Assembly (NCBI GenBank): GCA_010093815.1
Contig: ML996567.1
Strand: one strand, 5' to 3'
DNA: 64,000 nt
From: Pseudovirgaria hyperparasitica
Lineage: Eukaryota
Within the stretch, counting starts at the first letter, position 1. Each line of letters opens with the position of its first letter. The notes beneath the pieces are model-generated. The model had not been told where the DNA came from. It saw only the letters and a list, made by a program, of their open reading frames with translations, and searched no databases. This document shows, in pieces, positions 1 to 64,000 of this stretch. The position numbers and the translations under genes are program-made.

Positions 1-1622
1 TGTATTCGGTTGGATACCCGGGACCGGTGCAAATAAAGTCGGATTTGATACGAAATCTAGAATCTTCTCGATAGTGTCCCATCTGAGCAGCCTCGCGACC
101 AATGTGAAGCCATCGCGCACTACTTCGGGGATACAAAAGGCTTCGCCAGCCACGAGGTATGCCAGAGCGTGTTCGACACGTCCAGAAGCCACGGCTAGTG
201 TGCTTCCATCCGCGTTGAACGGTGGAAGCGGCTCAGTCTCAACAGTGGTCAGCAATGGACCTCCGTAAAGAACTCGTAAAGCGTCTAGGTAGCTATGCCA
301 AATGAAATGCTGTGACGGAACTTGTAGCTTAGCAACTCTGGTACCTTCCAGTGGTCTCATGCTTTGCGAGATTATGTTTCGAAGAACAGGACTCCTGGCA
401 AGTAACACACCATGGGCCGGAATGCAAAAAGTTTGCATGTTGGGATCAGGTGAAACCTCCAAGATACAATCAGCAAGGGCTTGATTCCCAAAATTCTCAC
501 TTAGCCAATCACGTAGACTGTAGAGTGGTGCCATCTCTGAGCTAGAGATTGGGTCCATGCCGTTTACACGAGCGCCATTCTGGGTAGGCGCGCGTGTGTC
601 TGATCTCTTCGTGTCTTGATCTTGATTGCGTGAGGAGCCCTGCGATGGTGACCGTGAGTCCTGGAAATTGCCATTCGGCGGGCCGTATGGTGGACGGGGG
701 TAATAGAAGTCTTGGGGCCTTGCGCCATACGGTAGACCTTCAGATGGATACCAAGGAGGCTGCTGCCTTCCCAAAGGCTGGTCCCTTCTGTACCCAGCCC
801 CATTGTGAGGTAGACCCATGATCGGGTACATAGAACCAGCGTGGGGATCCGAAAGATGGTGTGAATGGGCAGGGTAGAAGGGCGGTGGACCATAAGTAGG
901 AGGCATGTACCCAGGTGGTGCTTGAGGCATTTGGAATGGCATCATACCTGGAGGTGGAGCCGGGGAGGTATTGGATGAATCGGCATAGCCACCAAAGATG
1001 ATCCGGCTTGGGCTCGGACGCGGATGGTGCATAGTAACATTGTTTGATGGCAGGTTCTGAAAAGGGACAGAAGATGTCGTGGAGGTGGGCGTGGGCGTGG
1101 AGCGGTCTTCAGACGGGTAAAAGGGAGGGGGGAGCTCGTTGGCCACACGACTAGATACGGTGGAAGACTTTCTCGTGTGTTGGGATACAGACTGCACACC
1201 GTCCTGTTGTTCTGCTACCTCCGCAGGCACGATCTCTTCGACTGACGACACATGGTCAGTATTTGTACAACGGGGTCACACCTGTCGCGACACGCGAGAC
1301 GAAACTCACGAGGCAGAACTTCATTCGATTTTTCTGAATTGGCGACTGGTTCTATTGTATGAGCTTCAATTTGATCTTCGACGCTTTCGTCACTCTTGAT
1401 CAGTGCCTGTTCTTGTGCTGGCGCATGGTTTGTGTCTCCGTTTTCAGGAGAGCGAGCAGATATTGTATTTGTAACATCGGGGGGGGAAGCATTCGACTTG
1501 GGAGGCACAGAAGGTTTTGAGTATGCCAGAGGAACAGCGGGTACAATTCGAGCTATACGAGGGGCAGCTTTTCTATTGCTGGTTCGTACTGGACGAGCGG
1601 TGTCGGCAATGGGTGGAGTCAT
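1..1622 (-). CDS. BTB/POZ-like domain fungal protein (3' end runs off the window)
   Basis: Exon 1 starts MTPPIADTARP (ATG 1622; an in-frame ATG also at 1649). Intron 1309-1242 (GTGAGT..CTGAC..CAG). Then a long open exon with a Pro-rich region and ...NFGNQALADCILEV...IPAHGVLLARSPVLR..., typical of fungal BTB-like domains. Confidence 0.7.
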
Positions 1623-2661
1623 GTTGACAGGACGGACCGAGGTATACACAATGGTGAGGCAGCGTCTCCAAGATAAATGAGCTAGACAGTAATCTGGCCA
1701 CTACCTTGGAGCGCCCGTGAAAGAAGATGGAGGTGCGTAATGGAGGAGAGAAGAAGAGAATGTGAAGGTTGTAGTGGAAGGAGACGCGGATGATGAATTG
1801 GAAGCTTCAACAAGAACTTTGGCACTAAGATCGAATGTGGGGGAAGCTGAAGCGACACACTAGATGACGCACGGCCCTCTATCTTGGAATTCCAGGTTGG
1901 ATGTGTTTCTAGTTCTGCCTCAGGCCGCTAGGTCCTTGTTTTCTTCTCCATCCCACACCACTGACTTGTTTTTCGGCTTGAGACATTGATGTGATATCTC
2001 ATATTGCATACCTGTATGAGAGAGATACTGAACAGAATAGAGGAGACTGATACAGTCGGCCCGCCTTGGGTATCATTCGGAATTAGCTCATAACTGACTT
2101 GCTGAGCAGCAGAGGCAACTGACCAATATAAACCGACGTGCAACGAATGATAAAGTAGCATTCATATAGCTTCACGTTCAGTCCCTTTGTCGTAGGCTGT
2201 GCTATGCTTCGCGACGTTTCATGACAGGACCCTTTGGTTCTCACAGCACGTCCTCTATCCACTCGTCAAAGTCTAGTCTGGAGGTAACTTGATTCACATC
2301 GTCGGCGATGCTATTGACGAAAGGATAGTGAAGGATTACTTCATCTACGGCAAGATCGAAGAAGACTATGCTCGTTCTTCCTACCTCAAAAGTTCCATCT
2401 CACTGAGTATGCGTGGAAAGCGTGCGCGATCGAGGCTCCCTCACACCTCAGCTCCTGTGACGTCTCATTACAACTCTTAAAATTCCTAATCCTCTCTCTC
2501 ACATCATGACTTTCAAGCTTACTTTGACTTCCTCTCCAATCCTTTGATTTACACTGTCACGACGCTCCAGTCAATACTTCTAATCGACATCCTACATTGC
2601 CTTTGTTCTTACTCCTAAGTCCTACTCTAGCAACTTCAAAAGACGCACTGGATAGAGAGTA

Positions 2662-3992
2662 ATGCCCCGTGGCAATGCAAACTCTGAAGCGCCAACATTG
2701 ACCGTCAGCCCCAAATCTCCGGTTCAATACAAATGCTCTTCAAGCCCCTCATTCCCGATACAAGAACATTTTCATCGGAACGGACAAGCGTCGTTTAGGG
2801 GGAAGAGAAAGAACAATATCGCTGGCGGTGAATGATTCTCATTGCAGTTCGAGCTCTTTATACTGATCGTTTCCAAACAGGAAATCGTTTCTCCATCCTT
2901 GCGAGTCTTGATGACACATCTGATTCATCTCACCGAGCTTTGGATATAACATCGTCAGGGAGACTGAGTCGCAATCGCAAACGTGGAAAACGAGGGGGCG
3001 CTAACAGCAGAAATGGCAAAGTTCCTGCTCATTTTGAAGCACTGAACAGTCTTTTCACAGAGATGCCGTTTTTATCCCCTACTAGACCGCCATCAGTACA
3101 GTCGGATCTCGATGTAGGTACGGTGCCTAAGACAAGGGATTTCACCACGAGCCCCGAAACCCCAAGCTTTCATACACCGACTAGGTCTCTATCAACAGTT
3201 ACAACACCTGCCACTCCTTCCCCGGTGCCCAAGACGAGTCCCATTATACCCAGATGCTCACTTCGGGACTTACCGCGCATTCCAAGGTCAGATCCCGTGA
3301 GTCCGAGGATCCGGAATCAGGCACGAATAGCTCAGTTCTGTCTTCCTATGCCGTCTCAAAACCCATTTACTACGGGCACTCGATACTTCCCGTTGGCACC
3401 ACACCCTCAGCCTAGACTACCAGCGAGCAAGATTTCAAAAGCTTTGGTACAGCTTCACCGTGAATCGCGATTCTTTCCGTCTCAACGTACTCTTGAGAAA
3501 CCAATGGGGGAGCCAAAAGATCCTTATGCAGGACAATCATTCTTCATGATGGGTCATGCGCGGCATTGCTGGTGCTGCCAGGAGGCCAAAAGCCGGCCGG
3601 AATTGGACCCGGCACCCGAAACCAAACTTTTACACATACCTGACCCTCCTGTTGACGATACGGATCGTCGGGCATGCTGCACGACTGTTGATTCTAGCTT
3701 GGCTTCGACCGTCGAGACTGTCCCTAGTACCCCCTTTGAAGTAATTGCTGCAGAAAGAGAGGACAGAGAAGGCTGGACCCTACTCTTGCCAGAGGAAGAG
3801 TCCTCTAATCCAGTCGAACACCCAGTTACTGCTACATCGGCAAACTCTGTTATACCGTCTCCACCTGGTAGTCCTCTAAGAAATCAGTTTGACCGTTTCA
3901 GACACGCGATGGAGGGTGTTGAGCCGAAGTTTCCTTGGGAATGGGGTGATCCGGAATGGCAGTGGTCTGAACTTACTAGCACTGGCTGCTAG
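2662..3992 (+). CDS. Hypothetical Ser/Pro/Thr-rich protein
   Basis: 386-aa ORF 2832-3992. Upstream ATG at 2662 could join through an intron ~2828-2880 (GTGAAT..CTGAT..CAG). No family recognised; start uncertain. Confidence 0.55.
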
Positions 3993-4883
3993 ACTTCTGA
4001 ACCCGAGCTTTATTATAACGTTGGATGGTACAGTACTTGAGCCTTTGAAGACGGTGCAACACCTGTATTCATCCTAATCAAAGCATCAATCATAACACAT
4101 ATCCCAAGTCTTTTGGTTACATGGCAAACATTATGTTCTACAACTAGAGTGCGGGCTAGCTTACCCTTTTCTTGTCTCGATCAACCACTCTTTATACCTC
4201 TATACTTTTGCTTGAGTCGTCTTGATCTTGAACCATTATCATACCACGTCACTTACATTTACCACTCTTCTGTGCCTCCCTGTATTACTTTTCAGACCCT
4301 CTTTCGTGGGGTAGTACTTGGTCAACTAACCCATTTTTATTGCTCTTAGTTCTTGTACAGTTTGGTATCGTTGATACTATAAAATGTGTGGCTCAACCTA
4401 CTCCCCATCCGTTGCAAGGAACCATAAGATACCCTTTTAGGCTGTGTCTGGAAGGATGTGGTCGTCGATGGTGAAATGGTTAGCCCGACTCGGGTCATTC
4501 TGACTTATATGTTGCAGCTGTTCTCAGCCTGGCCTTGGGTGCGAGCTACGCGTTCTTAGGTATAACCTCATGCTTTTCTGCTGGCCTGCTTGGCACCTAT
4601 CAGATCTTCATATAATTATTGTTTTTGGCAGTCAGAAGGTATAGATCGAGAGAACTGCTATGTGTCCTTGTGCTGGTTACCTCTACAAGCACTGTTACTC
4701 TATGTCACGACTGTCTTCCTGTCCCCTCAAAGCCTTCTCAAATACTGGTAGAAATCTATAGTATTAATATAATGCGTTATATTTACAGTGTGTAGCATGA
4801 CTTGTGACTCATGTAATCCATGTGAGTTAATCCAGACATATGAAATTCAGTAGCCTGATAGGCTGTGTTCGACTCCGTCCAGA

Positions 4884-6588
4884 TCACAAAGCAAATGAAA
4901 AGGTTCCCTTCTCTCTCAGCCTCCTGCCGTAATAATAGAAAATGATAGGTATCGGCACCATCGCCATTGAAAAGAATCCTAGTAGACTCGTCGCCCATGC
5001 TACACCCAATGCCCGATACATGTATGGTGTAAACAGCAGCACTGAAGCAGCGCTGACACCACGGACAAATCCATTAGCTGCAATGGCACTGGCAACGTTC
5101 GACAGATAGACATCTGCGATGTATATTACTCCGTTGAAGAAGACACTCGTAATACCTGCGCCGATAAACACGCCAGATATGACCTGAGGCCAGAATGTGA
5201 TGTTGGGATGTGAAGTCCAAGCAAACCAGAAAAGTCCGATAGGGAGGCTAAAGCCACCAACAATCATAGGAAGAAGTCGATCTTCTGGCGAGATCTTGCC
5301 GTTCTTCTTGAGAATTCTGGCGTAGCGTGTGCGCGCGTCAACTCCCATGCTGATGCAAGCGATGATGATCCCAACCATTATGCCAAGGAACGGTAGTGAG
5401 GCCATCACAGGTTCCCATCCGCGTATCATGCGGAATGCTACAGGATACGCGAAGAAGATTGCGTACAAAATACTGTAGACCAGGGAGATGTAAGCTGTGA
5501 CAGCAACCAACTACGAAAATCGTCAGCGAGTACAAATGAATGAAGTTGGGCAGCTCTCACAATCGGCTCCCGCAATATTATCCGAACTGGTTTAAGGAGG
5601 TACCTCTGTGCAACAGCCTTGAAAGTGAAGGGTGATTCGTCAAGCTTTGCATGCCATGCCCATTCTTTCGTCTCCAACCGCTTCTTTGTGGCCATCTTTT
5701 GGAGTATGATGGGCTCCGAGGTCTCCTTAACAAAGAACATCCCAAGCAGAGTGAAGACTCCTGAAATTATCATAGTGACCCATGCTGTCCACCTCCACCC
5801 GAGATGGCTGTGTACAATCAAGGAACCCATAATAGGTCCCAAGACAGGACCGAGGAAAACAGCAGCTGCAAAGACGGACATGGCTACTCCACGATCCACT
5901 ATATGGAGCATATCGACATATATAGCACTCGTGACCCCAAGTGGTGCCGCTCCAAATAGCCCAGCAAGGAAACGGCTGACAAGCACCGTTTGGAGGTTCT
6001 GGGCCAATGCCAACGGGATCTGACAGATGACAAAAAGAGTAAGACCCGTGAAGATTGGATAAAACCGGCCAAATCGTTCAGACAACGGTCCCCATAACAT
6101 AGGTCCTGTCAAAAGTGTGTGAGCAAGAACTAGTGATATCCCGATTGAGGGGGTTTACCGAACGCGAAACCCAGCACGTACAGACTGACACCCAGAATCA
6201 TCACTTCTTCACTCACGCCAAACTCTTCCGCCGTGACTTTGGTGCATGTCGAGAAGATGCTGCTTGCAAAGCTTACACAGAATGTACAGGCGGCGGTCAG
6301 ACCAATGATCAAAAATTTATCCCTTTGTCTGAAGTTTATCGGCTTCAACGGGTCGTCAGGTCCGTCAAAGTCGACGAGCCATGACTGTACTTCCTTGGTC
6401 GGGGATGGTGCAGCACACTGTAGTAATGTTTCTGATGAACTGTAGCTGCGAGCGCAACGGGAACAGCATTGCGTGACTTTTCCCTCATCTTTCACAGAGT
6501 CGTTGCAGGTGTCGATACTATGAATCGTGGGAGCTACTGAATGCCAGGTTGTGTCTCGAGCTCCCTGCTCAAATTGATGTAGACTCAT
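4884..6588 (-). CDS. MFS multidrug transporter, DHA1 family
   Basis: Three ORFs (6130-6588, 5438-6112, 4884-5510) joined by short introns. Motifs VDFDGPDDPLKPINF, GPMLWGPLSERFGR, GWRWTAW, PEDRLLPMIVGG. Confidence 0.92.
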
Positions 6589-8647
6589 CTATGGTCAAAT
6601 TGAGAAATTTGTGCTGGACTTGCTTCGTGAGGGTGGAGACGGCTGCGAACAGAGATGAAGTATGTAGCCTTGGTGACGGGAATTGGAAGAATATGGCCCA
6701 TGGTGTCCGTACAGCCTGCCTGCCCACGCATTTGTCTCCGAGCATCAACACCAGCAAATCGCCAAGGGGCTGGGGTTCATTATCGCGCATGAGGTATAAT
6801 GATACCTCCGTGTTTTGCGTTGTCCGGTACCCACTTTTAGATCGCAGCCAGTACTGTAGACTGCAAGGCACGGCTCCGAACGTCAGTGCGCAGAAAATTC
6901 CGACGCAGACAACAGGGGCTAAGAGTCCGTTCAAGAACATCATTACTACGCCAACATCTAACTGGGTACGATGATCGTAAAACTTCTATGACAGTCAGAC
7001 AGCACCTAGGTCAGTCTGCTGTCAGAATCTAGTTGATGACACCATATTTCAGTGGTGGATGTGGTACTTACATGTGACAGTGTTTGCGGAACATTACTAC
7101 GCCTTGTCAATACGGTCCATGTCGAAATGTACCATGATACCTATATTCCGATTGATCGAATGGTTTACTCGACCTAATTCAAATACCTCATACTAGTTTC
7201 TGCCCCGGGACTAGCCACATTTCAAATGGCTATTACGTTGATTTTAAATTGGGTTTTTGCGTCACGTTATGGTTGAACGGCTTTGAATACTTCCGTAAGC
7301 TTACTGCATTCTACCTGCTCGATGATGGTCGCATGTTACAAAATGCGACAACAAAATTTTCAATGTCTCCTCGAATTCCTCATGATCGTAGCCTGAGTAT
7401 AGTATGGTAAGCTTAGTTTTGTCTCGTTTCGCCATTGGTCGATATTACCCATGACAGACAGACCTTTGTCGTGTCTCTGCGGCACTGACAAGAACATGTA
7501 CAGAACGGTCAGCCTGGTCGACACGGTAGTCGTTTCGTGTTGGAAGCCATATGTGGTGTATTATGCCTGCAGCAAACTTCAGTATGCAAGCCATTCGAAG
7601 AATCTGAGTTTGGTCAACATTTGTCTTTGGCCAAGTATAAGAGCCGTTGCTCTTGTTGTCAGTATCAAGTTCACTTGTCCAAGGCAGGTATGGAGGTGTA
7701 TCTCGTTGTACCATCAAGTGTACATGCAGCACATATCCGGGAGAGATCAAGTTTTTTTTTTTGAACTGTAACACCGGTGACACAATGAAGACTAACCACA
7801 GATCACTCAGACGGTTGCAGCATTGAGAAGACTTCATTCGGAACCTGATTCCAACATGAACACTCTCTAGAGCCTCTGGAGATTGCGACAAACCTTTGAG
7901 CCGGAACGCCCTCGTGTTCCCGACTAATAGAAATGGTCCTACGGGTCTTCCCAAAAGAGTAACCCACACAAATTCAACATGATACGACCTTCTAGAAATC
8001 GGCTACCCGTAAGCCCGTACCTTTCATAATAGCGTTATGTGACACACGAAATGTCTTTGCGAATATCGTCATAACGAATTTCAACGATCATTGTTCCGGT
8101 CTTTTCGCATTGCGTCGAAGCCAAATGTATTTGGACTACACAATCGTAAGAGCACCAAAGGCGCATGACGGATCCTCAGATACCATATAGCACTCAAAGC
8201 TAAATAATTAGACCATGCAAAGACCTGAAGCAATCGACTCCCGAAAATGTTGGACAGGTCAGTGATGAACATACCGGAACAGGCTTAGCGCAACTTAAAG
8301 TGGGCTCCCTGACAGGAAACATAAATTATTATAACATCACGCCATGCTACTTGAAACACTTGAAATCAAGTCCAGTCTTGAAGTCTCGCCGTTGCCTCCA
8401 TGATGATCCGCCCCTACGCATCACATGATCGTTCCCTTGAGGATCGTCTGTTATCTTATCCCACTTAGTTAGGGCTTATTTGGCACTCTACGACCTCTAC
8501 CTACGTCTACAGAATCCAGTTAGACGAGACGATTTGGTCGTTCAACTCTGTCACGTTTCGTTCTACAAAATTTCCTAATTACAACTCAATTGCAAAGTCG
8601 CCCTCAATCACCATAGCTGGCTGCTATACCGCAAACATCACACCACC

Positions 8648-10075
8648 ATGCCTCCTCAATCCGCCATAATCGTATGTACAACCATCCCCTCCCCCCAAAA
8701 TAACCACCTCCCGCAACCCCCTAGGCTAATCCAAACCAGATCGGGGGCTCGCTCTCGGGCCTCCTCGCCGCCCTGACCCTCTCACCACACATCCCCCAAA
8801 CCACCATCCTCGAAAGCACGCCCGCAGCCTCGACCCGCCACTCGCAGGCCGCCGGCATCTCGCCCGGCCCGGACTTCCTCGCCTTCATGGCGCGACATGA
8901 CCGTACCGGCCGTGCGTACACGGTCGGCAAGGCACCGGCCTCTGTCGTGGGGCTTGACGGCGCGATCGTGAAGCCCATGGGCGCCGTGCTGGAGCTTAGT
9001 TCTTGGAGTGTGTTGTATGCGATCCTGAGGGCGAATTATGATGGATTTTCCAGTGTGGTTGTGCCAGAGCCGCCGAGCGGGGTGGCCGGTGGGACGTATC
9101 TGAGTGGGAGGAGGGTTGTTGGGGTGGATCTGAGTGATGAGAAGGTGGTCCGGGTGAAGTGTGCGGTCGAGGGCAGGGGAGAGGAAGTGTATGAGGCGGA
9201 GATGGTTGTAGTTGCGGACGGGAGCTATTCGACCGTGCGGGAGCTACTGTTTCCGGGGAGTAGGCGGCGGTATACGGGGTATGTGAGTTGGAGGGGGACG
9301 GTGAGGGAGGCGGAGATTAGTGAGGCGACGAGTGAGTATTTTGATGGGGCGCTGAAGATGTTTATGGGGTTGAAGAATGGGTATATGCTGGTGTGAGTGA
9401 TGCAGGATGATCATGGTGAGATCAGAGCTTATGCTGTACAGGTATAAGATCCCTTCGGACGAGGGTGAGCTGCGGCCAGGAGGCAGACTAATCAACTTTG
9501 TGTGGTACCACGAGATGGCAGAAGGATCTCCAGACCTGAAGATGGCTATGACCGATATCAACGGCAAGGAGCACTTCAACACCGTCACACGGGATCTGCT
9601 CCAGCCACAGGCGTGGGAAAAGCAAAAGGCCTTTGGTGTTCCGCAAGTTCCACTTCCATTTCAAGAGCTTCTGCAAACGGCGACCTCAATCTTCATCACC
9701 AAGATTAACGATTCAGCGACGTCACAGCCGGTAGTGCAGGATCGATTGTTCTTCGTCGGTGACGCGCTCCGTGCCCTGCGTCCTCACAATGCGCAGAGTA
9801 CGAACCAGGCTGGGTTTCATTGTCGATTGCTTGAGCAAGTGATCCTAGGGAACATGACGACCAAGGAATGGCAGCACGAAGTCGTCAGCCAGGGCCGTAT
9901 AACAGGAGAAATGAGTACATTCATCGGCATGATGGGATTTCGTCGCAAGTTCGCCATGCTCGCAGCGTATCTACGCCATCTCAGGCTGGTTTGTGTCTAC
10001 AAATTCGTCGGGTTCTGGGGCTGGCTTTTCAGGGGACGGAAGAGCACTGGATATAAAGAATTTCTCAACAATTAG
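8648..10075 (+). CDS. FAD-dependent monooxygenase (2,6-dihydroxypyridine 3-monooxygenase-like)
   Basis: ATG 8648, intron GTATGT..CTAAT..CAG, then IGGSLSGL (Rossmann GxGxxG variant), VVADGSYSTVR, YTGYVSWRGTV and FVGDA..RPH. Second intron ~9392-9441. Confidence 0.88.
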
Positions 10076-10137
10076 ATAGTTCTCGACGTGGATTCTATGC
10101 TCTGAATGACAGAGGTTGTCAGCTATCTATCTGAAGA

Positions 10138-12324
10138 CTATGGTGCTGGGCATATTGTGTAGTCATCGGGGTTCATCCTCCGCTGGTGCTCATGGAAGTC
10201 GATGTTGGGTCTTCGAGGATTGATCTGGGCCATGTCTGCCCGTCTGCGAGTCTTTGCCTTTGACTTGTCCCGTGTCTCTTCCTGGACATCCCTGTTCGCA
10301 ATGGCCATTACGTAGCCTCTGTCATTTGAAACCTGGCAAGTTTGAGTCTGAACAACTGTGTTGTCTGACTCGGACGTAGCCGTTAGTTTGATGGTTGCGT
10401 GTTCTATAGCATGTGCTGCAGGGGCAAAGGCGACTCTCGCGACTGTTTCCTGCCCAAATCTGGCCGTGGCGAGTTCATTCGGAAGAACAATCTGCCATCC
10501 GGACCCATCTACTTCAGCACTTAGCCGATAAATGTCAGAACTTAAATGCAATGGTGCTCCACTTGCAGCTTCACCAGTGTTCTTCAAGATGAAAGTACAC
10601 GAGCCTCCTGATGGCGAGCCTGGTGATGCCTTGCCTTCAAGCAAGTCAACGCCATACTTGCTGGGAGCATGAACACTGCTCGTGGGCAAGAGAGACTTGA
10701 CGCCGACGGTGTAGTATAAGACACCACTTTCATCAACCTCTGGCTCAACAACGTAGAAGTGTAGATTGTTGGCCTCGTCAACGTACTCAAACTGACTTCC
10801 AGAACGTGTGCCGGCATGGAAAAGAGCATCCATGAGTTGCCGGTAGTCACCTACTGTCAACATGCTCTCGGTACCATCCGGCCGAACAAAGTCAACTACG
10901 TCAATGTCCTGGGGATTGGCATCAATGACCCACTGGAATGGCTGTCGCGCGTCCGATATCTGGCCTTTTGAGAGTAAGACCCCTGAGTCAGCTTGGAAGC
11001 TATCTGCACCGATGCGTTGAACAACTTCAAGATCGTAGAAATTGTATCCCCCAGCATCACACAGTGGATCTGTCGAGATATTGCAAGCAGGCGAGTCGTC
11101 AGAGTCGATATTGATGCGCAGACCCTTGAGGCCGTCTGGACCTTCATCGACGGCTCGTGCGGTGAGTCGAGCAACAAGAACACCAGAATATGCTGTGAGC
11201 TCCTCACGAGAAGTCATCAGCACACTTGAGTTGTCGACTAGGCCAAGTTGAAGCTTGTCTCGAACGGTGTGAAGTGATCCGAGGGAAGCCCCCTGAAGTG
11301 CTGGAATCTGCCATCGGGTATGTGGTCCCCCTGGTCCGTTGAAACTTCCACGAGACATCATACTCCAGGGGCCAGTATATGCACGGCGAGCTGGAAGTCC
11401 ATAGGGATTGTTGTAGTTGTCTCCAATGCCGATCAAATGGCTGAGTTCATGCGCGTAGACTGCAGCACCTGAACTCTCACCCTGTGTACTGCTTCCGCCG
11501 CCGGCATTTGGCCAAATCGATGCCGCACTGACCCAGCTCGTCCACTCAACATAGCGTGTCGCGGCGTAGTTGGTCAGGTTGCTCAGCCCTGCTGGAGGCC
11601 CAAAGTCTGCTGGTACATCCTCCTTGGTTTGGAACTTCATCTCGCCAAATTCTTGCCAGGTGGAAGATTCATCCTGACCTGCAGACAGTATGAAGACGAG
11701 CTCAAACGCGCTCGCTGTCTCATTACCAACATCTGCACGCCATGCACCCAGCGCGTCTGTTCGTAGGTCGACATTGCATGGTGCTTCTGGACATGCACCG
11801 GGATTCATGCCGTCCTCTGCATCATCAATACCATACTGGAAGCTTTTCCGGGGAAGTCGATAGGCTCCGAACGCAGTCAGATCGACACCGTATCGACCAG
11901 CAGAGTCCTCCATCCAATACTCATGCAGAGTATGCCCGTGGTTGAGGTCCTGAACTTTGTTCAAAAGATCACGGTAATAGCCAGGTACGTCTTCACGGGC
12001 GAGACTATTAACCACTGGTTGAGGATTGTCGAAAACAGTGTTCCCGGCAGCTTGCGTTATGGTGAAGTTCATGTCGGGGTAATCAACAGCCACGAGTGCG
12101 ATGTTGAAGTTGCGGACAGAGCCTCGTCGGCTCGCATCGTTCCATTCGATGCCTGGTACTGGCACATAGTCGTCCCAAGTCATCTGGTCAGGATTTTGCC
12201 AGTCTTGAAGATCCAGTATAGCGAACGGGTCATTCTTGCTCGTACTTGACCGTGCTGGCAGGGCTGAAGCGACGCATGAATAGGCTGTCAAGCCACGCAG
12301 GGCAAATCGAAGAACGCCGATCAT
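10138..12324 (-). CDS. Secreted M6-family (immune inhibitor A-like) metalloprotease
   Basis: Intronless 728-aa ORF with N-terminal signal-like peptide, zinc motif AHELSHLIGIGDNY and WSMMSRGSFNGPGG Met-turn region. Confidence 0.85.
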   Translation of the reverse strand: MIGVLRFALRGLTAYSCVASALPARSSTSKNDPFAILDLQDWQNPDQMTWDDYVPVPGIEWNDASRRGSVRNFNIALVAVDYPDMNFTITQAAGNTVFDNPQPVVNSLAREDVPGYYRDLLNKVQDLNHGHTLHEYWMEDSAGRYGVDLTAFGAYRLPRKSFQYGIDDAEDGMNPGACPEAPCNVDLRTDALGAWRADVGNETASAFELVFILSAGQDESSTWQEFGEMKFQTKEDVPADFGPPAGLSNLTNYAATRYVEWTSWVSAASIWPNAGGGSSTQGESSGAAVYAHELSHLIGIGDNYNNPYGLPARRAYTGPWSMMSRGSFNGPGGPHTRWQIPALQGASLGSLHTVRDKLQLGLVDNSSVLMTSREELTAYSGVLVARLTARAVDEGPDGLKGLRINIDSDDSPACNISTDPLCDAGGYNFYDLEVVQRIGADSFQADSGVLLSKGQISDARQPFQWVIDANPQDIDVVDFVRPDGTESMLTVGDYRQLMDALFHAGTRSGSQFEYVDEANNLHFYVVEPEVDESGVLYYTVGVKSLLPTSSVHAPSKYGVDLLEGKASPGSPSGGSCTFILKNTGEAASGAPLHLSSDIYRLSAEVDGSGWQIVLPNELATARFGQETVARVAFAPAAHAIEHATIKLTATSESDNTVVQTQTCQVSNDRGYVMAIANRDVQEETRDKSKAKTRRRADMAQINPRRPNIDFHEHQRRMNPDDYTICPAP

Positions 12325-12924
12325 GGTACGAGACCGTGAACGTGAGATGCCTCTGAGCTAGACATTGTCAGAGCAGAGGCGAGTTGCTTATTTGAATGCC
12401 TGATCGGACGACTATCCAGGAGCGGGGAAGACGTTGCATGGTTGTGCAGAGCCACTGGGTTCGGTGTAGCCTAATGCAGCAGGCGATTCAGAGTTGCCAA
12501 GTATCCTGTGGAGAATGCCCTAGATGACTATCCTATCCCCGTGTATAAAAAGTATAGTAGATGAATTCCATTATCTGGGAAGCGAATCAAACCACAGGCG
12601 ACGCTCGTATGATCTTTTTGACAACCCACCTACCTTGTACGTTCCTGCGGCTGAAGATCTTGACGACATACGCCGTTGGGAACATTCGTCAGCCACCTCG
12701 AATCTGCAAGCGCGTGAAAAGCGATCTCTAATACTGTAGCTCAGGCAATAATGAAGTGAAGACTGAGTGAGCACGACGAACACGAGAGCTCGTTTGAGTC
12801 AAGCTGATCTTCACGATGGCTCGGCCGAGGGGTGAACAGTGTGTTTCAAGACTTCCTGCGCATAGGTGAAGCCTACCCGTCTGAGAATAACATAAATTAT
12901 CTATTCCCCCCACCTCTCAGGCTC

Positions 12925-12996
12925 GGTGGGATGGCGAAATGGCATCGCGTTGCTTTCCGGTGGCAAAGATTGTGGGTTCGAGTCCCATTCTCATCG
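12925..12996 (+). tRNA. tRNA-Arg(CCG), intronless
   Basis: 72-nt cloverleaf: acceptor GGTGGGA/TCTCATC plus discriminator G, D-arm GCG..CGC, anticodon stem TTGCT/GGCAA with loop TT-CCG-GT, T-arm GTGGG-TTCGAGT-CCCAT. Followed by a TTTT Pol III terminator. Confidence 0.9.
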
Positions 12997-13548
12997 TTTT
13001 GCTTTTAGCATTAATGTTTTGTGGATTAGAGGCGTCATTTTGGTTCTAGGAACATCAGAATGGCTGGTTTTGGCGGGGACGGGACTCAGGGGAGCAGGGC
13101 TGAGTTGCAGGCGTTACCGGTAGCCGAGCCAGTAGCGTGGTCGACTTTTGAACATGTTAAACCTAAGACATTTCTTTCTCTGTGGTTTTCCCAGTAAGTC
13201 AAGTTTGGAACAGATTTATTAGAGCTATATTAGAGCTATATTATAGCTAATGCTCTGGGGCGTCTTCTAAGAAGCCTGCATACGGATCATCCCATCCTGC
13301 AGCCATTCCTCTGCTTGACACAATGCGGTACGACACCCCCACTTTGATATGCCAGAACCTCCTGACAGATGGAGTCCATATCGACATCTAGCAACAAAGT
13401 TGTGTGCAGGCAGTCATGGGGCTTCAATCGTTGTATGCCGACACAATGCGCGTAGTCTGTTCATGGGAAATGCCTAAGTTGCTCACGAAAATAGGCCAAT
13501 CGAGGTGCAATCCCTCGCCATGGAAGTGATTTGCGCCCTCGTGTATGC

Positions 13549-15359
13549 ATGAGCTCGCTAGTGGCAGTAAACACGTCTCGCAGACTGGTATTTCGATATG
13601 ATATTCGCAAGATCCCCTGGTTCTAATGCATACCCAGCATACCGAATCCATACATTCCAACAAGGGATCTTTGAGCCATTTCGAAATACGCACCGATGGG
13701 ACACACCCTGCCATCTTTTCTTCACCATCCCAAGGGAACAGCGCTGCTCTTGAAGCAATGTGGGTGCCAAAGAACCTTGTCTCTCTTCGTCAAATGCTGA
13801 CATTTGTAGACCTCCTATATGGCTAAGGTTCGATGGCTGAGAGATAGTACAAGGCACCGTCGCCGCTAATCATATCTACTACAGGGACAACTGCCAATGC
13901 TCCAGCTGTGTTCATCAAGACACCAAGCAGCGAAACTTCGACACCTTTGAAGTAGTGTCCAAGAACCCCTTGATGACCAGACTAACGATGACCAGCTTCC
14001 ACCAAATCTGTCCTTCCAAAAAGTTGAAGAGGCTCAAAATGGATACCAAGTGCAATGTAAGCTTTGATGCAGTATACCAGTCACGTCTCGGTCTTGACTG
14101 CTTCATTAGGGAGCGATGGCCATGAGAGTTTTTACGAAAAGGACTGGCTGGCCAGAGCAGGTCTCAAAGAGACAAGTGCAATTCAGCAAGGGCGTGCGCC
14201 AAAGTAAGCACAACATATTACTGACTGACAAGATCATGAAGTAATGTCATGTCCTGTTAGTCCTGTTCTCTGGAATACCGATTATCTTGCAAAAGAAGGG
14301 GCCCCCTCTGTGCAATACGATGCAGTAATGGACCCGACTTCTGAAGAGGGTGTTCGCGAATGGGTCACTGCAATTGTAAGTGATCTGCTTCGCATGTAAG
14401 CCCTTTTTAATTTCGATAGCGAAACTTCGGTTTCTGTTACGTCGAGGGTGCCCCTGTCGACCCTGGAAAGACCCAAGAGCTGTTGGAACGCATCGCATTT
14501 ATTAGAGAGACGCATTATGGTATGTCTAATGGACTTTCACGTTCGCATAGCTGATTACAAGCAGGTGGCTTCTACGACTTTACCGCAGATCTGGCATCCA
14601 AAGACACCGCCTACACCTCCATTGCACTCCCAGCTCACAACGACAATACGTACTTTTCTGACCCATCTGGTCTGCAAATGTTCCATCTCCTGTCTCACAC
14701 AGAAGGTGAAGGTGGAGCTTCGCTACTGGTCGATGGATTCAGTGCGGCAAAAGAACTAAAGGAGACTGACCCAGAAGCTTACAAGATTCTAAGCGAAGTT
14801 CCTGTGCAGTTTCATGCCAGCGGGAATGAGGGCATCAGTATACAACCATATCAAGCCTTCCCAGTTTTCTTGCTCGATCCAGTCGACAAAGAGCTCATCC
14901 AAGTAAGATGGAATGAGTCGGACCGAGCAGCGTTGCAGATTCACCCTGCTGGATCTCAAAAATGGTATAATGCAGCCAAGTGAGTAAATACTCGGGTAGA
15001 ATGTCCCCACTGCTGACGGTGGTGCAGGAAGTTCGACACGCTGTTGAAGAGCGCAAAGTACGAATACTGGGAACAGCTTAAGCCTGGAAGGCCATTGAGT
15101 ATGTCTGGACCCCCCAGCTCTGAGTGATGCTTATAATGGCAGTCTTTGACAATTGGCGTATCATGCATGGTCGATCTGCTTTTACTGGGAAGCGTAGGAT
15201 CTGTGGCGGCTACAGTAAGTGGTTGGCGACAAGTATGCAGTCAGACTCGCCAACCTAATCAAATATGTGGCAGTTACTCGAGACGACTACATCTCGCGCT
15301 TCAAAATGCTATACTACGGCCCGGAGCATGTGTTGAAGAACATTCATGTGGGCGCTTAA
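13549..15359 (+). CDS. Trimethyllysine dioxygenase (carnitine biosynthesis, gamma-BBH/TMLD family), multi-intron
   Basis: Spliced reading gives WLRDNCQCSSCVHQDTKQR, HNDNTYF, EGGASLLVDGF, FDNWRIMHGR and ITRDDYISR..HVGA*. Start is uncertain (MSSLVAVNTSRRLH resembles a mitochondrial presequence; further upstream exons are possible). Confidence 0.88.
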
Positions 15360-15756
15360 AATCACTGGAAATCTGAGGGAGGCTGGGTGATAACATGGCG
15401 AACGTGGCATACAAGAGCTGTTGTGTATCTCGCATTGAAACAGGGCTCGAATATAGTCTTAGCCTAGATGATACACTAATAACCATATATTGTTGCTTGT
15501 CTGACGGACATCCGATATTATATACATGTCTGCGCACGGACGTTATACGAACCGGAGTGAAGCCGCGACACTGATCCGGATTCGCGGGCAGAGCTCCAAC
15601 CTCGTCGTGCTCGTAAGCTTTGTTACCTACGCATTCGCCAGCCATATCTCATTCTACAACCGCCACACTCCGAATCCCTTTCTTCTCGACCACCTACGGC
15701 CAGTCTTTGCTACCAACAACCTGCCACTTTCTCTGTCCATAATCTAATACGACAAT

Positions 15757-17274
15757 ATGGCAAGTCTCGAAGAGCTCGACGACTTGGAGCGCGAGATGGA
15801 CAAGGACCGGGACGAGAGCGATGATAAGGATGGCAAAAAATCATCCAAAGATGGGGATGCGGACATGAAGGATGCAGCTGAAGAGAAGGAAGAAGAAGTC
15901 CTCGACGTGGAGATCCTGAACTCTAGCACACGAGACATTATTGCTCGGCGGCGGTTACTGGAGAATGAACTGAGGATAATGCGGAGCGAGTTTCAACGAT
16001 TGAATCATGAAAAACAGACAATGCATGAGAAGATCAAGGACAACCAAGATAAAATCGAGAATAACAGGTACGTCTGTTCCCAACTGAACACTCGGCGACG
16101 AGCCCCATTCCTCAACACCCAATTACAAATACTGACTACATCACTAGGCAATTACCATACCTCGTAGGTAATGTCGTCGAAATTCTCGATCTTGATGTGA
16201 GTGCCGAGGCGGCTGAGGAAGGTGCAAATATTGATCTCGATGCCACTCGAGTTGGCAAGTCAGCCGTCATCAAGACATCCACCCGCCAGACCATCTTCCT
16301 GCCGCTTATCGGGCTCGTCGACCACGAGAAGCTAAAGCCTGGTGATCTCATCGGTGTAAACAAGGATTCCTACCTCGTACTAGATACCCTGCCCGCCGAA
16401 TATGACAGCAGAGTCAAGGCTATGGAAGTCGATGAGAAGCCAACAGAGAAATACACAGACGTAGGAGGTCTTGACAAGCAGATCGAGGAGCTGGTAGAGG
16501 CTGTGGTGTGGCCCATGAAGGAGGCCGAGCGATTCAAGAAGATCGGCATCAAAGCGCCGAAAGGTAGATCCATCGATATCTCCCTGCCTACAGCTGTACC
16601 TAATCATATTTCTCACAGGTGCTCTGATGTATGGTCCTCCGGGAACCGGAAAAACACTTCTCGCTCGCGCATGTGCTGCACAAACCGACGCCACCTTCCT
16701 TAAACTTGCCGGCCCACAACTTGTACAGATGTTTATCGGTGACGGCGCGAAACTTGTACGAGACTGCTTCGCCCTCGCAAAAGAGAAGGCACCTTCGATC
16801 ATCTTCATCGACGAACTTGATGCCGTAGGTACGAAGCGTTTCGACTCAGAGAAGAGCGGAGACCGTGAAGTGCAACGTACGATGTTGGAACTTCTCAACC
16901 AGCTTGACGGCTTCGCCTCAGACGACCGTGTCAAAGTCCTCGCTGCCACCAATCGTGTTGACGTGCTCGATCCTGCCCTCCTACGGTCCGGTCGCCTTGA
17001 TCGCAAGATTGAGTTCCCGCTCCCCAACGAAGAAGCCCGCGCCCAAATCCTTAGGATTCACAGCCGTAAGATGACGGTGGACGATGCGGTGAACTGGCCT
17101 GAGCTGGCACGCAGCACAGATGAGTTTGGAGGTGCGCAGCTAAAGGCTGTGTGCGTGGAGGCCGGTATGATTGCCCTACGAAGCGGGCAGGCAAAGATTC
17201 AACACGAGCATTACGTAGATGCCATTTCAGAGGTGCAGGCCAAGAAGAAAGACACGGTCAATTTCTACGCATAA
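15757..17274 (+). CDS. RPT5: 26S proteasome regulatory AAA-ATPase subunit 6A
   Basis: [11 protein letters not shown]alker A, IIFIDELD Walker [18 protein letters not shown]-terminal ...NFYA HbYX tail. Two introns. Confidence 0.96.
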
Positions 17275-17517
17275 CGATAGCATGACCAGGGGAATCCTCG
17301 GAGCGGCATATATAGCACAAATCGTAATAGAACGCTTGTTGAATAACATCATCAGGGTCGTATGCTTAACCTACTTGGATTATCACGCACATGATGTTAC
17401 GCACTGCATACCAGAAGCGCAGAATGATATGATCGAAACGTCAGAGCATCAATTGATACGTCGTTCTCGGTCTGTACACGTCAAAAATAGCAGACATACT
17501 TTGACTCGCTAAATGAT

Positions 17518-17545
17518 GGACGACGATGATGATGATGATGATGAC
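17518..17545. repeat. (GAY)n microsatellite; further (CAAC)n, (CAC)n and (GACA)n tracts follow to ~17940
   Basis: Direct inspection of the region between convergent RPT5 and SKY1. Confidence 0.8.
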
Positions 17546-18094
17546 AACAGTGATTTGCGAACAGGGGCCCCCCCTCCCCGGGGATAGAACGCACGACTAA
17601 TATCCTGCGCGGCCCTCCATGCATGCATGTATGTATATGTATGAGATACGAACCAACCAACCAACCAATCGACCAAGGAAACTCGTTTAATTATGTTTCT
17701 GGATTCCCCTCCACCACCACCACCACCACCCCGCGAATAATATTCAATGAATGCAGCAGAAACAAGGAGGAAGTAAGCGCTTTATGTCTTCTTTTTTCGG
17801 GAGAGGGGAGGGTAAGGGGGAATAACGTAGCGTGAGGTATGCATAAGGCGTCGCATTCGCTGTGAAGTCGCAGAAGAAGACTGACAGATAGACAAGACAG
17901 ACAAATAGACGGACAGACAGACAGGCAGGCAGACAGACAGCAGAACAAAAGCAGTCCAAGCATTTCCGGGTCACATATCATATCCATCCAGAAAAACCTA
18001 TGGTGCTGTGCATGTTTCCCATTGTCCGCTCCCACAATGGATCAGAATCTCCGCGAAATCATGCTCGTTATCCCTCTCACTGGTACTCCGCTTC

Positions 18095-20118
18095 CTACCG
18101 CGTCGTCTTCTTGACCTCCGTTGCCCAGCCATCGATACCCTCGCCTTTGCTCCCAACCGGTACGTTCAACTTGACATGATCCATACCCTTCGTGTTCTCT
18201 GTAAACGCATGACTGCTCATCCCGCCAGCATTGGCGCGGTCTGCAGGGATCAACTCCAACATCGGAAGTAGAAAGTCTCCAATGCGCTTAGCGTCCTCGG
18301 CAGAAAAGTGATATTTTTCTCTGAGAACATCAGGCAGCGCCCAGTGTCGTAGGCGGTGTATGTTGCGTAGCTCGCCCTTGCGGTTGAAGATCTCCTGCGA
18401 CCATTTGCCGGACATGCAGAGAGATTTGGGAAAGGTCCCGAGAAGCTCGATGATCTGGGCGATATGATCGTCGTCTTTGCCATATTTGGTGCCAGATTGC
18501 GGGTCGAAGAGGTAGTCGCCGGTAATCAGCTCGAATACCTACATACTGTTAAGTTCTGGACTGATGATGAACAACGTATAAATACCATTGCAGCCATGCT
18601 CCAGACATCTGTACTCGCGCCCCATTTAGCGCCGAGAATGACTTCTGGCGACCTATATTGCCTTGTCTGAATATCGTTGGTGAAGTGATGGCCGACCCAG
18701 CACGCATTGCCTAAATCAGCAATTTTAACAGATATGGTATCGAAAGAGAGATCGTCTGTGACTTTCTCGGCAGGACCTGGAGGGCTGGCATTCTTGTCGA
18801 GGCTGATGCCCGATACTTCCTTGGTGAGCAGGTCGCTATCATGCGTTAGCACTGTTTCAGAGACCTGAAGAGTTCGATCCACAAACGCTGTCTTTTCTCG
18901 CTGCTTCTGAGCCTCCTCTGCACCGATACCAAGTTTCTCTACCATGGAAAGACCAGCGGCTGGAGAAGATGTGCCTATTGAAACACTCGTTAAAACACAT
19001 TCTTCTGAATCCGGACTTTTACCTGACATGGGGTATTGTTTACCTGGTGAGTTTTCATTCATGACTTTGTTTAGAGAGCCGGGGAAGTTCATCAGATCGC
19101 TTTGACTGAAACTAGCATTGAGTGGACTCGGCAAGGGTTGTGATCCTGTAATCAGTGTGCGTCTTCTTCTTCGACCGTTCCTGTTATCGCCCTTGTCTTT
19201 GCCGGGTTCTGTGACGTGTGCCTTGACAATCTGCTCAACGTCGCCAATCTCGATGAGGACATTTTCGGGCTTGAGATCGGTGTGAATGATTCCGCATTCG
19301 CGGTGGAGATAATCCAAGCCCAAAAGGACTTGCTTTGTGATTTGTTTTACGAGTGGCATAGGGATGCCGCGGTGGTTCCATCTCTTGATTAAACCCAAGA
19401 GGTTTTCTCCCAACACCTCAAAGACCATACATACATGATTACCGTTAGGTCCTCGATGTGTGAACGAATCCAGTAGACTGACAACGTGTGCGCGACCAGG
19501 ATGGTCTTTGTTGGCCTCGACCACTCTTTTCAGCAATTTGATCTCGTCAATTGCGGTTTCCGTATAGTGAGTGGCAGAGCGTACTACTTTCAGTGCGACA
19601 TGTTTTCCGGTGGTGTTGTCCCGCGACAACCATACAGTCGAGAAATGACCCCAACCGAGTTTTCGAACGATTGTGTATTTACCGTCTTTGTATTGCTCTC
19701 CTACCTGCACGGGGTGGTATCCGCCTTTGCAGTAATCTTCTGAATCCTCTTCATCGGCGGTGTTCTCGGCTGCCTCGTCTGCCGACGACGAGGAGGATGA
19801 AGGTGATCGATTTATTTGTGAGGTGTAAGAAGGTTTGTGTTGTGACGAAGGAGAGTTTGCGCTGCGGAGCTGCGCGTCAATATAAGGTGGCATGTATGCG
19901 AGGCTGTAGGTCGAGCCATAGAGCGCTTGAACTTACTTGTGGTTGTAGCTGTAATTTGAAGCAGGACTGTTATCAGAGCTTTTCTGGCCATCGGTTGTGA
20001 TTATGGGTTTCAGATCCTGGCCCTTTCTGCGCTTCTTCTGGCCGTTCCCATTGGCAGCTTGCGCAACCTGCTTCGCCTTGTTGATGGCGGCCTTTTTAAT
20101 GTCAGAAGCGCCATTCAT
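18095..20118 (-). CDS. SKY1: SR-protein kinase (Sky1/Dsk1/SRPK)
   Basis: EDYCKGGYHPV, KLGWGHFSTVWL, HTDLKPENVL, spacer insert, KIADLGNACW, IQTRQYRSPEV. Several short introns. Confidence 0.95.
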
Positions 20119-21347
20119 CTTGGCGTGTCCAGCACGGGACGACAGGGCAGATCGGTGTGAAGTTGGGCGGTGGCCAAAGGTCGGTCGAAGTGGGCAGCGA
20201 GGTCGATCACCGGGTGGTCGGAGCAGCGCGGAGCTCTGGTCGGGCTGTAATCATCGAAACCTGAAGCAGATAAAAGCCTCAAAGGCCAAGAAAGGGTACG
20301 TGAGAGTGTGAGAGAGAGTGAGAGTGGTTGAGAGGTGGTGGTGGAAGTAGCAGTGCAGAAGAGAGAAGTGAGAGCTCAATCGCGATAGATGTGTAGCCGC
20401 CCGCCAGACGTGGGGTTGACGGGTTGACGAGGTGTGTCGGCAGGTCTGCCCCGTGCGCCCCTGACGCTAAAGCAAAAGAGTAACTTTACGGTTGTTGAAA
20501 AGGGCGCAACTCTGTGACTGGGTGAAAGTTAAACGGAGAATGGACTGTTATGTGCGTGTACAAGCGTGCAACTCGACGTTGTGTGTGTGTGTGAGAGTGA
20601 GTGCTTGTGGGCAGGAGGCAAAGTTGTTCACGGGAAGCAAAGCTGTTACAGCTCGTGCCGTGTCGGGGATGGCAGCAAAAGTCGTGTGGCGGGAAAAGCT
20701 TGTTATTGTTGTAAGTAGTAGGACATCCATTAATGATTCTGAGGCTCAACAAATGCTGCTTGCTACGCCCAGTTTCTCCGTCCTAATGACAATGATGGTT
20801 ATGATGACGATGATGACAATGATACGACTGGCTTAACCCTGGCCCGTGTACTACCATCAAGTACAGAATGTAGTGCCTGGTAGTATGTTCTCACTGACTC
20901 GGAAAACACGCTGTTCTACTCTTGTAAGCCGCGTATAGTCCTGCGTCGTGAAGATGTCTGATGCCCTTCGATATTCTCCGCTGCCTCCATTCCTAATAGC
21001 AGATAGGAGATTTGTCTCATGCTGATCGCATGATACTGGTTACAGCTCCTAGGCTCGATCTACCTACACAGTAGTACACTAGTGTGGTTCATGTCCCTCG
21101 GTTCATTCTTGTCGTGGACATTTTTCACCGCCTTGATGTGTAAAGCGGGCATCGAAACGAATGAATCGTTTCGAAGTCTGTCATTCTATGCGGTGTAGGA
21201 TTCCTACAAGCTATGATTACGTGGATGGTGAAAGTCATGGCGTCATGGCATTGCTGAATTCCTCTCTTTTCCTACCTACTTCCAGCTAAATGCACATACC
21301 TCATTTTGTTTTTCACCTCTAAAATATGGTAAGAGATGTAGTATGCA

Positions 21348-22973
21348 TCATAATAAAGACCAATCCGAGTCGGATTTTTCGTCATTGTGTGACGGAGCAC
21401 TTCCTCCCCGATTCGCTTCGTGCTGCGGCTTTATTGTTGCGAAAGATGCTGTCAAATCGCCTTCATCAGCTTCTTTGTTGCGCACATAAAGCGATCCAAT
21501 TTTTGCCGCACCAGACGCTCGTGCCTCGTCGTAGTCTGAATCTGATTCCGACATGCTATGGTCTGCTTCATATACTTCAGCTTCTACTTGGTGGCAGATG
21601 TGCCCTACTCGGGACATCCGCTCATCGTTATTTTCCATTTCTAGCCCAGAAGAACTGCTATCAAGCTCGTTTATAGCCTTCACCCAATGGGCATTTGCTT
21701 TTGGGCGGCGCACGAGTGTGAAATCGAACGGCGTAGTTTCTTCATCAGACTCGTCGCTGCTGGTATATATACCACGGTGTTTAGGTCGATGTACAAACAC
21801 GCATTCAGCTGTGGAATTTCGGTCTCTTCGAGTGTGCGTGTTACAGTCCACGTCAGAGTACGAATCAAGACCGTGAAAGTCATATAAGAAGTCTCCGAGC
21901 GCCATGCGCGTCTGCTCTGCGCGAGTGAACGGTGTCGCTTCCTCAGTCTGGAGTCTGACAATGTCAATGGCACCTAGATCACTCGTGTAAGTACTTGTTC
22001 GCTGTCTACTAGTGTTGACTGAGTACTTACCGTCATCTTCAAATCCGCGCTGGAAGTTTGTTCGACAAAGCTCCTGTGTGAACTTTCGCATCTCAAAGGT
22101 AAGCTTTTGGAATTCATCGTTGGTGTTAAGCTGGTGGTAGAGAAAGCAATGAACGCAGTAATGAAGTATAGTGTCCACCAAAGGCGTCTGATCTGCGAGA
22201 TGGTCGAAAATGAACCGAATTGCTTCGCATAGATCTGCGGGCGGAGTGGGTTTCGAACACGAAACTTCAGTCTCTCTAATGACGTTCGCATGGGCCATTA
22301 CTTGAAGCTCTGGAATTTCGAACAATTCAGCCATGCGGCATAATTGTGCATGCACAAGTATTGAACACCCATCCACACCATCCAAGTAGTCACCAACGTA
22401 GATGAATCGGAGCAGACATATGATGAGAACACGAGAAGGGGCCTCGACGCTCGCGCGAGGAGAACCAGACTCGCCAGACTCGAACGAGTACGCTAGAAGG
22501 GGGCATTTCTCTGCGATGACTTCCACGATAAGACCATTTATGGTAGATATACCACCGCTGGGTAGACTGATTGAAAGAGCTGCATCCCCTGGTATAAGTG
22601 TGAGAAAGTCAAGATTGTCAAGAGACTGAAGTGAAGGTTGCGCAGGCCACTGCTGAATTTGTTGTGGCCGAGGAGACACAGCAGTTATTGCCGGTGTATA
22701 GGTTTGCGCTCCTCGTGATGTGGCATGGTTTCCGCTCCACAGGTGTGTGTTTCTATCTGGAAGATTACGACATGGCTCGATGTACGGATTCCAAACAGAT
22801 GACGGAGAGGATAATAGAGGAAGCGTTGGTGAATCCGATGTGCACGGATCGGCTGCGGATTCTCGTAGTGCAGTGGTAGATGTTGGTGTCGGAGGGCAGG
22901 GCTTCTGCCAAAACAGTCCTTCGTCAGACTCATAGAAGTCGTCCCAAGAATCAGACACTCGGGACGTGTTCAT
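21348..22973 (-). CDS. BTB/POZ-like hypothetical protein
   Basis: 541-aa ORF with LLRFIYVGDY..LVHAQLCRMAELFEIPELQ..A, typical of fungal BTB C-terminal helices. Contains a 57-nt in-frame intron 22030-21974. Confidence 0.7.
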   Translation of the reverse strand: MNTSRVSDSWDDFYESDEGLFWQKPCPPTPTSTTALRESAADPCTSDSPTLPLLSSPSSVWNPYIEPCRNLPDRNTHLWSGNHATSRGAQTYTPAITAVSPRPQQIQQWPAQPSLQSLDNLDFLTLIPGDAALSISLPSGGISTINGLIVEVIAEKCPLLAYSFESGESGSPRASVEAPSRVLIICLLRFIYVGDYLDGVDGCSILVHAQLCRMAELFEIPELQVMAHANVIRETEVSCSKPTPPADLCEAIRFIFDHLADQTPLVDTILHYCVHCFLYHQLNTNDEFQKLTFEMRKFTQELCRTNFQRGFEDDGKYSVNTSRQRTSTYTSDLGAIDIVRLQTEEATPFTRAEQTRMALGDFLYDFHGLDSYSDVDCNTHTRRDRNSTAECVFVHRPKHRGIYTSSDESDEETTPFDFTLVRRPKANAHWVKAINELDSSSSGLEMENNDERMSRVGHICHQVEAEVYEADHSMSESDSDYDEARASGAAKIGSLYVRNKEADEGDLTASFATIKPQHEANRGGSAPSHNDEKSDSDWSLL

Positions 22974-24684
22974 TCTGAGTTGCTAGACTCAAGTGAGGGC
23001 TCAGTGCTTATGTCTGTGCGTCGTTATGGTTCCGAGAACTCAGACAGACATTCGAAAAGAGCGTCAATTGTTTAAATCAAGGTTCTGACTCGAACGATTC
23101 GAACGACAATTTTGGGATGTGGTCCGCGGAGTCAACTGATCAGTTCTATGTGGCTCCCTACCGAGATATAAATGAACAATGGTGCACAAGAAGTAAATTA
23201 GAGACGAGGATATGTGCAACGACAATTGAAGAGGACGGAAAGTTGATAACAGAAAAAAGCTTCTATGTGAGACGAAATAAAGACGAGCCCCTCAGATGTG
23301 CAACACCAGTGACCACGCAATTGGAGCGTCAGCTTGGCTGTTGCCTGGCCCTGCACACGCATCTCTGCGTGCGACAGACAAGGCTGAGGTGGGTGTTGAC
23401 TGGCCACATGAGACTGCGGGCTGTGAAATGATTGGCTTCATCGGATCATCTACAGTGCGGCTGCGGCTGACCTTGACACTTGTAGAGATAATGAGGCGCA
23501 CTGCGTATGTCCTAAACCTCTATGCCGTAGATAATGTGATAGCCTTACCAGTCTATCGCCACGAAGTAAATGGACGACGTTATTGGTTTGGGAGACTCAA
23601 CCTTGGAACTGCGCAATGCATATATGCAACATCACCATGATCACTCTAGACTGATGGCGGGAGCGTATGCCGGATGCCTCACGTTAGCAGTCCGTCAATG
23701 CAGAGCTAATAACCTTTGCCAGGAACTCGGTCCACGGTCTATAGCGATAAATGCTATGTTCAGTGGCCTCAGGGAGAGTGACTATGGCTGGATCGATTTT
23801 CAGGATGATAGTATATGATATATCGATGGAGTCAAGAACAGCAGTAATGGCACATTGACGGGTACATATCTACATTGCTTAGCCACGCTGAATCGATCGA
23901 ATGACGTGCGCCTTGACTCACCTATCCGAAGCAACATGTATGCATTATGCTTCATGCCATGCATGAGGCGTCGAACGGTGACGATCCATCGCTAATACTC
24001 AGACGGTGCCAAGACCAAAAGTCACGGTACCTTTAGAATCGTTCCTCTATGTCGGTCATAGAGTCAATGGATTGGTACGAAGTATATTCAGCTTTGAGTA
24101 TATTGGCTACCAAGTGTCGACGCAAGCTGTAGATGGATTAATATTGTAGTAGTAGTTATACTACTTCGATAGCATCACCGCTTCAACACCGGACCTGTTG
24201 CGTAGCATTTACGTTGTCTTAGACCCGATGAGTGATATTTTGTTAGGCTCTTGGTGATGCGACGACAGAGCGCAATGGTGATTCAATCATTTGTTTTGGT
24301 GTACGTTCAACGGTTAGAGTTGGTCGATGAAAGGTAAAAGGTCGCGCGAAGTGGATTGTGGCCGGAGCTGCCGCTGCTTTCTGCCACCCCAAGCCGCTTT
24401 TGCGGGCTTGATTTCTTCAATTAGGCATGCCAAGCCGTATGCCTGCTAAGTAGTAGTAAGGGATCCCCTCGAATTTGGGCAGTTGCCCGCTAAAACACGC
24501 CATCCGCAGTGCAGCTCAACGCCAGTATGTGCATAAAGTTATCGTTCCACCTGGGATATCATGGTCTTTGACATCCCTCTTCTTCTTGAGAAATCTTCTT
24601 ACGCCTCAGATCAATCGTCAGCAGCTACAACTTACGATCAGAGAGCCCGCGACTCTTTCCAATTGCTTCATATACCTTTCAACG

Positions 24685-25096
24685 ATGGGCTGGTCTTCAA
24701 TACTCCCCGAGCCGCTCACTATCCTTGAAACTTGGATAGTCAGAGTATTTGTACGCTCAGAAGGATCAGTTGCTGATTAATTTACTAAAAGCTCCTCAGT
24801 TAGTACTCTCGATCCTCACGTTCGGCCCCTGGGCCGTCCTCATCATCTATGACCTCCTACTGTATATCTGGCGATCTGTTGTTCATGAAGTTCCCATCGT
24901 TGGTGGGAGAGCTCAAGGCCGATTACGTCCAAGAGCGCCGAGCTTAAGAGAGCGGCCTGATGGCCACAGACGGCGGATAAGTTTGGTTGGTCGGCCAATA
25001 TCCATCTCTGGGAATAGCTCAGTCCCATTTGCTTCCGGCTCCGCATTTGTCGAAGATTCCGAAAAGATGGACCGCAAGAGAGAGACAAGAGCTTGA
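24685..25096 (+). CDS. Small membrane protein, fungal hypothetical
   Basis: MGWSSILPEPLTILETWIVRVF, intron GTACGC..CAG, then LVLSILTFGPWAVLIIYDLLLYIWR..PIVGGRAQGRLRPRAPSL. Confidence 0.7.
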
Positions 25097-26233
25097 ACAT
25101 GAATCAAGATTGCAAGAGCATTGGAATTGGATGAGTTTCATGATTCGCGAGCTGTAAACTTTGTGGGCTTGCCGTTGATATCCATCATTGCCCTCGTTTT
25201 GTGGAACGAAATGGCCAAACGCAAGCAGTAAAAGTCTCCGTGGACCATGTTACTGCCACTGCATGGGAGGGCACTTAAACCCAGAACCACTGTATCGTAT
25301 TTGTACGAAGTCGAAGCCCATACCGACGTACCCACGCTCCACGTACCCACGTCTCCATACCTCAGGTTCCACTAGAGCCTTTACCCCTCTTGTTCCGGGC
25401 AGGCTATGCTAGCAATGTGGCTGCATATTTGCAGGGAATACTCCCAACACGCATCCACATGCCGAGCGCACGCGAGAACGGGCGACTGGTCAGACATTGC
25501 ACGACCGGCAAACAATCTCGCATTGGTATCTGTCGTGACTTTGTCGACTTCTTTGCCTTCAAGCAAAGAAACAACCAGATAACCGGACAACTGGCTCATG
25601 AACGCCTTGCGCCCGCGGTGATTGCTATATTCTTCGTTGACTTGCGATAAGGGCTTGATATTAGATCTCGGATCTATCGAGCACAATGGGAATCAGCTGC
25701 GGGATCCGTTACAGGGCTGAAAATTCCTCCGAGCGAAACCATGTCCGAGGGGACTGGAGTTTTCAGCGCGGTCGCATGTGCTACAACAGGTTACCAACCA
25801 ACAGTAATGTTAACTAAGTTTGTTTGCTTCTGAGTAGGCGAGGCCGGTGAGCCGAGTGCACGTTTCTTGACCAATGGCTTCACTACAAACGTACAATCTA
25901 ATGGCTATGTTCAACCCAGCAATTCTATGGCCTCTTGCAACTCACCGCCCATTGCACGCTGGAACCACTTATTAAATACGCTCACGTCTTAGTGTTTAAG
26001 TCTCGATAACAATCGTAAGGCGTCCAGGTTGCTCAATATGCACATCGTCCTTTTTCGGTTTTCTCGACACCATACAAGGGTACGAATGAAAGGACCGTGT
26101 TTGCTAGACCTTCCCTCTTAATCTTTGCATTATCTTCTCCATCACAGACGTGTTAATACTTGAGTATTCTCTTCTCACGACAATCACTATTCTTCTCTTG
26201 TGTAGAAACAAAGCCTGCCGCAACACACACATC

Positions 26234-26993
26234 ATGCATTACCAGCGTCATATGCCTGCCGCATTTCCCATGCAGGCAATGCAGGGACCACCAACAATGC
26301 CTGGTGGTCCATTCGAGTACCGACACAGGATGGTCGACCAACCTCAGATCCCATATGGCATCGAAGACATGGACTATATGCCAGGAACCCATATGTCGTA
26401 TTCATATCAAGGCGATGTCCCACGTAGCATGGGGCCAATGAATCAGATGTCTCTAATGGGCGTACCGCCCGGGTATGATCCAGAGATGCTCATAAATGCC
26501 TCGCAAGGCTTCGTTTCGGAGGATGTCATACGCAGGTATACTGAGCACCTATCAAGATTCGACTTGAAAACTCATCAATATTAGCACCAATCTTTCTGTG
26601 CAAGTAGCCAATTCCAACCTCTGCCCCTCCACACCATACGCACAATTACAACCAAAGAGGATGCATGACGGAAGATATCCTCAAGATTTTCGAATGGCAA
26701 GGACCGTGGAAGAAATGAAATGCATCGAGGGTATGTCTGTGCTCGCTTCTCCGTGTTGTCATTGCTGATCATCAGGCTCCACCCTCGATCGCATACTTCA
26801 AGCCTATAACCTGCCGACCGATCTACGCTCCTTTGGTCTCAGCTCTGCAGATGTCCCAGCACCGAGAGTAATTAGAATGGCAAAGCTTTGTACCTTGTTC
26901 GACTTTCTCGGGGCTACACAGCTGTCCTCGGACATTCCACCGATGAAGCGACGGCGGGCCGGACTACTTCCTATAACTATGGGTCATTATTGA
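26234..26993 (+). CDS. Hypothetical protein with Met/Pro-rich N-terminus and a possible Mug135-like C-terminal domain
   Basis: Two canonical introns (~26536-26584, ~26731-26775) give a clean ORF ending ..NS..LQP....GRYPQDF..TVEEM..LDRILQAYNLP..KLCTLFDFLG..GHY*. Confidence 0.65.
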
Positions 26994-27311
26994 GGAACTC
27001 GGACTGTGTTTCTTCTATGCCTCGTATCCAGCCTGCCCGCTCTCATCTTCTCAATGAAAATCCTGGGTTATATATTTGTCGGAGGCACCGTCTGACCGAC
27101 CTCGTTCAACTCAAGTTTGTGAGTTTGCTCACAGAAAGAGCTACCCCGCTAAGAAGGGATCCATTACCCAAACCCGGCATAGCATCCGAAGCTCCAATAA
27201 CTGTTATGATAGTTGAAGGTATATCAGGATCAACGGAGCATATGGGTTCCACGCTTACATGAGCACCACTTTCCATCATCGACGCTTTGCATATGCTATC
27301 ACACTTTACGC

Positions 27312-28710
27312 ATGTCTTACTTCCATTACTTCAGTCTGAGCTTCATTGTCATACTTGCGTTCTCTCTTGCCTCGCGCAAGCTTGGTGAATTCTACTTCCA
27401 CTCAAACACTCAACATGAGGTACCATTCCGTGCATCTTTCGTATGATACCATATATCACATCATTGTTCTGTACTCAATGCAACATATGACGCCCGACTA
27501 GGACTAGATTTGACCGTGTGATTCCTAGATCCCAAGCAAACCCACTTCGAACGTACAATCCACCAAGAACAATGGCGATCCGTGTATCGCATCCTATCAA
27601 GATATCGAGCCACTCTCAAATTTTGACTGGAGGACCACTGAACCGATTAAGCTACGGCCGTTTAAGCCGAAATTTCACCTGACAATGGGTACCGGCCGTC
27701 CCTTACATGCACTTGCCCTATGTCATGCTATGTCACCATATCAGCTTCATTGTCACCCCTGAGTAGACTAACAGCCCACACCAGCCATCGAGAACACATC
27801 TATATCCGACCTGATCCCCTTCGACAACACCTACCTCGACCGTATAAGACTCCGCCGCCGTCTCCTATCCACGCTTAGCACTGAGATCATCGCCGCACAC
27901 CCAGTCGCACAGCCCGCTGTCCACGAATTCTACACCTGGGTCTTCACAATCTACCTACCAAGCCGGTACCCAACCATGTTCACCCTCGCCCCCTCACCCT
28001 CTGCCCCTACCTCTCTCACAAACCTCATCACATCCGAATCCATCCCTCTCCTTGCACCGCTCAATCCCCTCGAATGCCTCCGCACCATCGCCGCCCACAT
28101 CGACGACGACTTCCTCTTCCTGCTCCCCTCACCAGAGCACTCCACCGCCAAAGACCAATACATCCTCCGCGCCTACGCCACACTATTCCCCTCCGGCTTC
28201 AACCCAGCCACCAAGCTCAACAGAACCCTCCGCGAGATCCACGAGCCCGTGCCACGCTACGCATCCAAGCTTGCGTTCAGCATGGACCGCTTCTTCCGCT
28301 GCATGCCCGTCGGCCGCGTGGTCAAGCGCGCGAATTGGACTGTTACCACCTCGCGCGACCTGCATGTGCTTTCGGGGACACATGCCAGTGCTGCAGAGGC
28401 GGGAGGGGATGGGGCTGGCCTGGATAAGGCGCGCGAGGATGTGGATTTGGGAGAGACGGTGTTGCGCGCGGAGAGGCAGACGTTGCATCGTTTGCCGGGG
28501 AGTGGGGCACTGGTTTTCGCATTTAAGACGTATGTGTATGAGTTGGGGGATGTGGTTCGGGAGGGCAGGGGGGAGGAGTTGGCGTGTGCGATTGAGGGGT
28601 TGGGTGAGGGGGGTGTTGTGGGTATGAGGGGGTATAAGAGGGCGGATGTTTGGGGGGAGAAGGTTTGTGCGTTTCTGAGGGGAGGTGTTGGTGGAGAGAT
28701 CAAGGGTTGA
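27312..28710 (+). CDS. DUF3445 / heme-dependent oxidative N-demethylase alpha-like protein
   Basis: IEPLSNFDWRTTEPIKLRPFKPKFHLTM, DNTYLDRIRLRR, LFPSGFNP..IHEPVP, RANWTV, RAERQTLHRLPGSGALVFAFKTY. 5' exons approximate. Confidence 0.85.
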
Positions 28711-30230
28711 TGCTTTTAAGTGAGGAGTATATTTGTTGGATGTTGATACAGGATGTGAGAAATGTACTGTTGTGGTGAGTGGAATGAAAGGTGCAGAAAC
28801 ATGGCTCTCTTCCACTTCGTAGGCAGGCCATGGTTTCGCTATAGTTGCGGTTTGCTCTGTGTCGCCTCGAATGCCTAATAATGTAAATGCTTACGCGATA
28901 TCGTTCTCTGGAACAGGTCTCAATATATGAATGCTAAGTCTCTAGACATGATACGACAGTGTACTCATCGGCGTCCACTACCCTCGCTTAAGAGTTCTGA
29001 TACTGCGTGCGCTTGCTCGACCGTATGCCTTAATGATAATGATATATTCAACCAAACTTTCAGTCACACTTTTCGCTATGATTGCATGGGTTGACTCTAT
29101 TGGGAGTGCGATCTGTTTGAGTATAATGTGACTAACGCTCTGCGCTTGAGCATGAAGCTTTCCAAACATGTCATCATTTCTTGAGTTCGACAAGCAGACC
29201 GATCGAGTTCATACATTCTGATGGATAATGTAGCACGCATCCGTGATAAACCGTTATTGTAAGCAAATGATCAGAAGATAAAGCGTTTATTCTCGTTATG
29301 AAAGGGAGTTTGAATGTGTCATGCTAATTAACATAAAGAAAAAATGACAATAGTAAGCAAATGTGCCCACTCGACAGCGTCTCATCCGAAAGCACGGCAG
29401 TAGAAGCAAATCTTCAGAGGAGATACCATCTCCTCCACCGGCGAGACTTAAGGGTAATGACCTCTTTTAGTGGGTCTGATTCACACCCTCGGATCGTAGA
29501 TATCATGACAATCAAGCTCAGGCAGCGCATTCCATTCCCGCTCAAGGTCTTCAAGGGTGAAATCGTGCGAACGAATATCGAAGCTGTCGGCTGATGATAC
29601 TGGAAGAGCATTGACGGTTGGGAGGTCAAGCCCGTCAAAATATACTTCGCTCTCTTCTCCATCAGAACGTTATTGTAGCATCCACGAAAGTGCAGATTCC
29701 GCGACCAGACAAAAGCTTCTCTGCCTGATGGATCTACCAAGACATTGGAGCCATGAGAATTCCCATCGTCATATCAGACCATAGATGGTCTCTGCCCAAG
29801 AAATGAAGAGGAGAGCGATGGATACCATGACGAGTTCGACATCGTACGGGGTACTCTAGGATTACACCGACTCATTGTCCTGGGCCTTGTGCTATAATCC
29901 TCTCTTAATTGGCGTAGCCTTCCACTGTTACGTAGATTGAATATACCAATCATCTTGTCGACTAGATAGTCAATGAAACAATCTCACACTGGTGACACAT
30001 GACCTGGAGTGAATTTACCATTCGTGAATGAGACTAATTATTCATGTAGAAGCAGAGCTAAAAGCATATAGCATATGCATATAGATATCATAATATATCG
30101 TATATATCTTGATTGACATATTTCATACCCATCAAATACGACTGACACCGGGGTGGTATGTAGTGAGGAAGGAAACAAGATATGACATGGTATAGAGCTA
30201 CTCTAGATGCATGCGAGAGAAGCGAAAATT

Positions 30231-30905
30231 TCATAACCCCCTACGTCGTTTGATACCCTTACCATCTTGTTTGACCCAGTAGGCCACATCATCCTTCGTG
30301 TAAGGAAGGTCATCGTCTTCTATGGGTTTCGTTTGTTCGCTTTCCGCCAGTGGGCGCGCTGTCGCTAGGCCGTTGTTCAAGGCACAGCACACGATTTGTT
30401 TCTCCATACAATAATCACATGCGAAATCTTCTCCATGTGGAAACACTGCAACACCCTTCTTTGCCATCTTTCGACTGATACACTTCATTGGAGTCTGCTC
30501 TCGTGTGTGCTTCATCCAATCCTTCTTCGTTTTCCCGCTGTTCCATGGCTGGAAAGTGGTCCAAAGGACTTGGATTACGGCGCTCGAAAGGCCATCAAGC
30601 TCACCAAACAACTCTCGTAACTGCCCTAGCCCAACGTCGGAGAGGACAGGTTGCATTTGGACAGGTACCCGAACATTGTTCATCATACTTGGACCGGCGT
30701 CTCCGAGCTCTACGAACTGTTCATTGAGACTGCTTTGACTTTCTTGGGTAGAAATCTGAGCTTCCCGAAGTCTTAATGTATGGGTCTGTTGCTTAGCTCT
30801 TAGAGCTGCTTCATCCTTCTCTAGCTTAGCTTGGTCGGATGTGAACTGTCTCCGTGCACGCTTTATGACGCAGATCTGATCGCTTAGAACAGCCCGAGAG
30901 GTCAA
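30231..30905 (-). pseudogene. Cys-motif hypothetical ORF lacking a clear ATG start (possible pseudogene)
   Basis: 224-codon frame with coiled-coil-like N-part and C..ACDYC....VCC..RPL..YWV. The frame opens without ATG; a 22-bp direct repeat 40 bp apart disrupts the 5' end. Confidence 0.45.
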
Positions 30906-30997
30906 AGTCCCATAAGGGAGGAGCTTGACAAAGCCCGAGAGGTCGAAGTCCCAGTCTCCACGAATCTTTTTATGAGAGGAGAAAGAAGTGGGAAGGC

Positions 30998-31170
30998 GAG
31001 AGAGGCGAGAAGTGAGAGAGGCGAGGAGTGAGAGAGGCGAGAAGTGAGAGAGGCGAGAAGTGAGAGAGGCGAGAAGTGAGAGAGGCGAGAAGTGAGAGAG
31101 GCGAGAGAGGTGAGAGAGGTGAGAGAGAGCGGCGAGAGAGGTGAGAGAGAGCTGTGAGAGAGGTGAGATG
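30998..31170. repeat. Minisatellite (GAGAGAGGCGAGAAGT) x6 plus degenerate GA-rich copies
   Basis: Six consecutive 16-bp units at 30998-31093 (one with a single mismatch), followed by shorter GAGAGAGGT variants. Confidence 0.9.
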
Positions 31171-32400
31171 AAGAGAAGTGAAAAAAAGAGGCGAAAAGCA
31201 AGACCTTAAATAGTTGGACGCAAGCTGAGAAGTGGAAGCCGCGTGCCCTGGTGACGTACAAACCCGTACCTGGACCGTGCACAATACATTTTCCATCAGT
31301 CTCGTCCTCCTCATCCAGATATCCAGTAGCCAGTATTCTATCTCTTGTAGACCTGATCTAATCCAAAGCTCCACCCTTTAGAGCCCACTTTGTCTTGACC
31401 GTCTCTAAGATCACACTCACTCATTCTCTAGCAAGAAAGGTCTGAGCACGCCTGACACTGCGTTGCCTTTCTTCGAGCCTCTTTTTTCCCCCTTCGAAAC
31501 ACCTCTTTCTCGAGTCTCAGCGAGTCCTAGTCTTCAGTAATGGTCTGTAGTTTGATATACCAGTAACTTGAGACAGTCCTCCAGAGCAGCAGCGCTGTGA
31601 TTCTCTGATGCCCTCACAAAGCTCTTCTTTCACTGTCCAGCCATGGATGGCTCTCTCGGCGGCAGTCTGACTTTTTCTCATGTGCGGTTGCCTGTATGCT
31701 GTCTAACGTAAATCTTACTCGTTCGGAGCATGGTAGTGTTCTGTTTGACATTTGTGAGAAAGTCTATGAGCTATTGTTCTCTTTCAGGAAGAATGAAAGA
31801 AATATACTTAGGATAATGAGCTGTACATCTCCAAACACCCTTCAACAACACCATGACCACACCCGCGATCTTCATCCACAAAGTACTATAATCATCACTG
31901 ACGTACTGCCCGCACATTGGCAAGTAATGAAGACGTTACGAGGGATGATATACAGTGAGGATGGGTAGGCTTGTGCAAGTGATATCGTGTATTGGAGCCG
32001 GATGTAAGGGATGTTCTTTCGGATTCTTGGTGTTTAGTAAATTGTCATGATGGGATAACACATATCTGCTTTCTGCTTTGCGTCACGGAGCGTGCAGATA
32101 CTAGAGCAGCGCTGCAGTAAATACAGTACCTGTGACATGACTCTCTCCTCAGATGACGTCAGACGTCACACTTGAGTATGTAAAGGTGCGCAAGGCGAGG
32201 GCTTGCTGAGTACTGATCTTGGGGTGGTTGAGGTTAAACTTGCTGTCTGGCTGTCTGGTCGGCTGTACTATGTTATGAGAGCTGTATCACAAGTTCAGGA
32301 AGAGTAATGAGGCGGAATCAGAGCAGTGGACTTATGCCTTGATTACACCCGTGAACCTTTGCGAATCATCCACTCAAAACTCCATGCTCCTCGCTCGCCT

Positions 32401-33381
32401 CTAGATATTCCTTCCACCAGTCACGCTGATCGTCTGACCACTAATATAACTGCTCAACGGACTCGCAATCGCCAACACGGCACTCGCAGCCTCGGTGGCG
32501 GTACCAGGCCTCCTAAGCGGGATATCGGGATACTCATTCCCCTTATCGCCATCCTTGGCCTTCTTCTGAGCGCCGGGTATGCCCAGCGCGACTTTTTCGC
32601 CGTCCGGGGTTGTGACAAACGCGCCCTCCTCCTTGGCTGCCGTCAGGCGTGTCAGGATAAAGCCAAAGGCGATGGTGTTTGCGCGCACGCCGTAGCTGGG
32701 GCCCCATTCCTTGGCAATGGTCTTGGTCAGCCCTGTGATGCCGGCTTTGCCCACGGCGTAGTTGGCCTGACCAGCGTTACCGTGCAGGCCGGACGTGGAG
32801 GAGATGTTTATGATGTTGCGCGGCTCGCCGTCTTTGACGCGGAAGTAGGGAGCGGCGGCTCGGACGAGGCGGAAGGGGGCACCGGTGTGTAGGTCGACGA
32901 TGGTTTGCCATTGCTTGTCTGTTGTCTGTGAGGGTCTTAGACTGATTCTGAAAGTGAGGAGGCAGTGGCTGCGTACCTTGTGAATCACACCGTCCCAAGT
33001 GTAGCCGGCGTTGTTGACGATGATGTGGATTTTGCCGTTGCCGAATTCTGCTGTCTTCTTGACGAGCGTGGTGGCATAGTCTGGGTTTGTGACGTCGCCG
33101 GCGACGGCGATGGCTTTGCCGCCGGACTTGTTGATAGCGTCAGCGACGCTGGCCGACTTTTCTGCGAGGGATCAGAGATTCATTCAGGATATAGCTTGTG
33201 CAGAGGGCGTACTCTCGTCAATGTCCGCAACTACGACGCGAGCTCCCTCATTGGCGAAGAGTCTGGCAATCTCAGCGCCGATACCTTGACCGGCACCGGT
33301 AATGATTGCGACTTGACCTTGCAACATACCCTTTGGGTAGTTGAGGTGAGCTGCGATCTGGTTGACTCTGTCGGAAGCCAT
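32401..33381 (-). CDS. Short-chain dehydrogenase/reductase (3-oxoacyl-ACP reductase-like)
   Basis: TGAGQGIG, IIVNNAGYTWDG, NISSTSG..GQANYAVGKAG (YxxxK), SYISGQTISVTGG. Two introns. Confidence 0.92.
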
Positions 33382-33905
33382 GATGGATGATTGATGTATG
33401 GACGGTTGGGGTGAAGTTGGAAGGTGTCAAGAGAAAGGCCAGTCAAAGAAGAAGTTATTCATCGGCAAGGGCGTGAGGTGATCCTCGGCCATGATGTCGT
33501 TGGAGCTAGGTAGTGTGTTAAAGCTATAGGTACGTGCTTGTGGAGTATGCGGAGAACAGAGTGGGCCGGGAAAGCTAGCGTTTGCCGTTCATAGCCGAGG
33601 CTCGGAGCACGCTAGATTCCGCACTGTTCATTGGACGGTCCGAATACATTAAATTTATACACAAGACGGCTTCAATAACAATGATATATTTGAATAACTT
33701 GAAATCAAGAGTTCATACTACAAATTTACTCCTGCAAATGCTTAGAATATTGAACAAAGAACCACCAACACCAAGAAATGCTATTATAGACTCCAGACCA
33801 TGCCCCGAACAAGAAGACATCGCAGCGCTGTGCCAGCAGCATGAGCCAGCGGATTGATTATTACACCCTCATAGTTCGTCAAGTCGTAAACACATCTTCA
33901 CACTC

Positions 33906-35690
33906 CTATGCCTTTCGAACCCTTCGAGGCTTGCCCGATTCTTTCCTATTGTATGGCTCTTCAGGAAAGACCCAGCCCCTGATTCTCTTTGCGTCTCGCT
34001 TCTCGCCAATGTTCGGCTTCGGGATCCATGCATCCTTCTCGATAACATTTTGTCTGGTCAATGCGGGAGGACCACCGACCTCCATGCGCCAGCTGATGGC
34101 TCCAGGTAGAGGGTTCTCCTTGGCCAGCATGTGCAAGTACCAGAGAGCGAGGCCGGCAGTCAACTGAGCCTCGCCAGTCTCAGGGTGAAAGCCATTGGTA
34201 GACAGGCGGATAGGAGCAGACAACTCAAGATAGCCAAAAAGGGGAACACTGCCAGAGCTGTTGACAGTGGTGGAGTCGGTCATGCCACTGTCTGGAGGGC
34301 CACCAGCGCGAACACACAGGACTTCAATCTCAGTCATGATGAAGCCGTATCTGCACCCATGATCGCGCATGATCTTGTGGAGATGTGCAAGGCCTTGAAG
34401 GTAGTAGACCTGCTTGTTGGGAGCCTCGGACCGCATGCCGGTGTTCCACTGATCGTAGGACTTGACAAGCCCGACAACACGACCACGACCATCGCCTAGC
34501 AATGTCTTTTCGTAGTCAAAGGAATAGTTGGAGACAAAGTCGGGCTGGCGCGAGCCCGGAGCAGGCTTAAAGGAGCGTATGGTCATGTTTGGATCTCCAA
34601 GAGCCATCCTAAGGGCCGAGTTGACCTTTTGCGCATGGTAGTCGCGGCAGATGTCGTGGAGTGCGCCCTCGGAATCAGGCTGGAGATTGGGGCGGGGAGG
34701 TGTGGGAAGCGTCGCAGTTGAGACCGGGAACTGGAGCAGCTTCATCAAGTCAGGCACTTCGCTGATCTTCTCAACAGTGAAATCGGTCCATTGACGCAGA
34801 TTGCGAATGTCCCACCAAAAGTAAGAGTTCATGCCACGGCCAGTAGTAGTGACACGGCGAACAAGAGCTGGAGACGGATTGGGAGCAGTCAGGTAAGCCA
34901 GCATGGTCGTGGTGGACGTAGAAAGTGTAAAAGAATCGACTGGCGATACAGTAGAGGAATACTGAACAGCTGGAGCAGGCGTATATTCAGAGCGCTGATA
35001 GTCCTGAGCATAGGTATCCTGCGACCAGGACTCAATTGAGTTGTAGCTGTTGACCGGAACGGCATTGGAGATGTGCATCGCGGGTGGCGGAGGAGTTGCA
35101 GACGTGGTGTAGACTGGCATCTGTCTGTAGGTGGGATAGCCATAGCGACTGATAATGGACTCATCGATGCTTCCGGCAGATTCAGCGCGGTGGTGAGAGC
35201 GGCTGGCTGATTGAGAGCGCGAGTGGCTGATTGAAGGGCGACGAGAGAGTGCTGGTCCAAAGGTGACTGGCGAGTTGAGATTGGAAAAGGAGGTCTCGTA
35301 CGGAGAGGGTTCAGAGATTGGAGACACTATGTTGCTCTGCTCGCCCGGGCTAGCGCCGCGCCTGTAGTAGGATGAAGGACGCGCGCCGTATGGGTTGACA
35401 GTCTGAATATACGCAGCACTAGACGCAGACATGGTCTTGCGATGACGGATAGCACCAGTGGGTCCAGCAGTAGGCTCTGTCACCTGGTCCTGCTGACGGA
35501 CCTTTGGCAACAAAGTCGTGCCATGCTGCCGGATAGGAGACCTGGGCGGAGTAGTGATGTTGGTTCCGACGGAGCCAGGGGAAGCATCACTGGAGTAAAA
35601 GGAACCATCGGAGGTGCTGCGACTGTGCGCACTCGCGGTGAGGTAGGACGAATAGGAGACTGATGGGGGAGTGAACTGTCTAGTGTACAT
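33906..35690 (-). CDS. Conserved-looking fungal protein: Ser-rich N-terminus plus a C-terminal PD-(D/E)xK-like fold
   Basis: Long ORF. Start MYTRQF at 35690 follows a 5'UTR intron 35764-35711 (GTAAGT..GCTGAC..AAG). C-terminus QPDF..VVGLVKS..W..RYGFIMTE.E..LALWYLHMLA. Confidence 0.75.
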   Translation of the reverse strand: MYTRQFTPPSVSYSSYLTASAHSRSTSDGSFYSSDASPGSVGTNITTPPRSPIRQHGTTLLPKVRQQDQVTEPTAGPTGAIRHRKTMSASSAAYIQTVNPYGARPSSYYRRGASPGEQSNIVSPISEPSPYETSFSNLNSPVTFGPALSRRPSISHSRSQSASRSHHRAESAGSIDESIISRYGYPTYRQMPVYTTSATPPPPAMHISNAVPVNSYNSIESWSQDTYAQDYQRSEYTPAPAVQYSSTVSPVDSFTLSTSTTTMLAYLTAPNPSPALVRRVTTTGRGMNSYFWWDIRNLRQWTDFTVEKISEVPDLMKLLQFPVSTATLPTPPRPNLQPDSEGALHDICRDYHAQKVNSALRMALGDPNMTIRSFKPAPGSRQPDFVSNYSFDYEKTLLGDGRGRVVGLVKSYDQWNTGMRSEAPNKQVYYLQGLAHLHKIMRDHGCRYGFIMTEIEVLCVRAGGPPDSGMTDSTTVNSSGSVPLFGYLELSAPIRLSTNGFHPETGEAQLTAGLALWYLHMLAKENPLPGAISWRMEVGGPPALTRQNVIEKDAWIPKPNIGEKRDAKRIRGWVFPEEPYNRKESGKPRRVRKA

Positions 35691-37623
35691 TTTGAGGAGT
35701 ATGCTACCAGACTTGGACATGGTCAGCTTCAATTGACAGCCACAACCTGAATGCGACGACTTACGCAAGTCTAGAAAGAGAGACTATAGTATTATTGGGG
35801 GAAGAAATGTTTTGGAGACAGAGACCGGCTCTGTAGGGTATCTTGATGACCTGCAAGTACACAAGGAAAGAGAAGCAAGGAGAAGATGGAGATCGCAATG
35901 GCGACTCTGTTCAGTGTTGAGTTGATATGAAGATGGAATGATATGAGAATGGTTGGATTGCGGCGAAGCAGGCAGTACTTATCCTGAAGCTCTGAGGGAG
36001 CATGACGTCCAAAGGATATGGCAGATGGGTACAGACTGGGTGCCCTAGCGCAAAAAAACAAGGTGAAACACAAGCCCTGCGATCCGCACTGGGGCCGTCC
36101 AGTCCTCTTTGGGAAGCATCACGGCAAGCATTAAGGTGTTGCGACACGCTCAAGAAGGGTTACATGAAACGACCCGTTGAGAGACCCAGGGTGGGTATAG
36201 CGCCGTCGAAACGCTGCTATATTTGAGTATCATGTTGAAGAAAGCGGGACGGTGATTGGACAGAAATAGGGCAGCAGACAGCGGAGGACAGAGAAGTATC
36301 AATAGCATAGAGATGGCGGGCGAGGCGCTGACAGCAGGCGGGTGGGTAGGATGAAACCGGGCATTATTCACTGTGCCGCCGGGAGCAGTGGAGCAGAGAA
36401 TAGGAATAGAAGCGTGGTAAGGTGGTTGTGAGTAAGGCAAGGCATAGAGGGTGGAGGTGGTAGGGGGAACTACCAACAGTACCTTAGGCGCTGGAGCATA
36501 AGCAGAATTTAGACGACGTTCACAGCAGTGTTTATGCTATTCCGCGATGGGCCTAGCGTGCGCGGGCCGGCGCTTGAGTGTGGCCCGGGCTGATTGGTGG
36601 ACTGGCGGCAAAATACACAGTAATTCATTTTTCGCTCCCCCACAAAGTCAAGCATCGGAAGGACAGCTATGAACATGCATCTGCTGTGGAGCCACGCAAA
36701 AAAGAGTCATCGTTCTGGCGCAATGGAGAGTCATGTTTAAACAGCAATCGATTGGTCTGCATCGCATCATGGCAGCTGTTTCGAAACACGCTGTGGTGCA
36801 TATGGCTGCGATGCGAAATCGGTGACTCACAGCAGTAATCGCGACTATAACACGTTCCATCTCGCCTGCAAACAACGCGTTTCCCCGCGACGCGTCAAAT
36901 CTTCGTTCAAAGCCATCGCCCACACCTTCGGCAATTCATGCATTTCACTCCGTCTTCTCACTCGCCTTATTCCGACACTCGAGCAGTCGGACAAACGTTG
37001 CAAATTGTGCCGTATTTGGTGCTATTCAATGCTTCTGTATGGGCCTGTCTCATTGGCTCGCGACCCACGCCCGGCGGTTAATTAATCTCGTTCCTCGTCG
37101 TCCACGTTCCTCCACCACGAACCCCAAATAGCTGGAACCGCCGTATTTTGCGTACATTGTGGGCCCCGTGCCACCAAATTTCCCTCATCAGGCGCTGCCA
37201 ATACCCAGGGCGCCGTCAATCACACTCTAGTGCGTCGTCGTATGTCACCTAATATATCCATATTAAGACATGCTTTCAATATGTGGCTAATTGTGCTAAA
37301 ACAGGAACTATCAGTGCCGCCGACTCTACACTCCCTCACTCCGTTGACGCCGACGAACTCCCAAGAGCCTTAGCCGTTTCATTCACACAGATCGCATAGA
37401 CTCTTACTTTGTCATGCTGAGCCTCATTCCTCCAACAAGATCCGTGTCAGGCGTTTGCCGAACTCAAAAGAGCATTGATAGTCATGCTCTACAAGGCATC
37501 TGATGCAAGCATTGCAAGTGATGCAACCTCAGCGAACACATCACTGCCCCGATTTCCTCCTACAAGCCTGCCGTATTGGCGATACTATACCCCTTGCTGA
37601 TGCGCGTCTCATAGTAGGCTTCT

Positions 37624-39439
37624 TTATGCTTGCACATGGTCATGCCACCATACATCCCAATCCACGACTTTTCGATCGTGGCGAGCTTCTTCTGCAGCAA
37701 AAACAAAGGCATGGCTTCGAATCTCTTCCTCCAAAGTACATCCCAGATATCGCTTCTGTGCTGTCTCTGCCGGCACTGCCTGGTTGATTGCGGCGTCGAC
37801 GGCCAGAACGAACTGTCTCGCTAGTCCACTGTCTCCACCACCATGTCCCCCGCCCATCTGTTTAGGGACAAATGATTCAGTCCGGCCCGTTGCGAAGTCA
37901 TGCACCTTGATGGTGAAGCTATCGTATTCTATCTCGCCTTTGGTCCCATAGATCCACCCTCGACGGTCGCACTGCTTTTCTGTGAACGCAATCATGTGGA
38001 ACTGCGCTGTCTTCTCTGCACGTCCTTCAAGGGCATCCGCGGTCCCGTGCCCACGCTCGATTGGATCGTCTTCCCAAGTCATGGTCACAATCTGATCGTC
38101 GTTCACATCGTTATCAGACTCCCAAACGCATCGGCCAAACCATGGACGTGCGTCTATCTCTTCCTGGGGCATCTCTCTAGAGTAGTCCTCTTTGAGGTTG
38201 GTGAGTAGCATATCCCTTGCTGGCTCCAGACCGGCCGACTTGTAGCACTCCTCAATCTCCGGATTGACGATGCTTACTGGCCAGTCGGTATCTCCTTTCT
38301 CCAGCCGTCTCTCAACGTATATTTTCCTTGCACTATAAATGCAGTCTTGCTCGATTGGGCACGATAGGCAGTTGGTGGCTTCCCCCGCCGCAGTCGGCTT
38401 CCTTGTCTTGCGAAACAACTTGCGCGAACCTGAAGAGGCAACATACTTTGGTGCGTGGGGCGGCTCGTCACTCTCCGCATGTGTCGGTGAACACATGAGC
38501 CAGAGCAGAAAGTCAATGTCATGGCATGATTTAGTCATCAGCGATGGCGCTGTCTTGGACTCTTTGCGCCAGTTTCCCCTACCACTCGATGTCAGCCAAA
38601 CTAATCTTCACAAACAGCATAACTGCCCGCAGTTTCTGATGCCTGATCGCGTTACTGCGCATGAACCACTGCCATCCAAGCTGCGATGGAGAATAAGGGT
38701 CGGCCAGGACGTGCCGTTCCCGTGAACTGCCGTGTCCATGCCCACTGTGCCTGTCCATGAACAACTACGCCTTATTCATGCAGCTCCGCAACGGCACCCA
38801 CAAGACACGAAGAGGGGAAATATACAGAGGAAGGTTGGATCTCACTAACCTGACATACGAATGGCTAAAATGCCACCACCCAACAGGCTCTGTATGCTCC
38901 ACACTGACGATGTCCCCAATAGCCTTCTTCACTCTGACCAGGTCTCTCAGCATGATGTTGTGTGGACTATACCGCAGCACATGACACACGCCCAGCACCA
39001 CTCCCGCATCTTTATACGCATCCCAAATTGTCTGGATATCACCCAGTCGCGGTGCAAGTGGCTTCTCGCACAGGATATGCACTCCTAGGCCCTTGACCGC
39101 AGCTAGGATATCAACATGCATCTCGTCCAAAACACAAATCGCAATGGCATCCACCCCCGCACCATGTGTCTCCGCATGTTCGACCCATGTCTGCCAATCT
39201 GTCCATTCTTCGCCGTCACATGGACTGGTGCGTCCTGCAGGGCCCCAAATGTACTTTTGACCAAACACTCCACGTTTATACGTGTTGGGCTCGACGACGC
39301 CTGCGATGATAGCGGGGATATGTGTTGGTCCAGTGTCGTGTCGGTGCGTGGTGATGGCCGACGCATAGGCGTGACCTCGACTTCCTGCGCCAATGACGAG
39401 CATGCGGACCTGTCGTGCCGATGCCGAGATGGACCCCAT
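37624..39439 (-). CDS. Gfo/Idh/MocA-family NAD-dependent oxidoreductase
   Basis: VIGAGSRG, HILCEKPLA, HVLRYSPHN, HSYVR|GNWR joined over a 271-nt intron (38849-38579), TKSCHDID, GGHGGGD. Confidence 0.92.
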
Positions 39440-40551
39440 GATGAGTCGTGTGTGCAAGTCCCGTCGAGAATTCTCAAAAGTGATCAATCAACAAAAGACT
39501 AGGAAGAAGCCTGTCCAGATCGAATCAGCCCGACAGTCCGTCCAAAGCCGTAACCGTGTCTCGCAATAATCTTTCGATAAACGTATTGAGAGTAGGTATG
39601 GATGCAACGACTGTGACGTCGCCTGTCTCACACTTTCCCACTGAGTAAAGCAGGTTTACTCGACGTGCCGGGAAAAGGGATGGTCCACACTAAATAAAGG
39701 CATACACAAGGCCGACAAGGCAAACCCCGACTTAAGCTGACAAGGCACACTGCCGGGTGGTGCAATGCAATGCAAGGCTAATCTGCAACGCTGCTGTCCT
39801 CTCTCGCATGCGTCGTCGTATCGCGCCAGAGGTGATGCGAGACCCTAAAGTCTCGTCCTGGAATGCTGTTTTGATTGAACAGTCAGACCTGGGCTGCAGC
39901 GACGAACGTAGTGGTGAATACGGGCGACTGGATCAGCAGATGGTGAGAGATGATGTGACAGATATTCGTCAGAGCTCCCTTACCCCGCGATGTTTATGTT
40001 TGAGTGCTGATGTTGGATTGTTACCGACCTGATGTTTCAAATGGCCCGTGCTTCAAGAGTAGATGTGTGTGGATGTCTACATAGCATAGATGAGAAGGTG
40101 GGGGCTGTGCGTTGTGGCTTCGTAGGGCTGGCCAATCACAGACGATGTGTTTCGCAGCCTCAGCACTTCCTGTCCTGTATAGCTTCAATTTAGACATGTA
40201 ATATATACCCTGATCGGGAAGGCGGTATTCATCATAGTACAGCCTCACACGAAGCCTATCGACGTCATGATAGCCAGCCAGCTCGGTGCGATCTAGCTAT
40301 TAATCCGGCATAAATTTCCTACCTAGCAAGGAATTGGTTCTTTTTGCACAAAGGAAATATCCACTTACATGTCGAAGAAAACACATGTGTATGTACGGCT
40401 CCTACCCTATCCTACATAGGAAAAACCTCACGCCAATGACGCTGACGACGAAGCCAACGCCCACCGCTCCAGGCAAAGATATATGCACATGAAAACAACG
40501 ACAAGAGAGAGAGAGAAAGAGCATAGGTATATGTAGATATGTACGGCAAGG

Positions 40552-43380
40552 CTAATGCCCTGGCAACAACGTCTCACTGGCGCGCGAGATGATATCCCTC
40601 GTCTTGAGCATCATCTTCATAGCCAGCTTCCAGTCGCGCACTTCGAGCGCATCACGGATGAACGGGAACGTCACGCCTTCGCCGTCGATTGTCGAGGGCC
40701 CGAAGAGGACGTGCTTGTACTGTTCGCGGCCGGGGATCTTTTGTTCTCGTTAGTATGCAGTCAACAATATATACACATGTATATGGTTAGTAGGTGAGAT
40801 GAAAAACGGGGCAACTCACGCCATAGCCCACGCCATCGACGGGCTTCGCATCCCACGGCCAATCGAGCAAATGGCTCTCAAACGCAATGGCGCGACTGTT
40901 ATGGCCCCAGCGATGGGCCGCATTCGTGCGACTCTCGAACCCGCCTGTGCCGAGCACCTGGCTGTACCAGCGGTCCTCAAACGACATGAACTGCACGAGC
41001 TCGCGCTCCAGCTTGACGCTGAGCTCGCGCAGCGGTGTGATGTCGAATTCGTCTGCTTGTGCGCCTGCAGCAATGGCGTCCATCTCCAGCTCGTCGACGT
41101 AGTCCTTGAAGCTGTCGGAGAAGTCCTTGAAGTGGAACGGCAGCATGGGTTCTTGAGCAAGGTCGAGGATGAGTAGGACCCATATCTGTGCGAGTGCTGT
41201 GTGGTAGTGCATGTCCGGGTCGACGTGCTCGAGCATCCATTCGTATGTCTCGTAGCACGAGTGCAGCGGCCCACCGTCGCCGCGAAAACCGAAGTCCAGA
41301 GTCGTCATGCCGGCGAGAGATTGGAAGGGCACGTAGTCCCCACGGGCGTCGAGGTTGGTCATTTTAGTCGGAGTGTCTTGGAAGATCTCGCTGAAGGTCT
41401 TGTTGCGCACCGGGTCCGAGACGCGGCCGAGAATGCGGGTGAAGGCGCGCTCAAGCAGAGGTGAGCCGGATAGGTGGAGGTTGTCCCCAGACACACCGTT
41501 GTCGACGTTGATGTATGCGACGCCGGATGATCGTAGGTCGTCAATGTGGTCTTCCACAAATTCGGTCGAGCCCATGAGGTTGTATTCGGCTGCGTCCCAG
41601 GAGGCGAAGACGATGGAGCGGGCAGGACGCCAACCCTGGCGTTGGAGTTGGCCAAGTGTGTCAACGACTTCAAGCATGACAGCGGTTCCACTATGGGATG
41701 TCAGACAAGTCAACCAGTAGTCAAGTCACCTAATTCTTACCTTCCAGGATCGGCGGCTCCGAAACACCACGAGTCTCTATGGTTGCCGACGATGATCTTC
41801 TCGGTCGGCGTCTCGTACCCGTGATAGTACCCAATGACGTTGTGAATCTTCTGCGTGTCTGTCTCGGACTGTTCGTTCTGTATTCGAACAATGGGCGATT
41901 CCTCGTTACCTGACCACCAAACTTCATCTCCAGCACCGCCTCGCCAATCGTCTTGCAATTCTTCACCGTGACCTTCAAGGGAGGCTATGAGGTGTTTAGC
42001 GTCACTCCAAGATAGTGGTAAAGATGGTATTTTGACGAGACCAGGGTTGTTATGTTTAGGCTTTCGCGGTACAGTCGGTCGACTTGGATCACCGGGTGTG
42101 AGAACGTCACCTACAACATAACTTGTCAATGCGACTGAGCTCCTCTCCAAGCTGTCTTGAGGTCGATATTTGCCTTCCGGCCAGGTCTTTCCCTTGACAA
42201 ATCCATCATCGCTAGGATCTGTGTAGATCAGACAGCCCACTGCTCCCGCCTCTTGTGCGGCCTTTACTTTTGATGCTGCATCTTTCGGATGGCCACCGGC
42301 TCGCACCATGACAATAGCCCCCTCTACTTTAATTTGCTTGTCTGCAAGCCTTTTGAAATCTTCCCGAGATCCGTAATGTGCGTATATTAGAGGCCCTTGG
42401 GCAGATCCGCGCTTCGAGAGACCATGGTAAGCAAGCGTCTGCTGGGTACTCTGCTCGGCGCCGGGTGCAACGTAGGCATCAGGCTCTTCAATCTTTGCAT
42501 CCCACGCCTTATCTGCAGGTTCAACGATAGAGACCTTCCGGCCGTTTTCTACCGGATAGTTGAGGTACACTTCGTACTCCTCGACCATGACACCCTCTAG
42601 CCCACCCGCCTGAAATCTACGCTCAATCCATGTTCCTAGCTCATAATTACCCTTTGTACCTGCGACGTGATCGTAACTCGTGATGTATTTTAGATTATCC
42701 CGTATCCGGTCTGTGTTGATTGTTCCTTGAGCGAACTTCCGAACCCATTCCGGGTTGAAAGTCTGGCCTCCGAGCCCTCCTGACTGCATGCCGGGGAACA
42801 TCTCCGACACGAATAGCAAGTAGACCAGACTGACAACAAGAAAGAGCCCGAATAGGCGCGCTATTATAGGTAACGAGGGTCGATATCTGTCCGAGACCGA
42901 AGGCATCCGTATTCGACCCGTCAGCCATCGTACGTTCAGTTTTGGCAACTGTATTCTCGATAATGTTGTTGTCAGACTGCTGATCCTCTTCGAAAACATG
43001 CTCTGCCCTCCTCCTCCTCCTCCTCCTCCTCCTCTTCTTGCACTTGCTGCCGCTTCTTCGTCGTCAATGTCCATCTCATGCAACTCCCTCCGCAACTCCG
43101 CCTCCTCCTCATCCTCATCTGCAATCTCTCCGTTCACTTCCGGCAGACTCAAATCGCTGTCTTCACTATTTCGCACGCTCTGCACGCTCGGGGGCTGGTA
43201 GTAGCCATTTCGTCTCCTGCTCCCGGAGCTTGTAGCGAAAGCGTCGGGCTGTAAGAGACCTTGCCTCTCGGCGTCGTCGCTGACTTCTCGCGGACCAAGG
43301 TGGGTATTGGAGGATGTGGCTTCTTCATACGACGGGATGGGCGCATCCTGCACCTCGTACGGGTGCTTCTCGTCAGGCAT
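40552..43380 (-). CDS. M28 glutamate carboxypeptidase / transferrin-receptor-like protein (Tre1/Tre2/Vps70-like)
   Basis: PSYEEA motif, single TM segment, PA domain, GNHRDSWCFGAADPG, FASWDAAEY, YINVD, final exon IPGREQYKHVLFGP..LLPGH*. Confidence 0.9.
43008..43034. repeat. (CCT)n coding microsatellite (poly-Gly)
   Basis: CCT repeats encode GGGGGGGGG on the minus strand. Confidence 0.85.
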
Positions 43381-44362
43381 CTGATGCCGCGAATGGCAAA
43401 TGTGGGTTCGCGTCTGGCTCGCAGGGTGGACAATCCTTCAGCTGGTGCGGCGGTGGTTCGGGGGTAGGTGGGTGGGATGATTACGGGCCGCGCATTACGC
43501 CAGATGATTAGAGATAGATATAGTACAAAGAAAAGAAACTTGAAGGGACAACAGGAACGAGCGATGGAGTGTGCAAGTGTCACGGAAGCAGTGTTTGCGC
43601 GAGGAAAGTCGCAGGCTGGTGGAGTGGAGGCCGGTGAGGATGTTCCCCTGTGGTTGCGTCTCAGTATCGGTTTGAGCTATACCAACACCAACCCGGAACG
43701 AGAGATGCCAAGGCCAACTACGCGTACGCGGTAGAACATCCTTGGATCCACAATTACATGCACTTACGGATGATTCGTGACTTGATCCAGGAGAATGAAC
43801 CACCTCTCCCAGAGCTATATTGCCTTCAATGTTCAAGCCAATGACTCGATATCCCTGCAATTTGATCATCTTCAGCCCTACTGGACGCACAGAACATATA
43901 CAAGCACTAAAAGACCTCCATCGTCCTTGAGATGGCATAGGAACGCATTTCCTCAAGCTTCCTCGCTGAATGAAATCAGTCTCAAAACTAATCACAGTCA
44001 TCAATTGTGCCGTTCAATCCCTCAAAGGGCACTGAGAACAAGAAATCAAGATTCTTATTTTGAACAAAGTTTAATCGTAAAGGAAGATCATCCATGACAT
44101 TCTAACAATCACACTATCGGGGGCCGAGATTGACTTTAGGAGAGGTATTTAGCCTCCTCTAAGACATTTATCAAATATTCTATTCTGTATAAAATTGAGG
44201 CTTGGTGTATCACACTTCACGCGCTGTTCGCGAAGACATCCATGTACAACGAAAAACTCTCACAGTATGTGATAAACACACCAGGGAAAGGGAGAATGTG
44301 CCACCAGGGCAAGCTATCTCCACGCGGTCTTCAATCCTTTCCTCATCCCCTCTCTACACAAT

Positions 44363-45888
44363 CTAACCACTTCCTACCGCCTGCGGATTGTTAAACCTGG
44401 CCTCTGGGTCATACTTCTTCTTAATTTCTTCCAGCTTCGCATAATTCGGTCCCCAGTACCGTTTGTGTGCCTCATCCCTACTCAGACTTGGATCTGCGTA
44501 GTTCGAATACATCCCAAACACCGCGTCCGGCATCGCCTTCTCTACATTCTGCACCCACCCATTCATCAAGTCCATCCCGTCTGCCGGGAACTGGAACTTG
44601 CTATTGATGTTGTCGTAAAATTGCATCTTCAGCACAGCATTGCGGTGCGGATACGCGGTGGCGTCGACGGCAACCTCGCTGATCGCAGAACCCTGGCCGC
44701 CGTGTAGGTCAATGTTCAGAAACCAACTCCGCGTGTTGGCTTTCGCGGTCGTGAACAAGTAGTCTGACAAGGCGACGAGGCCATCGGAGGAGAGCGCTGG
44801 GCCCATAAGACTCTTGCAAAAGAATGTCTCGTGCTTGTCGTAGAAGTCGAGAGGTTGTTCCAATGGGCCGTTGGAATACTTGAGGAGGCTATCGATCCAG
44901 CCTTTGTCAGCAATCTTACCTGTAGGATTACCAAGCTTGGCAGTCAGGGGTGCGATGACTTCGGAGAAAGTTTTTTGAGGACCATAGTAGATGCCGACCA
45001 GGGAGAAGGCGTCCTTGTTGATGAAGAGTCGTGTCTGAAGTTCCTTGGGCTGCTTGGTGGTTGCAAATTCCTGGACTGCTGCAATGGCTGTTTGAGCAGC
45101 ACTGCTGTTCTCGATACCCAGGGCATACTCGAAGACTGTGTTCTCCTCCGGTGCCTCGAAGGTTTGAATCTTGAAGTTGGTGACGATTCCAAAAGAAGAT
45201 CCGGCGCCCCGGAGAGCCCAGAAGAGATCAGAATTCTCGGATTGAGATGCCTTCACGAGACTACCGTCTGCCAGTACGACTTCAGCCTCAACCATTGCAT
45301 CGAGGGTGAGGCCTTTTCGGCGAGACGAATAGCCGAAGCCACCGTGAAGAACAAATCCACCCAGACCGACTCTGTCGTTCATTAGTGGGATGATTATGAT
45401 GATAACAGTGTTACTGACTCTGGGCACATGCCCTGAGATATCGCCCTTTTGCCTTGGTCGTACAGACCCAACGCAATATTTCCAAGACGAGATCCGGAGC
45501 CAATGGTGGCGATTTTGCTACCTTGATCCAGCTGGACCTTGTTGAAGCGCTTCATGTCAATCACTAGGTGGCCATCCTCCCCACCAAGACCCCAGGACGC
45601 ATAGCTGTGGCCTCCAGATCTGGCAGATGCGGTAAGCTTGAGTTTGGCAGCACACTTCACCGCGGCTTGGACCTGGTCAACCGCCTCTGGGACCGCAATC
45701 GTAGCCGGAGTGAAGGGCACTCGAAGGTTGAAAGGCTTGCTAAGGCTTGTAAAGTTTGTTGAGCCAGGGGCTACCTGAGGAACAGAAGAGTCGTCCAGAC
45801 ATTCAGTGATGGGCGAGCGTCCAAGCAGGTAAGCATTGCCTTGGGTTATGGAGGCGGCCAAGAGCCACAAAGATGATACGAGCAACAT
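44363..45888 (-). CDS. Secreted FAD-linked berberine-bridge-like oxidase (AA7 glucooligosaccharide oxidase-like)
   Basis: Signal peptide, RSGGHSY, G.CP.VGLGG..LHGGFG, DLFWALRGAGSSFGIVT, YSNYAD..YWGPNY..L..IKKKYDP. One intron. Confidence 0.92.
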
Positions 45889-46721
45889 TTCGCTATCGTG
45901 CGTGATTATCAACTGCGTGACCTACAGCACTGTGGCGATGGGCTTGATATAATCATATAAGCCCATACATCAGAGCGGAGATGGACAGGGCCCGCACTTC
46001 TCCGATAAGTCGATTGCTCGAAACACTTAATTACACGACATCAGTCTGAGCGGCATGTGGCAAAGCGCATGAAAGTCTAATTGCTTTTGTCTCAGAAAAT
46101 CCTATGTTATTCAAGGTCTTAACTTTAGTGTGACGTGGGCAGACATGGATGGCGGGAGCCTGCAGTGAACTTGGACCTTAGTAGGAGGCCCCTCATCTGC
46201 TTACTAAGTGAAGTTACCAGTAGAACTTATAGTTTTCTTCCAGTCCGGTCATGTTCTAGTACCTATCTAGGATCGAAACATACCTTAACAGGAATATTAC
46301 CTCTCAATAAGCACTGATGCAAGACGAAGATAATACCGTTGCATGTGCAAGCCATGCCCATAGATTCAGTATACAGTATGTCTGGGGTAAGTGGGAGAAT
46401 AGGACCGCCGGTACTTCAAACAACACCGTGCTGTCATGCTCGGGATCCTTTCTCGGCATTTATCAATCTTAAGTGTATGCTGCCAGGATCTCCCCGCGAG
46501 ATGAACGCATGGATCGGCGCTTGGCCAAGTCGATGGATGCTATGTATAGCGGCCCTATACCTGTAACAACCGAAGGAGGTCCACTAATAGGTATGTCCCT
46601 GAAAGAGGGGAACTGTAATCAAAGCGTGAGCTAGATATCGTTATTATATTGAGGCTACGCCATCTCTCAGCTCTATTCTCTGTTTGTTTCACGGCCATTA
46701 CTCACTTTGATCTTGGCAATC

Positions 46722-47972
46722 ATGTTAGTCCATATGTATACACTGCGAAAAGCAATCGTCTTGGGCCCACTCTTCGCGGCTTGCACGCTTGGTGAAGACT
46801 TATTTGTGTCGCATTATGCCGGTCATGTTTCTTCTTTGTCTCTGCAAGGGACCAGTCTTACCGAAACATCCAAGGTGAAAGCCTGTGGATCGCTACCGTC
46901 ATGGCTCACGTTTGAGCCTCACACCACGAAGACTTTGTACTGTTCCGATGAGCAATCTGACGGTGGTCATGGCTCTCTCAGCGCCCTAAGTATCACTGAA
47001 GATGGGAAGCTTACGCCCCAGGTGAAGGTGGATGCTCCTCCGAGTGGTGTAGCTAGCACTCTGTACGGTGGTGACAGTGGCATCGGATATATCGCGATCG
47101 CGCATTAGTATGTATGGTTCAAACGATTGCCTCACAACCATACTAATCGTGGCAGTGGATCATCAACGGTCTCAACTTTCAAGCTGCCACTGACAGCTGC
47201 GTCGACAACGCAGAGAACATTCAATTATAATCTATCTTCCCCGGGTCCCGATCCAGCCAGACAGGATGCTTCTCATCCACATCAGGTGCTCACTGATCCA
47301 ACGGGCGCGTACATCTTTTCGCCTGATCTTGGAGCCGATACTGTTCGCGTCTACTCCGTCGAAAAGGAAAACGGAATGCTGAGCGAATGTCCTGGTCTGA
47401 ATGTGACCGGTGGTTCAGGGCCGCGACATGCTGCATTCTGGACGCCACCTTCATCGTACTCGCGCATCAGTCGTACGAGAGCAGGGACCAAATTGTTTGT
47501 ACTCAACGAGCTGAAAAACACGATAAGTGCTTACAGCGTGTTTTATCCCGCACACGGGTGTCCGTCGTTCAACAAGACTCAGGAGTTGAGTCCATACCCT
47601 GAGAACAAGGCAGCTCCTTCCGGTGCTGGTGCTGGTGAAATCCATGTCAACGGCCAATTTATCTACACGTCGAATCGGAATGACGGGTCGTTCTCTGGTA
47701 ATGACTCCATAGCAACATGGTCTATCTCGCCCATGGGCGACATGTCGTTCCTGACCTTGACGCCTTCTTATGGCTCATACCCACGGACATTTTCGATCAA
47801 CAAGGCCGGAGATAAGATGGCAATCGGAAATCAAATATCATCAAATGTTGCAATTGTTTCCAGAGACACGGAGACAGGCCGGTTGGGTGAATTGGTCGCA
47901 AATTTGAGAGTCGGCCCAGTCGGAACGCCGAAAAAGGGAGACGGTCTGAGCAGCGTCATTTGGGCGGAGTGA
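46722..47972 (+). CDS. Secreted lactonase-like beta-propeller (6-phosphogluconolactonase / muconate cycloisomerase family)
   Basis: Signal-like N-terminus, RQDASHPHQVLTDPTG..PDLGAD, GSGPRH, YTSNR, YPRTFSINKAG. One intron ~47108-47155. Confidence 0.88.
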
Positions 47973-48310
47973 GGGAAAAGAATCCAGTTTGCCATAGTTA
48001 AGAGACGCTGGTACCATATCCATGTATCGTTGTCGGTGTGTGAAACTTTTGAGGTTGTAAACTGACTTCGTGCGACGTGCCGCGCCGCGCACGGACTCAC
48101 GGAGGCGTGTGCGCGGTGACAGCTTTGAATGTCATCACGACAAAAAGAAGCCTCAGATGACGCGCAGCAAAAGATATACACAAGACACTAGAAGATTCAG
48201 CCAAGAGGATCCCGGCTCCTCCTAGAAATATCTATTACAGAACTCGCCGGTCAAATCTCCGCCGCTCCAGTATTCAGGATCCTACGAGAAATCAGAAACT
48301 CCTCATCGAA

Positions 48311-49510
48311 ATGAAGACTGACAACTACACTAATCTGTGCCTCGAGCAGGCGGCCTCCTCTCCCCTGCACTTCCGACATGGTTGCATCATCGTCAGCGGC
48401 GGCAAAGTCCTCGGACGCGGCTTCAACGACTATCGCCCAGGTTTCAACAGCGGCGTCCTGAAGAGTGGCCGCACGGGCTTGTCCACCTCCATGCCTGCTG
48501 CGACCCAGCACAAGACAAAGTCCAAGTTGTCGAAGCACAAGCCAAAGCCCAAGCCAAATAATCGGGGCTTTTCTATGCCGTTGTCCCTGCATGCCGAGAT
48601 GGCTGCCATCCACTCCGCTCTAGCCACCTCCACCGCGAACTCTGGCAGGATCCAGTGTTCTCTTAAACCGACGTTCAAAGTACCGGGTGGTTCCAAACGA
48701 AAACGAGCCCGGGCAGCCGTTCTTGAGGAGTACGTCGCCCGGGTTTGTGCCGCAGAGCCGGCCACCGGCAAGCTGCAGGTTCAAGAGTCGGGTTTTGAAG
48801 GGCCTGCATATCAACCAGAGTGGAGGGAACAAGAATGGCAAGCACAAGGTGTTGGTGAAGAACGAGAATGGGAAGGAGAAGAATTCGAATGAGCGTTCGG
48901 AGCGCGAGGTGAAATCCAGTCCGTCGGGGGCTAAGATTTTGTCGTCGTTGAAGCAGCAAAGACATAATGATGTCCGGCAGCGGGTGAAGTATCCGGGTCT
49001 TCATGGCGCGGATCTGTATGTTGCTCGTCTCTCGAACACGCCCGCCTCACCGTCTTGTGGTCATGATGTCTCAGAGCCTAGGTGTGTTGACTCTTCAGAC
49101 TCCTTTCAATCACTGACCAGCGTAGCAGCGCGCCTGCCAAGTCATCTCGGCCGTCGAGTCTGTCCTCGCTCCACGATGAACTCAGTGATGCATGTCATAT
49201 ATCAGAAGTCTCAGCGACTGTCACAGAAATCACTGTTCCGACACCGCGAGCCACATGTTCTCGGCCGTGTTATCGCTGCATCACATACATGCACTCTGTC
49301 GGAATCAAGCGCGTATTCTGGACCACGATATCAGGCACATGGACCGGATCCAAGGTGCGCGATCTAGTCGATAGTCTGGACTCGTGCAGCTTGGAGGACA
49401 CAGGGCATGAGGGTGACGACGAGCTTGGAAACACTGGCATGTTCGTCACAAAGCACGAAGTATTGCGAATGAGAAAGGCCATGCGCGGAGAAGATGGTGT
49501 TGAGGTTTGA
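48311..49510 (+). CDS. Zinc-dependent CMP/dCMP-deaminase-like protein split over three ORFs in two alternating frames
   Basis: RHGCIIVSGGKVLGRGFN and SLHAEMAAI in ORF 48311-48892; LHGADLYVARL in the +1 frame (ORF 48687-49367); SLHDEL..SRPCYRCITYMHSVGIKRVFWT back in the first frame (open 49091-49510). Confidence 0.85.
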
Positions 49511-49579
49511 TATCTCTTGGTATCATAAAGTTCCTTTTCTTTCCACATAGAGAAACCAAGTATCTTTATATGTTCTTCT

Positions 49580-50159
49580 TGTGAAAAGGGCAGGTATAAA
49601 TAGATATATAATATTCCTTATATAAGGAATATATATCTAAATAGAGTTATATAATAGGATCTAGCCGTAATAGACTATTATATAATAAACGGATCGGCGG
49701 AGTATAGCTTAAAGATAATAAGAATATAGTATAATTCTTAAAGTAAAGACTAGATAGAGAGAGAACTAAATACATAGAGAGACCGTTCCTTATATATTCC
49801 TCCTTATACATTCTAGATCCTTCTCTTAATTAATAATAGGAATCTTCTAGACCTCTAGACGTACGTATACGTTCTATAGCTCTAGTAGTTTCCTTAGAAT
49901 AGAATAGAGTAGAGTAGAACTCTATAGAACTTATAGACTCTATAGTAGAACCTAATAGAACTCTATAGAAGTTCGTGTTTCTAAAGACCTCTAGAAGTTT
50001 CTAGAGGGTTCTAGAAACTTCTATAAGAGTATAGAGTATTTATATATATAAGTAGATAATATTAGTAATATCGATTACTAATATTAAGCTATTCCTAATA
50101 AGGAAATACCTTATATAAACTTATTAGATATAGTAGAGGTTAAGTTTATACTTCTGTCA
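49580..50159. mobile_element. RIP-degenerated AT-rich relic, probably a solo LTR
   Basis: Sharply bounded ~580-bp block, very rich in TpA/TAG/CTA and depleted of CpA/TpG. Termini TG..CA (TGTGAAAAG..CTTCTGTCA); flanks CTTCT / ATTCT (4/5 match, possible TSD). Confidence 0.6.
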
Positions 50160-50285
50160 ATTCTCCATCCAAGCTTTATCGGATCGACTTTTGTTGGACA
50201 TAGCTTCATCCCTTGTGCCAAGAGCTAGGAAGTGACGCTTTGTTTCGGCCAGGTTTCCATCCTGTTACATCCATCGCCCAAACTT

Positions 50286-51089
50286 TCACGTGCAGGACAC
50301 GGCTGTAACCAAGCTTGTCTGCTCCTCCTCATCATTAACAGTCCTCACTTCGACTTCCTGCTTCAAACCGTTGCGAAGACGATGACGATAGTCCGCCAAC
50401 GTACGTTTCAAGTTGCGCTTCGTCTCGAGTGTATGCGTCTCGCGGCACCTTCTCACAACATCCTCATCGATTGGCCCCTCCCTCTCCTCAATATACATGT
50501 GCCTAATGACGACCTCCAATTTCGACAAGCACATCTCGTACCCACCAATATATTCCCCGCGATAGAGATTCGGCAAGTGCGCATAGCAATGGATGACGAC
50601 CGGCTCCATCCACTCAAACTTGACCGCATGCCTCCAGTCACAGTCAACAACCAACCGCACCAACCCAGTCGCAAGGTGTAGTATCGGCGCAATACTCGCC
50701 CCTATAGATCTGTATTCGCGGCAGCTCTCGTCCATGACAAACACATCCATTCGACGGAGCAGCACTGCCTTGTCGCGCATCTGACGCAGCGCATCTACAC
50801 TTTGTTCTATCCCCTCGTCCGTCGTACGCACGCACACGACGTTGCGGTACAGGATTGGCGTGGCTTCGGTGTTGATCGCGCGGCAGGTTTGCAGGAGGGC
50901 TGTACTTGGGGTGTCCTTCGTCTTGTGCTTGCCTGGGTGTTCTTCCTTGCTGTGTGCGCTGCCGGGACTTTGGAAGCAACTGTGTAGGGCGATTGGCTCC
51001 GATGATGCGAGGCTGAGCTTCCAGATGGCGTCTCGGAGCTTGCGCGGGAGCGAAAGCAGGCGGTTTGGCGCCATTTTGGCGGTGGACAT
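50286..51089 (-). CDS. F-box-like fungal hypothetical protein
   Basis: LLSLPRKLRDAIW...ALLQTCRAINTEATPILYRN motif pair. Confidence 0.7.
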   Translation of the reverse strand: MSTAKMAPNRLLSLPRKLRDAIWKLSLASSEPIALHSCFQSPGSAHSKEEHPGKHKTKDTPSTALLQTCRAINTEATPILYRNVVCVRTTDEGIEQSVDALRQMRDKAVLLRRMDVFVMDESCREYRSIGASIAPILHLATGLVRLVVDCDWRHAVKFEWMEPVVIHCYAHLPNLYRGEYIGGYEMCLSKLEVVIRHMYIEEREGPIDEDVVRRCRETHTLETKRNLKRTLADYRHRLRNGLKQEVEVRTVNDEEEQTSLVTAVSCT

Positions 51090-51548
51090 GGGTGGATGTT
51101 CGAGGATTGGAAGGGCGATTTAGATTAGGGGAGTTAGGTGAGGTTAGGAGTGGGCGATTGTTGTGATACAATCACGTGTCGGGCTTGAAAGTGGACAGGT
51201 AGGTGGGATATCAGTTCCATGACATGACTATTATACGCCAGGATGCACGCGTTAGGTCTAAGTCTTTCATTGTTTTCTTTTCTATTCTGGATTATGATGA
51301 TCAAGGTCCGTGTCTCGTAGTCGTCGTCTGCTAACGACCAATATTTCAAAATCCTGCTCGTGGGCTGTCAACCATGTTTTTTTCCAGTTTCTGATTTCTC
51401 CTACTCCTATATTGTGTTTCTCGAGTCAAAAGCTATGCAAGAATATCGCTCTGAAGATGGCATGCAACGTCCACCAGTAATGATGTTGCAGCATAGAGCG
51501 ATTGCCGTTGGTCCTCGAAGTAGCCACTAGGCACCGACCTGATCGGAT

Positions 51549-52259
51549 TTACTCGCTGTCTTTGTGTTCTTGCGCCTTTTCCGCTCTATATTGCTGCAAA
51601 CATTTCCCCAAATATACTCTATACACTGCAGAATGCACCGTAACGAGGGTATCATCATTGAAACCTAGAGCACGGGCGGCGTTGTCGAGACCTACAGCAC
51701 GAGTAACGATTTCGAGACCGTCCAGCGCACCATCAGTGCGAGAACCGTACTCGACATCCTTGAGTTGGCCAGATGCCTCATCCCCCCGCTCGCCATCCAT
51801 GCTGTCCCACATATCCGGATTCCCGGTGCAGAACAGGTTTCCAAGTAAGCTGACGTCGTGGCGGTTTTTGCAATTAATAGTCAGCTTTTTCAAGTCTGTT
51901 GTGCGGGCAAGTATAGGGGCCAATTGAGGACCGATGCGGCACTTCCGGGAGGAATCCGGTATGTCATTGACGATGAAGCGGCGGAAAGAAGCCCATTTTG
52001 TAGGTCTCGCTTCGAAGCGGACTTTGGCTGCGTTGATGTCCTTGAGGAAGACTTCGTTGTCGTACAGGTATTGCGTAGCTTCGTCGTTGATCTGTTTACA
52101 GGTTTGCAGAAGGGCGAGGCAGAGTGGCTTGTAACGATCCTCTTCCCATATACGATCGCCTGGACGGGTCACGTAGATGGGTTTATCTGAGGTGAGGCAT
52201 GACTTGTAAATCTTATCGAGAAGCTCGCTTGGGAGCGAAAGCAGTTGACTCTGTGTCAT
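51549..52259 (-). CDS. F-box-like fungal hypothetical protein, tandem paralogue
   Basis: LLSLPSELLDKIY...ALLQTCKQINDEATQYLYDN; shares a IG..xAPIL..xT.L..L.xxC..RH.V segment with the 50286-51089 protein. Confidence 0.7.
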   Translation of the reverse strand: MTQSQLLSLPSELLDKIYKSCLTSDKPIYVTRPGDRIWEEDRYKPLCLALLQTCKQINDEATQYLYDNEVFLKDINAAKVRFEARPTKWASFRRFIVNDIPDSSRKCRIGPQLAPILARTTDLKKLTINCKNRHDVSLLGNLFCTGNPDMWDSMDGERGDEASGQLKDVEYGSRTDGALDGLEIVTRAVGLDNAARALGFNDDTLVTVHSAVYRVYLGKCLQQYRAEKAQEHKDSE

Positions 52260-55051
52260 CGGAGTCGTGGTAGTTCGAGACAGAGCCGTCGACGATGACG
52301 CTAAGGGAATGTATTCGATGATGGAAACAGAGAGACTGGAAAGAAAAAGGCAGCAGATAGTAAAGGTAGCTAAAAATCCTCAGGTATCTGGAAGAAAAAA
52401 AATTGACAGCAAAGATGTATGTGTATCACGAAAGCAAACGGCGCGCACTGCTTGCTCAGCATTCTTTTGCTCACTTCTCCCGCGAACCGAAAACAACGTA
52501 TTGCTCCCAACGTCGGTTTCCTGACACAATGCAAATGGACTTGCCTCCACCACTGTACTCGACTTGCCTCCACTGCACACGAGAGCATGGAAAAGTGGCA
52601 CGAATCGTTTGTCCTCTGCGATTTTCCCTGATATGTCCGTGTCATACACCGGTTCCAACGGATTACAGTCTTGCTTCTGCTTGCTTGATGGAAGAGTCAC
52701 AGGTGTCTTTCTTTGTCCCTAAAAAATCTCTCGCTCGTGTGAACTGATATTTTTCAGCCCAGGGGGGAACGGAAGGTCTGGCTTTCGATTCCATGTATAT
52801 CCATCCATCCATCCATTTATGAACTCTCCACATCTACATCCACGCCCACATCCACATCTACCCCCTAAACACTCCCCTCCCACAACCCCTAAAACCCCGT
52901 CCCCCCTTAAAAAAACACTCATCTCCCCAAAATCAAACAAACACGCCCCCTCCAAATCGCCTTGCCGCTGTCGTGGACTGCCATGATTAATATTATGTGA
53001 CGAGAAGAAAGAGTAAGCAAGCAAGCAAGAATGGCGCAAACGAGTACGATTTGGAGGGAGGATGGGAGAGAGATAGGTAAATGTAAACAGACTCAAAACG
53101 AGCAAAGCACGCACATAATACTGAAAATAAGACGTATATCCATACACATATACATACACAAGTTACTCAAAACCCCAATCCATATCTATGGCGGTGCACC
53201 GCACAGAAATGAATCTGTAGAACAGCATTCGTGAACTTCACCCCCCTTTGCCCATCAACAGCAGCAGAGTTCAGGAGTCTTCCCCATGGCCGATGGATGC
53301 TATGGCCTGGAGAAAGGAAAAAAAGGAAAGGTCAAGGATGATGGCACAGAGTTCGGAGCCTAGACCGTGAATGAGTGTGATGTGGAACGCATCGCAGACC
53401 TTGACTAGTAAGTACACAACGTCGTGAATGACGGACGCAGGAGATTCGGCGAACGGGAAACACACCAACGGGATGGTTGACAAGGGGGCGAACAAATCCG
53501 ACGCTTTGGGATTCGTGATGCTGCCACGCGTATGCCAGGCGACACTGTCAATCAAACGGTGTGGAATGATGAAGAACAACTCAGCGTGTATTCCCAACTA
53601 AAAAGCCGACCCAAAGGCGGCCCAAATGTTTCGATTGTAATTTTGTTATCTAATGACCCATATGATAGCGGTGCCCAAACGCACTCTCTCAACCTCATCT
53701 CTGTGATGAATCTCAACCCTATGAACCTTGGGGAGTAGTAAAAAGGAATGAAACAAAGCACAAAGTGTTTCCCGTGCAAAATGACCAAATTTTCGTCTAA
53801 GCCCAATGCGATGATGGTAATAAGAAGTAGGGAATGTAGACATGTAATCACCACCGTACGTCTTTTGCAGATACGGAGTGCGAGGTGAAGAAGAAGTATA
53901 GAAATCGCAACCAACAGCTCCTTGCAATGTAGCTTCCGAAGAACGCCTTACAATAACAATTTTTTTTAGCGACCTTCCAGCTGAAGACAGAAGAATTGAG
54001 TGGTAAGGGCCTTGGGAGTCCACGCCCATTCACTGCCCTATCGACACCAATGTGGAGAACATGACAAAGAGGAAACAAACTCCCTCGCCCATCGAATCGT
54101 TTAAAAACCTTTCAAGCGGGGCCGAACTATAAAGGGGGCATGAGAAAGAACCTATAAACGCGCTCCAGTGTGATAAAGAAAAAAAGGAAACCGTGTCGTC
54201 AATTACAAATAGCCGCTAACATGATGCACAAGATTGGTGATGCGAGAAATAGACGAGAAAGCTCATGAAAGTAAGGGTGAAGCGAAAGCAAAATGTGGTC
54301 ATAAAGTTAAACCGATGCTGTTTAGGAATGATGTGCAGTGCAGTCGTAATAGTCGCACCATTTCTATAGTGTTTTAATGCGCCAATGATGGCGCGTCTTC
54401 ATGAACAGGGCTAGGGTATGGATTGAATAGGCGGCAGCATGCGTGGATGCAGCCAAGACCGGAGAACCGATATGCGTAGTCGAGTCAGTTTGTCGGTCAA
54501 GTGATGGCCTCAAACAAGAAAAGGTCGCACAAGGAGTCGAAATGACGCGCAATATTGAGGGACTGCAGAGGAGAGCAAGTAGCCGCGGGTATGGCACGTT
54601 GACTGAGGGCCAGATAACGTTGGAGCCATCACCAGAGCTAATCTCCGAACCCAGATTTGCGAATGAAAATGGACATGCAGAGCCAGGCTTGAATAGCACG
54701 CAGGGGTGACTTCCAACTGCAACTGCCAAAGCTCCGAGCTCGCAGCAGAAGGACTTCCCGGGAAAGGAGTCTTTGCCGTAATCGGAGTGAAAGCCCATGC
54801 AGAGTCGATCCTCTAATATGTAGACGCAAAGCAGGGACGCGTTGAAACAGCCAGGGAATCGTGAACATGCGCAAGGAAACAAAACAAAGTCTTAAATAAC
54901 GACAGAGAAAAGGCAAGGTGCCAAGTGAACTTTTAGTGAGCACACAAGATGGCGCTCGTGAATCTTGTGACAGCGTCAGAGTGGATTGGGGATTCATTGA
55001 CATGTTCGCTGTGCAAGATTCGTGCTGGTCGGAGATGGTCATCCAGATTGC

Positions 55052-56500
55052 TTAACCAGCCACAGGCTGCGTGGCAAATCCGGAAGTCATCATGTACGGC
55101 GGGTGTCGTGCGCAGCAGTGGAAGCACGAGCAATGCGGAGGATGACCATTGTAAAGATTGTACTGCTGGGAAGCTGCACCAAAGCAAGAAGACCCGTAGC
55201 TAGGCAGATGCTGTTGCAGAGCGGCCATTGGCTGTGAAGCCGGAGGGAATCCAAACATAGTGCGACGAGAGTAACCTTCAGGCGGTGGTGGAGGGGCCCA
55301 GGTGGTCGCGTTGCCGTAATACTCGGGCGTGGTAGGGCCTGAAAGAGGTGCAGTCGAGGCTGGAGAATGATCATGCGTGGACCTGGCACTCCATGGATCG
55401 TACTGCGAGTAAGCCGGAGCGCTGTACTGAGAAGGCGTGTGCTTCAGCGAGTAGTCAGGAGTAGGCAGCTGCTTGAAACCAGCCGTGTAGGGGTTCGTTG
55501 AAAAGCTCTTCATGCCGCTGTACTGGTGCAGAGAGGTATCGATCGGTGCTAGCTTCGTCTGGCGGTTGGCACGAGCCACAGCATTCGCTTCAAACTCTTT
55601 CCAGTGTTTGAGCCACGTGGTGAATCCTTGGGCCTCCTCAGGATTGCGGTGCAATCGGAAGTCAAAGGCTTTCAGCCACTGGGACTCAAGCACATTCAGG
55701 TCAGCCACGACAATGCCGCTGACATCAGCCCAAGACCGGTTGATGAAGGTGTTGTCGTCCAAGAACTTGCTGCCTAGTAAAAGGCCGAGGGTAAGGAACC
55801 TGTGCAAGTTGGTTTCCGGGTTCATCTGCGGGCCTTCTTGGGAGAGCTGTGTCATGCGCAACGACAAGTAATGCAAACCCAGAAGAATGGTCGCTGACGG
55901 AAGCCGGGTGGCAGTGAGAACACCACCGACCCACTTGCGGAAAGAAGGAGGCTGTGGACGATTGGGGCTAATGCTTCGAAAGATGTCAATATCTGCCATG
56001 CAGATGGGGGAGTGAAGAAGTGCATACATTCCCTGTGCCATGTCAGACACAAAATCAGTCATGACATCCAACTCATAGTCTAGATTTGCAGAGACACCAC
56101 CAGTTGGCTTCTCCTCTTTCTGCTGGGTGGCCCGAGCGTCTGTGTTGCGCTGTGCTCGCAGCATGTCTGCATCGGCCATTGTCCGCTGGTCCGTTCCACG
56201 CATGGGAGGCAGAATCGGTGCTACGACAGGCTCATAGTAGGAAGCAACTGCGTTGTTGGCATAGCCACCGTGATGCTGCTGCTGTCCATACATAAGAGCT
56301 GACTGAACAGACGGCAGATGTGGCTGGTCGTAGCGCTCTGAGTAACCAAAACCGCCGTCGTCATGCTGTCTCATCAACGATGGTGCCCCGTGTGTGAGCT
56401 GTGGATACTGGCGGGCACAGCTGTTATTGTAACCAGGGACAAATTCTGGGGGAGTGAGAGGCATATGCCGAGGCATGTGACGGGGATAGTAAGCCGGCAT
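55052..56500 (-). CDS. Pho80/Pcl-type cyclin, Clg1-like
   Basis: KPTGGVSANLDYELDVMTDFV, FRKWVGGVLTATRLPSATILLGLHYL, LLLGSKFLDDNTFINRSWADVSGI cyclin box. Confidence 0.88.
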   Translation of the reverse strand: MPAYYPRHMPRHMPLTPPEFVPGYNNSCARQYPQLTHGAPSLMRQHDDGGFGYSERYDQPHLPSVQSALMYGQQQHHGGYANNAVASYYEPVVAPILPPMRGTDQRTMADADMLRAQRNTDARATQQKEEKPTGGVSANLDYELDVMTDFVSDMAQGMYALLHSPICMADIDIFRSISPNRPQPPSFRKWVGGVLTATRLPSATILLGLHYLSLRMTQLSQEGPQMNPETNLHRFLTLGLLLGSKFLDDNTFINRSWADVSGIVVADLNVLESQWLKAFDFRLHRNPEEAQGFTTWLKHWKEFEANAVARANRQTKLAPIDTSLHQYSGMKSFSTNPYTAGFKQLPTPDYSLKHTPSQYSAPAYSQYDPWSARSTHDHSPASTAPLSGPTTPEYYGNATTWAPPPPPEGYSRRTMFGFPPASQPMAALQQHLPSYGSSCFGAASQQYNLYNGHPPHCSCFHCCARHPPYMMTSGFATQPVAG

Positions 56501-57800
56501 GGCTGGTTGGTACAGGCGCTATGGTATAGAAAAAACTGGTGTTGACGGCACCCTGGAGACTGATGCATTAGATGGTGTCGCGCAGTATCGTGACTGTAGG
56601 CTTACTGTTTCTTCTATTCCCGACCGCAAAGAGCACGAGCAGAAGCTCTGAAGGGCTTGCTGTAGATCTAGACGGTGGCGATCATGCAAGTGGTAGCGAT
56701 ATTAGATGGTGTTGTGATGGATCAGCGATAGAAGGATGGAAACTTTTAGGTAGTGAGAAAGCTGTAGGTTGAAGAAAAGCAAGCGTTGAAAATTCGAAGG
56801 GCGAGGAGCGACTTTTGAACAGCGGTGACAAGCTTGTCCTGAGTGAAGCTCAACAAGGGAGGAACGTGTCCCGGGTGCGCGCGTGGTTGGACAGGTGGCA
56901 GCTGAAAAATTGAGGCTGCGTAGGTAGGTGAAGTGAAAGTGAGGAATGTGTGGCGTAGACTTGACAGATCCCACAGAACGGCAAAACGACTCTAACTGAA
57001 TAGATCGCTGTGCCGCAATGAAATGTGAAGTGTTTGCGGGAGAGAGTAGACAAACTTTCTTCGAAACTTCGAAACTTCGAAACAAGACCTGTCGATCGGG
57101 CAAGTCGTCGTGGCGGTTCAGGCAGGGAAGGATGCAGAAAAATCGCGAGGAGAATCCCAAAGCCACGTTTTTCGAGGACCCAAGAGGTGTAGTCGAACGC
57201 TGCGAGAAATGATGACACCGGCGAGTTTGCTGCAAGACTTGGTTTTGAAATGCGCCTTGATAGATGACCGAAGAATCACACCAGGCTTCACCTGATTAAG
57301 GATGAGGAATGATGGGGCTTGGTCTATGCAAATGTGACGAGAGCGCAGTCGTCGGTTAACTTTTCTTGTATCGAAGATCACCGAGTAGTCTTCATAGGTT
57401 ATAGGCTCGCTCTTTCTGTAGAACAGTCGTTCGACCGTGTTCAAGAAGTGAAAACGTGGTGGATCGAGGAACGGAGAAGCTGCGAGGATGTAACCGATAA
57501 AGGTGCTACGGGAGCAAGGACGACGCTAGTAGGCAGTTTGCAAGAGGCGAAGAAATTGATCGAGAGGTTGACAGGAGCGGAGAGGATCGGAATTGGAGAA
57601 GAAAGAAGAGGTGTGGAGGATGAGAGGATGAGGGTGAAGGGAGAGTGCGAGAGAGAGTGTATGATGAGGGTAGGAGACGGAAAGGGAGAAAGTGTGTGTG
57701 TGTGGGTTGTGTTGGTGGTGAGGGCGGCGAGAGAGAGAGAGTCAGAGGAGAGACCCTGGCGCTACTCTGGGCGACCTGGACTAAGGGAAAATAGTGATGG
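56501..57800 (-). promoter_or_regulatory. Putative long 5' leader of the cyclin gene with a UTR intron and two short uORFs
   Basis: Intron 56605-56560 (GTAAGC..CTAAT..CAG); uORFs MIATV* (56685-56668) and MKTTR* (57395-57378); pyrimidine-rich tract on the minus strand at ~57540-57760. Confidence 0.5.
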
Positions 57801-60552
57801 ACTGGACTGGGGGGAGCGGCGGCGGCATTGCACGCACACACACACACGACGCCACTGACCAGTGACCAGTAAAGTGACCACCACCCCCAGGACGGACGCG
57901 CAAAATTGCGACTGGCGAAAAAAGCCTTTTTCCTTCCCTCCTGACTGGACCGACTCTTGGCCCTGCCCACCCACGCTGGTCTCTCTGCCTGTCCAACACC
58001 GACTCGTGCTAGTACTCTTCTTAATAATTATCGCCCCCCTATTAAAAACAACACGCTCATGCTGCACACACACACACTTGCTGCACAATAATTGGGCTTT
58101 TCATTCTCTCGCTCCTGTGGCAGTGTGGTCCCCGTTCCCGACACAGGCCGACCTGGGAAATTAAATCCAGTCCTTGATTTGCCCTGGTGTCGTTCGCTTC
58201 TTCTCCACACAAGCACTTGGTAGTAGTTAGTCATAATGAATGCATAGTATTACTGTATTAGTCTACTGTACTTTCATTGAAAGCAATAGCCTGATCCCTA
58301 CGTGCTCGTCTATTCCAGTCACCACTGCCGTTTGTCATGTCTGCGCCCCTTGATGATGATACTATACACTTGATCAAATCATGATGGATGCGCTGCACTG
58401 CGCTGTGCTGCGCTGCCACCTCCGATCCGCGGGCGGAGCATGGCTGTCCTGCCCCGTTTGCCCGTGGGGCCATGTGTCTGTCTGTCTGTCTTGCTTGCGA
58501 TCCTCGCTGCTCGAGCCAACGTCTGCTCGGGGGGCGACCGGGTTCAGGTTGGCGTCATGCAGATACACCAGACTTGTGGCATTGCATTGATGATGGAGCA
58601 TCTGAGAATCTCAGGAATGATGAGACAAAACAAAGGGCCACGTCGCAGCTTGTCCACCAGGGCTCCAATATTCTTTCATCCTTCTCCTTCCGCCTGTTCT
58701 CGGCATGCCTAAGCCGGCCGCGTTGGCTAGTGCCGACATAGTGGCCCTGGGCTCTCTCTGCTCGACATGCTGAGCAGCAGTGAGGTCATGACATGACGTC
58801 TGGAGATCGAAAGATTAATACCGTGTCGGCAACGGAGGAACATTGAAATTTCTCGTTAATCTATACAAATTATTCTTTCCACAGGGCTTAACAGAGTCGT
58901 GCCATGGGGGAAACAGGTTCCTTCATACATCCACTGGCTACGTGGTCCCATGGATGGCGAATTAGGTGCAATGGCGCAGCCCACACGGCCATTTCTCCTC
59001 GCGAAGCGAACCAACGGTCAACCGCATGATGGATGTACAGCGCTCCCCATTCTTGGGTTTGTGTGCAGTGCATAAAGTGCAATTCGTTCCGGCGGCTCAT
59101 TCATTCAGTTCGGCACTACGGGTTTCTGGTTCCTAAACAGTTTTTCTCTCGTGTGGCTGCAGAGTCAGGTTTTCCGCTGAAGCTTGTCCAATGACAGAGC
59201 CCGAAAGCCTGCGCTGCTGACATGAAGCTGATTCTGGTGACCACTTCTACACCGCAGCTCCAGACCTCTCACCATGTGTTGCCATAATAAGTCTTTAAAA
59301 GTGCAGCCTGTTGAGTGCTCACGACGCCTCGGGAAGAGTGCCCGGCTTCAAGACGCTGTCGCCTGGTTAGACAGAGTTGAACATTTGGCGCAGGTCTTGA
59401 CGCGTTATTCTCGGGGTTGGGCTCCATGACCTGCAGGAGGACCATAGCGATCCACAGCGGGCCTCATGCTCGGCTCTATCATCTATCTTGCAAGACCATC
59501 TGGCACACGCCGGCCGGCTGCGGACACTCTCACTCGTCCATCAGTCAGAGTGGTAAGCCGGCATGTGGTGTGTAATGCTCGAGAGTCATCTTCACCGCAC
59601 CGCACCCTAAACGCACTGCAGTTCACGGGAGACAATACGTCTCTCGACAGTAGACAAGCAGGCTGGCAACGCTCGAGTACCTGATGCTGTAGCTCACTCC
59701 TGTCTGTACACTGCCGAATCTGTGTAACTTTAGACCGATCGATTGGAGCGGCCTGGTAGGACTTTGTCCGCATCGCTGCCCGGCGCGTCGACTTGACGTA
59801 CGTGGTCGCAGCAAAGCAGAGTAATACCTCCGACCGGCCCAGTCCTATTCTTGCTAGCCAGCTGGGCCCACGTCGTCATACGCACATTCATGAGCACTTT
59901 GCCCGCGAGCATTTTTTTGGCGCTTCTAGCCGGTCTATAGGCGATGGTAGCTGTACCTGGCCAGCATAATCATCATCATCGTCATCATCTGTCACATTCT
60001 TTGGCGTCTCGCTCGCGTCGGTCTCCCTCGGTGTTTCTCCATGATGCAGTCTGCTAGTCACCTAGTCATGGTCATCAATAGTCATGCAGTCGCTCCCCAG
60101 AACAGTCCTCGAGTCTCGAATCTTGTGTGAGGAAACGGGAAGCGAACTGTGGAACTGTGGGCACATCCTCGGCTGATTTACGCACACACCTTACTGCCTA
60201 AGGCTGCTGATTCAGGCACGTAGGTACCCAGGCAGTAAGGCACGAATGAATATTTCAACATCTGATGTTGTGAGTGGATAATATATATGATATGATTGGT
60301 CGGCCTCGAACACGCTAATGATACATCTTCTCACCTCATTCATTTTCTCCTACTTTCATCTGGCATGCTATACAGTTATATTCCGATGCACCAGATAAAG
60401 GCAACAACAGGATACCATCTCAAAAATATGACACTAGACCAGAAGTTAGTTCTCTCTGCAGGCCTACAGGGTATATAGCCACGAAAAAAAAAACGTGAGC
60501 TCAGACTATCAGAGTGCCCCTGTACAAAGGACTACTACTGTGGCCTGGCATG

Positions 60553-63500
60553 CTACTTCGACTCCAGTCCCAATGGTGTCATCTTATCTGCCAATGGTAC
60601 TACAGGATCCCTCCCGGCACCTACGCTCTTGACTTCTGCAAAGTCCAGCCCCCTTCTGATGACAACCAAGTCACCCTTTCTGGCAATGGCAAAGTCTCGC
60701 TTGCATAGGAGGATGAGGAGCTTCCCTGCCATATTCCGCCATTCAGACAACACGAAAAAGTGCCGCTTGTACTGCTGTGTCGCACCGAAGCTCCGCGTGT
60801 CAAGACTGCACACCCACAGGTCGGTGTCGAGGAAGTAGAGGATGTGATCTACCGCTGCTATCAGATGGTCTATTTTGGCACCAATATGCTCGAACCCGGG
60901 CGAGGCAGTCAGGAGAGACGCAGTGTTGGTGAAGCTAGGGGTAGGCCAGCACGTGAGGGTTCTGGTATCGTTCTTTGACAGACGTAGGTCTGCGGCGATA
61001 TAGGGTGAAATAACGAGCGATATTGGGACTGAGTCTGCGGTGACGAGCACGCGATCGAGCTTGATTGTCGTTGGAGTGGAATTGTCCCAGGGATTGAGGC
61101 TTGCTTCCTGGCTATTCATGACCAAAATAGTTCGAGGGTCTGTGGGTAGTTGGGCAATAGCAGACCCAGGTATTGCTGACATTTCGTACAGTTTTGTACC
61201 ATCAGGGCTCCAAGCCCGGTATACTGACTGACCTACAGCTAGGATATTCTTCGTGGATGGTTCAAATTGAATTCCAGTGGTCGATTCGTTCGTTTTGATA
61301 TCTCCAAGCATCTCTTGTAGAGCCCAGCTGGTTTCTTTCTTGGACACCTGCGCAACAAGTAGTCGCCCTGACTCATCAGCGCTGCTTATATGAAGACCAT
61401 CAGTCTCGGTTATGGCCAAGGCTGTGACGGCAACATTTACAGCATGCGAATAGAGGACTCCACCGGTGCTCGCATCATTAGTTGAGAGCCATGAGACTGT
61501 TCCGTCCTCTTTTCCAAGAAATGCAACCAGGCCGTCAGCCGTCATCTTCATGGCCGTTATCTCCGGAGCGTTTAGCCCCTCTAGAATACTACCTCTTCGC
61601 GCTGTTGAGGGTACAGGGAGACTAAATTCGCTGGAACTTCCACCGTCTACGTCCTTGCGTACTAGTATAGCAGGTTCCCAAAGTCGACATTGCGTGGACC
61701 GGATGTCCATGAATCGCAAACTATCCTGACTGAATGCGAGGGCACGAATACCGTGTTCGTACGCATCAATTCGATATATCATGCTTAGCCTGTCGCCAGC
61801 AGAAACCCCCAAAATTAAACACTTGCAACGTGCCTTGTGAGCTACCTGTCACAAGTGTTCGTCCATCAGGAGAGCATGTTAGGCAATGAGCAAAGACACT
61901 GGGGATCTGATCCCTCGGCTCAGCCGTCCAGAGGTCATAAACAACGAGCTCTCCGTCGCCGTAGGATACTATGAGAACGTTGATTTCAGGGCTTGGGTTG
62001 AACGCAATGGCATCGACGCCGTACTGACTCGTCGATCGTGTGTAGTCTCCTAAGCTTCCCGCGCGAATGAAACTCAGAGGTAGTCGCTCATTGTCCACGT
62101 CTAATAGTAGAACTGTCTTGCCTCGATAGCTCACAGCCAGGGAAGTATAGTCATCAGAAAAAACTGCCAGACTAGGTGACTGACTAGGAAACTGCTCTAG
62201 ATCGGAACTGTCTATGCTTCCGACAAGATTTATCACGTTTATCTCAATACCATCGCCTACCCGTAGAGTTCGCAAGGTATTATCTCGACAGGCCACCAGT
62301 AAGAGTTCGTCATCAATGGTAAACATTGCTGACATTATTGGATGCGTCACACCATGCTTCCATAAATTTTCTCCGGTATCTGTGTCCCAAAGACAGGCAT
62401 GCCGCAATCCGATTGTAAGAAGCCAGCGCTCATCGTTGGCGAATTGCACGAGCTTTACCCGCTCAGCATGGCATAAGGTCTTTGTCAGTTGGAAAGAACC
62501 GCCGTCGTAAAGTTTGACTGCGCCTTTAGATAAACCAATCGCGAATAGTCTCTCGCCATAAGTGACGGCAGTCGTCTGAGCACCTTGAAAGTCAATTCGC
62601 GCTAGACAATCGTCCCAAGACTTTTGATACAGCCCCTTCACAAGGAGACCACGCTGTCTAGCCGAGTACATCCGGGCGATGATAGAGTCAGAAGGACATA
62701 TTGGAGGTATCAACGAATGGATCGAGGACGGTGAGGCAAGCAGCTGAGAACGAAATTTGGCACTAACGCGAATCAGGTCTGTGGCCCATAGCTGTACTGT
62801 TTCGACTTCTCGAGATACTGGAGGATAATGTTTTGCTCGTCGCTCTAAGAAAGCTCCCAGGTTCTTAGCGGCTCGTATCAATATTCCAAGGTCCTTTGAT
62901 CGGGCCGCGTATTCGATCCAGGAAAATACATTTCCTTTGAAGAACAAACACAGTTCTTCAAGTGGACCAGGATGTACCGATGTGGATCTATATATGTGGT
63001 CCGAGAAAAACGAACAAACATATCCTTCAAAGGCACTCTTCGAAGCAGGGTTGTCTGGTTTGAAGGGCTTCGTATTGCTAAACGACCGTCGTGCAACGAA
63101 AGGAGGACGGCCATTCAGGATCTTCTGTTCTCTGAACCAGTCACTGGACAAGAATCGAGCGCAAATGCTTGCTAGATAGGCGTGGCTCACTTTCCTGTCG
63201 ATTTGCAGCTCAGGGATGCAATTCTGCGCGATCATGAACTCCTTGGCAGTTTGATGAACCATTTGCACACGCGAGGCGTGATCGATAAAGACTAGATGGC
63301 CACAAATGGAAGCAATAGACTGTTCCAGTCCATGCACAGTCTCCTTTATGTCTAGCTTGAGCGCATACTGCAGCTCTTGGACCGTCAAGGGGCGGATGGC
63401 ACAGACGCACCAGGTCAAAATCGCTCGAGCTAACTTCGTGTTTCGATTTGACTTGAGAATATTGCGAAGCATCCTGGCGTAGACATCATTCATGTCCGGA

Positions 63501-64000
63501 GGTACTTCATTTAGGACACTTTCGATGGCTTCTTCACTATACGTAGTTTTGAGTTCCCGTACAATGAGCCGTACCCACAAGAAAGAGCCATTGGCCTTAG
63601 TGAGAAGTTGCTCCTCAAGCCATGCCCTGGTATCACCATACCCCACTGGCAGTTGATCCATCATTGAGTCAAGGTATATCTTGACGTCTCTTGCCGTATC
63701 AGCTGCCGATATTTGACGCTGTACCACCGATCCCTTCATAGTCCCAAAAGCATGCTCTATTTCGGGGATCCTACGACTTGTTATCAGAATGCGCAGATTT
63801 GGCGGTGGTCGACCAAGTAACGAAAAGAGTGCATGACTATTGCTGCATTCATCAAGTCCATCAATGACCCAATGATGAAATTGTGAACCTTCAAGGGGAA
63901 AAAGACATCTTTGAAAGAGTTTCCGCCAGACTGCCCTCTCATCCTCTCGATCCCAGGATACGTCTTCTTTCTGAAGCTCCATCATCTTGTTCCTTGAGAT
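60553..64000 (-). CDS. NACHT-WD40 NLR-like protein (HET-E-like architecture), 5' end outside window, with an internal frameshift near 61810
   Basis: WVIDGLDEC (Walker B), ILITSR, ANGSFLWVRL, VPPDMNDVY, RPLT..EL, VQMVHQTAKEF, then WD40-like repeats continuing in a second frame (60553-61812). Confidence 0.85.

Follow-up and report, generated by a model that had tools for sequence, protein, structure and literature searches.

A diverged zinc deaminase gene of filamentous ascomycetes carries a conserved +1 frame break that may be bridged by programmed ribosomal frameshifting

The window analyzed here is a 64,000-nucleotide (nt) stretch of contig ML996567.1 from Pseudovirgaria hyperparasitica (assembly GCA_010093815.1). 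Frame analysis of the window showed that positions 48311 to 49510 hold a diverged zinc deaminase written in three pieces. By sequence comparison and structure prediction, the gene is a Pezizomycotina-wide, highly diverged zinc deaminase of the CDA/dCMP type. Its coding frame changes twice. The first change is a +1 offset that is kept among orthologues, and its best reading is conserved programmed +1 ribosomal frameshifting, a tentative choice to which we give, from sequence comparisons, somewhat less than an even chance. The second change is a predicted canonical intron that is specific to the lineage. The features are as follows.

48311 to 48892, + strand: ORF-A, in frame A (position mod 3 = 2), from the ATG at 48311 to the TGA at 48890 to 48892
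48590 to 48598, + strand: HAE zinc/catalytic motif in frame A, from the translation; H and E are invariant in the 52-sequence alignment
48662 to 48668, + strand: CUU AAA C (in frame), a candidate +1 site peculiar to this species, with frame B already open
48730 to 48778, + strand: GT..AG stretch of 49 nt (GTACGT..CTGCAG), the doubtful intron of the public model
48776 to 48799, + strand: ultraconserved 24-nt block CAG GTT CAA GAG TCG GGT TTT GAA, the putative zone of the switch from frame A to frame B
48794 to 48800, + strand: UUU GAA G, the likeliest +1 shift site, with UUU in the P site, G skipped and AAG read
48798 to 49081, + strand: probable frame-B coding part, KGLHINQ..linker..GADLYVARL..DVSEP, from B-frame third-position substitutions
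49082 to 49128, + strand: predicted intron 2, GTGTGT..CACTGAC..CAGCGTAG(CAG), with in-frame acceptors at 49125 and 49128
49129 to 49510, + strand: last exon, in frame A, SAPAKSS..SLHDEL..SRPCYRC..GIKRVFWT..FVTKHEVL..stop, from 316 homologues and the public model

A sequence-only reading of this DNA had placed HAE in frame A, GADLYVARL in the +1 frame and PCYRC in frame A again, and our recheck of the open reading frames and motifs agreed with this anatomy and with all of its coordinates. ORF-A encodes the N-terminal half of the deaminase (MKTDNY..HAEMAAI..KRKRAR..YVARVC..GKLQVQESGFE), and past 48797 or 48800 it would be an unshifted tail. Frame B is open from 48624 to 49367, overlapping open frame A by 269 nt, and contains GADLYVARL at 49005 to 49031. 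Frame A is open again from 49091 to the TGA at 49508 to 49510, with PCYRC at 49265 to 49279. Orthologous, unspliced ORF-A proteins were also present in the homologue searches. A protein search returned a public model (P0001; 790 amino acids [aa]) that is 100% identical to the P. hyperparasitica locus. It removes 48730 to 48778 at the first junction (AAVLEE-FKSRVLK) and 49082 to 49128 at the second (DVSEP-SAPAKSS), and it is also joined to the upstream lactonase ORF.

The frame break is not an assembly error. Positions 46500 to 49540 were covered in one piece by contigs of each of four runs, without a single difference, gap, or joint, which settles in favor of a real break the question of an assembly indel that had been raised with the original observation. 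The four runs come from two samples and two studies, and one of the samples may be the assembly's own source. All four were unspliced throughout, the upstream gene included, and hence they behave as DNA.

The match to the deaminase family PF00383 is confined to the N-terminal half. ORF-A alone scored 23.7 bits (E value of 4.7e-05), below the gathering threshold of 25 bits; that threshold was reached by P0001 (28.3 bits) and by homologues (29.9 to 34.1 bits). The best sequence match in the PDB was a dCMP deaminase (E value of 0.15), a profile search of NCBIfam gave no match, and Foldseek against the PDB was weak on its own (E value of about 0.5). In an alignment of 52 sequences, the H and E of the H(A/C/S)xE motif (helix 2) and the P, C, Y, R, and C of the PCxxC motif (helix 3) are invariant. 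This alignment was the input for an AlphaFold2 (AF2) model, which was made for a homologue with a short linker (P0132), not for the P. hyperparasitica protein. The mean pLDDT was 59.9, low because of the inserts, and the core elements reached 70 to 92. The predicted core runs a1-b1-b2-[insert]-a2 (HxE)-[linker]-b3 (GADLYVARL; pLDDT of ~90)-[insert]-a3 (PCYRC)-b4, followed by a4/b5. When the model was compared with 48,161 chains by VIA-align, the top 25 matches were all deaminases of the CDA superfamily, with Z scores of 8.7 to 5.5 (3dmo, 8.7; 4p9c, 8.2; 2w4l, 8.0; ADAT2, 7.4). The aligned residues extended from 1 to ~314, which places both halves in one fold; the proposal that the HxE and PCxxC halves belong in a single chain is thereby supported by the model and by its Z score of 8.7 to a cytidine deaminase.

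The fungal protein shares HxE, PCxxC, and the order of elements with the CDA/dCMP superfamily (PF00383; cyanophage S-TIM5 4p9c, Burkholderia pseudomallei 3dmo, human DCTD 2w4l, and TadA/ADAT2). It differs in its very low sequence similarity and in three large insertions, which lie after b2, between a2 and b3, and between b3 and a3. The insertion between a2 and b3 is a linker of 70 to 220 aa, and the frame change falls inside it. The family gave 316 matches at an E value of ≤1e-3 in one protein search and 241 in another. All organisms named among the matches listed are filamentous ascomycetes, and their genera presumably belong to the Dothideomycetes, Leotiomycetes, Sordariomycetes, and Lecanoromycetes. 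The available portion of a classification of the deaminase fold (PMC3239186) mentions ascomycete deaminase clades, without this family or its frame break.

The second frame change needs little comment. It had been noted as a return to the first frame after a stop at 49088; the return is real, but it is simply what a canonical intron would produce. Intron 2 (49082 to 49125 or 49128) has a GTGTGT donor, TAG and CAG acceptors, a length of 44 or 47 nt that restores frame A, and a CTGAC branch site 9 to 12 nt from its 3′ end. Its GC content is 0.48 to 0.49 versus 0.53 to 0.58 in the exons, and the public model removes it as well. Almost every orthologue locus has the GAD strand in the frame of PCYRC, the exceptions being the P. 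hyperparasitica locus and locus L065, so intron 2 appears to be lineage specific and unremarkable.

To follow the first frame change we used orthologue loci in fungal metagenome data, where 434 pattern matches yielded 158 confirmed loci, 80 of which were kept. The orthologues are mutually related and all counts overstate their independence, including the central one: an FKS-type motif lay in the +1 frame of HxE in 42 of the 42 loci (of 80) that matched its pattern, and also in the P. hyperparasitica locus. The distance from HxE to FKS took eight different values between 178 and 256 nt, all of them 1 mod 3. The junction block was in the same register in 72 of 81 sources (the metagenome loci and the P. 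hyperparasitica locus), and eight odd loci likewise switch from A to B. Indels through the junction were multiples of three. Conservation of the offset and of the overlap had been proposed as a check on the sequence-only reading, and both are kept in the orthologues. Judged by sequence comparison, the same +1 offset in all orthologue loci examined far exceeds what a chance origin would give.

Relative to HxE, GAD was in frame 0, 1, or 2 depending on the locus, and textbook introns within these genes account for the variation: GTAAGT..GCTAAC..CAG of 52 nt in L018, GTAAGC..CTGAT..CAG of 49 nt in L020, and GTGAGT..GCTAAC..CAG of 53 nt in L008. No cDNA-like contigs were found among the 80 loci. 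L011 and L013 differ by an in-frame deletion of 45 nt flanked by direct repeats, and the difference in L073 amounts to 1 nt within a run of C's, well away from the junction. Among unspliced ORFs from sources other than NCBI, HxE was present in none of 54 C-terminal ORFs and PCxxC in none of 24 N-terminal ORFs. The exception is P0254, the closest relative among the matches, which has HAE and GADLYVARL in one ORF and lacks the whole linker; its source is a run-assembly contig.

We then asked where the reading frame changes. Thirty-six representatives were anchored on the in-frame TTTGAA at 48794 and chosen on that hexamer, hence its invariance among them. The whole 24-nt block at 48776 to 48799 was nearly invariant in this set, and synonymous change was suppressed within it. 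In some lineages TTTGAA is replaced by CTTGAA, TTTGTA, or TTTGAT. In 74 close pairs, substitutions upstream numbered 260/226/461 by frame-A codon position, a pattern that includes synonymous variation in a conserved Y-V-x-x-V-C motif and marks frame A as coding as far as that motif. Within the block, the codons from CAA to GGT were also A-like, with substitutions of 1/4/13; for example, CGA<->CGT is silent in frame A and exchanges D and V in frame B. Directly after TTTGAA the pattern was one of frame-B third-position changes, with counts of (7,8,2) (11,4,0) (8,0,0) (4,0,0) (0,4,0) (5,0,0) in 42 pairs of 54 unique sequences, and the frame-B residues encoded there are conservative (K/N, x, L/V/M, H, L/V/I, N/D).

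Because the pattern is A-like before TTTGAA and B-like after it, the switch most likely occurs at U UUU GAA (48794 to 48800). The shift site as a whole most likely lies within 48776 to 48800, with 48794 to 48800 preferred. Deep comparisons add some uncertainty about the exact site, since frame B (S-G-V/A-L/F-N/K) looks conserved within the block too. Of the two slippery sites suggested earlier, the second, TTT-GAA-G at 48794, is the one favored by the flip in substitution pattern. The first, CTT-AAA-C near 48664, is indeed in frame at 48662 to 48668, but it is not conserved, orthologues having GAA AAA C instead. The +1 frame had been described as beginning with FKSRVLK, an echo of FNSGVLK near the N terminus; the substitutions in close pairs suggest that FKSRV may itself be read in frame A.

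The conserved +1 offset, the indels in multiples of three, the lack of intron signals, and the conserved block with its flip of frame together form the comparative signature of +1 frameshifting. Under this reading, ribosomes would start at the ATG at 48311 and read HAE, a basic KRK stretch, Y-V-x-x-V-C, and G-K-x-Q-V-Q-E-x-G-F in frame A. At U UUU GAA (48794 to 48800) a fraction would slip +1 into frame B and continue through K-x-L-H-L-N-Q, a disordered linker, and the GADLYVARL strand; removal of intron 2 (49082 to 49125 or 49128) would align PCYRC and the C terminus in P. hyperparasitica. Ribosomes that did not slip would end a truncated frame-A product at 48892. That the ribosome joins the frames, the precise codon of the slip, and any role in regulation are inferred. 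The same genes have textbook introns elsewhere, such as GTAAGT..GCTAAC..CAG, and this counts in favor of frameshifting at the first junction, as does the disagreement of public gene models over the place of the "intron." Several points count against it. UUU-GAA-G is not a described +1 heptamer, and its A-site codon, GAA, is neither a stop nor obviously rare; TTTGAA has variants in some lineages; there is no supported stimulatory RNA structure; stops are depleted on both sides of the block (described below), unlike the prediction for a single precise site; and a GTACGT..CAG pair is present and used by the public model.

The last point is the basis of an alternative that we consider unlikely, in which 48730 to 48778 is spliced in P. 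hyperparasitica, constitutively or with regulated retention, to give AAVLEE-FKSRVLK, while other species use idiosyncratic weak introns of their own. In its favor, the stretch has a perfect donor and a CAG acceptor, and its 49 nt, being 1 mod 3, restore the frame. Besides P0001, a few other models (P0100 and P0134) join at the same point, and a GT..AG pair of some kind with an acceptable donor is present in 11 of the 36 representatives. The remaining 25 non-redundant representatives have no usable pair (GTNNG-type donor, length 1 mod 3). The GC content of the stretch is 0.71 versus 0.48 in intron 2 and 0.53 to 0.58 in the exons, the branch motif CTRAY is absent from it, and its last 30 nt have no T other than that of the acceptor CTG. 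We enumerated 136 frame-restoring GT..AG pairs in the P. hyperparasitica locus and CTRAY occurs in none of them, nor was it found at the first junction in any of the 36 representatives.

The GTACGT donor of P. hyperparasitica owes its existence solely to the G that happens to end the codon preceding TAC GTC. Most orthologues lack the GT, reading AAA TAT GTC, GCC TAC GTC, and the like, and in many species the AG at the acceptor position is replaced by CAA, CAC, CAT, TAC, CGG, or GGT (AG is missing, for example, in L007, L008, L010, L011, L016, and L066). Splicing would also delete the Y-V-x-x-V-C motif, which is encoded inside the stretch and is under purifying selection in frame A; in the P. 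hyperparasitica locus and in L001, only ~31 nt separate its codons from the block. Introns of random length would not preserve the 1 mod 3 offset across all lineages. P0001 is itself dubious, because it has the upstream lactonase gene fused in. The sequence-only reading had offered this intron as one way to repair the first shift, pointing to its high GC content and missing branch site; those two features stand (71% GC, no CTRAY), but the comparative data, with the donor missing from most orthologues, argue against the intron as a general solution.

How would +1 frameshifting here compare with known cases? The +1 sites of yeast are CUU-AGG-C in Ty1 and ABP140, CUU-AGU-U in EST3, and GCG-AGU-U in Ty3, and those of antizyme are UUU, UCC, or GCG followed by UGA. 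Like these, the deaminase would shift +1 in a short conserved sequence. Unlike them, it has GAA in the A site, which is not a stop and not one of the classical rare codons, its zero frame is open for tens of codons past the site, and its +1 frame is open for ~60 codons before it. To our knowledge, +1 programmed frameshifting is established in only a handful of cellular eukaryotic genes (antizyme, ABP140, EST3, and some YIP3 orthologues). Our literature search found no description of a frame break or frameshift in this deaminase family, which is no proof of absence.

According to the available portions of two papers (PMC3777964 and PMC5009743), the gene for PaYIP3, a Rab-GDI displacement factor, has a programmed frameshift conserved in the Pezizomycotina; the shifts of Pezizomycotina YIP3 are mostly −1, the efficiency of PaYIP3 in a yeast reporter was low (1%), and antizyme is described as well. 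As far as these portions go, the deaminase resembles PaYIP3 in that both are cellular genes of filamentous ascomycetes and have two overlapping ORFs, a long-conserved offset, and a noncanonical site, and it differs in that its putative shift is +1, has no supported structure, and cuts one catalytic domain. Since the cut runs through a single catalytic domain, only shifted ribosomes could make the enzyme. In the portion of PMC5009743 available, UUU is given as the P-site codon of the Agaricomycotina antizyme. The accessible part of a further study (PMC4627075) reports that tRNAs with mcm5s2U34 read GAA, AAA, and CAA, that their slow entry into the A site increases +1 shifting in yeast, and that an engineered CUU-AAA-C shifts +1 in yeast via slow A-site entry of hypomodified Lys-tRNA. 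The CUU AAA C of P. hyperparasitica (48662 to 48668) is identical to that engineered site, as given there, and is absent from the orthologues.

Searches for structured RNA gave no support. RNAalifold predicted 0 pairs at the junction, fold z scores were near 0 (−0.7 to +0.55), and Rfam returned only one subthreshold match, to a microRNA, outside the gene. A hairpin of UUCAAGA with UUUUGAA was paired in 91% of cases without covariation, and the observed pairing was reached in 88 of 500 shuffles.

Both frames are unusually open around the block. Upstream of it, frame B runs without a stop for a median of 64.5 codons, back to an unavoidable TGA within HSEMMA; downstream of it, the stop-free run in frame A has a median length of 65.5 codons. 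Compared with synonymous-codon shuffles, frame-B stops over the ~60 upstream codons in 28 loci numbered 5 versus ~32.6 expected (ratio, 0.15), and frame-A stops over the first 60 linker codons numbered 24 versus 83.6 expected (ratio, 0.29); four control combinations of frame and region gave 0.84 to 1.02. Codon usage in frame A between HxE and the block is also shifted. AAA makes up 74% (127/171) of the Lys codons there versus 20% (55/270) in the N-terminal part, and the corresponding values are 50% versus 29% for CAA and 42% versus 16% for GAA. About 120 nt upstream lies a patch of seven codons in which frame-A third positions are fixed and positions 1 and 2 vary; in frame B it reads as a conservative peptide, N-Y-R-V-x-I/L-N.

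These observations bear on two further proposals. One is a variant of frameshifting, which we regard as improbable, in which a "shift window" of ~375 nt replaces the single site. Both frames would be stop-free across it and frame A would be loaded with codons for mcm5s2U34 tRNAs, offering several chances of a +1 shift with UUU-GAA as the main one; a slip anywhere in the disordered linker would give a complete deaminase. If so, the output of an otherwise silent enzyme, possibly directed at nucleic acid, would be set by the wobble modification of tRNAs or by their supply. The other proposal is that the frames are not joined at all but are dual-coding, so that one yields a truncated N-terminal protein and the other, from an internal or non-AUG start, a C-terminal protein; the two might assemble noncovalently. 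We think there is little chance of this. The depletion of stops in frame B upstream (5 versus ~32.6) and in frame A downstream (24 versus 83.6) favors it, as does the conservation of frame-A third positions in the patch that reads N-Y-R-V-x-I/L-N, but frame B has no conserved ATG or single near-cognate start, the residues of the open frame-A tail are little conserved, and the b3 strand of the B part sits mid-sheet in one compact fold by AF2 and VIA-align.

It is about equally improbable that the frames are joined in RNA by an unconventional process, such as removal of a very small intron or one without GT-AG ends, cleavage and ligation of the Ire1 type, or nucleotide deletion or slippage in transcription. 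A conserved block without a known recoding heptamer would fit such a process, and in some species CUGCAG or CCGCAG words, which we take to resemble Ire1 loop motifs, occur near the block. However, orthologues do not conserve CNGCAG, having CTCCAG, CGCGGG, CTGCAA, or CTGTAC in its place, the two such words in the P. hyperparasitica locus are separated by 23 nt (2 mod 3), and a T run of 3 to 4 nt is too short for transcriptional slippage. We know of no precedent for RNA-level joining of this kind in fungal nuclear genes. Among the specific candidates tried, a 40-nt GT..AG mini-intron (−15 to +24 relative to TTTGAA) was rejected, because orthologues do not keep its AG and the codon periodicity inside it is that of frame B; Ire1-type motifs were rejected as not conserved among orthologues; and a 13-nt ribosomal hop from GUU to GUU was rejected, the landing codon being GAT or ATT in several lineages. 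Finally, a pseudogene decaying through a frameshift mutation, suggested by the break and the early stop in the unshifted frame, is highly improbable, as argued from the start, given intact catalytic motifs, purifying selection on both sides of the break, and the retention of the same break across at least four fungal classes among the matches listed, a conservation that already contradicts decay.

If +1 frameshifting is correct, the case would be unusual in three ways: conservation across several ascomycete classes, a position within a catalytic domain, and no known heptamer. It would offer a new system for the study of recoding signals and of translational gating of a deaminase whose substrate is possibly nucleic acid. 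The public models of the family are inconsistent, with introns invented at differing places and fusions to lactonase, and would need reannotation. The position of the "intron" differs even among models of the same species or genus, as in the discordant pairs from Diplocarpon (P0017/P0025), Venturia (P0046/P0088), Hyaloscypha (P0055/P0064), and Recurvomyces (P0103/P0100).

In many Dothideomycete-like loci among the fungal metagenome orthologues (L001-L080), the first stop in frame A, the frame of the start codon and HAE, falls at one conserved place, TCT AAG, where the +1 frame (frame B) reads ..P-S-A/V-S-K... In these loci the stop lies about 190 to 360 nt 3' of the junction block, the conserved 24 nt (48776-48799) at which reading passes from frame A to frame B. 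Because the position of the stop is conserved, the unshifted products of many Dothideomycete-like loci share the ending ..T-T-A-I-C-V*.

The closest among the relatives seen is P0254, a Logan contig of 182 aa (HAEMAAI.., ..YPRLHGADLYVARLSNTP), in which a single ORF holds both HAE and the GADLYVARL strand. It is without the entire linker and the junction block, and its ORF ends at the point where intron 2 of the window starts. The linker could be absent either because it was deleted from the genome or because the contig derives from a spliced transcript. At one locus, L073, a C6/C5 run (L073:~3200, 385 nt after HxE) differs by one base from L071 and L074, throwing the remainder of the gene out of frame. 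The difference is unrelated to the conserved junction and probably reflects either misassembly or polymorphism.

At the junction, frame B reads FKSRVLK (48780-48800), which resembles FNSGVLK near the N-terminus in frame A (48440-48460; family consensus F-D-G-G-A-L-K). Some orthologues have FNSGVLK or FNSRVLK in frame B. The likeness could be due to chance or to an old internal repeat.

Upstream of the deaminase lies another gene:

Within 46722-48310: 7-bladed lactonase gene (PF10282), ORF stop TGA at 47970-47972

The window's public gene model, P0001, fuses the two genes (46722-48310) via a 272-nt "intron" (47969-48240). The sole CTGAC in this "intron" is 175 nt from its 3' end, orthologous deaminases have their own start, MKTDNY, and the fusion recurs in gene models from Amniculicola (P0089) and Dendryphion (P0110). 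Thus, there is conserved synteny between lactonase and deaminase, and the fused gene models probably reflect an annotation artefact.

In all four sequencing runs (two samples, two studies), the contig covering 46500-49540 ends ∼65 nt past 49540, which suggests a repeat boundary just 3' of the deaminase gene. The sequence immediately 3' of the gene (49520-50100) is very AT-rich and packed with short repeated words (TCTAGA, TATAGA, and TAGAAC).
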